64,000 nt of DNA, taken from contig JAHJQF010000001.1 in the NCBI GenBank assembly GCA_018819405.1, positions 34,097 through 98,096 of the forward strand. Direction: 5' to 3'. Source of the stretch: Patescibacteria group bacterium. Its GTDB lineage: Bacteria; Patescibacteriota; Patescibacteriia; UBA1558; GWA2-36-10. Position 1 is the stretch's first letter. Every line of letters begins with the position of its first letter. The notes under the pieces are model-generated. The model saw only the letters and a program-made list of their open reading frames with translations. It was not told where the DNA came from and did no database searches. Of this stretch, positions 1 to 64,000 are shown in pieces. A program made the translations under genes and the position numbers.

Positions 1-792
1 CAATTATTAAAACAATTCAAAGAATTGGGTTTGTATCCACCTGATGGTTTCGATCCAATAAAGCATACTTACTATGAACCATTTGTAGGTGGTGGGGCAG
101 TATTTTTGGATTTGTTACCAAAAAAAGCTGTGCTATCAGATTTAAATATTGAGCTTATAACTACTTATAAAGTCATTAAGAATGACGTGACTAAATTGAT
201 AAAACTTTTAAAATCTTATAAATACGATAAAGATTTTTATACCAAAGTAAGGAGTAAAAATATTAAAGATTTATCAGATATTCAAATAGCGGCTAGATTT
301 ATTTATCTTAATCGTACCTGTTTCAATGGACTTTATAGAGTAAATAGAAAAGGAGAATTTAATGTACCCATGGGAGAATATACCAACCCCCTAATTTGTG
401 ATGAGGAAAATCTAAATAAAATTTCCAAAGCTCTCAAAAATGTAAAAATATACAACGAAGATTATAAAAAAGTTTTAAAGCGTGCCAAAAAAGGTGACTT
501 TATTTATTTTGATCCGCCATATTATCCAGTAAATAAGACTTCAAATTTTACCAACTATACTACTCAAGATTTTTTGGAAAAAGAACAAGCAGAGCTCAGA
601 AATACTTTTTTTGAGCTACATAAACGAGGTTGTTTTGTAATGTTATCAAATTCTGATACCCCATTTATAAACAAACTTTATTCAAATTTAGATAAAAAGA
701 TAAAAGTAAATAAAGTGTTAGCTGGTAGAAATGTAAATTCTGATGCTAAAAAAAGAGGCAAGATAAAAGAAGTTTTGGTTATTAATTATTAG
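1..792 (+). CDS. Dam/DpnM-family GATC N6-adenine DNA methyltransferase (5'-partial, starts upstream of window)
   Basis: Frame is open from nt 1. Translation aligns with the Dam/DpnM family (alpha-class D12): YEPFVGGGAVFLDL (motif I), NGLYRVNRKGEFNVPMG, GDFIYFDPPY (motif IV), FVMLSNS, RGKIKEVLVINY C-terminus. Confidence 0.9.
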   Translation, partial: QLLKQFKELGLYPPDGFDPIKHTYYEPFVGGGAVFLDLLPKKAVLSDLNIELITTYKVIKNDVTKLIKLLKSYKYDKDFYTKVRSKNIKDLSDIQIAARFIYLNRTCFNGLYRVNRKGEFNVPMGEYTNPLICDEENLNKISKALKNVKIYNEDYKKVLKRAKKGDFIYFDPPYYPVNKTSNFTNYTTQDFLEKEQAELRNTFFELHKRGCFVMLSNSDTPFINKLYSNLDKKIKVNKVLAGRNVNSDAKKRGKIKEVLVINY

Positions 793-796
793 TTTT

Positions 797-2425
797 ATGG
801 ATTTTTTTGCTAAAAGTTATAAATTATCAGCTATTTTACAAAAAAGAGAATTTATAATACCAGAATTTCAGAGAGAATATACGTGGGGAAAAGATCAGTT
901 AGATGAATTTTGGGATGATATAAATTCTGCCGAAGGTGATTATTTTTTAGGAACAATTGTGTTATCTGGCAAAGACTTTGATAGTATGGGACCCTTTAGA
1001 ATCATAGATGGACAACAAAGGTTGACCACAATATTAATTTTAATTAATAGATTAATATTTAGATTTGAAAATATAAAAGAAGGTAATGAATTAGCAGAGG
1101 CTCTGAAGAGTAGAATATTTTTTAAGGATGATAACGCAAAAGATCATATAATATTGCAAAATCAAAATGCTCATAAATATTTTCAAGACATTGTTTTGTA
1201 TAATAATGTAAATAATGATAGCAACGTAGAGGCTAAAAAATTAAATGAAGCAAAAGAATATTTTAGTAGTAAATTAAAATCTTTTGATATAGTTAAATTG
1301 AAAGATATCAGAAATATTTTATTAAATCTCGATTTTATAGTTGTCCTTCAGGATGATGATCAAAGTGCTATAAATATTTTCGTAACTCTGAATTTTAGAG
1401 GTGTTAATTTAGATATTTTAGATCTAGTCAAGAGTTTTATTGTTACAAAATTTAAAAAACAAGAAGGGATAGATGATCCTAGGGTTACATGGAAAAATAT
1501 TTTAGAAAATATAAAAATAAATAGAAAAAATTTTTTTAATAGATATTGGGCATCATATTATGAAAAAATTAGTGAGCCTAAATTATATAAAAATTTTAAC
1601 AACAAGAAAGACTCTATAGGAGCTGAAAATCTTTTAAAAAGTCTTTTAAAATTTTCAGAAGTATATAGAGATGCTTTGGATTCTGAGTCAACAGATTGGG
1701 GATTATATTGTCCTTATGATAAAAAATTAGGCACTAAAATTAGAGGAATGATTTATTCATTGGATAAATTTAATATAAAAGTACATTATTCATTTCTTAT
1801 CACTTTGCTTGAATTATCAAAAAATAAAAAAATACATCAAAATAAAATTATCAAAATGATTAGTATCATTGAAAAATTTCATTTTTTATTTAATGCTGTT
1901 TGTTCATATAGACCATCTGGCTTGGACACTTTATATTCTAAATACGCAGTACAGCTTAGACTTGAGGGGGAAGATAGTGATTCAATTTTTTCAAGTTTAA
2001 CAGAAGAATTAGTTAAAAGAATCCCCGAAAAAGAGGAGTTTATCTCATTATTTAAAGAATTAAGTTATACGAAAGATAAGGGTTTAATTTTGTATATTTT
2101 TAGATTATTAGAGAAAAAATATTCGCCAGGAAAGGATGTTGATATATCAGAAGAATCGTTAGATCATTTATCCCCTCAAGCCAGTAATGAAGTTTGGACT
2201 CATAATATTGGCAATTTAATTTTATTGGAAAAAGAGCTTAACAAAAAAAGAGACAACAAAGATTTATCATCTTCATATAAAATAATGGAAAAAACATCAT
2301 TTGAATCCACATCAAATTTTTTAAAAGTTAAACTTTCTAAATGGGATGAAGAAGCTTGTAAGCAAAGAGCGATAATTTTGGCGGAGGAAATATATAATTA
2401 CACTATTAATAGTTTAAAAATATGA
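797..2425 (+). CDS. DUF262 (ParB/Srx-like, DGQQR) + DUF1524 (His-Me finger) protein, GmrSD/type IV restriction-like
   Basis: N-terminal IPEFQREYTW...DGQQRLTT motif is typical of DUF262. C-terminal DHLSPQAS...WTHNIGNLILLEKELNKKRDNK is a DUF1524 His-Me finger-like nuclease motif. Start is 5 nt after the MTase stop, and the stop overlaps the next start (ATGA). Confidence 0.75.
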   Translation: MDFFAKSYKLSAILQKREFIIPEFQREYTWGKDQLDEFWDDINSAEGDYFLGTIVLSGKDFDSMGPFRIIDGQQRLTTILILINRLIFRFENIKEGNELAEALKSRIFFKDDNAKDHIILQNQNAHKYFQDIVLYNNVNNDSNVEAKKLNEAKEYFSSKLKSFDIVKLKDIRNILLNLDFIVVLQDDDQSAINIFVTLNFRGVNLDILDLVKSFIVTKFKKQEGIDDPRVTWKNILENIKINRKNFFNRYWASYYEKISEPKLYKNFNNKKDSIGAENLLKSLLKFSEVYRDALDSESTDWGLYCPYDKKLGTKIRGMIYSLDKFNIKVHYSFLITLLELSKNKKIHQNKIIKMISIIEKFHFLFNAVCSYRPSGLDTLYSKYAVQLRLEGEDSDSIFSSLTEELVKRIPEKEEFISLFKELSYTKDKGLILYIFRLLEKKYSPGKDVDISEESLDHLSPQASNEVWTHNIGNLILLEKELNKKRDNKDLSSSYKIMEKTSFESTSNFLKVKLSKWDEEACKQRAIILAEEIYNYTINSLKI

Positions 2426-2958
2426 AAAAAGACGGAACAGGTGGCTCTAACACACAAACAGGAATTAATTTTGAAAATAAAATAGATTTATTAGTTTTTT
2501 TAGATAAAAATGTTAAAGGGTATTCTGTAAAAAAAGTAGGCATAGGCTCAGAAATTTATTATGAAAATAAATTAGTTGCAAATTCTTTTAAGAAACACGA
2601 GCTTTATAAGTTCCTTAGTTCTAAGGGAATTGATTACAAAAAATATTTATCAAAAAAATTGTTGCCAGATGATGCTATCTACGTAATTAAAGAAAATACC
2701 CTTTTTATTATAGAAGTTAAATATCAGCAAGTTGGTGGCTCGGTAGATGAAAAATTACAGACTTGTGATTTTAAATTGAAGCAATATAAAAAACTTTTTT
2801 CAGAATTAAATTATGAAGTGGAATATATTTATATTATTAGTGATTGGTTTAAGAGCGATGGTTATAAAGATACTTTAGAATATATTATAGAAGTTGGTTG
2901 TAAATATTATTTTGAATATTTACCACTACATAAAATAGGCCTGCCTGTGCCAAAATAA
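2422..2958 (+). CDS. Short PD-(D/E)xK nuclease resembling the catalytic core of DpnII/MboI-family restriction endonucleases (possibly truncated)
   Basis: LPDDAIYVIKENTLFIIEVKYQQVGGSVDEKL carries a D...(D/E)-x-K signature and resembles the C-terminal core of R.DpnII (recalled from memory). At 178 aa it is much shorter than the about 288 aa DpnII REase. Confidence 0.5.
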   Translation: MKKDGTGGSNTQTGINFENKIDLLVFLDKNVKGYSVKKVGIGSEIYYENKLVANSFKKHELYKFLSSKGIDYKKYLSKKLLPDDAIYVIKENTLFIIEVKYQQVGGSVDEKLQTCDFKLKQYKKLFSELNYEVEYIYIISDWFKSDGYKDTLEYIIEVGCKYYFEYLPLHKIGLPVPK

Positions 2959-2962
2959 AAAT

Positions 2963-3712
2963 ATGAAGAAAAGCGAAGTTAATTTACACCCAGAAAATTT
3001 TGATTTAGAGTGTACTACGGTTTGGTCATTTCCCAGACGTGGTAAATGGGCTACGCATAAATCAGATTGGCGTGGAAATTGGGCACCAGAAGTAGTGCGC
3101 AATCTTATTTTACGTTATTCAAAAGAAGGCGATCATTTGCTTGATTGTATGATTGGCGGGGGAACAACTGCCATTGAAGCCAAAATTTTAAATAGAAATA
3201 TAACCTGCGTAGACGTAAACGAAGAAGCTCTGGAAATAACCAAAAAAGTTTTAAAATTTGAAGTTGACAATCAAGCAACACAAAGGATAAAGAAGTGTGA
3301 TGCTAGGCAAATGAGTTTTATAAAAGATGAAGAGATTGATTTTGTGCTTACTCACCCACCATATGCAGATATTATAAAATACAGTGATGGAAAAATAAAA
3401 GAAGATTTATCAAATATTCATGACATTGATGAATTTGTAAAAGAGATGGCTTTTGTAGCTAAAGAAATTTATAGGGTTTTAAAACCAGGTAAATATTGTG
3501 CAATTTTGATTGGTGACACCAGAAGACAAAAGATGTATCAGGTGATTTCTTATAAGGTAATGGATGAATTTATAAAATTAGGATTTAAACTAAAAGAGGA
3601 TATTATAAAACAACAGCATAATTGTAAGGCTACTGGTTTTTGGGCTAAAAAATCAAAAGAATATAATTTTTTACTTATAATGCACGAGCATCTATTTATT
3701 TTTCAGAAATAA
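2963..3712 (+). CDS. N6-adenine/N4-cytosine (amino) DNA methyltransferase, DpnA-like but with motif I preceding motif IV
   Basis: SKEGDHLLDCMIGGGTTAIEA (AdoMet-binding motif I) is followed by FVLTHPPYADI (motif IV, (D/N/S/T)PPY). The N-terminal half resembles the C-terminal half of beta-class MTases such as DpnA (recalled from memory), i.e. a permuted order. Confidence 0.7.
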   Translation: MKKSEVNLHPENFDLECTTVWSFPRRGKWATHKSDWRGNWAPEVVRNLILRYSKEGDHLLDCMIGGGTTAIEAKILNRNITCVDVNEEALEITKKVLKFEVDNQATQRIKKCDARQMSFIKDEEIDFVLTHPPYADIIKYSDGKIKEDLSNIHDIDEFVKEMAFVAKEIYRVLKPGKYCAILIGDTRRQKMYQVISYKVMDEFIKLGFKLKEDIIKQQHNCKATGFWAKKSKEYNFLLIMHEHLFIFQK

Positions 3713-3726
3713 TTTTTACAAGCTAT

Positions 3727-3757
3727 TAAAAAACTGACCCCTAGGGTCAGTTTTTTA
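3727..3757. terminator. Bidirectional rho-independent terminator between convergent genes
   Basis: aaaaaa-CTGACCC-cta-GGGTCAG-tttttt: 7-bp stem flanked by an A-run and a T-run. Confidence 0.7.
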
Positions 3758-3766
3758 TTAATTTAT

Positions 3767-4288
3767 CTATTTCTTTTTAGCAACTGCTTTTTTCTTGGGA
3801 GCTGCTTTTTTCTTGGCCGGAGCTTTTTTGGCTACGACTTTTTTCTTGCTAGTTGCTTTGACTTCTACTACCACCGGTGTCTCATCAGCTTCTACTTCTG
3901 TAGTAGGAGCGTCTGGTACCAATACTTTCATCAATTGGTCTACTTTGTAGTTTAGAGTCTTGATAGCTTTGAGGATTTCTTTTTCTTTGGAATCCTGAGC
4001 TACTTTTGCTCCCCTGTCTTCAAAGCTTGGTCTTCTGTCTCTAGCACCTCTATCACCGCCGCCTTGTTTGCTAAAACAATCACTGCAGTAAATAGGCTTG
4101 TCGCCACGAGGCTTGAATGGCACTTCGCACTCTTTGTGACAGGCATCACAAATTGCTTTGTGCATACTTGGACGGTCAAAACCTCCGCCGCCTCTATTGA
4201 ATCCCCCACCTGAACCACGGCGATCAAAGCCGCCTCTGTCTCTCCTGTCACCTGACCTACCGCCTCTATCCCTGTTAAAATTTCCCAT
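3767..4288 (-). CDS. Small nucleic-acid-binding-like protein: RGG/Gly-Arg-rich N-terminus, FCS/YacG-like C-x2-C...YCSDC zinc ribbon, Lys/Ala-rich histone H1-like tail
   Basis: RGGFDRRGSGGGFNRGGGGFDRP repeats; CDACHKECEVPFKPRGDKPIYCSDCF (C-x2-C-x18-C-x2-C); C-terminal KKKVVAKKAPAKKKAAPKKKAVAKKK. Confidence 0.6.
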   Translation of the reverse strand: MGNFNRDRGGRSGDRRDRGGFDRRGSGGGFNRGGGGFDRPSMHKAICDACHKECEVPFKPRGDKPIYCSDCFSKQGGGDRGARDRRPSFEDRGAKVAQDSKEKEILKAIKTLNYKVDQLMKVLVPDAPTTEVEADETPVVVEVKATSKKKVVAKKAPAKKKAAPKKKAVAKKK

Positions 4289-4419
4289 AATTTTAGCCCG
4301 TTAAACATTCGCCCAGCGAATCCTGCCAAGCAAGATTTAACGGGGTGAACTCTAATTAGTTAATATATAGTTCCATTCTAGCTGTTTGGCCAATAAAAAG
4401 CAATGGCCGACCTATATTT

Positions 4420-6174
4420 CTAGTCCGCTACTAATTGTAACTGACCATTTACTGACTTGATATGATAAAGCTCGTAGTCTATCTGATTGTCTTGCCAAGT
4501 GACAGCGACGGCCAATTCTTTTTGAGTATCCTCAGAAAAATATTGATCAAAGACAAAATTTCCCAGGGAATAAAAAATAGGTCTGTCTTTGTATATTTCC
4601 ACGCCTTGGACTACATGAGGATGATGCCCAATTATGACATCAGAGCCTACATCAATCAATTGATGAGCCATTTTTTGTTGGCTACTATTGTAATCAAGCT
4701 GATATTCCTCGCCCCAGTGAACATTGACCACTACCAGCTCTGCCTGCTCTTTGAGTGCTTTGATTAGCTCGCTAGCTTTGGTCATATCTATTTTGGAGCC
4801 AACTGTACTCAAACCAATCATAGCAACACTGCGTCCCTCTACTGACAAAACAGTAGCTGAACAGTCCGCCACTTGACCATCTTGGCAACCAGAAAAATCA
4901 AAATCCAACTGGCTGAGATTGTTTCTGGTTTCTTCTAGGCCTTTTTGACCCTGATCAGCCAAATGATTATTAGCCAGATTAAAAAAAGTAAAATATTTGT
5001 CTAGCTGGGAAACTATATTGGGCGCAAAAGCAAAATCATAATTTTTGATAGGGTCATAATGAGCGCCACTACTGGTAACTGCGCCTTCTAGATTGGCACT
5101 TACTAAATCATAGCCCACAAAAAAATCATCAGCTACCAAATTGCCAAAAATATAGTCCAAGCCTTTTTGGTCAATCAAGGTTTTGACATACCTATCTAGC
5201 ATCAGGTCACCTGTAAAAAGCATTTTGATAGGTCGTTGGCTGATAATTTTATTGCTACTAAAAAATCCCGTCACATAGCTGGTCGTACTGTCCAAATCTG
5301 GCTTGTCTGCTAATATAGCGGAATTGGAATTGTCCAAAAGATTAAAACTCTTGCCTGACAACTGAGCAAACTTTAAAATAGTATAAATAGAAGCTGGTGA
5401 ATCAACTGCTATATTGTAGATATTATCAAAGTCAAAATTATTTATGGTGGCAATAGACAGCTTGTCGTCTTTTTGAGCCTCTTGACTAGTCTGGTAATGA
5501 GAAAAATCTACACTAGCTAAAACTAATATTTTTTTGTCTTGGCTCAAATCATACAAAGACTGCGCCAATTGACTGGCTGATTGAGCATCCACAGTAGGCT
5601 TTAAGATAATAGGCAAAAACTTGGCCTTAGGAAATGTCTTTTTGATAAAAGAAACTTCACTAAAAATGGCGTGTTCATTTCTGATTGCCTCTTCATCAAT
5701 TGCTATGTCATTTGACTGAGTCAATCTCTTGGCTGTCTGACTATCATAGGCCAACACTCCGTATGGCGTCTGCCAGTCATAGGCTGAACTTATCATATCG
5801 CTATTTCCAGCCAAAAAATGATTGGGTCCAATAAGAATGACAGTATCAAAGTCCTGACCTTCCAAATTGTAAAAAAAGTTGGCTATCAAATCAGCGGCCA
5901 AAAGATGATGAGGAATAATACCAGCCACTACGGCCTCTGTGCTAGCTGGCTGTTTTATTTTGACAAATTTGTAAGCAATCTCAAAAAAATCTTTGTCTCT
6001 AGGAAAAGAATATTGGAATTCTTTGTCTAGCAACTCGTCGCTGTTTTGATTTTGTAGTTGAGCCAGTACCAAATCATTGCTTTTGAAATAAGCAAAAACA
6101 GAAGTTAATAAGCCTATCAATGATAGGCTTATTAAAACTAAAGAAAATATTAATCTGAGACTTGCTTTTTGCAT
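4420..6174 (-). CDS. Membrane-anchored fusion: Memo/AmmeMemoRadiSam-B-like domain + CapA (PGA_cap) metallophosphatase-like domain
   Basis: N-terminal TM helix. VVAGIIPHH...ILIGPNHF resembles the Memo family. The C-terminal half has LFTGDLMLDR...NVHWGEEY...IIGHHPHVVQGVE...YSLGNFVFDQ, typical of CapA-family proteins. Confidence 0.6.
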   Translation of the reverse strand: MQKASLRLIFSLVLISLSLIGLLTSVFAYFKSNDLVLAQLQNQNSDELLDKEFQYSFPRDKDFFEIAYKFVKIKQPASTEAVVAGIIPHHLLAADLIANFFYNLEGQDFDTVILIGPNHFLAGNSDMISSAYDWQTPYGVLAYDSQTAKRLTQSNDIAIDEEAIRNEHAIFSEVSFIKKTFPKAKFLPIILKPTVDAQSASQLAQSLYDLSQDKKILVLASVDFSHYQTSQEAQKDDKLSIATINNFDFDNIYNIAVDSPASIYTILKFAQLSGKSFNLLDNSNSAILADKPDLDSTTSYVTGFFSSNKIISQRPIKMLFTGDLMLDRYVKTLIDQKGLDYIFGNLVADDFFVGYDLVSANLEGAVTSSGAHYDPIKNYDFAFAPNIVSQLDKYFTFFNLANNHLADQGQKGLEETRNNLSQLDFDFSGCQDGQVADCSATVLSVEGRSVAMIGLSTVGSKIDMTKASELIKALKEQAELVVVNVHWGEEYQLDYNSSQQKMAHQLIDVGSDVIIGHHPHVVQGVEIYKDRPIFYSLGNFVFDQYFSEDTQKELAVAVTWQDNQIDYELYHIKSVNGQLQLVAD

Positions 6175-8658
6175 TTATTTTATAAGCTCGCTGGACCACT
6201 TGTCCTGTTGTGGCATAGTGCCATTTGATTTGTAGGCTATGTCTTGCCAGTCTTCATCGGACAAGCGCTCATCAAGTGTATCAGCAAATTCATAATGACT
6301 ATAGACTACTCCTCTAGTCAATCTAGTGCCATTTGTATCACTGACTGCCACATAGACAATATATGGTTTGCCGGTTGCTTGATATAGAATCTGCTCATTG
6401 ACAGCATCAGTATGTATATCAGCTATTATGCCGGCTCTTTTTTCTTTGTCGGTCAATTCTCCACCTGGCAAAGGCTCAACAATTCTAGACAAGCTAGTAC
6501 TGATAGTGCGCAGTTTTTCAAAATCATCATCGCTGATAGTTTGATTGCTCAATTCTTTTTCGGCCAGCTGTCTGAAGAAAATGGCACTGTCTATAAAGCT
6601 CTGATATTTATACTCATACTCTTCTGGAAATACCTCTCTATCTTTGAGACCATTCATAGTGACTGTAGCCAAATCTACAATTTTGTTCCAAAATTCCAGA
6701 TCAGCTTCTACATAACCTTTGACCACTTCTGGCACATCCTTTGGCACGTCACCTCCACCACCGAGCTCGGCATAGGACTGTTTGGCATAAAGCAAAGTAT
6801 CGTGCTTGAGCTCAGTATAAGAGCCTAGTGTTGTACCTATATTTTTCTTTTGCCAGCTACCCGTCTGCATAAAATATGGATAGCCTTCACCATAAGCACC
6901 AAGCAAGCTAGAAAAAATATCCAACCAACGCCAATAAATATTTTTTCTCCACATATCCTGATCATAAGCGGCAAATTCCATATCCAATCTACCAAGTACT
7001 TTGGCTATTATTTTGTCAGATTCTCTATTCTGCTCTTTGATGCGCACCGGATCATTTATCCAATCATTGAGATAGCTACTAACTACTTGATTGTCTGGAG
7101 CCAAGACTCTAAGAGGCATCAAAGTTGTCGGCATAGTCGGCAACATTTGGCCGGTCTCTGGATCAGGAACACCAACCCCTTGGGTCAAATTATTGATAAT
7201 ATAGGCATCAGGAGTAAAACGCTGACCCATAAAACGAAATTGTTTCAGATTGTTTAGCATTTCTTCTCTTTGACCGCCGTCATCATTGACATCCAATACT
7301 TCTGAAACTATGCGTGGGGCAGGCAAATCTTTTTTGGCTTGAGTGATAAACTCTGCCAACTTGGCCTGATCAAATAACTGAGCAGTAGATACATTTGCTC
7401 CATAGACTTTTTTGATTTCATCAGTATATTGATAAGCCGTCAAATCATCTACATCCCCGACAAAAAAATCAATCACATCGGACATGTCTGACCACATCTT
7501 AGCCAGACTTTGATCACTTACTTTGAGATTGTTTATTTGTCCAGTGATAAGTATGGCATCTCTGGTCAAAGGCTCGCTCATCAAAGGAAAGCCCATACGA
7601 CCATACCACATCATGGCTATGAAATAGCTTTTTAATACATCATTTTTGGTATAGTGTGAGCGCGGCTTAAATTGGGAATAGTCATTGGTAAATTCTGGTC
7701 TAAGCGGACTAAACAATGGCGAGGGAGCTAGACCTTTGGCATTTTGAATTAAGATTAATTCCTGATTAGCCAAGTCATATATTTCATTGTCCAAATTCTG
7801 ACCGGCATACTGCCTACTATTTAGCGAAAAGGCCAAATCCTGCTCACTATTGGCTACTTGCTGATTATCTACTGCTTCTAGATATTGGGTAAAGGTCTCA
7901 AAGTCTTCTGGTTTCAACTGGGCTGAAAAAGAGCTACTACCAGCATCCAAGACTACTAGTGGTATCAAATAATAAACTGACAACCTTTTGTAAGAATCTT
8001 TCAATTCCGGATTTGTCTCCTGATTGTAATGGCTAATTGAATCAATAAATAAAGCCTTGGTCATAGCTTGCAAACTTGGTTGAAATTTGTTTTGCTCTAT
8101 ACTCTGAAAACTTCTATCAATCAATATATGATATAAGTGAAGAGCTAGGTCACTGGAAATAAAAATAGCATCATCTGGCTCACGCAAATACATATTACTA
8201 CTACCATCAAACTTGTCATACATATCTACAAAATCATTCAGTGCTGGAGTCTGACCAACAATGTCATTTACGGCCAAGAAAAAACCATCATTTTCTAAAG
8301 CTGCTTTTTGGCTGTCAGAAAAGCTAACGCCTTGAAAGTCTCCTCCATTTTGCAACTGAGCAAAACTAATTTTGCTAAAAGGTATCATAGCTTTGACTAG
8401 AGCATTACTATAAGTGTCTTGGGCAAAGGCTGTCTTAATCAAACCAAAGCTCCATACTTTATTTTCCATCTGGTTGATATTTTGGTTGGTATTGACCGGC
8501 TGGTCTGGCACTTGAATTTTACTAAAAACAAAATACCAGATAGCTACTATAGCCAAAAGCAACAACACCACGCCAAAAATCAAATAAACACTAATAGATC
8601 TTTTGATTTCTGGCTTAGGATTTTTAGGTGTCGGATTGCTATTTTGTTGAGAATCCAT
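6175..8658 (-). CDS. Large membrane-anchored extracytoplasmic hypothetical protein (827 aa)
   Basis: Single N-terminal TM segment (LIFGVVLLLLAIVAIWYFVF) followed by a long soluble region. No motif recognised with confidence. Confidence 0.4.
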   Translation of the reverse strand: MDSQQNSNPTPKNPKPEIKRSISVYLIFGVVLLLLAIVAIWYFVFSKIQVPDQPVNTNQNINQMENKVWSFGLIKTAFAQDTYSNALVKAMIPFSKISFAQLQNGGDFQGVSFSDSQKAALENDGFFLAVNDIVGQTPALNDFVDMYDKFDGSSNMYLREPDDAIFISSDLALHLYHILIDRSFQSIEQNKFQPSLQAMTKALFIDSISHYNQETNPELKDSYKRLSVYYLIPLVVLDAGSSSFSAQLKPEDFETFTQYLEAVDNQQVANSEQDLAFSLNSRQYAGQNLDNEIYDLANQELILIQNAKGLAPSPLFSPLRPEFTNDYSQFKPRSHYTKNDVLKSYFIAMMWYGRMGFPLMSEPLTRDAILITGQINNLKVSDQSLAKMWSDMSDVIDFFVGDVDDLTAYQYTDEIKKVYGANVSTAQLFDQAKLAEFITQAKKDLPAPRIVSEVLDVNDDGGQREEMLNNLKQFRFMGQRFTPDAYIINNLTQGVGVPDPETGQMLPTMPTTLMPLRVLAPDNQVVSSYLNDWINDPVRIKEQNRESDKIIAKVLGRLDMEFAAYDQDMWRKNIYWRWLDIFSSLLGAYGEGYPYFMQTGSWQKKNIGTTLGSYTELKHDTLLYAKQSYAELGGGGDVPKDVPEVVKGYVEADLEFWNKIVDLATVTMNGLKDREVFPEEYEYKYQSFIDSAIFFRQLAEKELSNQTISDDDFEKLRTISTSLSRIVEPLPGGELTDKEKRAGIIADIHTDAVNEQILYQATGKPYIVYVAVSDTNGTRLTRGVVYSHYEFADTLDERLSDEDWQDIAYKSNGTMPQQDKWSSELIK

Positions 8659-8764
8659 AATTTTTAATTAATTATTTTATTTGACTATATTATAGCAAAA
8701 AAACAGCTTAAAAGCGAGTAGTCAGTTATTATAAATAACATAAAAATATGCTATAATTTTAGTA

Positions 8765-9529
8765 ATGACTATCAAAAAAACATCTGCCATTTTTGGCTTC
8801 ATACTAATTCTAGTATTAGTTTTTTATCTCCGTGTCTACATAAAAGATTTATTTTTTGAATTAAAAAAAATCACACTACCTGATGAAATAACCTATAATT
8901 CAATTGATAATCTAAGTGGCTCAGCTGGCATCAATCTAGCAGTGCCTTTTTCTTCTCAGGCGCCATATGGAGATTGGGATTTACCATATCTGGAAGCTTG
9001 CGAGGAAACCTCTGCTCTTTTGGTGGATTATTTTTATAGAAACGAAAAACTCAGCCCAAAAATAGTCAAAAGGGAAATATTACAAATGGTGGATTGGGAA
9101 AATAAAAGATTTGGCTACCACGAAGACACCACCGCCCAAGAAACAGCTACACTATTAAAAGAGTATTTTGGCTACCAGCGGGTAGATGTTATTTATGATT
9201 TTTCTTTTGAAGATATAAAAGAACAAATTTTATCCGGCCGACCAGTCATCGTGCCAGTAGCTGGCCGCTTGCTCAACAACCAGTTTTATAAACAACCCGG
9301 CCCAATCTATCACACCGTGGTGGTCAAAGGTCTGACAAAAGATGGAAATTTTATTACCAATGATGTCGGCACTAAAAGAGGCCACAATTATGTCTATGAT
9401 GCCACTCTTTTTTACGATGCTATCCATGATGGTCCTATAGATGTAAATGAATTTAGTAGCGCTGCACTGGAAAAGGAAATACTAACAAGCAGAAAAGCAA
9501 TGATAGTAGTTTACCCTAATGAAAAATAA
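8765..9529 (+). CDS. Membrane-anchored papain-like (C39-like, YvpB/BtrH-type) cysteine peptidase candidate
   Basis: N-terminal TM. QAPYGDWDLPYLEACEETSALLVDYFY resembles the catalytic Cys region of Peptidase_C39_2-like proteins; downstream His (HTVVVKG). Confidence 0.45.
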   Translation: MTIKKTSAIFGFILILVLVFYLRVYIKDLFFELKKITLPDEITYNSIDNLSGSAGINLAVPFSSQAPYGDWDLPYLEACEETSALLVDYFYRNEKLSPKIVKREILQMVDWENKRFGYHEDTTAQETATLLKEYFGYQRVDVIYDFSFEDIKEQILSGRPVIVPVAGRLLNNQFYKQPGPIYHTVVVKGLTKDGNFITNDVGTKRGHNYVYDATLFYDAIHDGPIDVNEFSSAALEKEILTSRKAMIVVYPNEK

Positions 9530-9849
9530 TATAAACAAAAAACACCAATGAAAATTGATATTTTTTGTTTGGCATATTTTATTTTTTATTTTTTGCCTTT
9601 ACTATACCTATGATAGCGATAGTGACCAATACAAATCCTATCAATTGCGCTCCCGGACTATCATCGTATCCTCCAAATACAAACATAAATATACCCATAG
9701 GTATTAGCAGAATAAACAATACTATTTTAATAGTGTATTTTTCTTTATTCATATAAAAAGTATAACATAATTATTTATAATAAAAAACCTAATAATTGTG
9801 TATTTTTTTACTAGATGATAAAATATAATCTGAATTATTAATTTTTATT

Positions 9850-10068
9850 ATGGCAAAACACAAATTGACCTTGAGTTATTTGACCAACAATCTTCTTATT
9901 GTTGTAGGACTAGTCCTTATTTGGCGTGGAATTTGGTATGTCTTAGATGGAATAGATAAGGCATTTTTTGGAGACAACCATTTTTGGACATCTCTAGGCG
10001 GTATTATTTTGGGATTAGCAGTCCTATATTTACCAGATAAGGATTTAAAAGAAATCTCAAAACTTTAA
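9850..10068 (+). CDS. Small membrane protein (72 aa)
   Basis: Two predicted TM helices, directly upstream of the antiporter gene. Confidence 0.3.
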   Translation: MAKHKLTLSYLTNNLLIVVGLVLIWRGIWYVLDGIDKAFFGDNHFWTSLGGIILGLAVLYLPDKDLKEISKL

Positions 10069-10074
10069 AACATT

Positions 10075-11016
10075 ATGAATTCTATTATTACTACTATCTT
10101 GGCTCTTCTAGCCCTATTTTATATTTTAGGAAAATCAGCTGATTTGGCTATTTATCATCTTAAAATCATTGCCAAAAAATTGGGCATTGGTGTTTTCTTT
10201 TTAGGACTGACAATGGGCTTTTTCACTTCTTTTCCTGAATTAGCTATTGGGATCAATACTATTATTGAAGGCGTACCAAATGTATCATTGGGCAACTTAT
10301 TTGGCGGTTTGATGGTTTTGTTTGGATTGGTCTTGGGTATTAGTATTTATTTGCAACGAAAAATAGATTCTGATTATGACTATCGGGTTTTTGGTATTAT
10401 CTTACTGTTTTTGTTTGTGCCTATTTTATTTGGTCTTGACGGAACTTTTGGCACTATTGATGGTTTGATAATAACTATTTCTTATTTTGTTATATTATTC
10501 ATTTTATATTATCGCCAAAAACATACTATCAATATCCCCCATATAATAGACAGAAAAGATATAACAAAGCATACTTTTCTTTTTTTATTAGGGCTAGTCA
10601 TGGTTTTATTGGTAGCTAATTTTACAGTCCATCTCACAGTAGGACTTTTGTCTTATTTGCCGCTTAGCAAATTTGTTGTTGGAATTATCATCTTTTCTAT
10701 TGGTACCAACTTTCCAGAAATAGTCATTGCTTTTAGGTCTTGGCGAAACAATGCCAAAGAGCTGTCTTTTAGTAATCTACTTGGTTCTGGTATGGCCAAT
10801 ATTTTGTTGGTAGGAGTCTTTTCAATTATGCGACCTTTTAGTATAAAAATAGATAATTCTTATTATTTACTTATTATTGGAATAGCTGTTTTGTTGTCTT
10901 TGCTTTTTTTGTTTTACCGAACCGGACGATCCTTAAAGAGAGGCGAAGGATTAATACTAATTATTATCTATTTACTCTTTATAGTCACACAGATTATTTT
11001 TGAAGAATCAATATAG
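10075..11016 (+). CDS. CaCA-family Na+/Ca2+ (cation/Ca2+) exchanger
   Basis: Multiple TM helices with two alpha-repeat signatures, GFFTSFPELAIGI and GTNFPEIVIAF. Confidence 0.8.
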   Translation: MNSIITTILALLALFYILGKSADLAIYHLKIIAKKLGIGVFFLGLTMGFFTSFPELAIGINTIIEGVPNVSLGNLFGGLMVLFGLVLGISIYLQRKIDSDYDYRVFGIILLFLFVPILFGLDGTFGTIDGLIITISYFVILFILYYRQKHTINIPHIIDRKDITKHTFLFLLGLVMVLLVANFTVHLTVGLLSYLPLSKFVVGIIIFSIGTNFPEIVIAFRSWRNNAKELSFSNLLGSGMANILLVGVFSIMRPFSIKIDNSYYLLIIGIAVLLSLLFLFYRTGRSLKRGEGLILIIIYLLFIVTQIIFEESI

Positions 11017-11124
11017 AAATATAGAAACAAAAAATAGCCTTTAGTGCTATTTTAAAGTCAACTCCACACTTTGGATGAGTTTAGAACTATGGATTGGTAT
11101 AGAATAAAAACTGAGTTAAATCAA

Positions 11125-11535
11125 CTATCCATTCTTAGCAATAAATAAAATATATATAATAGTAATAATTGATGGAATTATAATTATAATAATCCGAATA
11201 ATAAATTTTTTTATCAAACTTGCTATATCAGTTTTACCTGTAATATCTTTTTCAGTAAAAGGTAAATTAAAGATTGCTATAAAAATAGCAATAGACCTAT
11301 GAATAATAGATAAAATTATTTTTTTTGAACGTTGAAAATTTTCTTTATTTGGATGGGATCTAAGTATAATGTTAAGACAGACAAAAATAATAGTCCATAC
11401 TATAGTTATCGTTTCCATTTCGCTTGGCATCAGATCTTTATTATGAGTATCAAGCCTTTCTACGATGCTAGCTGAAATAAAAAAAATTATTAACAGCCAA
11501 GAAGCTACTATTGCAATTTTATCTATTTTATTCAT
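11125..11535 (-). CDS. Hypothetical membrane protein (136 aa), flanked by about 23-bp direct repeats
   Basis: Hydrophobic and Ile-rich. Flanked by caaaaaatagcctttag(g/t)gc repeats near 11030 and 11550. Confidence 0.35.
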   Translation of the reverse strand: MNKIDKIAIVASWLLIIFFISASIVERLDTHNKDLMPSEMETITIVWTIIFVCLNIILRSHPNKENFQRSKKIILSIIHRSIAIFIAIFNLPFTEKDITGKTDIASLIKKFIIRIIIIIIPSIITIIYILFIAKNG

Positions 11536-11668
11536 ATCAAAATTATACCAAAAAATAGCCTTTAGGGCGATTCTTCAGATACTGGCTCCGTCCCACGGCG
11601 CACTTATGCGCCTCTGGACGTCGCATAAATAAAAAAATCATTAGCCAGAAGGCTACTGATTTTTTTAA

Positions 11669-11743
11669 TGGCTCCGGGAGGGGGATTCGAACCCACGACC
11701 AATTGATTAACAGTCAACTGCTCTACCACTGAGCTATCCCGGA
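11669..11743 (-). tRNA. tRNA-Asn(GTT): tRNA-Asn (anticodon GTT), CCA encoded
   Basis: Manual cloverleaf fold: acceptor TCCGGGA/TCCCGGA, D-arm GCTC-AGTGGTA-GAGC, anticodon stem GTTGA/TCAAT with loop cTGTTaa, T-loop TTCGAAT, 3' GCCA. Confidence 0.8.
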
Positions 11744-11982
11744 ATGAATTTTTTAATAAATTGTCTACCCCGATAACTTTTTAGTTGTTTTTCTCTGGTC
11801 AGGGCTTCTTTTCTTGTTTTAATTTTTTCAGAATATATGATTTCCCAATTTCCATCAAATTTAGATGTATACCCAGAAAATATTTTTTTATTGTGTATAG
11901 TCAAACGTTCTGATAGATTTTTTGTTTGACCAATATAAAATTTATTTACTGTTTTGTTATAAATAGCATAGACAGTATACAT
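11734..11982 (-). CDS. GIY-YIG domain nuclease (UPF0213-like, 82 aa); 3' end overlaps the tRNA-Asn 5' end by 10 nt
   Basis: YAIYNKTVNKFYIGQTKNLSERLTIHN...REKQLK is a GIY-YIG motif. Confidence 0.7.
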   Translation of the reverse strand: MYTVYAIYNKTVNKFYIGQTKNLSERLTIHNKKIFSGYTSKFDGNWEIIYSEKIKTRKEALTREKQLKSYRGRQFIKKFIPG

Positions 11983-12003
11983 ATCGCTTTTCTAAATTTT
12001 ATA

Positions 12004-12045
12004 AACTGCTCTGCCTCCGCCAGCTGGCGGAGAGCTATCCCGGAA
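12004..12045 (-). repeat. Degenerate duplicate of the tRNA-Asn 5' portion (aactgctct...gagctatcccggaa) containing a hairpin
   Basis: 14-nt exact match gagctatcccggaa (12032-12045 vs 11731-11744) plus an upstream aactgctct match. The intervening ctccgccagctggcggag is an inverted repeat. Confidence 0.6.
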
Positions 12046-12048
12046 AAA

Positions 12049-12300
12049 TTATAAACTATTTTTTATCAAATTTTCTTTGGCTGTTTTGCTCCAAGTCTTT
12101 ATTTCCGCTTCTCTTTTCATAGCCTTGCCAACCGAAGCAAACTCCTCCCAGTAAATTATTTTAACAGGCCTTCTTTGTTTTGTATATTTAGCACCTTGAC
12201 CACTATTATGTTTGAGCTCTCTATCTTTTAAATTTGTAGTATAGCCTGTATAGATTGTGTCATCACTGCAACGGGCAAGATAACAATAATATTTTTTCAT
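12049..12300 (-). CDS. GIY-YIG domain nuclease (second copy, 83 aa)
   Basis: YYCYLARCSDDTIYTGYTTNLKDRELKHN...REAEIKTW is a GIY-YIG motif. Confidence 0.7.
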   Translation of the reverse strand: MKKYYCYLARCSDDTIYTGYTTNLKDRELKHNSGQGAKYTKQRRPVKIIYWEEFASVGKAMKREAEIKTWSKTAKENLIKNSL

Positions 12301-12319
12301 TTGTTTTGCTCAGTTGAAT

Positions 12320-12396
12320 TGGTAGCAGGGGGGAGAATCGAACTCCCGACCTCAGGCTTATGAGTCCTACGCTCTAACCAACTGAGCTACCCTGCC
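12320..12396 (-). tRNA. tRNA-Met/Ile2(CAT): tRNA with CAT anticodon (elongator Met or Ile2/lysidine), CCA encoded
   Basis: GGCAGGGTAGCTCAGTTGGTTAGAGCG...loop CTCATAA...GGGAGTTCGATTCTCCC...CCCTGCTACCA. Cloverleaf with one A-G mismatch in the anticodon stem. Confidence 0.7.
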
Positions 12397-12416
12397 TAAG
12401 AATAGATATAAAATTT

Positions 12417-12492
12417 TGGTAGCGGGGGCCGGACTCGAACCGGCGACCTTCAGGTTATGGGCCTGACGAGCTGCCAACTGCTCTACCCCGCG
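12417..12492 (-). tRNA. tRNA-fMet(CAT): Initiator tRNA-fMet (CAT), CCA encoded
   Basis: CGCGGGGTAGAGCAG...GTCAGGCCCATAACCTGAAGGTCGCCGGTTCGAGTCCGGCCCCCGCTACCA is nearly identical in architecture to E. coli tRNA-fMet (recalled), including an unpaired C1. Confidence 0.8.
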
Positions 12493-12515
12493 TCGTGAAA
12501 TAAATATAATTTTGG

Positions 12516-12592
12516 TGGTCGGAGTGGTGGGACTTGAACCCACGACCTTACGCACCCCATGCGCACGCGCTAGCCAACTGCGCCACACCCCG
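12516..12592 (-). tRNA. tRNA-Pro(GGG): tRNA-Pro (anticodon GGG), CCA encoded
   Basis: Acceptor CGGGGTG/CACTCCG, D-arm GCGC-AGTTGGCTA-GCGC, anticodon stem TGCGC/GCGTA with loop aTGGGGt, T-arm GTGGG-TTCAAGT-CCCAC. Confidence 0.75.
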
Positions 12593-12640
12593 CAAAATTA
12601 TATACTAAAGTATAGAGGGTTATGGCACAATTTACAAGTT

Positions 12641-12717
12641 TGGTGGACCCAAGGAGACTTGAACTCCTGACCTCTTCCATGCCATGGAAGCGTTCTAGCC
12701 AACTGAACTATGGGCCC
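12641..12717 (-). tRNA. tRNA-Ala(GGC): tRNA-Ala (anticodon GGC) with G3-U70 identity pair, CCA encoded
   Basis: GGGCCCATAGTTCAGTTGGCTAGAACG-CTTCC-aTGGCat-GGAAG...TGGGTCCACCA; a G3:U70 pair is present. Confidence 0.8.
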
Positions 12718-12810
12718 TATAAATAATTGCTTAATTGTCTAATTGATTAATAGTTTAATTGTTCTTATCAATTATCCTATTATACTATCAATCTATATAG
12801 CCTATTAATT

Positions 12811-12897
12811 TGGTACCGAGGAGAGGAATCGAACCTCCACGGGGTTGCCCCCACTGGATTTTGAGTCCAGCGCGTCTACCAATTCCGCCACCTCGGC
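12811..12897 (-). tRNA. tRNA-Leu(CAA): tRNA-Leu (anticodon CAA), long variable arm, CCA encoded
   Basis: GCCGAGGTGGCGGAATTGGTAGACGCG-CTGGA-cTCAAaa-TCCAG-TGGGGGCAACCCCGT-GGAGGTTCGATTCCTCT-CCTCGGTACCA. Confidence 0.8.
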
Positions 12898-12933
12898 AAA
12901 AATACGAATAACACGGATGATTTTACAATATAA

Positions 12934-13320
12934 ATGGATTTTAGTCAACCCTTAAAAATAAAAGAGCGGCCAGACCCAATGAGCTCGGCCGCCTATGCTT
13001 CTTCTCAAGCTGGAGGCAAACTACCACCAATTGCGGCGATAGTCCCGCCTGTCCATGAGCTGCGCCTCCTGAGCCGCCTGCTTGCGTCTGAGTTTGGCCG
13101 CTTCTGCGAACTCGGCGTAGAGTAGCGCGGATACTTGATGTACCGATATACCCCGACGAGCTGCCTCAGCCCTGAGACGATCCTCCTTCTCCTGTTTGGC
13201 ACGAAACTTCCTGGCCTTGGATTTGGCCTGGCCGGGTGTCTGGCAGCAGCCAAAGACCCTTTCACGACGTGACGAACGTGTGCTCAAGACATACCTCCTA
13301 TGTTGTTGCCACATGTTATG
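12934..13320. other. GC-rich (by eye above 55% GC) about 390-bp islet abutting the tRNA cluster, with an Arg-rich 97-aa ORF (13021-13314, minus)
   Basis: Abrupt compositional shift. ORF ...RAEAARRGISVHQVSALLYAEFAEAAKLRRKQAAQEAQL reads like an HTH/RHH or IS OrfA-like fragment. No RNase P, tmRNA or SRP motifs were found. Confidence 0.35.
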
Positions 13321-13371
13321 GGGGCAAAACTTATAATAATTTATCTAAATTAAAACAAATTGTCAATACAA

Positions 13372-15024
13372 CTATTTGAGCAGCCTCAAACGACCCTCAT
13401 CAACAGTAATTATTCCCACCTCACTATTTTCAATACGCTTTCTCATGTCTGAGTTGGGAATGAAACGTATTGTATTGGCCATATAATTTTGATAGTTATA
13501 ATTCCAAAGCTCCCAATACACATCATTGACTTCAATTGAAGTAATACCAGTCACTACAAAAGAGCCATCTACGCTTTCGGCAAACCAGCCTAGATTGTCA
13601 CGACGCCAGTTCAAAAGATGTTTGTTTTTATTTTCTTTGTTGACCACCACATAGGCATAAGTCGGCAATATCTCTGGCGCCTTGTCTTTGTAATATATCT
13701 CAAGAGCTTGACCAAGATTATTTCTGAATACTTCTGCTCCCGATAGATTATCAGGCAAGCCAACCGACAGATAGAAATTTGTCTGAGGGGAATGTATGTA
13801 TTTGTAACTATCTACTATCTGACGACTGAGATCTCCAGCTGCCTGCCAAATAATACTTTTGTAATAAATAATAGAGCTAGACAATATCAAAAATAAAATT
13901 AAAATTATTTTTTTTATACTTAGTGAAAATTTTAAGACTGCCAACAAGTAGACCAAAATCATCAAGAAAAAACTAGCCGACAAATACATGTATCTTTCTC
14001 CAGCAAAAGTAGTGTGGTGGAGACCAGTTATTAAAAATGGTGATAGCATAAACAAAAATCCGGCAAACAAAACAAATTGGAGCCACTGTTTTTTTATAAG
14101 TAATACAAAAAAATACAAAGCCAAAAAAGAAAACAAAATAATAACAATTGGCGCCAGATAATAATAAATTGCTTTGTACATCAAAGGCCTAATAAAACCA
14201 AAAGTGACCATATCTCCCAAATAGACGGCCAAGTTGCCTGCCCAGTCACCTGCTGCCAAATTCAAACTATGACTACCATAATAACCAAATAAAAGCCCAA
14301 TAGCTATGTATCGAACCACCAAAAATGAAATCAACAAAACAAAATACCCTGTCAAATACGTATAAGCTGGTATTGATTTATTTTTTTCTTTGATAGAATA
14401 AAAATAAATTTCTAACATCATAATAACAAAAGGCAAGCTAATAGCTGTCTCTTTTATAAGTAGAGCTACGGTAAAAAATAAAAACGACAAAAACAAATTT
14501 ATTTTTTTGCTATTTTTTCTAAAGTCAAAATATTTCAAAAGTGCCAAAAAATAAAACAATGTCATCCAAAGATGTGGCCAGGCGGCTACCCAAGAAACTA
14601 TCTCCACCTGTATAGGCCAAATCAAAAATAAAAGTCCCACCAAAATGGCCCAAGGTTTTTTATCTTTTATTTTTGTCCAAGAAAAAGTATGTTTGGCCAA
14701 CAAATAAACCAACCAAGAGTTAACACCGTGTAGCAATAAGCTCACCAAATGATAGCCAAAATATCGCAAATCAAATAGGCTATAAAAAAATTTGAATATA
14801 AACACCAAAAGAGGATTGTAAGATCCACCGTAAGTCTGACCCTCATAATTGGTCAAAAATATATGCCAAGAAGGATGAAAATCGCGGGCAATGACCAACC
14901 AATGAAAATCATCAGAAACAAAAAAATTTATCAGCGCTTGGTGATAAAATAGTATGCTCAATCCCAAAAATATAAATAGAATATGCCAAGATTTTATATT
15001 GTTCAATCTATTTTGACAATCCAT
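13372..15024 (-). CDS. Polytopic membrane protein, GT-C-fold glycosyltransferase-like (PMT/ArnT-like) candidate
   Basis: More than 10 predicted TM helices followed by a soluble C-terminal domain of about 150 aa; an FVSDDFHW loop sits near the N-terminus. Confidence 0.4.
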   Translation of the reverse strand: MDCQNRLNNIKSWHILFIFLGLSILFYHQALINFFVSDDFHWLVIARDFHPSWHIFLTNYEGQTYGGSYNPLLVFIFKFFYSLFDLRYFGYHLVSLLLHGVNSWLVYLLAKHTFSWTKIKDKKPWAILVGLLFLIWPIQVEIVSWVAAWPHLWMTLFYFLALLKYFDFRKNSKKINLFLSFLFFTVALLIKETAISLPFVIMMLEIYFYSIKEKNKSIPAYTYLTGYFVLLISFLVVRYIAIGLLFGYYGSHSLNLAAGDWAGNLAVYLGDMVTFGFIRPLMYKAIYYYLAPIVIILFSFLALYFFVLLIKKQWLQFVLFAGFLFMLSPFLITGLHHTTFAGERYMYLSASFFLMILVYLLAVLKFSLSIKKIILILFLILSSSIIYYKSIIWQAAGDLSRQIVDSYKYIHSPQTNFYLSVGLPDNLSGAEVFRNNLGQALEIYYKDKAPEILPTYAYVVVNKENKNKHLLNWRRDNLGWFAESVDGSFVVTGITSIEVNDVYWELWNYNYQNYMANTIRFIPNSDMRKRIENSEVGIITVDEGRLRLLK

Positions 15025-15027
15025 AAT

Positions 15028-15483
15028 CTAAAAAGAAATTTTTACCAAAGTTAGGGTGACTAATATCTGAAAAGGTACACCATAGACGATAGAATACTGC
15101 CAACTAAATATATTGTGAAGCTTGGCATGATATACTATATACCAATATAAACTGGTCAAACGGAAACTCTCAATAACTATCCAGGCCAAATCAGGAAGCC
15201 AAGCTCCAAAGACAGCCCAAAATAAAACCCAATGGTTGATGCCCTGATGGCTAATAACATAAAAATAAACCAAAGCACAAGAAACAACCATGTCTATAGA
15301 AGCAACATTTAAAAGGTAGAGAAATTTCTCTTTACCTTTTTTATCTTCAGCCAAATTGTCATCTCCGTGAGGCACCATATCCAAAATAAAATGCGATAAT
15401 AGACTAAAAATAAACGCTAAAAATGGGTCACTTACTTTGGTACTGACCCAGATAGCAGCTGAAGTGTGCGGGGTTATAAACAT
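15028..15483 (-). CDS. Small polytopic membrane protein (151 aa), possibly a membrane-bound metal-dependent hydrolase (His/Asp-rich loops)
   Basis: Hydrophobic; HFILDMVPHGDD motif. Confidence 0.3.
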   Translation of the reverse strand: MFITPHTSAAIWVSTKVSDPFLAFIFSLLSHFILDMVPHGDDNLAEDKKGKEKFLYLLNVASIDMVVSCALVYFYVISHQGINHWVLFWAVFGAWLPDLAWIVIESFRLTSLYWYIVYHAKLHNIFSWQYSIVYGVPFQILVTLTLVKISF

Positions 15484-15510
15484 AAATCTATAATAGCATA
15501 AAAATATAAT

Positions 15511-16824
15511 TTAATAGTCCCTCAATTTCCTCATATCCTCATGTTTTTTGATGCGTTCCAAAGCTTTGGCCTCAATCTGACGAATACGCTCACGAGTGAC
15601 GCCAAACTCTTGACCCACCTCTTCCAAGGTATGAGCCACGCCATCGGTCAGACCAAAACGCATTTCTAATATCTTTTGCTCACGAGGAGTAAGATCACTG
15701 ATTACTTTGCGCACATGATCGCCTAGTAGCTTGAGAGCCGCCACACGATCTGGACCAATATTTTTTTCATCTTCAATAAAATCACCTAGGGTACTATCTT
15801 CTTCATCGTCACCAACTGATGCTTCCAAAGATACTGTCTCTTGAGAAATTTTGATAATCTGTCTTATCTTGTCAATATCCTCGCCCATTTCAGAAGCAAT
15901 CTCTTCTGGCAAGGGATCCCGACCCAATTCTTGAACCAAACGACGCTCAATCTGATTGAAACGATTGATAGTTTCTACCATGTGTACAGGAATACGGATT
16001 GTCCTACTCTGATCAGCCAAGGCACGAGTGATAGCCTGACGAATCCACCAAGTAGCATAAGTAGAAAATTTATAACCTTTGCGATAATCAAATTTTTCTA
16101 CTGCTCTAAAAAGTCCAATATTACCTTCTTGAATGAGGTCCAACAATGTCAGAGATCTGCCGGTAAATTTTTTGGCAATAGAAACTACCAAACGTAAATT
16201 GGCTTCTATCAATTTTTTCTTGGCTTCTAAATCACCTTTTTCTTTACGCTTGGCCAAAGCCATTTCTTCTTCCGAATTTAAGAGCGGCACTTTGCCAATC
16301 TCACGCAAATACATCTGGATAGAATCGGAGGCAATGTCAGTCAAATCTCCTCGCTTTTCATCACTACCTACTCCTGATTTGGACAAAATTGCCGAAGTCT
16401 TCTCATCTACATTTAAAATATTACCTTCGGTCGCTACGACAGAAATTGCCATATCTTCCAATTTGTCTAAAAGATCTTCCAGTCTTGGAATATAATCTTC
16501 CAAATTAGAAAAGACCCTCAGAATCTCATCTTCAGTGATAAAACTCCTAGAGTGGGCTTTTTTTATCAAAAGCTCAATAGCCGCTTCATCTATTTTAGCT
16601 TTGACTGCTTTTGTTTTGACAGTAGTCTTTTTGACCACTGATTTTTTAGTTGTTTTGCTGACAGATTTTTTTGCTGCCGGCTTGTTCTTTTTTAGCGCTG
16701 TTTTTTTGACAGCCGCTTTACTAGCCTTTTTAGGTTTGTTGACACTCCTTTTTGAAGCAGTGCTTTTTTTGGCCACCTTTTTTGCAGTGACCGATTTTTT
16801 AGTTGTCTTTTTTTTGACAGGCAT
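15511..16824 (-). CDS. rpoD: RNA polymerase sigma-70 factor RpoD
   Basis: Region 2 [27 protein letters not shown] and region 4 [26 protein letters not shown]; Lys-rich N-terminus. Confidence 0.95.
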
Positions 16825-16827
16825 GCG

Positions 16828-18618
16828 CTAGCTCTGTAAATTATTTATTTCTCTATTAATTAAATTTATTTTATGCGATATTTCGTCTTGTTTGGCTTTA
16901 TCTTTTACCAATTCCGACTGACGTAAATTGTTTATCAATTCCGCTCTTTGAGACTCCAAATATAATTTTTTGACCCTATTAAGCAATTGTTGAAAATCAT
17001 TTGCCAAATCCGACTGGTCTGATTCATTATAGTTTTTTTCTCCCCAAAGTGAGAGTTTTATCCAGTCATCTTTTTCTAATTGTTCAATTTCAGAGAAGTT
17101 GGCAAAATTGCCTAAATTCTGATGCTTAGTATAATAAATTATTACTTTTTTGTAAAGGGGCCTTAAACTCTCAGCAATAAACTCCGGCTCCAAATCAGCT
17201 ATCAATTTTTCTAGATATTCTTTCTTATAAAAAGCAATGGCCAAAAGCTCTTCTGAAAGCATTAGAATTTGATCTTTTCTTTTGGGTGTGGCTGCGACCA
17301 CAGTAGTTTCTGTCTTCTCCAAAAATGACTTGGCTTGATCTAAATCATTTTTAAGCATATCAAAAGGTAATTGTAACTTATCAGACAAAATCTTCAGATA
17401 ATGTGCTTGTTCTACATTACTACCTAGATATTTTATAATGGGTAGAAGTTTATTGACAGCAAGTTTTTTGTGGTCAGCGCGATTGAGATCAATAGCTGAA
17501 AAAATCCTCTTGAAATAATAATCCATTACTGGTATAGATTCTTTGATGGCGCTCAGCCAGGCATTATCGGAGTCTTTTACCATGTCAGCCGGATCCTTGC
17601 CTTTTGGTAAAACCAAAATTTTTACATTCATATCTTCCTGCCAACACAAGGCAATACTTCTAAAAGAAGCCCGAGAGCCGGCCGCATCACCATCAAAAGC
17701 TAAAATAATATTATTGCTATATCTTTTTATCAGTTTGATATGGTCTATAGTAAGAGCCGTACCTGACACTGCTACACAATTTTTAGCACTAGTCTGATGA
17801 GAAGCAATAACATCCATATTACCTTCTACAATAATCAGATATTTTTTGTTTCGGATAGTATCTTTAGCCAAATGCCAACCATAGAGTAGCCTGCTCTTGT
17901 CATATACTATGGTCTGAGGACTATTGATATACTTGCCGCCTTGTTCTATTTCATCATAGGCAATGCCGGCCAAGGTACGTGATGTAAAAGCTACTACTCG
18001 GCCTTGGCTATCAAACAGAGGAAACATCAGTCTTTTTCTAAAACGATCCACATAACCGCTATTATCTTTTTTTTTGACTATCAGACCGGCATCAAACATT
18101 TCTTTTTCGCTGTAGCCATTTTCAATCAAATATTTATAAAGGCCATCCCAAAGCTCGCCGGATAATCCTAATTTCCATTTTGAGATACTACCTTTGTCTA
18201 TTTTTCTTTTATCTAGATAATCCTTTACTTTGTCTGACACCTGGCCGTCTTGCTCCAAAATATTGTGATAAAAATCAGCCGCTGCTTGATTGACCTGATA
18301 AATGCGACTGTTGTCTTTTGTAACTATATTTGAAAAACCAGTCAAAGCTACATTGGCTCGTTCGGCTAGTATCCTAACCGCCTCTTTAAAATCTATACCC
18401 TCATACTCCTGGACAAAGCTGATTACATCGCCACCCTTATCGCAACCAAAACAATGCCAAATTTGTTTTTCTTTGGACACCATAAAGCTAGGTGTTTTTT
18501 CATTATGAAAAGGACAGACTGCCTTAAAATTGCCGCCTACCTGCTGTAGATTGATGTAACTAGACACTGTCTCTACTATATCCAAACGATTTTTTATTTC
18601 CTCTACCGGACTTGTCAT
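16828..18618 (-). CDS. dnaG: DNA primase DnaG
   Basis: CHC2 zinc finger CPFHNEKTPSFMVSKEKQIWHCFGC and TOPRIM domain (IIVEGNMDVIA). Classical dnaG-rpoD linkage. Confidence 0.95.
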   Translation of the reverse strand: MTSPVEEIKNRLDIVETVSSYINLQQVGGNFKAVCPFHNEKTPSFMVSKEKQIWHCFGCDKGGDVISFVQEYEGIDFKEAVRILAERANVALTGFSNIVTKDNSRIYQVNQAAADFYHNILEQDGQVSDKVKDYLDKRKIDKGSISKWKLGLSGELWDGLYKYLIENGYSEKEMFDAGLIVKKKDNSGYVDRFRKRLMFPLFDSQGRVVAFTSRTLAGIAYDEIEQGGKYINSPQTIVYDKSRLLYGWHLAKDTIRNKKYLIIVEGNMDVIASHQTSAKNCVAVSGTALTIDHIKLIKRYSNNIILAFDGDAAGSRASFRSIALCWQEDMNVKILVLPKGKDPADMVKDSDNAWLSAIKESIPVMDYYFKRIFSAIDLNRADHKKLAVNKLLPIIKYLGSNVEQAHYLKILSDKLQLPFDMLKNDLDQAKSFLEKTETTVVAATPKRKDQILMLSEELLAIAFYKKEYLEKLIADLEPEFIAESLRPLYKKVIIYYTKHQNLGNFANFSEIEQLEKDDWIKLSLWGEKNYNESDQSDLANDFQQLLNRVKKLYLESQRAELINNLRQSELVKDKAKQDEISHKINLINREINNLQS

Positions 18619-18718
18619 GCTCTTATCTTAGGCTAAATTTTAGCTTTAGTCAAAGAAAAAGGCGCCGGACAAAATCATGATTTGCCAGACGCCTTCTCAA
18701 TAGATTTGGGGTCAAATT

Positions 18719-18967
18719 CTACGACCCATCATCCTTTTTAGGTGGCACGAAAGCATATTTCAAGCCACACACACTGCAGTGGAAACCCTTAAAAACATCC
18801 CTGTACTGCCTACGGCCACCTGGGCCAAAAATACGTGGCCCTGTGCTGGGATCATACTCTGTTGTTATGACCTTTACTATCTTAGCGCCGCAAACCACAC
18901 AATGACCATCGGTTTCAACTACTTGTGACATTTCTAATCCTTTCGTTGAGTGAACGTTGATGGACAA
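18719..18967 (-). CDS. Small zinc-ribbon protein (two CxxC pairs)
   Basis: CVVCGAK...CSVCGLK. Confidence 0.4.
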   Translation of the reverse strand: MSINVHSTKGLEMSQVVETDGHCVVCGAKIVKVITTEYDPSTGPRIFGPGGRRQYRDVFKGFHCSVCGLKYAFVPPKKDDGS

Positions 18968-19426
18968 TTAAAAATTAACACTATTTTCCAAACTAATCAA
19001 ATATTTTTTATTTTTTAGGCCACCAGCATAACCAACTAGCCTACCAGTAGCACCCACTACTCTGTGGCAAGGTATAATAATAGGTATTTTATTTTTATTG
19101 ACTGCTTGACCTATTGCTCGGCTAGCCAGAGGATTGCCTACCATTTTGGCCAGATCAGAATAAGAAATAACACTGCCATAAGGTATTTTGGACAAGGCAA
19201 GCCAAACTTTATTTTGCCAATTAGTGCCCGCTAGCTTAATAGGTAAATCAAATTTTTTTCTTTTACTTTTGAAATACTGGTTTAATTGAACAACACACTT
19301 GGTTCCAAGTGTGTTGTCGCTATTTTGGCCAATTTTTTTGACAAAATTTATAGCCAAAATATTTTGTTTGTCAGATACAATTTCTAAAACACCGACTGGT
19401 GAATCTAGATAATTTCTGTATTGCAT
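18968..19426 (-). CDS. ogt: Methylated-DNA-protein-cysteine methyltransferase (O6-alkylguanine alkyltransferase)
   Basis: Active site IPCHRVVGATG. Confidence 0.9.
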   Translation of the reverse strand: MQYRNYLDSPVGVLEIVSDKQNILAINFVKKIGQNSDNTLGTKCVVQLNQYFKSKRKKFDLPIKLAGTNWQNKVWLALSKIPYGSVISYSDLAKMVGNPLASRAIGQAVNKNKIPIIIPCHRVVGATGRLVGYAGGLKNKKYLISLENSVNF

Positions 19427-20368
19427 TTATTTTATCATTACTGGAGCTGGTATGGTTTTTTCTCCGTTGGCTGAAGATACTTTTTGGCTGAAACATTGAT
19501 AACCCTTGTCATGTTTGTAATCACCGGATGGATAATACATAGCATCATTGCCGTCAAGATTGGAAGTCAAAAAATCTGCACAAATTTTGTATTCATCATC
19601 AGCAGTGACCTCATAATCATAATATTTTTTGCCATCTGGTTGTTGCAAGGCCTTTTCACTCAACCTATAGCCAGTTTCTGTATTCATCAAAGTAGCCAAG
19701 TCCTCAGGCATTTTTTCATTTAAGGTATAGTAGTTTATAACCGCTGAATTAATTTCGTATAAATTATTTACTACTTCTCTATCAATTTTTTTATTCCTAG
19801 TTTCAACTGGAGAATCTACAAAAAACCATGACAGCACAAATACTGCGGCTACTACTGCCAAAGAAACCCAGGCATACATACTAATAGTTTTATTTTTTTG
19901 ACCTTGTACTTCTTCTCTCCTAATGTCATAGAAATAAAAAGAAAATACAGTGCCTGAAATAGCCAAAGCTGTCAAAGTCTTTAGGATAAATTTTGTAGTC
20001 AAATCACCACCTAAGAAACTATTTATGGTGGCTATCAAAAAACCAATCATTACTACTACTGAGACAAGCAGTATAAAATAAGTAAGCCATTTACGCACTC
20101 CGGCATCTTTATCTAATATACCGGCAAAAAGATTCTTGAAAATCTGACGAGAAGTCAGATAGTAGATAGGTGCCGAAACAATAATAGCTGAAATAGCAAA
20201 TTTCATAGCCCCATCATTATAACTAATTGCATAGTCTTTTATAATGTCTACAATCTGTTTATTGATAATTTGAAATACTATTATGCCAACAGAAATTGAC
20301 ATAAATACCAACGCTACCAGTGATAATAAATAAAGAAAAGCGTATTTGGCTGAGTCATGTTTAGCCAT
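19427..20368 (-). CDS. Membrane protein with an extracytoplasmic C-terminal domain, hypothetical
   Basis: About 5 N-terminal TM helices followed by a soluble Cys-containing domain. Confidence 0.35.
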   Translation of the reverse strand: MAKHDSAKYAFLYLLSLVALVFMSISVGIIVFQIINKQIVDIIKDYAISYNDGAMKFAISAIIVSAPIYYLTSRQIFKNLFAGILDKDAGVRKWLTYFILLVSVVVMIGFLIATINSFLGGDLTTKFILKTLTALAISGTVFSFYFYDIRREEVQGQKNKTISMYAWVSLAVVAAVFVLSWFFVDSPVETRNKKIDREVVNNLYEINSAVINYYTLNEKMPEDLATLMNTETGYRLSEKALQQPDGKKYYDYEVTADDEYKICADFLTSNLDGNDAMYYPSGDYKHDKGYQCFSQKVSSANGEKTIPAPVMIK

Positions 20369-20379
20369 ATTTTTATATT

Positions 20380-20610
20380 TTAATTATTAATTTTTTTAGA
20401 TTTTACTAATTTAAATAAATGAGAAAATGCTGACAAGATAAATACAATTTGTAAAACTACGAAAATCCACTCTCTGATACTATAACTATACACTAAAAGA
20501 GCTACTCCGCCAATAATATACAAAGTATCTTCCAAATATTTTTTCTGCCAAAATACACCGGTTGATATTATAACTAGCCCTAGTATTCCTACAAATTTGT
20601 AAATATCCAT
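20380..20610 (-). CDS. Small membrane protein (76 aa)
   Basis: Two TM helices. Confidence 0.3.
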   Translation of the reverse strand: MDIYKFVGILGLVIISTGVFWQKKYLEDTLYIIGGVALLVYSYSIREWIFVVLQIVFILSAFSHLFKLVKSKKINN

Positions 20611-20614
20611 ATTT

Positions 20615-21331
20615 TTATTTGATTAATAAATCAGCAAAATGTCCGACCAGATAACCGACCAAAAGAGCAACCCCACCTAATATCATTATTCTAAATCCAG
20701 CTTTTAGCCAATTTATCTTGGTGTATTTTGTAGTAGCTACGCCCAAGACAAATAAACCAGCCAAAGTAGCACCAATTGATATATAGATTGCCTTATCTAT
20801 TGGTAGTAGAAAATAAGCAAACAAAGGAATAATACCCCCTATTATGTAGGCAAAAAACATAAATAGGCCGTTACGCCAGGGATGACTTTTATCCAATATA
20901 GATATGTTTAATTCATGAGCGGCCATTTCTTTGAGCATGAGTTTTTTGTTTTTTGAGGCTACTTCCGACATCTTATCAGCTATATCTATTGGCCAACCGT
21001 CACGTATATAAATATCTTTTAGCTCTTTTTTTTCTTCATGAGGAAAATCTTCTATTTCACTTTTTTCTTCATAAAGTTTTCTTTTGATCACATCTCTTTC
21101 TGAACCGCTAGATATATATGAACCAATACCCATAGAAATTGATTCCACTGCAATAATGACCATACCGGCCAAAACAACCGTGAATTTGTCCTGGCTACCA
21201 ACTGCAATGCCAGTAATAGCCCCTAGGGTAGAAACCATACCATCCTCCATACCAAAAACTATTTCTCTGATAGCCAAAATAATTTTTGAATTTTGGTGAT
21301 GGATATAATCAGGGTTGTATCTATCGTGCAT
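20615..21331 (-). CDS. VIT1/CCC1-family (DUF125) Fe/Mn transporter
   Basis: FGMEDGMVSTLGAITGIAVG signature plus C-terminal TM helices. Confidence 0.8.
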   Translation of the reverse strand: MHDRYNPDYIHHQNSKIILAIREIVFGMEDGMVSTLGAITGIAVGSQDKFTVVLAGMVIIAVESISMGIGSYISSGSERDVIKRKLYEEKSEIEDFPHEEKKELKDIYIRDGWPIDIADKMSEVASKNKKLMLKEMAAHELNISILDKSHPWRNGLFMFFAYIIGGIIPLFAYFLLPIDKAIYISIGATLAGLFVLGVATTKYTKINWLKAGFRIMILGGVALLVGYLVGHFADLLIK

Positions 21332-21334
21332 ATT

Positions 21335-23538
<2,204 letters not shown>

Positions 23539-23759
23539 AAGTAAATCAATTTTACCTCAAAAACACCAAAAAAACAAGCCTCTCAGCACATTATTATGTT
23601 ATTTATTTATGCACTAATTTAGGTATAATAATTTTTTATCTACCGACAAGACTTGAGATATAATTATTTTTTTATTTTTGTCAATTTTGCCTTTGGCCTT
23701 ATAAATAAATTTAGAATATGGTTTGAATTAACTCCTTTTAACTATATAAAAATCAACCT

Positions 23760-23790
23760 AAAAATAAAAAGCCCTAATGGGCTTTTTAAA
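23760..23790 (-). terminator. Rho-independent terminator downstream of msrB
   Basis: AAAGCCC-taat-GGGCTTT hairpin with a flanking U-run on the minus strand. Confidence 0.65.
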
Positions 23791-23791
23791 A

Positions 23792-24202
23792 TTACTCAAA
23801 TAATTTACTATATTCCCCGTAGCCTTGTTTTTCCAAATCAGCTCTGGGTATAAATTTCAAAGCCGCCGAATTGATACAATATCTCTGACTAGTCGAACCA
23901 GGTCCGTCATCAAAGACATGCCCCAAGTGGGAATCTGCCTGAGAGCTACGCACTTCAATACGACCGTCGTCTTCCGGCTTTTCTACTACCAAGCTCTTAT
24001 CAATCGGCCTAGTAAAGCTTGGCCAACCAGTGTTGGAATCATATTTGTCCTGCGAAGAGAATAAAGGCTTCCCTGATACTATATCTACATATATACCTTC
24101 TCTTTTTTCATTCCAATATTCATTGTCAAATGGTGGTTCTGTACTACATTGCTGGGTGACTTTGTACTGCATTGGAGTTAATTTCTCTTTGAGTTCATCC
24201 AT
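23792..24202 (-). CDS. msrB: Peptide-methionine (R)-S-oxide reductase MsrB
   Basis: GWPSF and RYCINSAAL motifs. Confidence 0.9.
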
Positions 24203-24246
24203 AACACTTATATTCTAATAATATAATTTTAATACTACTAAAAATT

Positions 24247-24645
24247 TTATTCTGTAGTCACACCATCAAAGTCCTCTTCATTGGCCTCGGCTTCTTCTTT
24301 GGTCTTTCTGACAATGCCGTCTTTGTGATGAGCCGGTGAATAGATAGTATAGAGCTTTAACTCTTCAGTAGCAGAAGTATTTATAATATTATGCTGGCTA
24401 CCAGCTGGTACTACAACTGCTACTCCATCAGACAATTCATATTCATTGCCATCAATGATAGCTTTGCCCTGACCACTTTCAAAACGAAAAAACTGGTCAT
24501 TTTCAGTATGGGTCTCCATACCGATTTCTGATTTTGGAGCTATACTCATCAAGACTAGTTGGCTATGTTTTGAGGTATAGAGAACTTTGCGAAAATTACT
24601 ATTTTCCAAAGTCTCACGCTCAATATTAATACTAAACCCTTTCAT
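24247..24645 (-). CDS. Cupin-domain protein
   Basis: Size and HxH...E...H cupin-like pattern (GMETHTEND...VVVPAGSQHN). Confidence 0.5.
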   Translation of the reverse strand: MKGFSINIERETLENSNFRKVLYTSKHSQLVLMSIAPKSEIGMETHTENDQFFRFESGQGKAIIDGNEYELSDGVAVVVPAGSQHNIINTSATEELKLYTIYSPAHHKDGIVRKTKEEAEANEEDFDGVTTE

Positions 24646-24684
24646 AATTTTATATTTAAATTAGTTAAATATACTGCTTCATCA

Positions 24685-25659
24685 TTACCAGGATTTTATC
24701 TTTATATAATGCCCGCCCAGCGTCCAGTCTTCGTGCTTTTTCAAATCATCTATAAACTCAGGAAATCTTTCAGTTACTCTTTTTAGGTTGCCGTCAGTAT
24801 CTACAAACTTGGGATCTACAAAACGTAATTTATTTTTGGAAAAAAAGTCATAATTATTTTTATCAAAATCTATCACCAGTTTTGGATTTAATTTGGCCAA
24901 GAGATCAAGCACTTGTTGATTAGCGCTATTTTTTAATTTGTCATAGACAAACTTGTCATCCTCAAACAAATCATCTTTACTAATAATATTTTCCGCCAAA
25001 GCAATCTTAATAGCGTTGGCCAAAATTTGGAAAAGAGCAATTTCAAGCGGAGCTGACCAAACTCGATAGTCCATATCCAAAAAATCTTTGGCAAAATATA
25101 GAGCAATATCAGGCTTACTAAAAACTATTTCGTTATTTACTGTGACAAAATCAGCTATATAGCTAGCCACTCTTTCCCCCTCTTTCAAATATCCCACTCT
25201 ATCACGCAGAGCATAATCAATCCTATCGGCACAAAGATCTGGTAATTTTCTTTCCAGTAGAGGGAAGTTGTTTTCATCCAACAATCTATCCAAATCAAAA
25301 TTGTATTTTTTCAAAATACCAGGTATATCTGATTTTTTGATTATTTCTTCATGAAATTTTTCATGAAATTCGTGATCCTCATTTTCAAAAACATAATCAA
25401 TAACGTGAGAAAATGCAGTATGTGGCACGTCATGAAGAAGCCCGGCAATTTGCTCTTCGAGAGGAGCGCCCAAAATTTTAAGCAGTATCATCACACCTAC
25501 CGAATGCTCATAACGGTTTATTGGTTTATTCAAAGCATATTGGGATGCTCCGGCCTGATTAATACCCTTGAGCCTCTCCAAAGGAAAAGACTGCATAAGC
25601 TCCAAAAGCACAGGCTCATTTATTTCTATTTTGCCGTAAACTCTATCTGTAATTATCAT
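24685..25659 (-). CDS. HD-domain metal-dependent phosphohydrolase
   Basis: HSVGV...LLHDVPHTAFSH HD motif. Confidence 0.75.
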   Translation of the reverse strand: MIITDRVYGKIEINEPVLLELMQSFPLERLKGINQAGASQYALNKPINRYEHSVGVMILLKILGAPLEEQIAGLLHDVPHTAFSHVIDYVFENEDHEFHEKFHEEIIKKSDIPGILKKYNFDLDRLLDENNFPLLERKLPDLCADRIDYALRDRVGYLKEGERVASYIADFVTVNNEIVFSKPDIALYFAKDFLDMDYRVWSAPLEIALFQILANAIKIALAENIISKDDLFEDDKFVYDKLKNSANQQVLDLLAKLNPKLVIDFDKNNYDFFSKNKLRFVDPKFVDTDGNLKRVTERFPEFIDDLKKHEDWTLGGHYIKIKSW

Positions 25660-25668
25660 TGAAAAAAA

Positions 25669-26412
25669 TTATCGTAATGTCCAGCCGCCATCTACCACAA
25701 TAGTTTGACCGGTGACATAAGACGCCAAGTCAGAAGCCAGATACAAAACTGCTCCGGCAATATCTTCGGGCTGTCCCATACGAGCCATAGGAATAGCTGA
25801 TATAGTCTGTTGTAACACTTTGTCGTCCATAGCCCCGGTTGCTCCCGGTGTTTGTATTGCACCAGGTAGTACGGCATTTACCGTAATTTTCTTTGATGCC
25901 AATTCAAGTGCCAGCGCTCTAACCATAGCATTTACTCCGCCTTTGGAAGCACAGTAGTGTACCAATCCGGCAAAACCAACCACCGAAGCAATTGAAGATA
26001 TATCAATAATTCTGCCACCTTCAGCCATCACAGCGGCTGCCGCTTGAGAACATAAAAATGTACCTTTGAGATTAATATCAATTACTTTGTCCCAATCCGC
26101 TTCAGTCATTTTGTCAGAGGAAATAAATGGATAAATACCAGCATTGTTGACCAAAATATCTAGGCCACCAAATTCTTTGGCTGTAGAAGATATCATATTA
26201 TCAATATCAGCTTTTTTACTAACATCACACTCTATAGCCAAAGACTTCACTCCCAGCTTGGTGATTTCATCACAAACATTTTGACATTCTTTGATATCCA
26301 AATCGGCCACTACTACATTGGCTCCAGCTTTGGCTAACATCAAAGCAATTCCTTTGCCAATTCCCTGTTTGGCACCAGTGACTATAGCTGTTTTATTTTG
26401 CAAATTTATCAT
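25669..26412 (-). CDS. SDR-family oxidoreductase (FabG-like 3-oxoacyl-ACP reductase)
   Basis: TGAKQGIGKG Rossmann motif, NNAG, YCASKGG catalytic tyrosine motif. Confidence 0.85.
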   Translation of the reverse strand: MINLQNKTAIVTGAKQGIGKGIALMLAKAGANVVVADLDIKECQNVCDEITKLGVKSLAIECDVSKKADIDNMISSTAKEFGGLDILVNNAGIYPFISSDKMTEADWDKVIDINLKGTFLCSQAAAAVMAEGGRIIDISSIASVVGFAGLVHYCASKGGVNAMVRALALELASKKITVNAVLPGAIQTPGATGAMDDKVLQQTISAIPMARMGQPEDIAGAVLYLASDLASYVTGQTIVVDGGWTLR

Positions 26413-26620
26413 ATTTTTTTACCCCGTTAAACAATATTTGAGCTAAGCTCAAATATTAAACTTAATTATTATCTATTAAAGATCATCTTATACTAATCTA
26501 ATTTAATAATACAATAGTAATAAAAAATTATCAAAAATTTAAGTTTGTTTAACGGGCTGAATTTAAAAATAAGCTATCAACTATAATGATAACTTATCTA
26601 AAAATTGTTGTAAAACAATG

Positions 26621-27181
26621 CTACCTTACTTCCCCAATATTATCTTTGATTATTTCAAGCGCTGCTTTATGCAAACTTGGATTTGAATGGCTTCTACAAA
26701 GGTTTTTAAATACCACAACATTGAATCCTCTGTCAAAAGCATCTCTAGCAAAAGTCAAAACGCAATTTTCGGTATCTATTCCAGCCAAATGTACTTCTTT
26801 AATACCTTTATTTTTTAAGAGACTCTCTATTTTTTTATTTACAAAAGCTCCGTAAGTATCTTTTATAAAGACTTTTTTAGATTTTGCTAGTTCAGCAATC
26901 TCATCCATAAGTCCATACTCCTCTTCTTTCATAAAACCTTTCCAGCCCAGATTTCTATATAAATAACTTTTATTATTATTTATGTGTTGGGTAAATAAAA
27001 TCAAAGAATATTTCTTATGATTTTTTTCTACAAATTTTTTAATTCGTGTAGCAAGGCCTTTAGTATGCTCTGAAATAAAACCTTTTTGGACATCAATAAT
27101 TACTAATACTTTTTTCATATTTTTTATTAAGCTGTTTTTAATTTTCTCGGTCGCTTGATAGCAAAAATTATAGATGAACAC
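26621..27181 (-). CDS. Isochorismatase-family cysteine hydrolase (nicotinamidase-like)
   Basis: VLVIIDVQKGF start motif and a conserved Cys (ENCVLT). Confidence 0.75.
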   Translation of the reverse strand: MFIYNFCYQATEKIKNSLIKNMKKVLVIIDVQKGFISEHTKGLATRIKKFVEKNHKKYSLILFTQHINNNKSYLYRNLGWKGFMKEEEYGLMDEIAELAKSKKVFIKDTYGAFVNKKIESLLKNKGIKEVHLAGIDTENCVLTFARDAFDRGFNVVVFKNLCRSHSNPSLHKAALEIIKDNIGEVR

Positions 27182-27705
27182 ATTAAGACTAGATAAGATG
27201 GAAATACTATTTCGGTAAAAGCCCAGGTCTTTACGGCTGCAAAACTAGTCAGAGCATTAAATAAACCAGCTGCATAAGCGCTGACCGATTCTGACTCTGG
27301 ATATTGCCATGATTTTTTCAAAGTCGGTAATCCTGCCAAAGCATCACTTAAAACTGCAAAAATTATGGCTACTATCGGTTCTTTGGTAACAAGCCACAAA
27401 ACTAGAGCCAAGGCTGATAAGCCTCCGCAGATATAATCAAGCTTTTTCAGTTGCCAATATGATTTTTTGTTTACAAAAGAAGCCAACAAAACCAAAAATG
27501 GACAAAAACCGGCCATAAAAATTGGCAACACTACCCAGCTAAAACCAGCTGACAGGCCAGCGGCACTAGCAATCATTGGAGCTATAGACCACATCAGCCA
27601 AGTGACACGATTTGGCTGGTTCAAGCCTCTCAATGTATCTCTGATATAGCTAGATGTCCCTATAATATTGACTGCCGCTCCTAGTAAAACTAAATATTGG
27701 ATCAT
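27127..27705 (-). CDS. Polytopic membrane protein, hypothetical; 3' end overlaps the downstream gene by 55 nt
   Basis: 5-6 TM helices. Confidence 0.35.
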   Translation of the reverse strand: MIQYLVLLGAAVNIIGTSSYIRDTLRGLNQPNRVTWLMWSIAPMIASAAGLSAGFSWVVLPIFMAGFCPFLVLLASFVNKKSYWQLKKLDYICGGLSALALVLWLVTKEPIVAIIFAVLSDALAGLPTLKKSWQYPESESVSAYAAGLFNALTSFAAVKTWAFTEIVFPSYLVLMCSSIIFAIKRPRKLKTA

Positions 27706-27897
27706 GAATAAATTTTATCACATAAACATCAAAAACAAAAAGAAGTAAATATTAGAAATTATGCTAAGTATTTACTTAAAGAAGGCGCGGTGTCTGAAAA
27801 AAGAGAGTTGTTGGGTAATTTGAGATCAAGAATAACATATAAGAATAAAAAATTGAGTATAATTATATAAATAATTTAACTAACATTAGCTATAAAT

Positions 27898-27926
27898 TTG
27901 ACAAATCTAAGTCATTTTGATATAAA
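27898..27926 (+). promoter_or_regulatory. Consensus sigma-70-like promoter (TTGACA-17-TATAAA) upstream of the 28026 ORF
   Basis: TTGACA at 27898-27903, 17-nt spacer, TATAAA at 27921-27926. Confidence 0.5.
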
Positions 27927-28025
27927 TGTAAGCTGTTTTAAACAAATGAATATTTTGACAAATAAAAATTTTCATTGTAAAGTTGGGGTAGTTATTGGCT
28001 ATAATTAGCATAATAATCAAAAAAT

Positions 28026-28691
28026 ATGAAAAAACAGGCAACAATTGCAAGCTCAATAATAGTAGTCCTGATAATATTAGGGGGTCTAGTATATTGGAGT
28101 TTAAATAAAAATCATACATTCTATAATAATGAAAATATAAATGAGAATGAGAACGTGAACAATGAAAATGCGAACATTGACAATTTAAATACGGAACTAG
28201 ATACAAGCAACTGGGTTACTTTCGAAGATAAAGAATTAGGTATTAGTTACAAACATCCTGCTGACTGTTGGCAAAACTGGGCTGGCCCTGGTACCAATTA
28301 TAGTGTATACGTAAATTGCCATTCCGGCATAGCTATGTCATATGAAAAAGCTATTAATTCTTTCCCAAATTATGACAATGGCCGAAAATTAAGTATAAAA
28401 GATATCGCTGATATTTATTATAACCTCAATGAAAATATTCCAGATGTTAAAATACTTAGTGATATCAATAGAGTAGATATAAATTCTAATGAGGCTTATC
28501 AATTTACAGTAGATTCTGCTTTCTATATGCCTTGTGATGATGACTATACTAAAAGTTGTAATGGAGGTGTTTTATATAGTAAATATAAAATTACATTTGT
28601 AGGTAATGGTAATAATAATATGATACTAGACACTGAATATAATAATTCCCTTGATGAAAAGATATTAGAGACATTCAATTTTACAAAATAA
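28026..28691 (+). CDS. Membrane-anchored or secreted Asn-rich hypothetical protein
   Basis: N-terminal TM segment; low-complexity NENINENENVNNENANIDNLN region. Confidence 0.4.
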   Translation: MKKQATIASSIIVVLIILGGLVYWSLNKNHTFYNNENINENENVNNENANIDNLNTELDTSNWVTFEDKELGISYKHPADCWQNWAGPGTNYSVYVNCHSGIAMSYEKAINSFPNYDNGRKLSIKDIADIYYNLNENIPDVKILSDINRVDINSNEAYQFTVDSAFYMPCDDDYTKSCNGGVLYSKYKITFVGNGNNNMILDTEYNNSLDEKILETFNFTK

Positions 28692-28746
28692 TAAATAGTC
28701 AAAAATAAGAAAAGCGAAATTGAGACTTACTTGTAACGGTTGGTCT

Positions 28747-28778
28747 TTTTGTGTCCAGAGATTTTTGTGTCCAGAGAT
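28747..28778. repeat. Perfect tandem 16-bp direct repeat (ttttgtgtccagagat x2) at the junction with GC-rich DNA
   Basis: Read directly from the sequence. Followed by inverted repeat ggttgtaa...ttacaacc at 28811-28843. Confidence 0.8.
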
Positions 28779-28921
28779 TGAGGAATATAAATATTATTCT
28801 TTTTCTCTGGTTGTAAAACCAGAATCTAGTTCCTTACAACCTAAAACAACAAACAGAAAGGAGTTGTTTAAGCATAATTTGCTAGTCTAATTCTGGACTA
28901 AGCAAAAGTCAAACTAACAAC

Positions 28922-30796
28922 TTGAAGAGAGGTAGAATCGTGAAGAGAACATTCTTGATTCTGTTGGCTCTGATCATAACGATCAGTAGCAATGTCCTTG
29001 CACAAGGACCAATCAGCGGATTTTACTACCCCGCTGATGAGATGGTCAATGACTGGCAGTACTATGCCAGCAGAAGCTTCTACGTCGACAACAACCACCT
29101 CGGAGCAGACGTAGATCTGGCGGAGGGAGTGGCGATCAAGGCCATAGCTAGGGGTAAAATCGTCTACTACGCCGGGGCATCATCCTATGGTGCTCTAGTG
29201 GTAGCAATTGAACACGAACTCCCAGAGGAAATAACTTTCCTTGGTGCTACTGGCGAGCTGAGAACGACCAGGTACGTACTCTCAATCTATGGACATCTAC
29301 GAAAAAGTGCAGAGAGAGTAGGCGCAGAACTGCCTTGGCAATACGGAGATATTGTCCAACAGGGTGACATAATCGGTTATGTAAATAATAGTAGTCATCC
29401 TGATGGAATTGCTCCAGACCCAAATGGTGATGGACTTGAACATCTGCATCTGGGAATTCGTCTATCAAATGAAGCAACCGCCAAAGCCCAAGACGGGAGC
29501 CTGTGGCTCAGAGGTTACAATAACAACTCTGGGATGCAAATTTACTTTACTAATCCGATACCCCTGGTATCTGGATTGGCACAATTTGCACAGTCTCCTT
29601 CATGGCAGACCGAAAATGGAGTTTCGTTGTCCTTCATGAACACGTACAATGCCTCTACTGTGGATGATCATCCCCTTGGGATGCCTTGGCAAAATACAGA
29701 GTACGGCTCTATGTATGTTCATGAAGTTAACAACATGCTCATCCAGGACTTTCAAGATCTTCGTGATGAGGGTGGTCCAAGTAATGGTTACTACAACCCT
29801 TACACGGCCATCATTCGTTACGATGATCCCTGGATGAGCCGAGAAGCCCGCTTGCTCAAAGAGGGGTTCTGGGATGTTTGGATGAATCGTCGTGGCTGGA
29901 TCACCTTTGGTTTTCCCACTACAGACGAGGAACTTGATAGTGGAAGAGTCTGGCAGACATTCCGTCGGCCTGGCTTCAACTACCAGAACAATCCCAATGA
30001 CTACAAAGAGTTCCACTTCCGTTGGGACTCTAACACCCAGAGCCTTGATATCCTGGATCAATACTACAACCCCGTAATGTTTTCGGAGTTGGTGGTCGAA
30101 CCAGGAAGTCCCTCTACTATGTTGGAAATGAGTGGAAACAACTACTCTGCTTCCGACATAGCGGAGTTGAAAGAGGCCACTGGTAATAAAGAGGTTACTG
30201 GCGGTGGTTCTATGTCCGAAAACAACCCATTCAAAGAGATGGGACTTTTGGACAGTAGCACGAAATCCCTGACTAATGGCGTCTACCACTCTGGTATTAA
30301 GGTAGCCGCTTTTGGTGAAGCTTTCGAGCTTGTAGAAGGGAACAGCTACGGCGATTTCTATGCCGTAGTCAATGGATCCATGGTACTCATGGACTCTTTT
30401 ACCATGAACGGCAATATGGTTATCTATATTGACGATTCACCCCCAGTAGGAGAGCTCCAGTTTGGCTATTGGACCATTTCGCCCAATCCTGGCAACGTTG
30501 GACAATCGCTCCATCTTGAAGGAGAAGTTTACAACGTTGGAGGATCACCAGTCACTATCTCGGAAGTAAAGATAGAGCTCATTGACCCTAGCGGCAATGA
30601 AGCCTACCATTACTCCGAGTACAACGTTGTTTTGCAACCAGGAAGCGGCTGGTATCAGTGGATGGAATGCTATCCATATATGCCAGGCAATCACACTGTT
30701 CGCTTTCGCGGACTGGTTGATGGGCAATGGACGACATTCTCTACGCACACTGTGTATGTCGAGGGTAGTCAAATAGTCTCTCATCTAGTCGACTGA
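28922..30796 (+). CDS. Secreted M23 (LytM-type) zinc metallopeptidase with a large C-terminal extension; GC-rich, probably acquired
   Basis: HLGADVDLAEG...YGHL...GDIIGYVNNSSHPDG...EHLHLGI is an M23 signature. Signal peptide; probable true start is GTG at 28940 after RBS gaggtag. GC well above its neighbours. Confidence 0.8.
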   Translation: MKRGRIVKRTFLILLALIITISSNVLAQGPISGFYYPADEMVNDWQYYASRSFYVDNNHLGADVDLAEGVAIKAIARGKIVYYAGASSYGALVVAIEHELPEEITFLGATGELRTTRYVLSIYGHLRKSAERVGAELPWQYGDIVQQGDIIGYVNNSSHPDGIAPDPNGDGLEHLHLGIRLSNEATAKAQDGSLWLRGYNNNSGMQIYFTNPIPLVSGLAQFAQSPSWQTENGVSLSFMNTYNASTVDDHPLGMPWQNTEYGSMYVHEVNNMLIQDFQDLRDEGGPSNGYYNPYTAIIRYDDPWMSREARLLKEGFWDVWMNRRGWITFGFPTTDEELDSGRVWQTFRRPGFNYQNNPNDYKEFHFRWDSNTQSLDILDQYYNPVMFSELVVEPGSPSTMLEMSGNNYSASDIAELKEATGNKEVTGGGSMSENNPFKEMGLLDSSTKSLTNGVYHSGIKVAAFGEAFELVEGNSYGDFYAVVNGSMVLMDSFTMNGNMVIYIDDSPPVGELQFGYWTISPNPGNVGQSLHLEGEVYNVGGSPVTISEVKIELIDPSGNEAYHYSEYNVVLQPGSGWYQWMECYPYMPGNHTVRFRGLVDGQWTTFSTHTVYVEGSQIVSHLVD

Positions 30797-31259
30797 ATTC
30801 AGCTTTGAATTTATTTGTTTCAATATTTATTGCTTTTTCTGCTTCATTTATTTTGTTCTTCGTTTCTGATAAAATAACTTCCTTCAGTTTAATATTTTTG
30901 CTCTCCGAAACACTTTCTATTTTTTCGAGTAACAATTTTTCTGCTTCAGCAATCTTGTTCTCAGTTTCTAAAGATAATTTTTTTTCTTGACCACTGAAGG
31001 ATTTTAGTAATTTTTTATCATTTTCGTGACTAAATGAATCAATTGAGGAATCTACCTCATCTCTTATTTGATCTACCAAAGCACGCGTATCCTCGTTTAG
31101 CTTATTGATGCTTTCTTCTTGTTTATCAAGTTTTTTTCTAAGTGGGTTAAGATTAAAGAAAGAAAAGGCAACGCCAAATGCCAACAAAATGGTTACTGAT
31201 ATAGCTAAATAAGCTATGTTAGATTGAACTAATACTTCTGTTAAATTCACTACTTCCAT
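30741..31259 (-). CDS. Membrane-anchored coiled-coil protein, hypothetical; convergent 56-bp overlap with the M23 gene
   Basis: N-terminal TM followed by a heptad-rich Lys/Glu region. Confidence 0.4.
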   Translation of the reverse strand: MEVVNLTEVLVQSNIAYLAISVTILLAFGVAFSFFNLNPLRKKLDKQEESINKLNEDTRALVDQIRDEVDSSIDSFSHENDKKLLKSFSGQEKKLSLETENKIAEAEKLLLEKIESVSESKNIKLKEVILSETKNKINEAEKAINIETNKFKAEFSRLDERLFDYPRHTQCA

Positions 31260-31309
31260 ATATAATTTTTACTTCTCCTACAAACAGCTTATCTTAATTA
31301 CGATAACCA

Positions 31310-31345
31310 GTCAAACAACAAAAAACACCCAAATCGGGTGTTTTA
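31310..31345 (-). terminator. Rho-independent terminator (minus strand) immediately after the GC-rich element
   Basis: Minus-strand RNA is AAAACACCCGAUUUGGGUGUUUUUUGUUGUUUG: stem CACCC/GGGUG followed by a U-run. Confidence 0.65.
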
Positions 31346-31560
31346 AATTAACTAATTTTTTAAGACCATAGTGCTAGCACGAGTGCCCTTCGACTCGCTC
31401 ACTTCGTTCACTCGCTCAGGACATTCGATTCTATTGGTCGAATGGTCGGAGGTGCTGTAAGCACCGCAGATCATGAGTGAACTTTTGCAAAGCAAAAGCG
31501 AATCGAATGGCGGTGCACTCGGGTTAAGTAGCACCAACACGCAAATGTTATAAGGGTTTT
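31346..31560 (-). ncRNA. Candidate structured small RNA (about 215 nt, GC-rich, unknown class)
   Basis: GC-rich island in an AT-rich spacer with nested complementarity on the minus-strand RNA: GGUGC...GCACC, CUUUUGC-UUU-GCAAAAG, GGUGCU-UACA-AGCACC, long-range CAUUCGAUUC/GAAUCGAAUG and CGAGUGC/GCACUCG. Ends at its own terminator. Confidence 0.4.
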
Positions 31561-31683
31561 TGATGATTTTATCTATAACCTAATTTAGGTACGTGGGTCG
31601 TAGTAAAATGCGACAGTATAAAAGATTATTAAATATATTGTTTTAAAAAAAATGCCACTTTTCCGTGCCTAATAGTTTTACTT

Positions 31684-32274
31684 TTAATTTTCTACAATCA
31701 CCGATTGATTATCGGTTAAACGTCTTACTTTGCATTTATACTTATTTTCATAGTTTTTTATTTTTTCTTCAGTCTCTTTAGTATAGTGAGGGTAGATGAT
31801 AGTGTCAGTTAAATTCAAGCCTGTTAGATCTTCTAATTTGACGGTATTTATTTTTCTATCAAAATAATCCACGATGTTAATGTCTGGCCCTAAAACAACT
31901 CCGCCGCCACTGATACCTACAATAATTACTCCTCGATCAACTAGATGGGTGATAACTTTGTCAGCTCCGCTTTTTTTGAGATAATATAAAAGATAAAATG
32001 GATTGCCACCATTAATATAAATAACATCAAACTTTTTTAACTTATTTGGATTTTCAAACTCAATATCAAAAAATTTGACTTGCTTAAAACCCATATTCTC
32101 AAGCACCTGCTTTGCTAAAACCGCATGCTTATTTTCTTCTTTCCACTCTGCTGAGGCGGTGGTTATAATAGCCACAGACAAATTTTTAGATGCTTTAGGT
32201 AACAAAGTTAGCAACTTCTTTTTTAAAGTCTTATTTTTTTGAAACCCATAGGATGATAATATAATGTTTACCAT
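31684..32274 (-). CDS. S51-family peptidase E-like (type 1 glutamine amidotransferase-like fold) protein
   Basis: VIYINGGNPFYLL...GISGGGVVLG motifs. Confidence 0.6.
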   Translation of the reverse strand: MVNIILSSYGFQKNKTLKKKLLTLLPKASKNLSVAIITTASAEWKEENKHAVLAKQVLENMGFKQVKFFDIEFENPNKLKKFDVIYINGGNPFYLLYYLKKSGADKVITHLVDRGVIIVGISGGGVVLGPDINIVDYFDRKINTVKLEDLTGLNLTDTIIYPHYTKETEEKIKNYENKYKCKVRRLTDNQSVIVEN

Positions 32275-32319
32275 ATAACTTATAGTATAAGAAAAAATCG
32301 CCTAAAAAGCAATATATAA

Positions 32320-32366
32320 TTTTTATTAAAAAGGGGTAGGTCATTCATGAATGAATTTCCTACCCC
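32320..32366 (-). terminator. Rho-independent terminator closing the GC-rich island operon
   Basis: GGGGTAGG-18 nt-CCTACCCC hairpin 2 nt past the HAD gene stop; U-run on the minus strand. Confidence 0.6.
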
Positions 32367-32368
32367 GA

Positions 32369-33031
32369 TCAACGCAATCTTAATGGCCAATCCAATTGAC
32401 CGACCACAAAATCAGCTTTAGCTGAAAGAACATTTTGGTACTTAGTATTTGGTCTTTTTACCTCCACAACTAGCGCCTCAGGAAATCTCGTCTTTACCTC
32501 ATCGATATTTTTTGGATTATCATCCAAAAAAATAATCGGCGAGGTACCTATAATTTCCATATAGCGCCACTTAACTCCTGATGTAACCGTGAAGCTGTGG
32601 CAAAGATCACTAAGCTTGCTTCCGACAAATTTAGCAAGCTGGAAATTTAGATCACCATGAGTTAATATAACCACCTCACAACCTGATCTTATCGCAGAAC
32701 CAAGAAAAAGCTCAGAATCATCGAAAACGTACAAATGACCTTTTTCTCTAACATATTTCTGCATTTCTACTACAACTTTTCTAATTCTGTCTAGCTCAAT
32801 TCTTTGACTTCTTTGAACCATCAGAAAAAAGTTAAACAGCAGGTTGTCTGGGGGAACTAAAGCGAGAGATGGATCAAGTAAATCCCTACTAATTCCACAC
32901 GCTTCACACAATTCGTACAGATCCCGATAAAGCGCATCGGAATCAAATACAGTTCTATCAAAATCGACAATAAGCAGTTCCTGACTACTTGTATTCATTA
33001 ACGAAATCCTCCTTTGTGGAACATCAAACAA
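32369..33031 (-). CDS. HAD-superfamily phosphatase/hydrolase (GC-rich island)
   Basis: Motif I IVDFDRTVF (DxDxT) and late FLDDNPKN motif. Confidence 0.7.
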   Translation of the reverse strand: MFDVPQRRISLMNTSSQELLIVDFDRTVFDSDALYRDLYELCEACGISRDLLDPSLALVPPDNLLFNFFLMVQRSQRIELDRIRKVVVEMQKYVREKGHLYVFDDSELFLGSAIRSGCEVVILTHGDLNFQLAKFVGSKLSDLCHSFTVTSGVKWRYMEIIGTSPIIFLDDNPKNIDEVKTRFPEALVVEVKRPNTKYQNVLSAKADFVVGQLDWPLRLR

Positions 33032-33080
33032 TTAAGAGGGATAAGGCTCAATCATGCATATAGCACAATTGAGCCTTGGG

Positions 33081-34127
33081 TTACAACTTGGATGTCTCAT
33101 GGATTCTCTCCACGAGTGTTGGAATGTATTTCTTCTTACACTCGCCACAAAGCGAGGTGCCGGAAACACATTCCTGATACATCCGCGTTGTTGCGTCGTA
33201 AGGTTGTAAAACCTCGGCGATCTTAAAGAAAGAACAATTATGTGGGTTACCACCTTTCCGACGCTGTTCTTCTGGAGTCGAACGACCACCGGAAAAACTT
33301 CGTCGCAGTTTACGCTCAATCTGCTCGCGAGTCTCGTCTAGAAGAATGAGTGATTTTGAGTTCTTCACGCTCATTCTCTGTCCAGGATCTTCCAAGCTTG
33401 GAAGAAGCAGGCGATACGAGTAACTCGGCAACGGAAGCTTAAGTTGACGAGCAATTATCTTCGTAGCTTCCGCGTGTGTGATCTGGTGGATGTCCGATAG
33501 GACAAGAGTCGGACGATTCGGAAAAAGTGTTGTCGGCAAAAGAAACGCTGCGGCTGTGATGGCAGGAACACGAAGCGTAGTAACAGAAACACCCTCGTCC
33601 CAACCATATAGTTGCAAAACCTTTCTTGCCGACAGACACGCTCCTGAACGATTGTCGAGAACTTGGAGTTCCCGACAATCTTGGTCAGAGAAACTCACTG
33701 AAGCATCTGGTAACGAATCACCTATAAACTTCAGATATGTCTCTCCAAACCTCGCCATCTCAATCTTTGCGTCATTGGCACTTAGAAGCCGATCCGCCTC
33801 GTACCCAGCAAACACGAAAATTGGTTGACCACCCTGTTGGACGAGCCAATACAATTCTCGCATTAGTGTGAGATGACCGAGGTGGAATGTCGCACCAGGA
33901 CGCATACCAACTAACACCGAGAACTGCTTTCCAATTACCATTGCTTTGAAGACAGGCAGTGGGTTTTGAAAAGCCCAAACACTGACACGAGCGAAGCCTT
34001 CCCAAATATCGGTAAAATTGTCGGTCAACGCCCCCGCTATTGTCTCGAGAGAGAATTGTTTAACTACGTTGGTTGCTTCAGCAGCAGCCAATATTGCTCT
34101 TTCTCCCAGCCAGTTTTCAAGCGCCAT
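33081..34127 (-). CDS. Divergent TrpRS-like class I aminoacyl-tRNA synthetase paralog with a C-terminal C-x21-C-x6-C-x2-C (putative Fe-S) cluster
   Basis: HIGH-like GMRPGATFHLGH, KMSKS-like SVKNSKSL, and C-terminal NCSFF...QECVSGTSLCGECKKK. Has an N-terminal extension of about 70 aa. GC-rich. Confidence 0.65.
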   Translation of the reverse strand: MALENWLGERAILAAAEATNVVKQFSLETIAGALTDNFTDIWEGFARVSVWAFQNPLPVFKAMVIGKQFSVLVGMRPGATFHLGHLTLMRELYWLVQQGGQPIFVFAGYEADRLLSANDAKIEMARFGETYLKFIGDSLPDASVSFSDQDCRELQVLDNRSGACLSARKVLQLYGWDEGVSVTTLRVPAITAAAFLLPTTLFPNRPTLVLSDIHQITHAEATKIIARQLKLPLPSYSYRLLLPSLEDPGQRMSVKNSKSLILLDETREQIERKLRRSFSGGRSTPEEQRRKGGNPHNCSFFKIAEVLQPYDATTRMYQECVSGTSLCGECKKKYIPTLVERIHETSKL

Positions 34128-34966
34128 TAGTGTCTCCTTTACTTGATTACGCGTGGAGAAAATGAATCATCTCCTCCAAGCGACTTTCCAGGTTGTTGTC
34201 TCTGACATACTGCTCGGCTTTCTGCATGTAGAATGCGGGAAAGTCCGGCATACCCCCATGAAGACTACTTCCCAGCGCCCAAAAACGAGCAACCGCCGCG
34301 AGAGTACTTTCATGCAACTGCTCTTCGGAAAGTGCATGATGGTATCGAAACATATCCCCGCTTTGTGTTACGATCCCCGCTTTCAGAAAAGACAAGGTTG
34401 TCGCCTCAGCCATCCTTACCCACAACTGCTGAAAGGATGGAGAGATGTAGTAACGCAGAAAATAACTGCGATACCACGGACATAGATGGAAGCGCGCGAG
34501 TACGGAGTCTGCCACCAAGTCTACACTTGTGGCAAAAATTCTTTCTCGCTTTACAGCCATCGCTGCCGCAAACGGCCCGATGAACGCCCCACCGACTTCC
34601 ATAACCACATCCCTATCTTTTTGCGAAGCCATGAACATAACATGAGGGTTATATACTTTGCCGGCGAAGTATCCTCCGAAAGTTTTCTGTCTACCATCAC
34701 TCACAAAATCATTTCTATTAAGTAAGTAGATGGTGACCGGATAACCCTCGAAGGACGATTGAATCCTTTGAATAGTGGTTGGTTGCGTGTGGATAAAGAG
34801 AAGATCAAGGTCACTCTCGGGATTTTGTTGGTTCAGCACGAAGCTGCCGTAGCACACCCAAAAGCTCCCGTCACCTTCTTGTGCTCCGATTTCGCTCGCA
34901 AGACATGCAACCGCTCGCGCAACAAAGTCGAAGTTTTCTTGCTTCATGAATGTTCTGTACACGTGC

Positions 34967-37101
<2,135 letters not shown>

Positions 37102-37320
37102 TTAGAGCTATTTTGCTTGACTTGAATTGTCAAGGTTCTGAAACACGAACCAGAATTTAATGTCACTGGTATGACATTTTATTTTACGATAAAACATACA
37201 TTTTGTCAAGCATATATATTCATATATTATTACAATATCCGACTAAGGTCAAACAAAAAAACACTATCAAAATAAATAGTATTTTTATAGGTAATCGGGT
37301 CATCCGATACTAAATTGTCG

Positions 37321-37411
37321 TGGCGGAGAGGACAGGATTCGAACCTGCGAGGGATTTTACTCCCTACTCGCTTTCCAAGCGAGCGCACTAGACCAACTAT
37401 GCGACCTCTCC
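37321..37411 (-). tRNA. tRNA-Ser(GGA): tRNA-Ser (anticodon GGA), long variable arm, CCA encoded
   Basis: GGAGAGGTCGCATAGTTGGTCTAGTGCG-CTCGC-tTGGAaa-GCGAG-TAGGGAGTAAAATCCCTCGC-AGGTTCGAATCCTGT-CCTCTCCGCCA. Confidence 0.8.
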
Positions 37412-37661
37412 ATGTTTTAATACGCTTTTCAAGTTTAGCCCGTAAATAAGCGCAGCGAATTTTACGGGCCGTGTGCACTACCCGCCTGCCACGGCTTCGC
37501 CGAAGGCGATGGCGGGCAGGGACCACCCACCGCCACAAATATCTAATTTAAATGAAGGCGGGGTCCCGCTACGCGGGATATGCGAACCTTCCTAGTGACC
37601 AACTATGTTTAGCCCGTAGCCAGACAAGCTATGCTTGGATGTGCTATGGGCCGACCTCTCC
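37412..37661. other. GC-rich hairpin-rich about 250-bp element abutting the tRNA-Ser 5' end, bounded by an 11-bp direct repeat of the tRNA 5' end
   Basis: cgacctctcca at 37403-37413 and 37651-37661. Hairpins GCCCGTAAA-14-TTTACGGGC, CCTGCC...GGCAGG, TCCCGC-tac-GCGGGA; gtttagcccgta is repeated. Confidence 0.4.
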
Positions 37662-37741
37662 AAAATATGCCTAAACAGTATAGATTTTATCATAATTTTA
37701 GTCAATACAAAAACCCCCGCCAAAAAGCGAGGGTCTGTAAA

Positions 37742-40150
37742 TTATTTTTTAGACTTTTTACGACTTCTAGTTTTTTCAGTTTTCTTGATAGCAATAATGG
37801 TTTTGATTACCGTGTCTGGATTGAGTGAAATAGAATCAATACCCTCGCCTACCAAAAATTGAGCAAAGTCCGGAAAATCAGAGGGAGCCTGACCGCAGAT
37901 ACCGATTTTTCTTTTGTTCTTTTTGGCAATAGCTATCACTTGTCTTATCAACTGTTTGACTGATTCATTTCTTTCATCATAGACATGAGCGACCAATTCG
38001 CTGTCACGATCTACGCCTAGAGTAAGCTGAGTAAGGTCGTTTGACCCGATTGAAAATCCGTCAAAAATTTGGCAGAACTCTTCGGCTAGTATTACATTGG
38101 ACGGAATTTCACACATCACATACACCTCCAAGCCGTCTACACCACGCTTGAGACCATGCTCAGCCATAATACGCAATACTTTTTTGCCCTCTTCTACTGT
38201 CCGACAAAATGGTACCATGATTTTCAAATTCTTTAGACCCATTTCTTTGCGTACTTTGACCAATGCTTTGCACTCCAGCTCAAAAGCAGCTAGATATTTT
38301 GGACTATAATATCTACTAGCCCCACGCCAGCCAATCATTGGATTTCTTTCTTCCGGCTCAAACTCAGTACCACCAATCAAACTAGCATATTCATTTGATT
38401 TAAAATCAGACAATCTAATAATTACATCTTTAGGATAAAAAGCGGCCGCAATTCTGGAAATTCCTTCGGCTAATTTGTCTATGAAAAATTGTGGTTTATT
38501 TTTGTAAGCTGCGGTCTGCTCTTCAATAACTCTCTTGGTCTTAGGGTCTTTGATTTTGGCAAAGTTGAGCAAAGCCAAAGGATGAATACGAATGTAATTG
38601 GAAATAATAAATTCTTCACGAGCCAAACCAACACCTTCATTGGGAATAAAACTTTGTGCCATGGCCATTTCTGGATTACCAATATTCATCATTATCTTGG
38701 TTTTGGATTTTTTGAAATTTTTCAAATTTGTTTTTTTGATTTCGTATTTTAGTAAACCGTTGTAAATGAATCCTTTTTCACCTTCAGCACAGGAGACCGT
38801 GACATTTTGTCCATTTTTCAATTTTTCTGTCCCGTCTTTGGTGCCGACTACGCAAGGAATACCCAACTCACGAGAAATAATAGCCGCGTGACATGTCCTG
38901 CCACCCGAATTGGTAATGATAGCGCTGGCTATTTTCATAATTGGCTCCCAATCTGGATCAGTCATCTCGGTGACTAGCACCTCACCTGGCTTGAACTTGT
39001 CAATATTTTTGGCGTCTTTGATAATATGGACCTTGCCCTGACCAATTTTGTTGCCCACCGATGCACCAATAGACAAAACCTTGCTGCGTTCTTTGATAAT
39101 ATATTCAATCAAAGTATTGGGGTCATCCTGACTGCGGACTGTCTCCGGTCTGGCTTGTACAATATAGAGTTTGCCAGTCTTACCATCTTTGGCCCATTCC
39201 ATATCCATTGGTTTTTTGTAGTGCTCTTCAATTTGGACTGCCCATTTAGCCAGTTGCAATACCTCGCTGTCTTTGAGCACAAAAGTATTTTGCTCCTTTT
39301 TTGAGACAGGCATATTTTTGGTGTTGCTTTTGGCCTGGCTATCATAAATCAATTTTTTATCCTTGTGACCCAAAGTCTTGGAAATAATAGGTTTGAATCC
39401 CTTAAGTAGTGTTGGCTTGAATACATAGTATTCATCAGGGTTGACCATGCCTTGGACAATATATTCCCCTAATCCGTATATAGAATTGATAAGCACAGCA
39501 TCTCTAAAACCAGATTCAGTATCAATAGAAAACATAACGCCAGATGAAGCCATATCAGAACGTACCATTTTTTGGATAGTGATCGAAAGCTTTACCTTAA
39601 AATGACTAAAGCCTTTGTCAGTACGATATGATACTGCCCTATCAGTAAACAAGCTGGCCATACATCTTTTGCAAGCATCCAAAATCTCTTCAGCTCCTTC
39701 TACATTGAGATAAGTGTCCTGTTGACCGGCAAAAGAAGCGTCCGGCAAATCCTCAGCTGTGGCTGAAGAACGTACCGCCACATCAACATTGGTAGTTTTG
39801 AATTCTTTGGAAAGCTTGTGGTAATTATTTACAATATCCTCTTTCAAATCCTCAGGAAATTCCGCCTTGAGTATTGCCTGCCTGACTTTATGGGCATGCT
39901 CCTGTAAATTTTTGATATTGTGAGTATTGAGAGTCTTGAGAATTTGTCTAATCTCTTTTTTTACACCGGTTGTAGTAATAAAATAATCATAGGCTTCAGC
40001 GGTCACTGCAAAACCATTTGGTATTGGCACGCCTTTTCTGGTCAGTTTGGAATACATTTCACCTAGTGATGCATTTTTGCCGCCCACGCTTGGCACGTCT
40101 TTGATACCAATTTCTTTAAACCACAAAATGTATTTATTTTTCTTTGCCAT
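37742..40150 (-). CDS. ppsA: Phosphoenolpyruvate synthase (pyruvate, water dikinase)
   Basis: N-terminal VPSVGGKNASLGEM, PEP-utilising mobile domain GGRTCHAAIISRELGIPCVVG, C-terminal PEP/pyruvate domain; 802 aa. Confidence 0.9.
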   Translation of the reverse strand: MAKKNKYILWFKEIGIKDVPSVGGKNASLGEMYSKLTRKGVPIPNGFAVTAEAYDYFITTTGVKKEIRQILKTLNTHNIKNLQEHAHKVRQAILKAEFPEDLKEDIVNNYHKLSKEFKTTNVDVAVRSSATAEDLPDASFAGQQDTYLNVEGAEEILDACKRCMASLFTDRAVSYRTDKGFSHFKVKLSITIQKMVRSDMASSGVMFSIDTESGFRDAVLINSIYGLGEYIVQGMVNPDEYYVFKPTLLKGFKPIISKTLGHKDKKLIYDSQAKSNTKNMPVSKKEQNTFVLKDSEVLQLAKWAVQIEEHYKKPMDMEWAKDGKTGKLYIVQARPETVRSQDDPNTLIEYIIKERSKVLSIGASVGNKIGQGKVHIIKDAKNIDKFKPGEVLVTEMTDPDWEPIMKIASAIITNSGGRTCHAAIISRELGIPCVVGTKDGTEKLKNGQNVTVSCAEGEKGFIYNGLLKYEIKKTNLKNFKKSKTKIMMNIGNPEMAMAQSFIPNEGVGLAREEFIISNYIRIHPLALLNFAKIKDPKTKRVIEEQTAAYKNKPQFFIDKLAEGISRIAAAFYPKDVIIRLSDFKSNEYASLIGGTEFEPEERNPMIGWRGASRYYSPKYLAAFELECKALVKVRKEMGLKNLKIMVPFCRTVEEGKKVLRIMAEHGLKRGVDGLEVYVMCEIPSNVILAEEFCQIFDGFSIGSNDLTQLTLGVDRDSELVAHVYDERNESVKQLIRQVIAIAKKNKRKIGICGQAPSDFPDFAQFLVGEGIDSISLNPDTVIKTIIAIKKTEKTRSRKKSKK

Positions 40151-40227
40151 AATATTTTCTTTTAGAAAAATTAAGTCAAGCAGAAACGCTAGACTTAATT
40201 TACTTATTTTTTAACTAAGTTCAAAAA

Positions 40228-40536
40228 CTACAAATTAATCTTTTTTGCATATTTGCCCAATACTGGCAGCTCCCAATATCTACCATCTAAACAGGCTTTG
40301 ATACCCAAAACTGCTAAAATGACAGATATGATCATAACAAAAGGCATTAAAAAAGCGATTATCATACCGACTATTTCAAAAGCAAAAAGCATCACTCCTT
40401 GTTTGGCATGAAATTGGGCAAACTTTGATTTTTTGGCCAAAAACAAGGGTACAAAGCAAAGTATGCCTATATAGCCAATGGCAGCGGTAATTTGATTTTT
40501 TTCAACATCGTTTTTTTCTGGTGTTGGTGTTGACAT
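40228..40536 (-). CDS. Small membrane protein, DUF4870-like
   Basis: YIGILCFVPLFL...FHAKQG pattern. Confidence 0.45.
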   Translation of the reverse strand: MSTPTPEKNDVEKNQITAAIGYIGILCFVPLFLAKKSKFAQFHAKQGVMLFAFEIVGMIIAFLMPFVMIISVILAVLGIKACLDGRYWELPVLGKYAKKINL

Positions 40537-40548
40537 AGTTATTTTATT

Positions 40549-41085
40549 TTAATTTTTAATAGATTTATTTTTTGTGACTTTGATAAACAAAGCTCCTAAT
40601 AGAGCAATCAAAATTATCATCCAAAGTGGCTCGACCAAAAGATTGAGCCAGGCCCAAGCTGATTTGATATATACTATCTTGATAACTCCCAAAATGATAA
40701 TGGCGGCTAAAAAAGAAAAGATGGTGGTTATAAACATCTTATCAGTTGACAAAAGCCATCTAAGGCGGGCTAAAGACAACCAAACAAGTAAGATCACCAA
40801 ACGCCAAGCCCAGGTCATCCAAAATATGAATTGTTCAGACCAATACATCTTGAGACCAATATCGCGCAAAGCAATCTCAGTCACAACAATAAAAACCAAA
40901 AGTACAATAGAGACCAGTATCCAAGAAAATCCAGCCTCTGACTTTGGCTTGAGTTTGATGACTTCCCGACGCAACTCCTCTTCTAGCTCATGTGTGCCAA
41001 AATCAGCCAACCACACCTCAGTGGTTTCATCGGTCTCTACCCCAGTATCTGGATCAATACTATGTTGTGACCTCTTAAATATCAT
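40549..41085 (-). CDS. Membrane protein, hypothetical
   Basis: Several TM helices. Confidence 0.35.
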   Translation of the reverse strand: MIFKRSQHSIDPDTGVETDETTEVWLADFGTHELEEELRREVIKLKPKSEAGFSWILVSIVLLVFIVVTEIALRDIGLKMYWSEQFIFWMTWAWRLVILLVWLSLARLRWLLSTDKMFITTIFSFLAAIIILGVIKIVYIKSAWAWLNLLVEPLWMIILIALLGALFIKVTKNKSIKN

Positions 41086-41129
41086 ATGTCTATATTATAA
41101 CAAAAAATGAGCTAAATTAAAAACCCACC

Positions 41130-41172
41130 CATAAAAAACAACCTCCGAGGTTAATTTAACCTCGGAGGTTGT
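41130..41172 (-). terminator. Strong rho-independent terminator downstream of the metzincin gene
   Basis: 13-bp perfect inverted repeat CAACCTCCGAGGTT-aattta-AACCTCGGAGGTTG with a U-run on the minus strand. Confidence 0.7.
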
Positions 41173-41187
41173 TTGGGCTAAAAAATA

Positions 41188-42969
41188 TTATTCAGTATCA
41201 ATTTGATTTAAATCATTATTGGTAATACCCAGACTCAAGAACCTCATAATCTGATAAGCTGCCTCACCATCTCTCATATAATACCTTTTACCGTCATCAG
41301 GATTTATATACCAAGCTTCACCACGAGACTGCACTTGTAACACTATCTGGCCTTTCAGCCTATTTACCAAACCGCTATCATTGGACATGTTGCCCAAACC
41401 AAGCGGGTTATAATTACCATTCACCTCAACTCCGTCTTTATATCCATCATTATCAGAGTCATCATTATTTGGATCTGTACCCAGCCCTTCTTCCAATTTA
41501 TTACACAGGCCATCATTATCATTATCTACACACTCAAATCTGTCTTCTATACCCACTGGGATTTTAGCTAAATCTACATTGCTGATTCCCAAACCAAGAT
41601 TTCTCATCATACCGTAGGCAGCGCTTCCGTCTTTCATATACATTCGTTTGCCATTGTCCGGTCTTACATACCAAGCTTCGCCATGATTTTCTACCTGCAG
41701 TAAAATTTTTCCTTTTAATCTGTTGCTCAATTCCAAATCTATTTCCGGTAAAGGAACTAATTCTTCAACTGGTGTATCGAGCTCTTCTATTGGCGTAAGA
41801 GGTGGACTAGGGTTGAATTCTTGAAGTAATGTTATTTTTATTATTGCTCTGGATAAAGCGGGATTATCCTCATTTATATCCAAATTCAAAACTTGTACTC
41901 TGGTCTGATCCTCTGGATCATAAAAACCAGTGCTCCCAGTATGAAGATCTGGCGTGTCTTCTTTGAGTACAGCTGAATTCCAGCTAAAATCTTCTCCTAC
42001 TGGACTAGCATCTATCAAAATAGAGTCTGTATATTGTCCTGGATTATTGGTGTGAATGAGTATGCCATTTAAATCAGGCGCGGCGCCTAAATTAGCATCA
42101 AACCCAATAGGCTGACGAAATTCTAAATACCAAAATTTACCATTGTTTCTTTTGATTTTGATGGCCTTAAGCCCAGGATCGCTAGATTCAAAAGGTGTTA
42201 ATTCATAAGTGCCATTAGAGACTATGCTATTAGAATCAACTTCTAATAATTGATGTTGGCTATCAAAAAAACCAATAGTATCTTTTTGTACGGCACTAAA
42301 TTGCCCTGGCCTTGATAGAGGGACACTCATTATGTTGCTCAAATCTTGGACTGTATAAATTTCACATCCGCTAGCACTATAAGGTATGTCATTACATTTA
42401 TACATACCCGCATGTTGAGAGCCAAAGCCGTGCCCTAATTCATGGCCAATACCATAAGGCCAAGGAATAGTATTGTCTGCTACCCAGCCTAAGGTCATAG
42501 TATGATTGCCGTCTGGAGTGGCAAAGGTTCTGGTACCAATATAGCTAGCGCCACGCCCACAATCGCCGTTTGGCATCACAATCATCAAATGATCATAAGC
42601 TAAAAAATCAACAGCACTATTTCCTTCTTCAGTTTCAAGAGCCTGAGTTGCGGCCAAAGAAATAGCTGTCAGATCACAATTATAATTCATCGCCAATTCA
42701 TACCATTTATTTTGATAGTTGGCTGAAGGAAAAACATCACCTGACAAATGAATTTGCCCGTAGGAATTCTCATTATAAAAATTAGCTATGCTATTATTAG
42801 CATTAAAAGTAATATTAACCACATCATCTCGATTGTTTTTCAAACCATCAGTATCTTGAAAGTTTACCAATATGAGTAATATTTTGTGTTCTGTAGTAGT
42901 AGCATTAACCGAAAAATTACCAACAAGAAACAACAAAAACAAAAACAGGAAAAGAATAATTTTTTTCAT
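41188..42969 (-). CDS. Secreted metzincin-type zinc metalloprotease with two C-terminal novel repeat modules and an Asp-rich (DxDxDG-like) segment
   Basis: Signal peptide; GIGHELGHGFGSQH = HExxHxxGxxH; C-terminal 2x NRLKG.I.LQV...GEAWY..PD.G.RYYM.DG.AAY.IMR.L.LGI.N.DL flanking CVDNDNDGLCNKLEEGLGTDPNNDDSDNDGYKDG. Confidence 0.8.
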   Translation of the reverse strand: MKKIILFLFLFLLFLVGNFSVNATTTEHKILLILVNFQDTDGLKNNRDDVVNITFNANNSIANFYNENSYGQIHLSGDVFPSANYQNKWYELAMNYNCDLTAISLAATQALETEEGNSAVDFLAYDHLMIVMPNGDCGRGASYIGTRTFATPDGNHTMTLGWVADNTIPWPYGIGHELGHGFGSQHAGMYKCNDIPYSASGCEIYTVQDLSNIMSVPLSRPGQFSAVQKDTIGFFDSQHQLLEVDSNSIVSNGTYELTPFESSDPGLKAIKIKRNNGKFWYLEFRQPIGFDANLGAAPDLNGILIHTNNPGQYTDSILIDASPVGEDFSWNSAVLKEDTPDLHTGSTGFYDPEDQTRVQVLNLDINEDNPALSRAIIKITLLQEFNPSPPLTPIEELDTPVEELVPLPEIDLELSNRLKGKILLQVENHGEAWYVRPDNGKRMYMKDGSAAYGMMRNLGLGISNVDLAKIPVGIEDRFECVDNDNDGLCNKLEEGLGTDPNNDDSDNDGYKDGVEVNGNYNPLGLGNMSNDSGLVNRLKGQIVLQVQSRGEAWYINPDDGKRYYMRDGEAAYQIMRFLSLGITNNDLNQIDTE

Positions 42970-43061
42970 AATTTTATTTCTAATATATCTATACTATAAC
43001 AAAAAATCAGATAAAATAAAAACCCTCTCTGAATATTTTTCAAAAAGGGAATTATTTTTGT

Positions 43062-44963
43062 TTATTCGGTAGATATTTGTTCTAAATCCTTATTAGTAAT
43101 ACCTAAAGACAAATATCTCATAATTTGATAAGCTGCCTCACCATCGGTCATATAATAACGCCTGCCATCATCTGGATTTATATACCAAGCCTCCCCTCGA
43201 GACTGCACTTGTAACACAATTTTACCTTTTACATTATTAACTAAACTATTATCATAAACTGATTTACCTACACCCAAAGGATTGTAAGCGCTCTTTACTT
43301 CTGCACCATCATCAAAACCATCATCATCAGAATCATTATCATTGGGATCTGTACCAATGCTTTCCTCTAATTTATTACACAGGCCATCATTGTCATCATC
43401 TGTACACTCAAACCTATCTTCTATACCTACTGGAATTTTAGCTAAATCTGCGTTACTTATTCCTAGTCCAAGATCTCTCATCATACCATAGGCCGTATCG
43501 CCATCTTTCATATAAATTCTATTACCGTTATCTGGACGAACATACCAAGCTTCGCCATAATTTTCTACCTGCAGTAAAATTTTTCCTTTTAATCTATTAG
43601 TAAGCTGCAAATTTTTCTGACGCTTGTTTTGATTCTCAATATCGGAATCATCATCTGATTCGATACAAGCCCCTAGTGTATCACCGTGAGTCTGGTGGGC
43701 AGGCCAAGCTGACTCAGCAATTTCTAAAGTATTACTACTGCCATTCCCCGTCAGATGACAGATGATTATTTTTTTGACATCTATGTCGCTATCATCGGAA
43801 TCATCTTCGCTGTCATCAGAAACCACTGCTATTGTTTTCGTAAGTTCATTATTGCTTTCACTTATTTCATCTTTCCTATTCATTGGGTCAACCTTGAAAT
43901 ATAATGACTTTTCGCCAGTAGATGTAAAATGCCCTGTAAAAATATATTCAAAATCATGAATTATTGTAAATGGCTCACCCGCATCTAGCATCATATCATC
44001 AACTACAAAATCTTCAAAATTATGATCATATTGATTCAATGAATCCGTAGTCACTGTCCCGCCCGTCTCATCCACCGCACCTGTGACAGTTATGGTTGTA
44101 TTAGCGCCTGCCTGTGGACTGGACGGAGAAACACTAATATTTTCTATAATCATATCTACACAATTTTCATGATAATGTCCCTCTGGACGTGGAATAATAG
44201 GTTGGCACTCATTTATAGGAGATACATAATCATCATAGCTGGTCACTTCAAAAGTAACATTCTTGGTGTTGTTTTCCTCATTTGATTCCTCTATATCGTC
44301 ATCAGCATCAATTATAGCCGTCGCCTCATAAGTGCCTGCGTCTAATTTTATAGCATTGCTACATGTAGCATAACCAGGGACTACTGTAGCATAACTAGTC
44401 CGACAAACTATATCACCTATGTGTATTTCGATAGTATTATTATAATTTAGAAGATTATTACCCTCATTATCTACATAAACAGTAAAAGCTAGCACTGTGT
44501 CTGCAAATCTATTACTATAATCTGGTGTGCTAAAGCCACCACTATTACCAATTTTAAAATCAGTAATTACCAAATCAGGTTTGTCACGATAAATAGTAAA
44601 TGGCGCATCGCTTTGATCTTGAGGATTTCCATTTTCTCCAGCAGGATAACCGATTATTTTTACTAAAAAATTATCCTCGCCCTGCATAGTTTGATTATCT
44701 AAAATAGTATATTGATAAGCACCCTGAGTATCACTAGGATTGACACTAACTGAAACACCCTGCTGCATTACAGTACCTTCAATATTAGTTATGTATATAA
44801 ATACGCTATTAATATCTGACTGATCCCATCTAAATTCATAAGTCTCCCCACTTTTGAGACTTTCTCCACCATTGGGATATACTAGTTCCAGAGAGGCCGC
44901 TTTAGCAGTATCAGCTAGTCCTAAAAGCAACAATGACCCAAAAAGAAATAATAATTTTTTCAT
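43062..44963 (-). CDS. Secreted multidomain (Ig/CARDB-like) protein, tandem paralog sharing the same C-terminal repeat + Asp-rich module; no HExxH
   Basis: The C-terminal about 170 aa is nearly identical to the upstream gene product (about 80% nt identity over about 550 bp). Signal peptide; Asp/Ser acidic linker (SDDSEDDSDDSDID). Confidence 0.75.
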   Translation of the reverse strand: MKKLLFLFGSLLLLGLADTAKAASLELVYPNGGESLKSGETYEFRWDQSDINSVFIYITNIEGTVMQQGVSVSVNPSDTQGAYQYTILDNQTMQGEDNFLVKIIGYPAGENGNPQDQSDAPFTIYRDKPDLVITDFKIGNSGGFSTPDYSNRFADTVLAFTVYVDNEGNNLLNYNNTIEIHIGDIVCRTSYATVVPGYATCSNAIKLDAGTYEATAIIDADDDIEESNEENNTKNVTFEVTSYDDYVSPINECQPIIPRPEGHYHENCVDMIIENISVSPSSPQAGANTTITVTGAVDETGGTVTTDSLNQYDHNFEDFVVDDMMLDAGEPFTIIHDFEYIFTGHFTSTGEKSLYFKVDPMNRKDEISESNNELTKTIAVVSDDSEDDSDDSDIDVKKIIICHLTGNGSSNTLEIAESAWPAHQTHGDTLGACIESDDDSDIENQNKRQKNLQLTNRLKGKILLQVENYGEAWYVRPDNGNRIYMKDGDTAYGMMRDLGLGISNADLAKIPVGIEDRFECTDDDNDGLCNKLEESIGTDPNDNDSDDDGFDDGAEVKSAYNPLGVGKSVYDNSLVNNVKGKIVLQVQSRGEAWYINPDDGRRYYMTDGEAAYQIMRYLSLGITNKDLEQISTE

Positions 44964-45021
44964 AATTTTAATTTAAATAATAACTAAATAATAACTATAA
45001 GTATAGTAACATTTTTTCTAT

Positions 45022-45050
45022 AAAAAAGCACCTCAGACGACTGAGGTGCT
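45022..45050 (-). terminator. Rho-independent terminator downstream of groEL
   Basis: GCACCTCAG-acga-CTGAGGTGC hairpin with a U-run on the minus strand. Confidence 0.7.
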
Positions 45051-45058
45051 AAAATGTG

Positions 45059-46705
<1,647 letters not shown>

Positions 46706-46801
46706 TTATCTTAAAATTATACTTTATCTTGTCTGTCATACTGAACTTATTTCAGCATCTCCGATAGATCCCGAATCAAGTTCGGGATAACAAGGGAAAA
46801 A

Positions 46802-47077
46802 TTATTCTATGACCGCTAAGAGGTCATCATGATTCAAAATTTTGTACTCTTGTCCGTCAATTTTTATTTCTGAACCGCCATATTCAGAGAAAACAACTTT
46901 TTGCCCAACTTTTACATTTAGTTTGACAATTTTTTCGCCATTACCAACAGCAATAATTTCTCCTTCCATACGGGATTCTCGGTTGGCAGTATCAGGCAAA
47001 ATAATACCTGACTTCGTAGTTTCTTCTTTAGGTAGGGCTTTGACAATTACCCTGTCTCCAAGTGGTTTTAGATTCAT
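46802..47077 (-). CDS. groS: Co-chaperonin GroES
   Basis: 91 aa; immediately upstream of groEL; typical mobile-loop region. Confidence 0.95.
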   Translation of the reverse strand: MNLKPLGDRVIVKALPKEETTKSGIILPDTANRESRMEGEIIAVGNGEKIVKLNVKVGQKVVFSEYGGSEIKIDGQEYKILNHDDLLAVIE

Positions 47078-47115
47078 ATGTTTCTCCTTTATTTACTTAT
47101 AATTTATTAAATAAA

Positions 47116-47142
47116 TTAGCACTCTATATTATAGAGTGCTAA
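47116..47142. promoter_or_regulatory. CIRCE operator (HrcA binding site) upstream of groES
   Basis: TTAGCACTC-tatattata-GAGTGCTAA is a perfect match to the CIRCE consensus TTAGCACTC-N9-GAGTGCTAA. Confidence 0.85.
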
Positions 47143-47184
47143 TCCTCTTTTGTCAACCCAGCCTTTCGCAAAAAGCTGATTAAA

Positions 47185-48483
47185 CTACTTATTATGTTTA
47201 TACAAATTGGCTAGCCCCAAAGCTACTAGCAGCCAACCAGTCCAGGCAGTCCACAAGTAGTGATCAAACATGCCAATTATTATCAATCCTAGTACTAAAC
47301 TAGTTGATAAAACATCTACTTTATTGGCGGATTTTATAATTCTTCGCAAAATATTAAACAATAAAAATATTCCTATAATACCCACCTCGGCTAACATCAA
47401 AATAAATATATTATGAATCGGCTGGACATTGTATGTAGACAATCCTTCATGATTATTTAAGGTATATAATGTATTTATACCCAATCCCTGACCAAAAAAT
47501 CCATTTTTGTAGTTGTCCCAGCCAAGTTGATCCAAAGTATCAATCCGATCATTAATTGATTTCTCTTCCAGCTGAGTCTGAGCCTCTATTCTGGCCGGCC
47601 AGGCGTCGGGCACTATCATATTGAAAGACAAAAACACAGCTACAAAAATCACCGCATATTTGGCAATCACAGTTACTATCAACCAATTTTTTTTGAAAAT
47701 ATTTATCAAAAACAAACTAAAGAAACTCAGGATAAGAGCTAAAATAGCACTCCTAGAAAAACTGGCAAATAAACCATAAGTAGCAATGACCACAGATATT
47801 ACAACAAAAATTAACTCCCAAAAACTTTTTTTCTTGGAGATATTAAGCCAGCCTTTTTTTTCATTCCTTTTGTATAAATCAATCCAAAGATAAATAGCCA
47901 AAAATATTACCACAAATAAAAATCCTCCCAGCATATTGGGATGTGGCAGTGAGCCATAAGCCCGTAGTAACCTACCCACTCCAGTATCCACCACCGAATT
48001 GCCTAGGACTTCTGGCAAATGTTCAGACATCCCCAACCACTTGTTGGCAGTCACTTTTTGAGTCAAAAGCTGATAAAAAGCCAAAAAAGACTGGATTAAT
48101 CCTGAAAGCAACAATATCCTATAGGCAAAAAGTTTTGGTAAAAATTTTACTAAATACGCAAATAAGGCTGCTGAATATATCAGAAATAAATAATAAAAAG
48201 AAACCGAAACTGCTGGCGAGAAAAAACAAACTATAATGGAATAAGCAAAAACGAAATAAAAAAACTTTGACCGAGAAAGCCTCATCTCTTTTTTATTGGC
48301 TAAGGCAAAAAACACAGCGGCCAAAAATAAAAACAATACATTTAGATACAGACTCAATCTTCCATATTGCCAGACTGCCTCTCCCAGCGGCCAATCATAA
48401 AATATCCATCTAGTTTGCCAAGGAATCAAAAAAATAAAAATGGCCAAAAAAATCTTAAACAGTTTATGGTTTGTCTTTTTCAT
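47185..48483 (-). CDS. Polytopic membrane protein, O-antigen ligase (Wzy_C)-like
   Basis: More than 10 TM helices with a central periplasmic loop and a RSAILALILSFFSLF motif region. Confidence 0.5.
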   Translation of the reverse strand: MKKTNHKLFKIFLAIFIFLIPWQTRWIFYDWPLGEAVWQYGRLSLYLNVLFLFLAAVFFALANKKEMRLSRSKFFYFVFAYSIIVCFFSPAVSVSFYYLFLIYSAALFAYLVKFLPKLFAYRILLLSGLIQSFLAFYQLLTQKVTANKWLGMSEHLPEVLGNSVVDTGVGRLLRAYGSLPHPNMLGGFLFVVIFLAIYLWIDLYKRNEKKGWLNISKKKSFWELIFVVISVVIATYGLFASFSRSAILALILSFFSLFLINIFKKNWLIVTVIAKYAVIFVAVFLSFNMIVPDAWPARIEAQTQLEEKSINDRIDTLDQLGWDNYKNGFFGQGLGINTLYTLNNHEGLSTYNVQPIHNIFILMLAEVGIIGIFLLFNILRRIIKSANKVDVLSTSLVLGLIIIGMFDHYLWTAWTGWLLVALGLANLYKHNK

Positions 48484-49423
48484 TATTTTTTAATAAATTA
48501 TGAACTCTCTGTTTCCACTTTTTATAAAAAAGTTCTCGATTATCGTTGGGATAAAATTTTAACATACCCTCATTTACTACAATTTTGGTATCTATATTGA
48601 TCAGTGACTTAAGATTACGATCAATAATCCTAAGCTGCAATGTTCTAATAAAAGCATAAATTGCTCTTTTGAAAAATGGCGGTCGCAAAATGCCATAAAA
48701 AATCTTGGCTACTACTTTTGAATACTTTCTTTCTTTGACAGTCTTGGAAAATTGATTTTTATAAGCATTGGGCAGATAATTTTTGTACCACTGATTGGCC
48801 TCCAAAAATTTTTCATACAAACCGTCCGGATTGTAAATTGGCATAAGTTGTGATACCCAATATGGATAATAAATATCCTCACTGTTTATCATAGTAGACT
48901 CAATATTTAAATGATCTTCATCTACAAAAAAACTCAGACAAAATGCATCGCGTTTGTTTTCATCTTTTGGTCTCATCCTAAAAATTGATACAAATAAAAC
49001 AGTAAAAAATCTAGCTAGCCAAATTGTCTTTCTCTTGGCAATGATAAAAAGATCAATATCACTATCTTCGCTGGCATTGCTATAAGCCAAAGAATTACAG
49101 ACCGCTATCATCCTGACAAAAGGAATAAAACGATAAATCTTGGCGATGTTTATGGCTCTACGAAATTTTCTCTCCGCTAGATTATTGTTTTGCTTGCGCC
49201 TGAGATAAATACTGTCTCTACCAACCAAACTATAGAAGCCCTCTTTTCTGATAATCTCCTGTTGCAGGGTTTGGCTTGTCTCCAAGGCTTTTTTAACATC
49301 AGATATAGAATATTTTTTATTTGGCATATATAGCCATTTCCAAATTTCTGTCAAAGTAAGTGGATAATAAAATATATCAAAAAAAGCTAATGTTTTCAAA
49401 ATAGATTTTTCCAAATCAGTCAT
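48464..49423 (-). CDS. Hypothetical protein with a nucleotidyltransferase-like S-x-DxD motif
   Basis: NSLAYSNASEDSDIDLFII. Confidence 0.35.
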   Translation of the reverse strand: MTDLEKSILKTLAFFDIFYYPLTLTEIWKWLYMPNKKYSISDVKKALETSQTLQQEIIRKEGFYSLVGRDSIYLRRKQNNNLAERKFRRAINIAKIYRFIPFVRMIAVCNSLAYSNASEDSDIDLFIIAKRKTIWLARFFTVLFVSIFRMRPKDENKRDAFCLSFFVDEDHLNIESTMINSEDIYYPYWVSQLMPIYNPDGLYEKFLEANQWYKNYLPNAYKNQFSKTVKERKYSKVVAKIFYGILRPPFFKRAIYAFIRTLQLRIIDRNLKSLINIDTKIVVNEGMLKFYPNDNRELFYKKWKQRVHNLLKNNEKDKP

Positions 49424-49557
49424 CCCCTTAAAAATTACTATAAAATACTTAAATAAAACTACATTTTATAATCCCGCTCGGGACTTATATCTTAATATTA
49501 CTTAAAATACTATTTTTTTTCAAGAAATTTTAAAACCCCGCCTAAGCGGAGTTTTAT

Positions 49558-52404
49558 TTATTTTTTCAAAAGCTTAGCTAAATACTGCCCAGTGAAACTG
49601 TTTTTGACTTTGGCCACCTGAAGCGGTGTACCCTCGGCAACTATTTGACCACCTTTATCACCACCCTCTGGTCCAAGATCTATTATCCAATCAGAACTTT
49701 TTATGACATCCAGATTATGCTCAATGACAAGTACTGTATTACCTTTATCCACCAAACGATGCAACACTTCTAAGAGTCTCTTGATATCATCAAAGTGAAG
49801 ACCAGTGGTCGGCTCATCCAAAATATATAATGTTTTACCCGATGAACGACGTGATAACTCAGTGGCCAACTTTATACGCTGAGCCTCACCACCTGAAAGG
49901 GTAGTAGCCGGCTGACCAAGCTTGATATAACCTAATCCAACATCTACCAAGGTCTTTAGCTTATTAAAAATATTTGGCACATCTCGGAAAAAAATCATAG
50001 CCTCCTCAACAGTCATTTGTAATACTTCGGAAATGTCTTTACCTTTGTAATGAATCTCCAGCGCTTCATCATTATATCTTTTCCCATGGCATTCTTTGCA
50101 CTCAACATAAACATTTGGCAAAAAATTCATTTCTATTTTTATAACCCCATCGCCCTGACAATTTTCACATCTGCCACCTCTGACATTAAAACTGAAACGC
50201 CCAGCTTTGTAGCCTCTGATTTGTGCTTCTTGTAACTCGGCAAACAAATCTCTGATATAAGTAAAAGCACCTGTATAAGTAGCTGGATTGGAACGTGGTG
50301 TACGACCAATCGGGGACTGATCTATATCTATTACTTTATCAATATTTTCCAAGCCCTTGATTTCTTTATGCTCACCCGGATTATCCTTGGAACGATAAAA
50401 ATGCTTAGTTAGGGCTTTGGCCAAAATTTCGGTCATAAGTGTTGACTTACCTGATCCAGATACTCCAGTGATAGATATAAATTTACCCAAAGGAAAATTG
50501 ACATCCAAATCTTTTAGATTAAAAGCTTTGGCTCCAATAATGGCCAAATTTTTACCGTTTCCTTTTCTATATTTTTTGGGAATAGGAATACTTTTTTTGC
50601 CGGACATATATTGACCGGTCAAAGACTTGGGATTTTTCTTTATGGCCTGAGGAGTGCCTTCAGCTACTATTTCACCGCCGTGCTTACCAGCACCTGGCCC
50701 AATATCTATGACATGATCAGCGGCCAATATTGTCTCTTCGTCGTGCTCAACTACTATAACTGAATTACCAAGATCTCTTAGGTCTTTCAGCGTCTTGATG
50801 AGTTTGGCATTGTCTGTCTGGTGCAGACCGATTGAAGGCTCATCCAAAATATATAAAACACCCGTCAAAGAAGAACCAATCTGAGTAGCCAGTCTAATAC
50901 GCTGAGCCTCACCACCTGAAAGGGTAGAGGCATTTCTGTCCAGTGTCAGATAATTTAGACCAACATTTTCCAAAAATACCAAACGTATCTGGATTTCTTT
51001 TAATATCTGGTGGGCAATTAAATTTTCATTTTTTGATAATTCTTTGGGTAAATCGGCAAAGAATACTTTGAGATCATCTATATTTTGATCAGAAATATTG
51101 GCAATATTACTACCGACTATCTTGATATTTAGAGACTCGGGCTTGAGTCTTTTGCCCAGGCAGGCTTCACAAATCTCAACACGCATATAACGCTCTATCT
51201 CACTTCTTATATAATCCGAGTCGGTCTCACGATAACGTCTTTCCAGATTTGGCATTACTCCTTCAAAGGTATCATTATGATTATTATTAAAGCGGCTATT
51301 TTCCAAATCAACCTGATACTTTTCAGCTCCAGTTCCATATAAAATAATATCCAATTGTTTTTTGGTGAGTTTGGCTACCGGCGTACGCGTAGAAAATTTA
51401 TGTTTTTTTGCTACTGCCTCTAATATAGCGCTATACCAATTTTGATTGGCGGCAGTTCTTGACCATGGCCTGATAGCCCCTTCAGCTAGTGCTAATTTTT
51501 TGTTTGGTATGACAAGCTCTGAATCAACGGTTAGCTTGGTACCCAAACCAGTACACTTAGTGCAGGCGCCGTGTGGACTGTTAAAAGAAAAATTTCTAGG
51601 CTCAATAGAAGAAAAAACTACTTCGGGATGCTCTAGACAAGTATAAAATTCACTAAAGACAAAATTTTCTCCTTCCTTTGGCATATATATAATTACAAAA
51701 CCATTTCCGAAATCAAGTGCAGTATCTACTACCTGCTTTAACCTGTCTTTGGTTTTTTTCATACCATCAAGACGTAAGTGATCAACCACCAAATCTATAT
51801 TGTGCTTCTTAGTTTTATCAAAAACCATTTTATCAGCCTCTTCTATACTCAAAAATTCTCCATCTAATCTAATTTTCTTGTAGCCAGAAGCTTTGAATCT
51901 TTTCAAAGACTGCTGATGGTCACCTTTTTTTTCTTTGACTATAGGCGATAAGATCATAAATTCAGCTTCTTTAGGTAGTTGCCAAATTTTTTCTACAATT
52001 TGTTTTTGGCTCATCTTGATAAGAGACTTGCCACACTTGTGACAATGAGGAGTTCCTATTTTAGCAAAAAGTAAACGAAGATAATCATAAATTTCGGTCA
52101 CTGTGCCGACTGTTGATCGAGGATTCCTAGAAGAAGATCTCTGATCAATTGATATAGCCGGACTCAAACCATCAATTTGCTCCACGTCCGGTTTGTCCAT
52201 CAAATCTAAAAACTGCCTGGCATAAGCAGACAGTGACTCCACATATCGACGCTGACCTTCAGCATAGATAGTATCAAAGGCTAAAGATGATTTTCCACTA
52301 CCCGAGAGGCCAGTAATCACCACAAATTTGTTGCGGGGGATTTTGACATCCACATTTTTTAGGTTGTGCACCTTAGCGCCTTTGATTGTTATAAACTGTG
52401 GCAT
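49558..52404 (-). CDS. uvrA: Excinuclease ABC subunit A
   Basis: 948 aa; two ABC ATPase modules ([24 protein letters not shown]) and zinc-finger cysteines. Confidence 0.97.
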
Positions 52405-52569
52405 GAAATTTTTTTTACAAAAATTTTAAAACAATATTCCCGACCATGGTATCATGAATCTATAGCTAAGTCAAGAATCAGAGACAAGCTTACTCAAGCT
52501 CTAATTTGACTATAGTTGACAAAAAAAGGCTTATCTGTTAGTATGGAGTAGTTATAATAACTTCAACAG

Positions 52570-52788
52570 ATGAAAAATATCCTTTATATTGTTCAGATTG
52601 TGATTTCTATCCTTTTAATAGCTACTATACTTATGCAGCAAAAAGGATCAGGTTTGGGTGCTGCCTTTGGCAGTGAATCTTCTATTTATCGCACCAAAAG
52701 AGGTGCTGAAAAGTTTATTTTTAGATTGACCATTATTTTGGCAGCTTTATTTTTGCTGACATCTTTGGCCAATCTATTCATATCATAA
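52570..52788 (+). CDS. secG: Preprotein translocase subunit SecG
   Basis: 72 aa; LMQQKGSGLGAAFG signature. Confidence 0.8.
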   Translation: MKNILYIVQIVISILLIATILMQQKGSGLGAAFGSESSIYRTKRGAEKFIFRLTIILAALFLLTSLANLFIS

Positions 52789-52995
52789 ACTAACCAAACT
52801 TTTTACGTAAAAATTAAAAATTCACTCCATTAAATGAATTTAATTTATTTGGGGTATTTAAAATAATATTATATAATAAATTATATCTATAATTTATTTA
52901 TTACTAATCTAAATATTAAATTTGAAATTAAGCCGTTGCTTGATTTTATTTAACGAGGTAAAGATATAGGAGTCTTCTCTAAAATAAAAAAAAGT

Positions 52996-54849
52996 TTGTT
53001 TTCGCTCGGAGAAAGAAGTGGATCTTCTCTTGGGTCTTTATTTTCTTTTTTTAAAAAAACTAAAGAAAAACTAGCTCCATCAGAAAAGGATGATGTAAAC
53101 CAGCAATTGATAACACAGCTAAACAAAAAGAAAATACCCAGCTGGTCACAGCTAAAACAATTACCAAAATTTTTGAACAAACCGGAAAAACTCCAGTTTA
53201 TAATAGCCTTTTTAATACTAATACTATCAAGCTTTACTATAGCTTGGCGATATTACATAAAAAATTCTGTACCAGTACCAGCGCATGGCGGCAGTTATAG
53301 CGAAGGCCTGGTAGGCGCCCCCAGCCTGGTCAATCCAATACTGGCTACTACTGATGCTGACCGTGATTTGGTAAAATTACTTTTTGCCGGACTAATGAAA
53401 TATGATGAAAATGGCGAATTGATCCCTGACCTAGCTAGTGGATATACTATTGATGCCGAACAAACTACTTATATCTTTGAATTAAAAGAAGGCCTCAAAT
53501 GGCATGACGGAGATCCTGTCACAGTCGATGACATACTCTTTACAATAAATAGTATAAAAAATCCCGAATACAAAAGTCCTTTTAGGAGTAGTTTTATCGG
53601 CGTACAAATACAAGCCATAAATGACCGCACTGTTCAATTTAAATTGGAAAAACCTTTTTCTCCATTCCTTTCAATTTTGACAATTGGCATTATACCAGAA
53701 CACTTATGGTATTCTATCCCCGCTTTTGGAGCAAATCTGGCTGACTTAAATATAAGACCAGTCGGCGCTGGTCCTTATATGTTTAAAACATTGACCAGAG
53801 ATTCCAGTGGCAACATTAGAAGCTATACCCTAAAATCATACGAAGACTATCACTTGAGTAAAGCTTATATAAATGAAATAAATTTTAAATTTTATCCAGA
53901 CTTTTTTACCGGAGTTACTGCTTTACAAAATAAAAATATTGACGGCTTAAATTATTTGCCCAAAGAATACAAAAATGAGATAAAATCCGGCCGAATAGTA
54001 TTTCACGATTTCCAATTTCCACAGTACACTGCTGTGTTTTTCAACCCCCAAAAAAATGAGCTATTATCAAACAATGATTTTAGACACGCTTTGGCTCTGG
54101 GCGTAGACAAACAAAGAATATTGGAAGAAGTCTTGTCTGGTGATGGCCAGCTCATAAATTCTCCTATACTACCAGGCCAAATTGGCTATGATAGTGAGCT
54201 ACAAACCGAAATCTTCAATATCGATAAAGCCAAAGAAATATTGGATGAGCTAGGCTGGGTAATGCCAGAAAGTGGTCAGTTTAGAATAAAAAAAGATAAA
54301 GATGATGAAGAAGCCGCAGTAAAAGAGCTAAGTATTCAGCTAACTACTATCGATCAATCAGACAATGTCAAAATATTGTCTATCATCCAAGAAAATTGGC
54401 AATCTATTGGGGTCAAAACCGAATTAAATATAGTCCCCAAAGATAAAATAAAAAAAGATATTATTGATTCACGTAATTATCAGGCTCTACTATTCGGAGA
54501 AATTATAAACATAAATTCTGGTCCTTATCCTTTTTGGCATTCATCCCAAAATCAAAATCCTGGCTTGAATCTAAGTGTCTTAGCCAATAAAGATGTTGAT
54601 GACTATTTGGATGTTATCAAAAATTCCAAAACCAATGAAGAAAAGTTGGAGCCACTTAAAAAATTTCAAGAAAAACTTTTGGAACTAAATTTTGCTATAT
54701 TTTTATACAACCCTACTTATACTTATCCGACAACCAACAAGCTAAGAGGACCCGAAAGCGTCCACTTTATAAACTTGCCGGCTGATCGTTTTAACAACAT
54801 TAACTCTTGGTACGTAAAAACTAAACGCGTACTAAATTCTAATAATTAA
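52996..54849 (+). CDS. ABC transporter substrate-binding protein, family 5 (oligopeptide/dipeptide type), membrane-anchored
   Basis: SBP_bac_5-like; LKWHDGDPVTVDD motif; N-terminal anchor. Confidence 0.75.
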   Translation: MFSLGERSGSSLGSLFSFFKKTKEKLAPSEKDDVNQQLITQLNKKKIPSWSQLKQLPKFLNKPEKLQFIIAFLILILSSFTIAWRYYIKNSVPVPAHGGSYSEGLVGAPSLVNPILATTDADRDLVKLLFAGLMKYDENGELIPDLASGYTIDAEQTTYIFELKEGLKWHDGDPVTVDDILFTINSIKNPEYKSPFRSSFIGVQIQAINDRTVQFKLEKPFSPFLSILTIGIIPEHLWYSIPAFGANLADLNIRPVGAGPYMFKTLTRDSSGNIRSYTLKSYEDYHLSKAYINEINFKFYPDFFTGVTALQNKNIDGLNYLPKEYKNEIKSGRIVFHDFQFPQYTAVFFNPQKNELLSNNDFRHALALGVDKQRILEEVLSGDGQLINSPILPGQIGYDSELQTEIFNIDKAKEILDELGWVMPESGQFRIKKDKDDEEAAVKELSIQLTTIDQSDNVKILSIIQENWQSIGVKTELNIVPKDKIKKDIIDSRNYQALLFGEIININSGPYPFWHSSQNQNPGLNLSVLANKDVDDYLDVIKNSKTNEEKLEPLKKFQEKLLELNFAIFLYNPTYTYPTTNKLRGPESVHFINLPADRFNNINSWYVKTKRVLNSNN

Positions 54850-54873
54850 TTAACAAATTAACAAAAAACTGTT

Positions 54874-56796
54874 ATGAAAGAAATGAAAGATTCAACTGAT
54901 AGCCTACTGTCAGATAGTTCTGCCAATAGAAAAAAATCTAATCGCAGAAATACTGCTAGAAAAAATTATCAGAACAGAAACAAGAAAACAACCACAAAAA
55001 ACAATTCAAAGTTGGTTGCCAACCCGAGCGCATCGGGAACCCATACACCAGGAAAGAATACTGCCCAAAAAAGCAGCCACAAAAAATATCACCCAAAGAC
55101 CCAAAAAGCTAGCCCAATGCATTCTGTTGGCAACAAGCTAAGGATAATACCTATTGGCGGTTGTGAAGAAGTCGGACGAAACATGACTGTCTTTGAATAT
55201 GGCAGCGACATTGTAATAGTTGATATGGGATTGCAATGGCCTGAAGAAGATATGCCAGGTATTGATTATATTATCCCTAATGTAGAATATCTAAAAGGCA
55301 AAGAAAAAAATATCCGCGCAGTCATTATTACTCATGGTCACTATGACCACATTGGAGCTATACCTCATTTGATACCCAAATTGGGCAACCCAACTATCTA
55401 TGCCACTCCTCTAACTCTAGGCATAATTGCCAAAAGACAGGAAGACTATAGGGGCAATCCACCGCTCAAGTTAAAATCTATTGATACTAACAGCAAACTG
55501 GTTTTGGGAAAATTCAAAGCTTCATTTTTTGGAGTCAGTCACAACATCCCAGGGTCAGTAGGTGTAGTTTTGGAAACTCCAATTGGCAAGGTGCTACACA
55601 CCGGAGATTTTAAAATTGATGCCAAGGCATCAGGAGATGCTCCGACTGAAATCGCCAAAATAAAAGCTTTGGGACGTCAAAATGTCCTAGCCCTAATGGC
55701 AGACTCAACTAATGCCCCAGAAGTTGGCCGTCAGCTGACTGAAGGAGATATCCAGACAAACATTGATGAGATACTAAAACAAGCCAAAGGACGTATCATA
55801 GTTGGTACCTTTGCCTCACTTCTCGGACGTATCCAACAAATCCTCTGGGCTGCAGAAAAAATAAATAAAAAAGTAGTCATAGAAGGATTTTCTATGAAAA
55901 GAAACGTAGAGCTGGCCCAACAACTGGGCTATATGAAAGTCAAAAAAGGCACCATCATCCAACTCAAGGACATGAAAGACTATCCGGATAATAACATTAT
56001 TATTATGTGTACTGGCGCTCAGGGTGAAGACAATGCTGTGCTTATGCGTATTGCTACCGGTGAGCACAAAAAACTCCATGTAGAACAAGGTGACACTATT
56101 GTCTTTTCATCGTCTGTTATACCTGGCAACGAAAGGTCTGTCCAAAGATTAAAAGATAGTCTATACAGAAAAGGAGCCGAGGTCATCCACTATAAAATGA
56201 TGGATGTCCATGCCGGTGGTCATGCCAAACAAGAAGATTTGTTTGATATGATAAAGATGGTCCAACCAATGTACCATATCCCTGTCTATGGAAATCACTC
56301 TTTCTTAAAAATCCATGCTAAGATTGCCCAGAGAGCCGGCATTCCTCTAAATAGAATATTTGTACCCGACAATGGGCAAGTCATAGAATTTGACAGCCAA
56401 AGAAATGGTAAGCTACTCAAAGAAAAAGTACCGTCTGAATATGTGTTTGTAGACGGTCTGGGAGTTGGTGATGTATCACACATTGTACTACGCGACCGTC
56501 AAATGATGGCAGCCGATGGTATGGTAGTAGTGATTGCCACAGTTTCAAGCAAAACTGGCAAGCTAGTTCACTCGCCTGATATAATATCGCGTGGTTTTAT
56601 CTATATGAGGGAAAACAAAGAAATGATAGAGGCCATCCGAACTAAAATAAAAAACATCATAAATGAACACAACAAAACCAACGGCAAGATAAATGATGTC
56701 TACGTCAAAGAAGCTCTGAGAAACGAGTTGGGACAATTTATTTTTCAAAAGACAAAACGTCGTCCGATGGTCTTACCAGTTATCATAGAAGTCTAA
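54874..56796 (+). CDS. rnj: Ribonuclease J (metallo-beta-lactamase/beta-CASP) with a low-complexity basic N-terminal extension
   Basis: IIPIGGCEEVGRNMTVFEY...VDMG, ITHGHYDHIGA (HxHxDH); beta-CASP and C-terminal domains. Confidence 0.92.
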   Translation: MKEMKDSTDSLLSDSSANRKKSNRRNTARKNYQNRNKKTTTKNNSKLVANPSASGTHTPGKNTAQKSSHKKYHPKTQKASPMHSVGNKLRIIPIGGCEEVGRNMTVFEYGSDIVIVDMGLQWPEEDMPGIDYIIPNVEYLKGKEKNIRAVIITHGHYDHIGAIPHLIPKLGNPTIYATPLTLGIIAKRQEDYRGNPPLKLKSIDTNSKLVLGKFKASFFGVSHNIPGSVGVVLETPIGKVLHTGDFKIDAKASGDAPTEIAKIKALGRQNVLALMADSTNAPEVGRQLTEGDIQTNIDEILKQAKGRIIVGTFASLLGRIQQILWAAEKINKKVVIEGFSMKRNVELAQQLGYMKVKKGTIIQLKDMKDYPDNNIIIMCTGAQGEDNAVLMRIATGEHKKLHVEQGDTIVFSSSVIPGNERSVQRLKDSLYRKGAEVIHYKMMDVHAGGHAKQEDLFDMIKMVQPMYHIPVYGNHSFLKIHAKIAQRAGIPLNRIFVPDNGQVIEFDSQRNGKLLKEKVPSEYVFVDGLGVGDVSHIVLRDRQMMAADGMVVVIATVSSKTGKLVHSPDIISRGFIYMRENKEMIEAIRTKIKNIINEHNKTNGKINDVYVKEALRNELGQFIFQKTKRRPMVLPVIIEV

Positions 56797-56811
56797 ACAA
56801 ATTTAAACTTA

Positions 56812-56852
56812 AAAACACCCGTCGGGTTGGAGACCGGACGGGTGTTTTATTA
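56812..56852 (+). terminator. Rho-independent terminator after rnj
   Basis: ACACCCGTCGG-gttggaga-CCGGACGGGTGT followed by TTTTATTATT. Confidence 0.7.
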
Positions 56853-56950
56853 TTATAATTGACAAAAAAAATATAATAAGCTATATTAGCCTGTTTTGAG
56901 ATTGGATAAGTCGTAGACCTGTCAGACCATCCCTAAACTGGAGGAATACA

Positions 56951-57541
56951 ATGAAGTTCTTGATTCTCACTACCCTGATCTTTCTGTCCATTTCCATGCC
57001 TACCCTGGCTGGAGACTCGGTCGGCATCGAGATGCACGCGGATTCGCCAGTCATCATCTTCGCCGACAAGTATGTCAGTGACCACTCCATGATCCACCTC
57101 TGGGCCGTGCCTGGCGTCCAGACCAACTTGCTCTTCCGTATGGGGTCAAACCCCTACAAGATCCTCAAGAAATGTGAATTTGGCCTGGGACCGAGCTTTG
57201 CTATCGTCGATGACCACGAAGTCTGGGCTTACTATGACCTAGAACTGGACACTAAAATCCAACTGGGTCAACTCACTTGGATAGGCTATCGACTTGGACA
57301 ACTTGCCCGCTACAACAGCCTGCAAGACAATTCGCTCCTGCGTGAGCAACTCTTCTGGGGAGATTTTCCTCTGGGAGTGATTGGCAACAACCTGTTCGCC
57401 GATAGTGCCAAACCCCGTTGGTTTTGGGGCGCGGTCTATAGTTTGGGCCGGACAGCATACTTCGGCACCAACAAGATCTTTATCACGGTCAACCTGGCCA
57501 ATACTAACGAAGTTTGGGCCGCCTGGCTTCTCGAAATCTAG
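56951..57541 (+). CDS. GC-rich secreted hypothetical protein (signal peptide), probably acquired
   Basis: RBS GGAGG 6 nt upstream; signal peptide MKFLILTTLIFLSISMPTLA; codon usage and GC unlike neighbours; no recognisable motif. Confidence 0.5.
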   Translation: MKFLILTTLIFLSISMPTLAGDSVGIEMHADSPVIIFADKYVSDHSMIHLWAVPGVQTNLLFRMGSNPYKILKKCEFGLGPSFAIVDDHEVWAYYDLELDTKIQLGQLTWIGYRLGQLARYNSLQDNSLLREQLFWGDFPLGVIGNNLFADSAKPRWFWGAVYSLGRTAYFGTNKIFITVNLANTNEVWAAWLLEI

Positions 57542-57556
57542 ACGGCAACCAGACAT

Positions 57557-57596
57557 CACGGCTCGGTGACGCAAGTCACCGAGCCGCTTATTTTTA
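57557..57596 (+). terminator. GC-rich perfect-hairpin terminator
   Basis: CGGCTCGGTGAC-gcaa-GTCACCGAGCCG followed by TTATTTTTA. Confidence 0.75.
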
Positions 57597-57711
57597 TCCA
57601 AAAACTATATTTGCCTTTAGGCTATATTTAAGATAAAATATAATTAATAGCGTAAAAATCTCATATTAATAAAAACTAGCCGCTGAAACATATTCAGCCT
57701 GACAAACAATT

Positions 57712-58665
57712 ATGAAAACATTATTTTCCGGCATCCAGCCAACTGGCAATCTGCACTTGGGCAATTATCTAGGAGCTATCAAAAATTGGGTAGAGTTACA
57801 AAAAAAATATAACTGTATTTTTTCAATTGTTGACTTGCATGCTTTGAGTTCCAATATCACAGCCCAAGAAATACGAAAAAACATTTTTGATTTGGCAGTA
57901 GATCTAATTGCTCTGGGCATTGACCCAAAAAAATCAATTTTATTTCAGCAGTCCAAAGTAGCTGAGCACACTGAACTGGCTTGGATATTTAATTGTATTA
58001 CGCCTGTATCTGAACTGGAAAGAATGACTCAATTCAAAGACAAAGCCAAAGAGCAGTCTAGTAATATTAATGCCGGGTTATTTGATTATCCAGTCTTACA
58101 AGCAGCTGATATATTACTTTACAAAGCCGAGGCTGTCCCGGTTGGCGAAGACCAGATACAGCATGTAGAATTGACACGCATCATTGCCAAAAAATTTAAT
58201 AACCGCTTTGGCCAATATTTCCCCGAAGCCCAGGCAGTCCTTTCTCCCGCCAAAAGAGTTATGTCTTTAAATAATCCTGACAAAAAAATGAGCAAATCTC
58301 TAGGCGAAGCCAGTTATATTGCTATCAGAGATAGCCGAGACACAATAAGCAAAAAAATAAAAAAAGCAGTTAGCGACGAACAGGGCACAAAAAATCTACT
58401 AGAACTATATAGCTACTTTGGCGACAAGAAAAAACATACCCAAATGACCAAAGACTTTTCTGCTAGAAAACTTATGAACTCTCAGCTAAAAGATGAACTG
58501 ACAATATCTGTCCTAAAATTCCTAGAGCCTATTCAGAAAAAAATATTAATATTAGAAAAAAATCCAGCCAAGGTAAACAAAATACTAGATGATGGAGCAA
58601 AGAGGGCTCAAAAAATCGCCAGCAAAAATATGTCGACCATCAGAAAATTAATTGGTATTAGATAA
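57712..58665 (+). CDS. trpS: Tryptophanyl-tRNA synthetase (native, AT-rich copy)
   Basis: SGIQPTGNLHLGNYLGAI (HIGH), KMSKSLGE (KMSKS); 317 aa. Confidence 0.95.
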   Translation: MKTLFSGIQPTGNLHLGNYLGAIKNWVELQKKYNCIFSIVDLHALSSNITAQEIRKNIFDLAVDLIALGIDPKKSILFQQSKVAEHTELAWIFNCITPVSELERMTQFKDKAKEQSSNINAGLFDYPVLQAADILLYKAEAVPVGEDQIQHVELTRIIAKKFNNRFGQYFPEAQAVLSPAKRVMSLNNPDKKMSKSLGEASYIAIRDSRDTISKKIKKAVSDEQGTKNLLELYSYFGDKKKHTQMTKDFSARKLMNSQLKDELTISVLKFLEPIQKKILILEKNPAKVNKILDDGAKRAQKIASKNMSTIRKLIGIR

Positions 58666-58671
58666 TATAAA

Positions 58672-58713
58672 AATGACCTTCGAGGTTGGTTCAACCTCGA
58701 AGGTCATTTTTTA
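58672..58713 (+). terminator. Rho-independent terminator after native trpS
   Basis: TGACCTTCGAGGTTG-gt-TCAACCTCGAAGGTCA followed by TTTTTT. Confidence 0.8.
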
Positions 58714-58714
58714 T

Positions 58715-58756
58715 ACAAAAAGAAAGCCCCGGGTGTCAAATGTTTGACACACGGGG
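58715..58756 (-). terminator. Terminator for the convergent GC-rich gene
   Basis: CCCCGGGTGTCAAA-tg-TTTGACACACGGGG (one mismatch) with a U-rich tract on the minus strand. Confidence 0.55.
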
Positions 58757-58809
58757 CGAGTTGCACACTTCTACTTCAGCTCAAGGGAAAGAGATGAAAG
58801 TTGAAAGTG

Positions 58810-59499
58810 TTAGGAAATTACCTGGCGGGCGCGCACAATGCCACCGGCACCGTTAGGACTGAACCAGTCGATGATGTGGAGCCTGCCGCCGTCAGCATCC
58901 CACCTGACGCCCAGCACGCCGCCATCGCGGTCGTACGAACCAGCGCACATGGTGATGTTGCTGACATCCAGATGCTGACCAGTTTCCGACCAGTACTTGA
59001 GCTCGAGCACCAGACGCTCAAGCAGGGTAATGGCGTTGACGCCCTGCTGTTTCAGCTGGTTAGCCGAAAGGCTCTTGAGTTCCTCGTCGGCCTCCACCCG
59101 CTCGCGCAGACGAATCGCGTAGCTCTTATCCGACTGGCGGATGTTCTCGACGATGTCCTTGTCCAGGTTGTCCTCGTGGCTCCAGGCCGGGAACTGCTTG
59201 CGGATGGCCTCGAGCACATCGTTGAGCTTCAATCCCTTGGGGATGAAAATGACGCGGTCAAAGTCGCCGGGATTGAGAGCGATAGTGACTCCGTAGAAGT
59301 CCACCACGAGCCGGAAGTACTTGCGGTAGAACTCTTCCCACTCGCCACCGATATCGGTGATGGCGAAAGGATCCTGACGCTGAAGGAAAAGCTCCAGCTC
59401 ACGCACGGTTATAACACCATGCCGTAGTTTGTGCATCAGGTCTGCCAGCAAACCAAGCACCTTGCCCGGTAAGCTACCGATCACTTGCTTCTTGCTCAT
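58810..59499 (-). CDS. GC-rich hypothetical protein (229 aa), probably acquired
   Basis: By eye about 55% GC against an AT-rich background; no recognised motif. Confidence 0.45.
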   Translation of the reverse strand: MSKKQVIGSLPGKVLGLLADLMHKLRHGVITVRELELFLQRQDPFAITDIGGEWEEFYRKYFRLVVDFYGVTIALNPGDFDRVIFIPKGLKLNDVLEAIRKQFPAWSHEDNLDKDIVENIRQSDKSYAIRLRERVEADEELKSLSANQLKQQGVNAITLLERLVLELKYWSETGQHLDVSNITMCAGSYDRDGGVLGVRWDADGGRLHIIDWFSPNGAGGIVRARQVIS

Positions 59500-59661
59500 G
59501 ATCAGCTTCCTTTCATTGATGTTTTAGGTACTTACCCCGGCCTATTCCGAAGTAATAAATAATATTGCTACAGATTACAAATTTTGTCAATAATAAATAT
59601 ATACCAATATCAATTGGTTACTTAATATTAAATAAAGTTAAAGAGGGGTATTTTTTGTTAT

Positions 59662-59690
59662 CTAAAAACCTCCCCTGTTAAGGGGAGGTG
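59662..59690 (-). terminator. Rho-independent terminator downstream of ldh
   Basis: CCTCCCC-tgttaa-GGGGAGG with UUUUU on the minus strand. Confidence 0.7.
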
Positions 59691-59707
59691 CCCAAAGGGC
59701 GGAGGGG

Positions 59708-60628
59708 TTAATTTACAGACTTAATGGCTTTTTTTAGCACTTTGGCTGATTTGATAAAACTAGCTTTTTCCTCTTTGGAAAGGTCTAGGGGCAACTGACC
59801 CATCACACCATGCCGGCCCAATATCACTGGTGTACTCAAACAAACATCTTTTACACCATAAACATTTTCTATCAAGTGAGACACGGGTAAGACCATACGC
59901 TTGTCATGTAAAATTGACATGATTATATTAGCGGCAGCCGAACCAATCCCGTAATAGGTAGATTGCTTACCGGCAATAATAGCATAAGCGGCATTTTTGG
60001 CTTTGGTAAATATATCCTCCTTGTCTTTTGTGCTAAGACGCTTATAAGTATCAAGGCTGATATTGCCAAGTCTGGCACTACTCCAAACTGGGAATTCACT
60101 ATCACCATGCTCTCCCATGATATAAGCATGAATACTCTGAGTACTTATATTGAGTTTGTCACTTAAAAGATGCCTAAATCTAGCTGTATCAAGAGTAGTA
60201 CCACTACCAATTATTTGATTTTTCTTGTTGGGAAACATTTTTATAGCCATATATGTCAAAACATCTACGGGATTGGTAATCATAAGTATCACGGCCTTTG
60301 GATTGGCCTTAAAAACCTGAGGAACTATGTCTCTTATTATTTTGGTATTTTTGCTAATCAAATCCAGACGAGTTTCACCTGGTTTTTGAGCAGCTCCACA
60401 GGTAATCACAACCACACCACTATCTTTGCAGTCACTATAGGTACCCACTTTGATATTTGTATTTCTAGTAAAAGGAGCGGCGTGCTGCAAATCCATTACC
60501 TGAGCTTTGGCCAATTTTTTGTTGACATCAACCAAAGCAATCTCCTCGGCAATATCTTGGACCACCAGACTATAAGCCGTAGTAGAGCCTACCATACCGG
60601 CTCCTATAATTGTCACTTTATTTTTCAT
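59708..60628 (-). CDS. ldh: L-lactate dehydrogenase (LDH/MDH family)
   Basis: KVTIIGAGMVGST (NAD binding), ITNPVDV, GEHGDSEFPVWS. Confidence 0.88.
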   Translation of the reverse strand: MKNKVTIIGAGMVGSTTAYSLVVQDIAEEIALVDVNKKLAKAQVMDLQHAAPFTRNTNIKVGTYSDCKDSGVVVITCGAAQKPGETRLDLISKNTKIIRDIVPQVFKANPKAVILMITNPVDVLTYMAIKMFPNKKNQIIGSGTTLDTARFRHLLSDKLNISTQSIHAYIMGEHGDSEFPVWSSARLGNISLDTYKRLSTKDKEDIFTKAKNAAYAIIAGKQSTYYGIGSAAANIIMSILHDKRMVLPVSHLIENVYGVKDVCLSTPVILGRHGVMGQLPLDLSKEEKASFIKSAKVLKKAIKSVN

Positions 60629-60646
60629 ATATTTTTATTTTAGCTT

Positions 60647-61450
60647 TTAATTTAATTTTATTGTCTGTGATTCTATCTTGCGACCCAAAAATTTTTCAGC
60701 GGCCTTATTAAATTTTTCACTACTATTGGTAGTCAAAAATATTCTTTTTGGATCTTTGCTTGTCTTGGCATATTGACTGTGCCGTTTGAGATACTCAGCC
60801 AGCTTGTCAGCGACTACCTGACCGCTGTCCAATATTTTTACTTCCAATCCAAAATTGCGGGCAATAATGTCGTGTAAAAATCCATAATGTGTACAGCCCA
60901 AAACTACTATATCTGGATTTTCTTTTTTCAGGGGTCTGACATATTCAGTTACAGCCATTTTGGTTTCAGGCTGATCTTCACGCGACTCCTCTATCAACGG
61001 CACAAGCAAGGGGCAAGCTTGTTGAAATACTTTTATATTTGGATCAAGATTAGCAAATTCATGCACATAAGCCTTTGATTCTATGGTGCTGGTGGTACCC
61101 ATGACCGCTACTTTACGATTTTTACTTAGCTCGCCGACAGCTTCTGCCAGTGGCCTGATAACTCCCAAGACATTTTTGTCAGGATATTTTTGAGGCAAAT
61201 ATTCCTGTTGGATGCGGCGCAGCGCCATAGCAGAAGCAGTATTGCAAGCAAAAATAATAAGGCTGCAACCTTGTGAAAATAAATAATCTATGGCTTCTTT
61301 GGCGTATTTAAAAATCACAGCCTGGCTTTTATCTCCATAAGGAGCCCTAGCATTATCACCCAAATATATATAATCGTACTGAGGCAATTTTTTTTCAATA
61401 TCTTTAAATATTGTCAGGCCTCCGTAGCCAGAATCAAATACTCCAATCAT
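60647..61450 (-). CDS. murI: Glutamate racemase
   Basis: IGVFDSGYGGLT and the two catalytic Cys regions (FACNTAS, VLGCTHY). Confidence 0.92.
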   Translation of the reverse strand: MIGVFDSGYGGLTIFKDIEKKLPQYDYIYLGDNARAPYGDKSQAVIFKYAKEAIDYLFSQGCSLIIFACNTASAMALRRIQQEYLPQKYPDKNVLGVIRPLAEAVGELSKNRKVAVMGTTSTIESKAYVHEFANLDPNIKVFQQACPLLVPLIEESREDQPETKMAVTEYVRPLKKENPDIVVLGCTHYGFLHDIIARNFGLEVKILDSGQVVADKLAEYLKRHSQYAKTSKDPKRIFLTTNSSEKFNKAAEKFLGRKIESQTIKLN

Positions 61451-61453
61451 TTA

Positions 61454-62203
61454 TTATTTTTTATTGGCCATTCCTTCAAAAGCCCTTAACACTTCCAACG
61501 GTAGAGCAAATACCACGGTGTTTGATTGATCTGATGACAAATCATTGATAGATTGCAAAGTCCTCAGATGTAAAGCGCCTTGTGCGCCAGCTAGAGTTTT
61601 GGCTGCCTTAGCCATATTTTCAGCAGCAATCACCTCTCCCTCAGCTTTGATAATTACCGCTCGTTTTTCACGCTCAGCTTCGGCCTGCTTAGCAATTGTC
61701 CTCTGCATGTCCTTTGGTAATTCAATGTGTTTGAGATCAACAGAAACTATTTTGATTCCCCAAGGATCGGTAGCGGCATCAACAATCTGTTGAATACGAT
61801 TAGAGATTTGATCACGTTTGCCAAGCAACTCATCAAGGGATACTTCGCCGACTACATCACGCATAGTTGTTTGAGCCAATTGGCTGGTGGCATAGAAAAA
61901 ATCTTCTACTTCCAAAAAAGCTTTTTCAACAGCAATTACTTTATAGTACAAAACTGCATTCACATTGACCGTGACATTATCTTTGGTAATGGCATCCTGA
62001 TCAGGTACATCAACTGCTTTTACCCTAATATCTACTTTATGCATGCTTTGAAAAATCGGCCAGACAATACGCCACCCAGGCTCAACAGTACATAAGTATC
62101 GACCTAAAATAAATTTTATTCCTCTTTCATACTGATTGACTTGCCTGATAGAAATCAATACCAAAAATATGGCAAAGACAATCAAAAAAATTAAAAATGG
62201 CAT
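61454..62203 (-). CDS. SPFH/band-7 (stomatin/prohibitin-like) membrane protein
   Basis: N-terminal TM followed by an SPFH domain and a coiled-coil AEAEREKRAVII region. Confidence 0.8.
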   Translation of the reverse strand: MPFLIFLIVFAIFLVLISIRQVNQYERGIKFILGRYLCTVEPGWRIVWPIFQSMHKVDIRVKAVDVPDQDAITKDNVTVNVNAVLYYKVIAVEKAFLEVEDFFYATSQLAQTTMRDVVGEVSLDELLGKRDQISNRIQQIVDAATDPWGIKIVSVDLKHIELPKDMQRTIAKQAEAEREKRAVIIKAEGEVIAAENMAKAAKTLAGAQGALHLRTLQSINDLSSDQSNTVVFALPLEVLRAFEGMANKK

Positions 62204-62221
62204 AATATTTTATGTTAATTA

Positions 62222-63625
62222 TTATTGTTTTCTTTCTGAAAAATCTATCAAGCTCTCTAACTCTTTTACTTTTTCAGCCAAGATATCTGGAGAGTCTGCC
62301 TCTACTGTCAGACGAAGAAGTGGTTCGGTATTGGAAGGACGGACATTGAACCACCAATCTTTGAATTCTACGGTAATTCCATCAATTTCATCTATAATGT
62401 TTTCTTTATAGGTGTTTCTAAATTTTTCCAACTCTATTTCAATATTGTTTACCACAAAATTGAGCTCATTACTCTTGTAATATAGGTTATAATCTTTCAT
62501 TATTTCTGATATCAAGCGCCCGTCTTGTGATATTGCCTGCAAAATGAGTACCATAGCAATAAAAGCATTATCAGCATAATAATTGTCTCTAAATGCAAAG
62601 TGGGCTGACACCTCGCCACTCATAATACCCTGCTCTTCTCGCATATGGCGAGCCAGATTCAAATAACCCACCTCACTTCTGATTGGCCTACCGCCCCATT
62701 TACTTATCAAATCTTTAACCGAATGAGTGCTAATAAGATTGTAAACAATACCAGCCCCCGGATTGTTTTCCAACATCGGTTTTATCATTGGGATAAGTGT
62801 CATATCACCTTTATAAAGTTTACCTTTCTCATCCAGGAGATTGACCCTATCGCCATCTACATCACAAATAAAACCAAAGTCTGCTCCGATTTCTTTTATC
62901 TTGGCGGCCAACTTATCTGGTGCTCCAGCAGTCAGTGGATTTGGCGCTCGGTTGGGGAAATTTCCATCCGGTTCTTTGAACATCAAAGTAAGCTCACCAG
63001 GCAACTGTTTAAAAATCTCCTCTACCATTTGCCCATTCATGCCATTACCTACATCAACTACCACCTTAAGCGGCTTGATTTTTTTGACATCTACAAAAGA
63101 CATAACATGTGCCAAATGATCGGCCAAAATATCTTTTTTGCCAATTTTTCCTGGCACCTTTTCATCAGCCAACGGGAAATCCAACTCCTGCATATACTGT
63201 AGTATTTCTTTACCCGAAAGAAAATCAATACTATCTGCATATTCAATATTAGCATAAGCCAATTTGCAACCGCCATATTCTGGCGGATTGTGAGAAGCGG
63301 TGGCAAAAAAACCACCGTCGTATTTGTACCTGCCGACAGCAAAATAATAATCATTGATAGACTGCATACCAATATTATCTATAGTCACTCCATACTCCAA
63401 AAATATTTTTACTGCTTCATCAAACAATGCTTGAGATGATTTTCTGCAGTCATAACAAACCACCATCTTCAAATCTTTTATGGGCTTGCCCAATTTATCT
63501 GACAAAAATTTAATATAAGCCTGGGCAATCAAATTGATAGCCTGTTCATTCATCTGCGAAGGATAAATACCACGGAAATCGTATGACTTGAAAATACTAG
63601 TATCAATGTTTTCTAGATAAGACAT
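62222..63625 (-). CDS. Phosphoglucomutase/phosphomannomutase (alpha-D-phosphohexomutase)
   Basis: Active-site TASHNPPEYGG; Mg site DVDGDR; 467 aa. Confidence 0.9.
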   Translation of the reverse strand: MSYLENIDTSIFKSYDFRGIYPSQMNEQAINLIAQAYIKFLSDKLGKPIKDLKMVVCYDCRKSSQALFDEAVKIFLEYGVTIDNIGMQSINDYYFAVGRYKYDGGFFATASHNPPEYGGCKLAYANIEYADSIDFLSGKEILQYMQELDFPLADEKVPGKIGKKDILADHLAHVMSFVDVKKIKPLKVVVDVGNGMNGQMVEEIFKQLPGELTLMFKEPDGNFPNRAPNPLTAGAPDKLAAKIKEIGADFGFICDVDGDRVNLLDEKGKLYKGDMTLIPMIKPMLENNPGAGIVYNLISTHSVKDLISKWGGRPIRSEVGYLNLARHMREEQGIMSGEVSAHFAFRDNYYADNAFIAMVLILQAISQDGRLISEIMKDYNLYYKSNELNFVVNNIEIELEKFRNTYKENIIDEIDGITVEFKDWWFNVRPSNTEPLLRLTVEADSPDILAEKVKELESLIDFSERKQ

Positions 63626-63964
63626 TTATTTGTGTTCTTTGTTAATTTTAAATAAATAAGCAAAATTACCCCAAGCAATAATATAAACTATCATAATAAA
63701 GAAAAATCCAACCAGAGGAATCTTGCCAATCAAGATATAAAGCAAGGCGCCAAAAGATATAAGTCCCAAAGGCGACCATTTATATTTTTTCAACAATCTT
63801 TCTTTGACTGTATTACCCAAAAGCCAAGCACCCATTACTTGAGCCAAATAAAGACCAATCAACCAAGCACCCATTATAATCATTGCTAAAGGCAGCCCAA
63901 TGACAGTAATAGCGATTAGCAAACAAGCTAAAGGAGTAACTACTAAAAGCAAAATACCTTTCAA
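63626..63964 (-). CDS. Small polytopic membrane protein, hypothetical
   Basis: Three or four TM helices; start/stop abut the upstream gene. Confidence 0.35.
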   Translation of the reverse strand: MKGILLLVVTPLACLLIAITVIGLPLAMIIMGAWLIGLYLAQVMGAWLLGNTVKERLLKKYKWSPLGLISFGALLYILIGKIPLVGFFFIMIVYIIAWGNFAYLFKINKEHK

Positions 63965-64000
63965 GAGTGTTCGGACACTGTGTTTTTTGGTTCTATTGTA

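What the first reader, a model, noticed from the sequence alone, without database searches (positions are those of the whole stretch)
41188..44963. Tandem paralogous secreted proteins (a metzincin protease and an Ig/CARDB-like protein) sharing a novel duplicated C-terminal repeat plus Asp-rich module
Both proteins end with the same about 170-aa architecture. This is repeat A (NRLKGKILLQVEN.GEAWYVRPDNG.R.YMKDG.AAYGMMR.LGLGISN.DLAKIP), then an Asp-rich calcium-binding-like segment (VDNDNDGLCNKLEE..GTDPN..DSD.DG), then repeat A' (VN.LKG.IVLQVQSRGEAWYINPDDG.RYYM.DGEAAYQIMR.LSLGITN.DL.QI). Nucleotide identity over about 550 bp is about 80%, consistent with recent duplication or gene conversion. One N-terminal partner is an HExxHxxGxxH metzincin; the other has CARDB-like beta domains. 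I do not recognise the repeat. It may be a cell-surface or host-envelope binding module, relevant if the organism is an episymbiont.
Basis: seen in the sequence. Interest (0 to 1): 0.55.

Follow-up and report, generated by a model that had tools for sequence, protein, structure and literature searches.

The report
CPR wall-anchor repeat on secreted proteins
Two neighbouring secreted proteins of an uncultured ultra-small (Patescibacteria/CPR) bacterium end in the same unannotated double-repeat module, which also sits at the tail of phage cell-wall-cutting enzymes, so it is most likely a new kind of tag that sticks proteins to the bacterial cell wall.

Summary
ORFs 41188-42969(-) and 43062-44963(-) share a C-terminal 183-aa module (79% aa identity, 77-78% nt identity). 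The module is repeat, then an Asp-rich linker, then repeat. The N-terminal halves are unrelated: an HExxHxxGxxH zinc protease and a CARDB/Ig-like protein.

The copy is not recent: dS is about 1.4 and dN/dS about 0.10. The linker is a bacterial thrombospondin-type-3 (TSP3) calcium-binding repeat.

The ~58-aa repeat matches nothing in Pfam, NCBIfam, PDB sequences or Foldseek (PDB, BFVD). It still defines a very large family of 3,667 clusters at 50% identity. All informatively named sources are Patescibacteria. All 83 genome-locus ORFs and 137 of 139 representatives carry exactly two repeats, placed right after a signal peptide or at the C-terminus of very diverse exoproteins. The pair models at pLDDT 95; one repeat alone models at 66.

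On phage contigs a single homologous repeat (hhalign 99.3%) forms the C-terminus of M23 and C39-like peptidases, the usual position of an endolysin wall-binding domain.

Best reading (about 0.55): a new CPR-specific cell-wall-binding anchor. It is a new domain family doing a known kind of job. Binding itself is untested.

The parts
41188..42969 (-). Gene A: 593-aa secreted zinc metalloprotease carrying the C-terminal module
   Evidence: ORF. An orthologue with the same architecture lies in L032 (58% identity over the N-terminal 410 aa), directly downstream of that genome's groEL.
42901..42969 (-). Signal peptide of A (aa 1-23, MKKIILFLFLFLLFLVGNFSVNA)
   Evidence: Read from the sequence. No signal-peptide predictor was run.
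42070..42900 (-). Metalloprotease domain of A (aa ~24-300). Zinc motif HELGHGFGSQH at 42412-42444; candidate Met-turn NIMS at 42325-42336.
   Evidence: TIGR03296 M6 domain E=1.3e-8, spanning profile 2-277/286 but below cutoff. Reprolysin_4/5 hits are weak. Myroilysin 5zjk matches at E=1.6e-5 across the zinc site. Motif coordinates.
41740..42069 (-). Unassigned middle region and Pro-rich linker of A (aa 301-410)
   Evidence: No family hit. Conserved in the L032 and P0252 orthologues.
41554..41733 (-). Repeat 1 of A (aa 413-472)
41374..41553 (-). TSP3-type calcium-binding linker of A (aa 473-532), with DNDNDG and DSDNDG and a Cys480/Cys489 pair
   Evidence: PF18884 E=5.5e-5 (23.4 bits, just under the cutoff of 25). 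Foldseek to Bap B-domain 7c7r gives rmsd 0.9 A, 42% identity, prob 0.99. Motifs.
41191..41373 (-). Repeat 2 of A (aa 533-593), ending at the stop codon
41133..41170 (-). Terminator-like hairpin plus T-run after gene A
   Evidence: Sequence aacctccgaggttaaattaacctcggaggttgtttttt read.
42988..43004 (-). Promoter-like element TTTTGTTATAGTATAGA upstream of gene A
   Evidence: 3 matches in the window against 0.11 expected by chance. A second exact copy at 41089-41105 lies upstream of the next gene.
43023..43049 (-). Terminator-like hairpin after gene B, so A and B are separate transcription units
43062..44963 (-). Gene B: 633-aa secreted Ig/CARDB protein carrying the same C-terminal module
   Evidence: ORF. 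A 623-aa orthologue in L001 occupies the same groEL-downstream slot.
44895..44963 (-). Signal peptide of B (aa 1-23)
   Evidence: Read from the sequence.
44652..44876 (-). Kre9/KNH-like N-terminal Ig-like domain of B (aa 30-104)
   Evidence: PF10342 E=0.012 here, which is weak. The same family is hit in 5 of 82 relatives, best 3.6e-13.
43809..44522 (-). Two CARDB-type beta-sandwich domains of B (aa ~148-235 and ~262-385)
   Evidence: PF07705 E=5e-8, 33.5 bits, above the cutoff, 2 stretches. The limits of the second domain are approximate.
43665..43760 (-). Cys/His mini-motif CHLTGNGSSNTLEIAESAWPAHQTHGDTLGAC (aa 402-433), between an acidic linker and the module
   Evidence: A regex finds it in 9 of 342 relatives, always shortly before the module. 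No Pfam hit.
43428..43607 (-). Repeat 1 of B (aa 453-512)
43248..43427 (-). TSP3-type calcium-binding linker of B (aa 513-572), with DDDNDG and DSDDDG and a Cys520/Cys529 pair
   Evidence: PF18884 E=2.7e-5 (24.3 bits). Motifs.
43065..43247 (-). Repeat 2 of B (aa 573-633)

Best explanation
The ~58-aa repeat is an unannotated extracellular alpha/beta domain of Patescibacteria (CPR) bacteria and of some phages. Its predicted topology is short helix, three-stranded beta-meander, helix, beta-strand, short helix. It most likely binds the cell wall, meaning peptidoglycan or a wall-linked glycopolymer.

In cellular proteins two copies fold together into one pseudo-symmetric unit. They are usually joined by a ~60-aa TSP3 calcium-binding insert that probably rigidifies the pair. 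This 183-aa unit is a portable, non-covalent anchor placed right after the signal peptide or at the extreme C-terminus. It would keep otherwise soluble exoproteins on the surface of the producing cell. These exoproteins include proteases, glycosidases, protease inhibitors, DsbA and Ig/CARDB/fn3 arrays.

In the window, two independently transcribed genes downstream of groES-groEL use the same anchor for different cargo: a metzincin-type zinc protease (A) and a CARDB/Ig-like protein (B).

Shown here: the architecture, the family size and taxonomic range, the pairing rule, purifying selection, the absence of any known-family match, and the fusion to phage wall hydrolases. Inferred: wall binding, calcium dependence, and the own-cell ligand.
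For: 1. Extracellular and modular. Both window proteins have signal peptides, and 110 of 139 family representatives look signal-peptide-bearing. The module is C-terminal in 101 of 139 and directly after the signal peptide in 34 of 139.

2. One conserved module on very diverse cargo. Partners include Trypsin_2, S8, C25, a metzincin, GH10, GH85_C, GHL15, NAGPA, arylsulfotransferase, DsbA/thioredoxin, Kazal, macroglobulin MG4, CAP+SH3_3, CARDB, fn3, LamG and Big. This is the pattern seen for anchoring modules such as SLH.

3. Strong constraint. dN/dS is about 0.10 between the window copies, with dS 1.42. The module keeps 50-79% identity across Falkow-, Komeili-, Buchanan- and Uhrbacteria while the cargo changes. 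At the syntenic groEL-downstream slot, the module is kept and the N-terminal part is swapped.

4. Paired unit. All 83 module ORFs in 80 genome loci, and 137 of 139 representatives, have exactly two repeats. AF2 models the pair at pLDDT 95 / pTM 0.88, against 66 / 0.47 for one repeat, which also loses strand 4. Nineteen inter-repeat linkers among the 139 representatives are under 20 aa, so the TSP3 insert is optional.

5. Phage lysin fusions. L086 and seven relatives (53-88% identity) are Peptidase_M23 (57.9 bits against a cutoff of 28.7, plus endolysin PHROGs) with one C-terminal repeat. L087 is a C39-like Cys peptidase with one C-terminal repeat. Their neighbours are tail proteins, an ERF recombinase and small ORFs. 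hhalign of the lysin C-terminus against the window repeat profile gives 99.3% probability, E=4e-20. This is the canonical position of an endolysin cell-wall-binding domain. A more distant M23 relative carries SLH, a known wall anchor, after its M23 domain (P0269).

6. The linker is a TSP3 calcium-binding repeat.
Against: - No binding experiment exists, and no structural match to any known wall-binding fold was obtained. Foldseek top hits to EccB repeats and to the LysIME-EF1 wall-binding domain are non-significant (prob <= 0.08). hhalign to PlyCB gives 0.4%.
- None of about 165 cellular partner proteins scanned carries a classical peptidoglycan hydrolase domain. LysM, SH3b and CWB modules usually show such fusions.
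- The phage evidence rests on two lineages only. The C39-like hit is below Pfam's cutoff (20.8 against 22), and the hosts of these phages are unknown.
- C-terminal domains of lysins can also serve oligomerisation.
- Single-repeat proteins exist (L081-L087), so 'obligate pair' must mean pairing in cis or in trans. The AF2 contrast between one and two repeats could partly be a short-sequence artefact.
Confidence: 0.55

Rival explanations
1. Host-adhesion module. The paired repeat binds the envelope of the host or partner organism on which the episymbiotic CPR cell lives, delivering proteases and Ig-like adhesins to the host surface.
For: CPR bacteria are widely thought to be episymbionts (my background knowledge). 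The cargo includes many Ig, fn3, CARDB and LamG arrays and giant 1,300-1,560-aa proteins typical of adhesins. Nothing here measures the ligand.
Against: The module is highly conserved (50-79% identity) across several CPR candidate phyla that are unlikely to share one host surface. Cargo such as DsbA/thioredoxin, Kazal inhibitors and macroglobulin makes more sense on the producer's own surface. Phage lysins carrying the repeat need to bind the wall of the cell they lyse.
Confidence: 0.18
2. Protein-protein docking or oligomerisation module. The pair, or single repeats in trans, docks onto a protein receptor such as an S-layer lattice, a pilus or a cohesin-like partner, or simply multimerises its cargo.
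For: A single repeat is predicted to be unstable alone, and the pair packs as a pseudo-dimer, so single-repeat phage proteins probably self-associate. The module contains two Ca2+ loops, which loosely resembles dockerins. Wall-binding domains of several endolysins are known oligomerisation units (PlyCB octamer and LysIME-EF1 tetramer; PMC7098653).
Against: No conserved partner gene was seen next to module genes. Module-bearing genes are scattered, with several per genome. The conserved Q, E, W, Y and R positions are also typical of glycan-binding sites.
Confidence: 0.12
3. Substrate-targeting carbohydrate-binding module. It directs enzymes to an environmental polysaccharide or to detrital cell walls rather than anchoring them to the producer.
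For: Some partners are glycoside hydrolases (GH10, GHL15, GH85_C) and a phosphodiester glycosidase.
Against: Most partners are not carbohydrate-active. They are proteases, inhibitors, DsbA and Ig arrays. Module-only proteins exist (P0001).
Confidence: 0.08
4. The shared 3' ends result from a recent local duplication or gene conversion, or from an assembly artefact, and carry no special functional meaning.
For: Two adjacent genes share about 540 nt at 78% identity.
Against: dS=1.42. Both fusions have orthologues in other genomes. There are 3,667 clusters with the module. Module A is as similar to L012's module as to B's.
Confidence: 0.02

Closest known systems
SLH (S-layer homology) domains, PF00395
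   Same: A non-covalent envelope anchor used as a fixed multi-copy unit at the N- or C-terminus of S-layer proteins and of many different exoenzymes in monoderm-type bacteria. The logic of one conserved anchor on many cargos is the same. An M23 relative of the phage lysin carries SLH after its M23 domain (P0269).
   Different: There is no sequence similarity: no Pfam hit at E<=1 for the proteins or E<=10 for 89 single repeats. From my own knowledge, SLH is an all-helical three-fold unit, whereas this module is a two-fold alpha/beta unit with a Ca2+-binding insert.
PlyCB / EccB repeat-type small alpha/beta wall-associated domains (PDB 4f87, 4kk7)
   Same: Units of 50-60 aa with a four-stranded sheet and two helices that pack in pairs or rings. 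They are wall-associated in a phage lysin (PlyCB) and proposed to be so for EccB1 (PMC4769845). EccB entries were the top-ranked Foldseek hits for the module.
Bacterial thrombospondin type-3 repeat (TSP3_bac, PF18884) and the Bap B-domain Ca2+ sites (7c7r)
   Same: The Asp-rich linker has two DxDxDG loops, hits PF18884, and superposes on Bap at 0.9 A with 42% identity. A phage protein matches at 0.4 A.
   Different: Here the TSP3 segment is an insert between two copies of another domain and is dispensable in about 14% of relatives. The window's own scores (23.4 and 24.3 bits) fall just under Pfam's cutoff of 25.
Classical wall-binding modules of Gram-positive surface proteins and endolysins (LysM, SH3b, CW_binding_1/2, PG_binding_1, SPOR, PepSY)
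   Same: Small, repeated and terminal, fused to secreted enzymes and, in phages, to peptidoglycan hydrolases.
   Different: None is detected by Pfam or NCBIfam. No cellular fusion to amidase, lysozyme or NlpC/P60 domains was seen among about 165 partners.
Metzincin zinc endopeptidases (M12 myroilysin / astacin-adamalysin type; M6 InhA domain TIGR03296), relevant to the N-terminal half of gene A
   Same: An HExxHxxGxxH motif, similarity to myroilysin across the active site, and M6-domain-length coverage.
   Different: All family scores are below curated cutoffs (35.1 against 110.8 for TIGR03296; Reprolysin hits 13-18 bits against 22-27). The Met-turn is only a candidate (NIMS, aa 212-215).

Membership tests
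Known wall- or surface-binding domains (SLH, LysM, PepSY, SH3b, CW_binding, SPOR, PG_binding) | Significant match to the family's profile HMM | tested here: not met
   Pfam at E<=1 on both proteins, NCBIfam at E<=1, and Pfam at E<=10 on 89 diverse single repeats with no recurring family.
Any solved structure | Sequence or fold match of the repeat to a PDB chain | tested here: not met
PlyCB-like / EccB-repeat fold | Significant structural superposition of the ~55-aa four-strand, two-helix unit | tested here: inconclusive
   EccB entries rank 1, 4, 6 and 9 in Foldseek, but with prob <= 0.04 and rmsd about 20 A. The topology described in PMC4769845 resembles the DSSP string. hhalign against PlyCB gives 0.4%.
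TSP3_bac (PF18884), for the linker | DxDxDGxxDxxE-type calcium-binding loops recognised by the HMM | tested here: met
   Two DxDxDG loops per linker. E=5.5e-5 and 2.7e-5, although 23.4 and 24.3 bits are just below the cutoff of 25. 53 of 82 and 48 of 75 relatives hit, best 1.8e-13. Foldseek prob 0.99-1.00 and rmsd 0.4-0.9 A to the equivalent segments of Bap and phage proteins.
TSP3_bac (PF18884), for the linker | Actual Ca2+ binding | not testable with these tools
   Needs ITC or crystallography.
Metzincins (clan MA(M)), for gene A | Extended zinc motif HExxHxxGxxH/D | tested here: met
   HELGHGFGSQH at aa 176-186, aligned to the myroilysin active site HEFGHALGMIHEH, E=1.6e-5.
Metzincins (clan MA(M)), for gene A | Conserved Met-turn beneath the zinc site | tested here: inconclusive
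   A candidate NIMS lies 26 residues after the third His. No structure model of the protease domain was made.
M6 (immune inhibitor A) family, TIGR03296 | Score at or above the curated cutoff | tested here: not met
   35.1 bits against a cutoff of 110.8, although nearly the whole profile (2-277/286) is covered.
CARDB (PF07705), for gene B | Pfam match above the gathering score | tested here: met
   33.5 bits against 22.7, 2 stretches. The orthologue in L001 is also hit.
Endolysin-type architecture (catalytic domain plus C-terminal wall-binding domain), for the phage relatives | A peptidoglycan hydrolase domain followed by the repeat, in a phage context | tested here: met
   L086 and P0260-P0266 are Peptidase_M23 (57.9 bits against 28.7) with endolysin PHROG hits and the repeat at aa ~172-220. 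hhalign gives 99.3%. Tail genes, an ERF recombinase and small ORFs lie nearby. In L087 the catalytic domain is only a sub-threshold C39 hit.

The most novel reading that the evidence does not exclude
The paired repeat is the general surface-display anchor of a large part of the Patescibacteria (Falkow-, Komeili-, Buchanan-, Uhrbacteria and relatives). It would be a new wall-binding fold recognising a CPR wall component, shared between the cells' own exoproteins and the lysins of their phages. If so, it defines the 'surfaceome' of these uncultured bacteria from sequence alone. It would also give a ready-made affinity probe (module-GFP) to label, sort and identify CPR cells and to pair phages with hosts.
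Probability: 0.35. Interest if true: 0.7.

Novelty: new variant of a known kind. Interest (0 to 1): 0.55.

Why it matters
Patescibacteria/CPR make up a large share of bacterial diversity, are almost entirely uncultured, and much of their proteome has no known function. How they hold enzymes and adhesins on their surface is not known.

This module marks thousands of their secreted proteins (3,667 clusters at 50% identity) and has no entry in Pfam or NCBIfam. If it is a wall anchor, three things follow:
- It sorts the CPR secretome into retained and released proteins.
- It points to a conserved wall ligand.
- It offers a fluorescent or affinity probe for CPR cells and a way to link uncultured phages to CPR hosts.

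If it is only another domain of unknown function with a structural role, the result is still a clean definition of a large family that is suitable for curation.

Tried and rejected
- Foldseek with the single-repeat model (pLDDT 66) returned only noise.
- The window protease is not in the exact-match contig index.
- The search of the large protein database with the two-sequence phage-type repeat alignment found no word-sharing candidates.
- A second viral scan with that alignment only re-found L086 and L087.
- A hand-made degenerate DNA pattern for LQxExxGELW[YF] gave those two contigs plus three chance hits with no repeat.
- tblastn of the module and of the phage-type repeat against 50,697 GenBank phage records found no match.
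- Literature searches for CPR surface domains, TSP3 in Patescibacteria, and CPR phage wall-binding domains found no description of this repeat.
- The fibritin foldon hit (E=0.5) and the 'flagellin hook IN motif' hit (4-5 bits per domain) in PDB are short beta-hairpin coincidences.
- The NigD_N OB-domain hit (E=0.0028, 22 residues) did not recur among 89 repeats (1 member).
- A secretion or sorting signal was rejected because the module also sits N-terminally with other domains following it (34 of 139).
- The 'uncultured Gammaproteobacteria' labels on many loci were rejected as taxonomic evidence. L004 and L007 have GroEL about 80% identical to the window's, the same level as the Patescibacteria locus L011, and they share the synteny.

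Full report
**1. What is there**

The window encodes, on the minus strand, groES (46802-47077), groEL (45059-46690), gene B (43062-44963, 633 aa), gene A (41188-42969, 593 aa), a 178-aa membrane protein (40549-41085) and a PEP-utilising enzyme (37742-40150). A and B both begin with Sec-type signal peptides.

A terminator-like hairpin follows groEL, B and A. A 17-nt promoter-like element TTTTGTTATARTATAGA precedes A and the membrane-protein gene, with 3 matches in the window against 0.11 expected. A and B are therefore separate transcription units.

**2.

- The last 183 aa of A and B align without gaps at 79% identity (E=8e-91). The internal repeat is detected too.
- Nucleotide identity is 77-78% over about 540 nt.
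- The N-terminal halves are unrelated. A carries HELGHGFGSQH (aa 176-186), matches the M12 metzincin myroilysin across the zinc site (E=1.6e-5), and covers almost the whole M6-domain model, though far below its cutoff.
- B has a weak Kre9/KNH-like Ig domain and two CARDB stretches above Pfam's cutoff.
- The Asp-rich linker hits the bacterial TSP3 repeat (PF18884, E about 3-5e-5, just under the cutoff). In the model it superposes on the Ca2+-binding part of the Bap B-domain at 0.9 A and 42% identity.

**3. The copy is old, not recent**

Third codon positions are 58% identical. Nei-Gojobori gives dS=1.42, dN=0.14 and dN/dS about 0.10. The repeats are more constrained (dN 0.08-0.12) than the linker (dN 0.21). 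A's module is as close to a module in another genome (L012, 78%) as to B's. These are two long-separated users of one conserved module.

**4. The family**

- The word-indexed search found 403 relatives of the 183-aa module. The names given are 'hypothetical protein' in Falkow-, Buchanan- and Komeilibacteria, Parcubacteria and Patescibacteria. The only Pfam annotation on the module itself is TSP3.
- An exhaustive HMMER search with a single-repeat profile found 3,667 cluster representatives at 50% identity (2,519 at E<=1e-30). Nearly all of the top 150 have two matched stretches.
All informatively named sources are Patescibacteria, and several genomes hold several copies.
- Many loci are labelled 'uncultured Gammaproteobacteria'. 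L004 and L007 have GroEL about 80% identical to the window's, the same level as the Patescibacteria locus L011, and they share the synteny. That label is therefore unreliable.
- All 83 module-bearing ORFs in the 80 loci have exactly two repeats.
- Among 139 representatives the module is C-terminal in 101, directly after the signal peptide in 34, internal in 3 and the whole protein in 1. Of 142 inter-repeat linkers in these proteins, 117 are 50-69 aa (TSP3) and 19 are under 20 aa.
- The two repeat positions carry their own signatures. Repeat 2 has AYQIMRFLSLGIT and repeat 1 has FGLGIT...KIPVG.

**5. Is it a known domain?**

All of the following tests were negative:
- Pfam at E<=1 and NCBIfam at E<=1 on the proteins.
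- Pfam at E<=10 on 89 diverse single repeats, with no recurring family.
- PHROGs.
- phmmer and profile search against all PDB sequences.
- Foldseek against PDB and BFVD with a pLDDT-95 / pTM-0.88 model of the module. Nothing reached E<=0.001 and only the TSP3 linker aligned.

**6. The pair as a unit**

One repeat modelled alone, with 89 sequences in its alignment, reaches only pLDDT 66 / pTM 0.47 and loses its fourth strand. The two-repeat module reaches 95 / 0.88. Together with the strict two-copy rule, this suggests the repeats complete each other's fold as a pseudo-dimer, with the TSP3 segment as an optional Ca2+-stiffened connector. This is an inference from predictions, not a demonstration.

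**7. What it is attached to**

Pfam censuses of 82 representatives, 75 genome-locus proteins and 6 giant proteins gave these partners:
- CARDB, fn3, Pur_ac_phosph_N-type Ig, Kre9_KNH, TIG, Big, LamG.
- Trypsin-like, S8 and C25 proteases.
- Kazal inhibitors and macroglobulin MG4.
- DsbA/thioredoxin.
- GH10, GHL15 and GH85_C.
- NAGPA phosphodiester glycosidase and arylsulfotransferase.
- CAP+SH3_3 and PsbP-like.

No amidase, lysozyme or NlpC/P60 domain was seen. Module-only proteins exist (P0001).

**8. Synteny**

The slot between groEL and the membrane-protein gene holds module genes in at least six related genomes (GroEL 79-86% identical to the window's):
- L012 has one 868-aa CARDB protein.
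- L001 has a 905-aa CARDB protein plus a 623-aa orthologue of B.
- L032 has a 642-aa orthologue of A (58% identity over the protease half).
- L011, L004 and L007 have other ~630-aa proteins.

. Both fusions are therefore real and inherited, and cargo is exchanged while the anchor stays. Tandem module genes occur in 4 of 79 loci.

**9. Phage evidence**

A scan of IMG/VR found seven viral contigs with a single copy of the repeat.
- In L086 it is the C-terminus of a 227-aa Peptidase_M23 protein (57.9 bits against a cutoff of 28.7, with endolysin and metallo-endopeptidase PHROG hits).
- In L087 it is the C-terminus of a 222-aa C39-like Cys peptidase (E=3.6e-4, sub-threshold).
- Both genes follow tail genes.
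- Seven relatives of the L086 protein (53-88% identity, ~220 aa, on 20-40-kb contigs) keep M23 plus the repeat. One lies among many small ORFs and an ERF recombinase, and is followed by three small ORFs.
- hhalign of these C-termini against the window's repeat profile gives 99.3% probability, E=4e-20.
- A more distant M23 relative has SLH after its M23 domain (P0269).
- Other viral contigs carry signal peptide, one repeat, then a trypsin-like protease (L081) or an unassigned domain (L082-L085).

The catalytic-domain-then-C-terminal-binding-domain layout is the standard architecture of endolysins against walled hosts. This is the strongest functional clue obtained.

**10. Interpretation**

Best-supported (about 0.55): a CPR-specific cell-wall-binding domain, used in cis pairs as a non-covalent anchor for exoproteins.

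Rivals:
- Host-envelope adhesin (0.18).
- Protein docking or oligomerisation (0.12).
- Substrate-targeting carbohydrate-binding module (0.08).
- Recent-duplication artefact (0.02, refuted).

Weak points are the absence of any binding data, no significant fold match, only two phage lineages, unknown phage hosts, and no cellular fusions to peptidoglycan hydrolases.

**11. Novelty and score**

The job (a modular surface anchor) is a known kind. The domain family, its pairing rule with a TSP3 insert, its CPR restriction and its sharing with phage lysins are, as far as the libraries and literature available here show, undescribed. I rate it a new variant of a known kind, with interest 0.55.

Noticed in passing
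window 43665-43760 (B aa 402-433); also L001:1835-4549 aa 675-706, and P0125, P0127, P0134, P0170, P0187, L004, L007, L011: A 32-aa Cys/His mini-motif CHxxGNGxxxTLxxAxxAxxAHxxHGDxxGxC sits just upstream of the module in 10 proteins. It has no Pfam hit. It could be a small metal- or disulfide-stabilised knot or linker domain.
   Followed up: partly
window 42988-43004, 41089-41105, and a variant at 8684-8700 (all minus strand): A shared promoter-like element TTTTGTTATARTATAGA lies about 20-30 nt upstream of start codons. There are 3 matches against 0.11 expected. It may be a lineage-specific extended -10 promoter.
   Followed up: partly
window 41086-45058, compared with L001, L012, L032, L011, L004, L007: The interval between groEL and a conserved 175-aa membrane-protein gene is a variable slot. 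In each related genome it holds a different set of module-bearing genes (one or two genes, with different cargo).
   Followed up: partly
L004, L007 and about 25 other loci: MAGs titled 'uncultured Gammaproteobacteria bacterium' (TPA_asm SRP..._co... bins) carry GroEL about 80% identical to the window's, as the Patescibacteria locus L011 does, and share the synteny. The organism label is evidently a placeholder or an error.
   Followed up: partly
L086:5485-6165 and P0260-P0266: In the phage M23 lysins the HxH-containing half of the M23 profile (positions 47-90) comes first (aa 5-48), and an HPG[IV]D[IL]N motif typical of the profile's first half follows at about aa 105. This suggests a circularly permuted or split M23 domain.
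   Followed up: no
P0269 (223 aa): This M23 peptidase is distantly related to the phage lysin and carries an SLH domain after its M23 domain. It looks like a natural swap of wall-binding modules.
   Followed up: no
L001:1835-4549 and L012:1946-4552, N-terminal ~130 aa and two internal segments: Repeated DxDGxxNLSD / DxNxDGxxNLxD segments look like dockerin-type or EF-hand-like Ca2+ loops. They occur in CARDB proteins that also carry the module. Pfam did not report them at E<=0.001.
   Followed up: no
window 11672-12897 and 37324-37411 (minus strand): There is a cluster of six tRNA genes within 1.2 kb, plus one isolated long-arm tRNA.
   Followed up: no
window 34001-38000: GC content rises to 0.46-0.49, against a window mean of 0.37. 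The cause was not examined.
   Followed up: no
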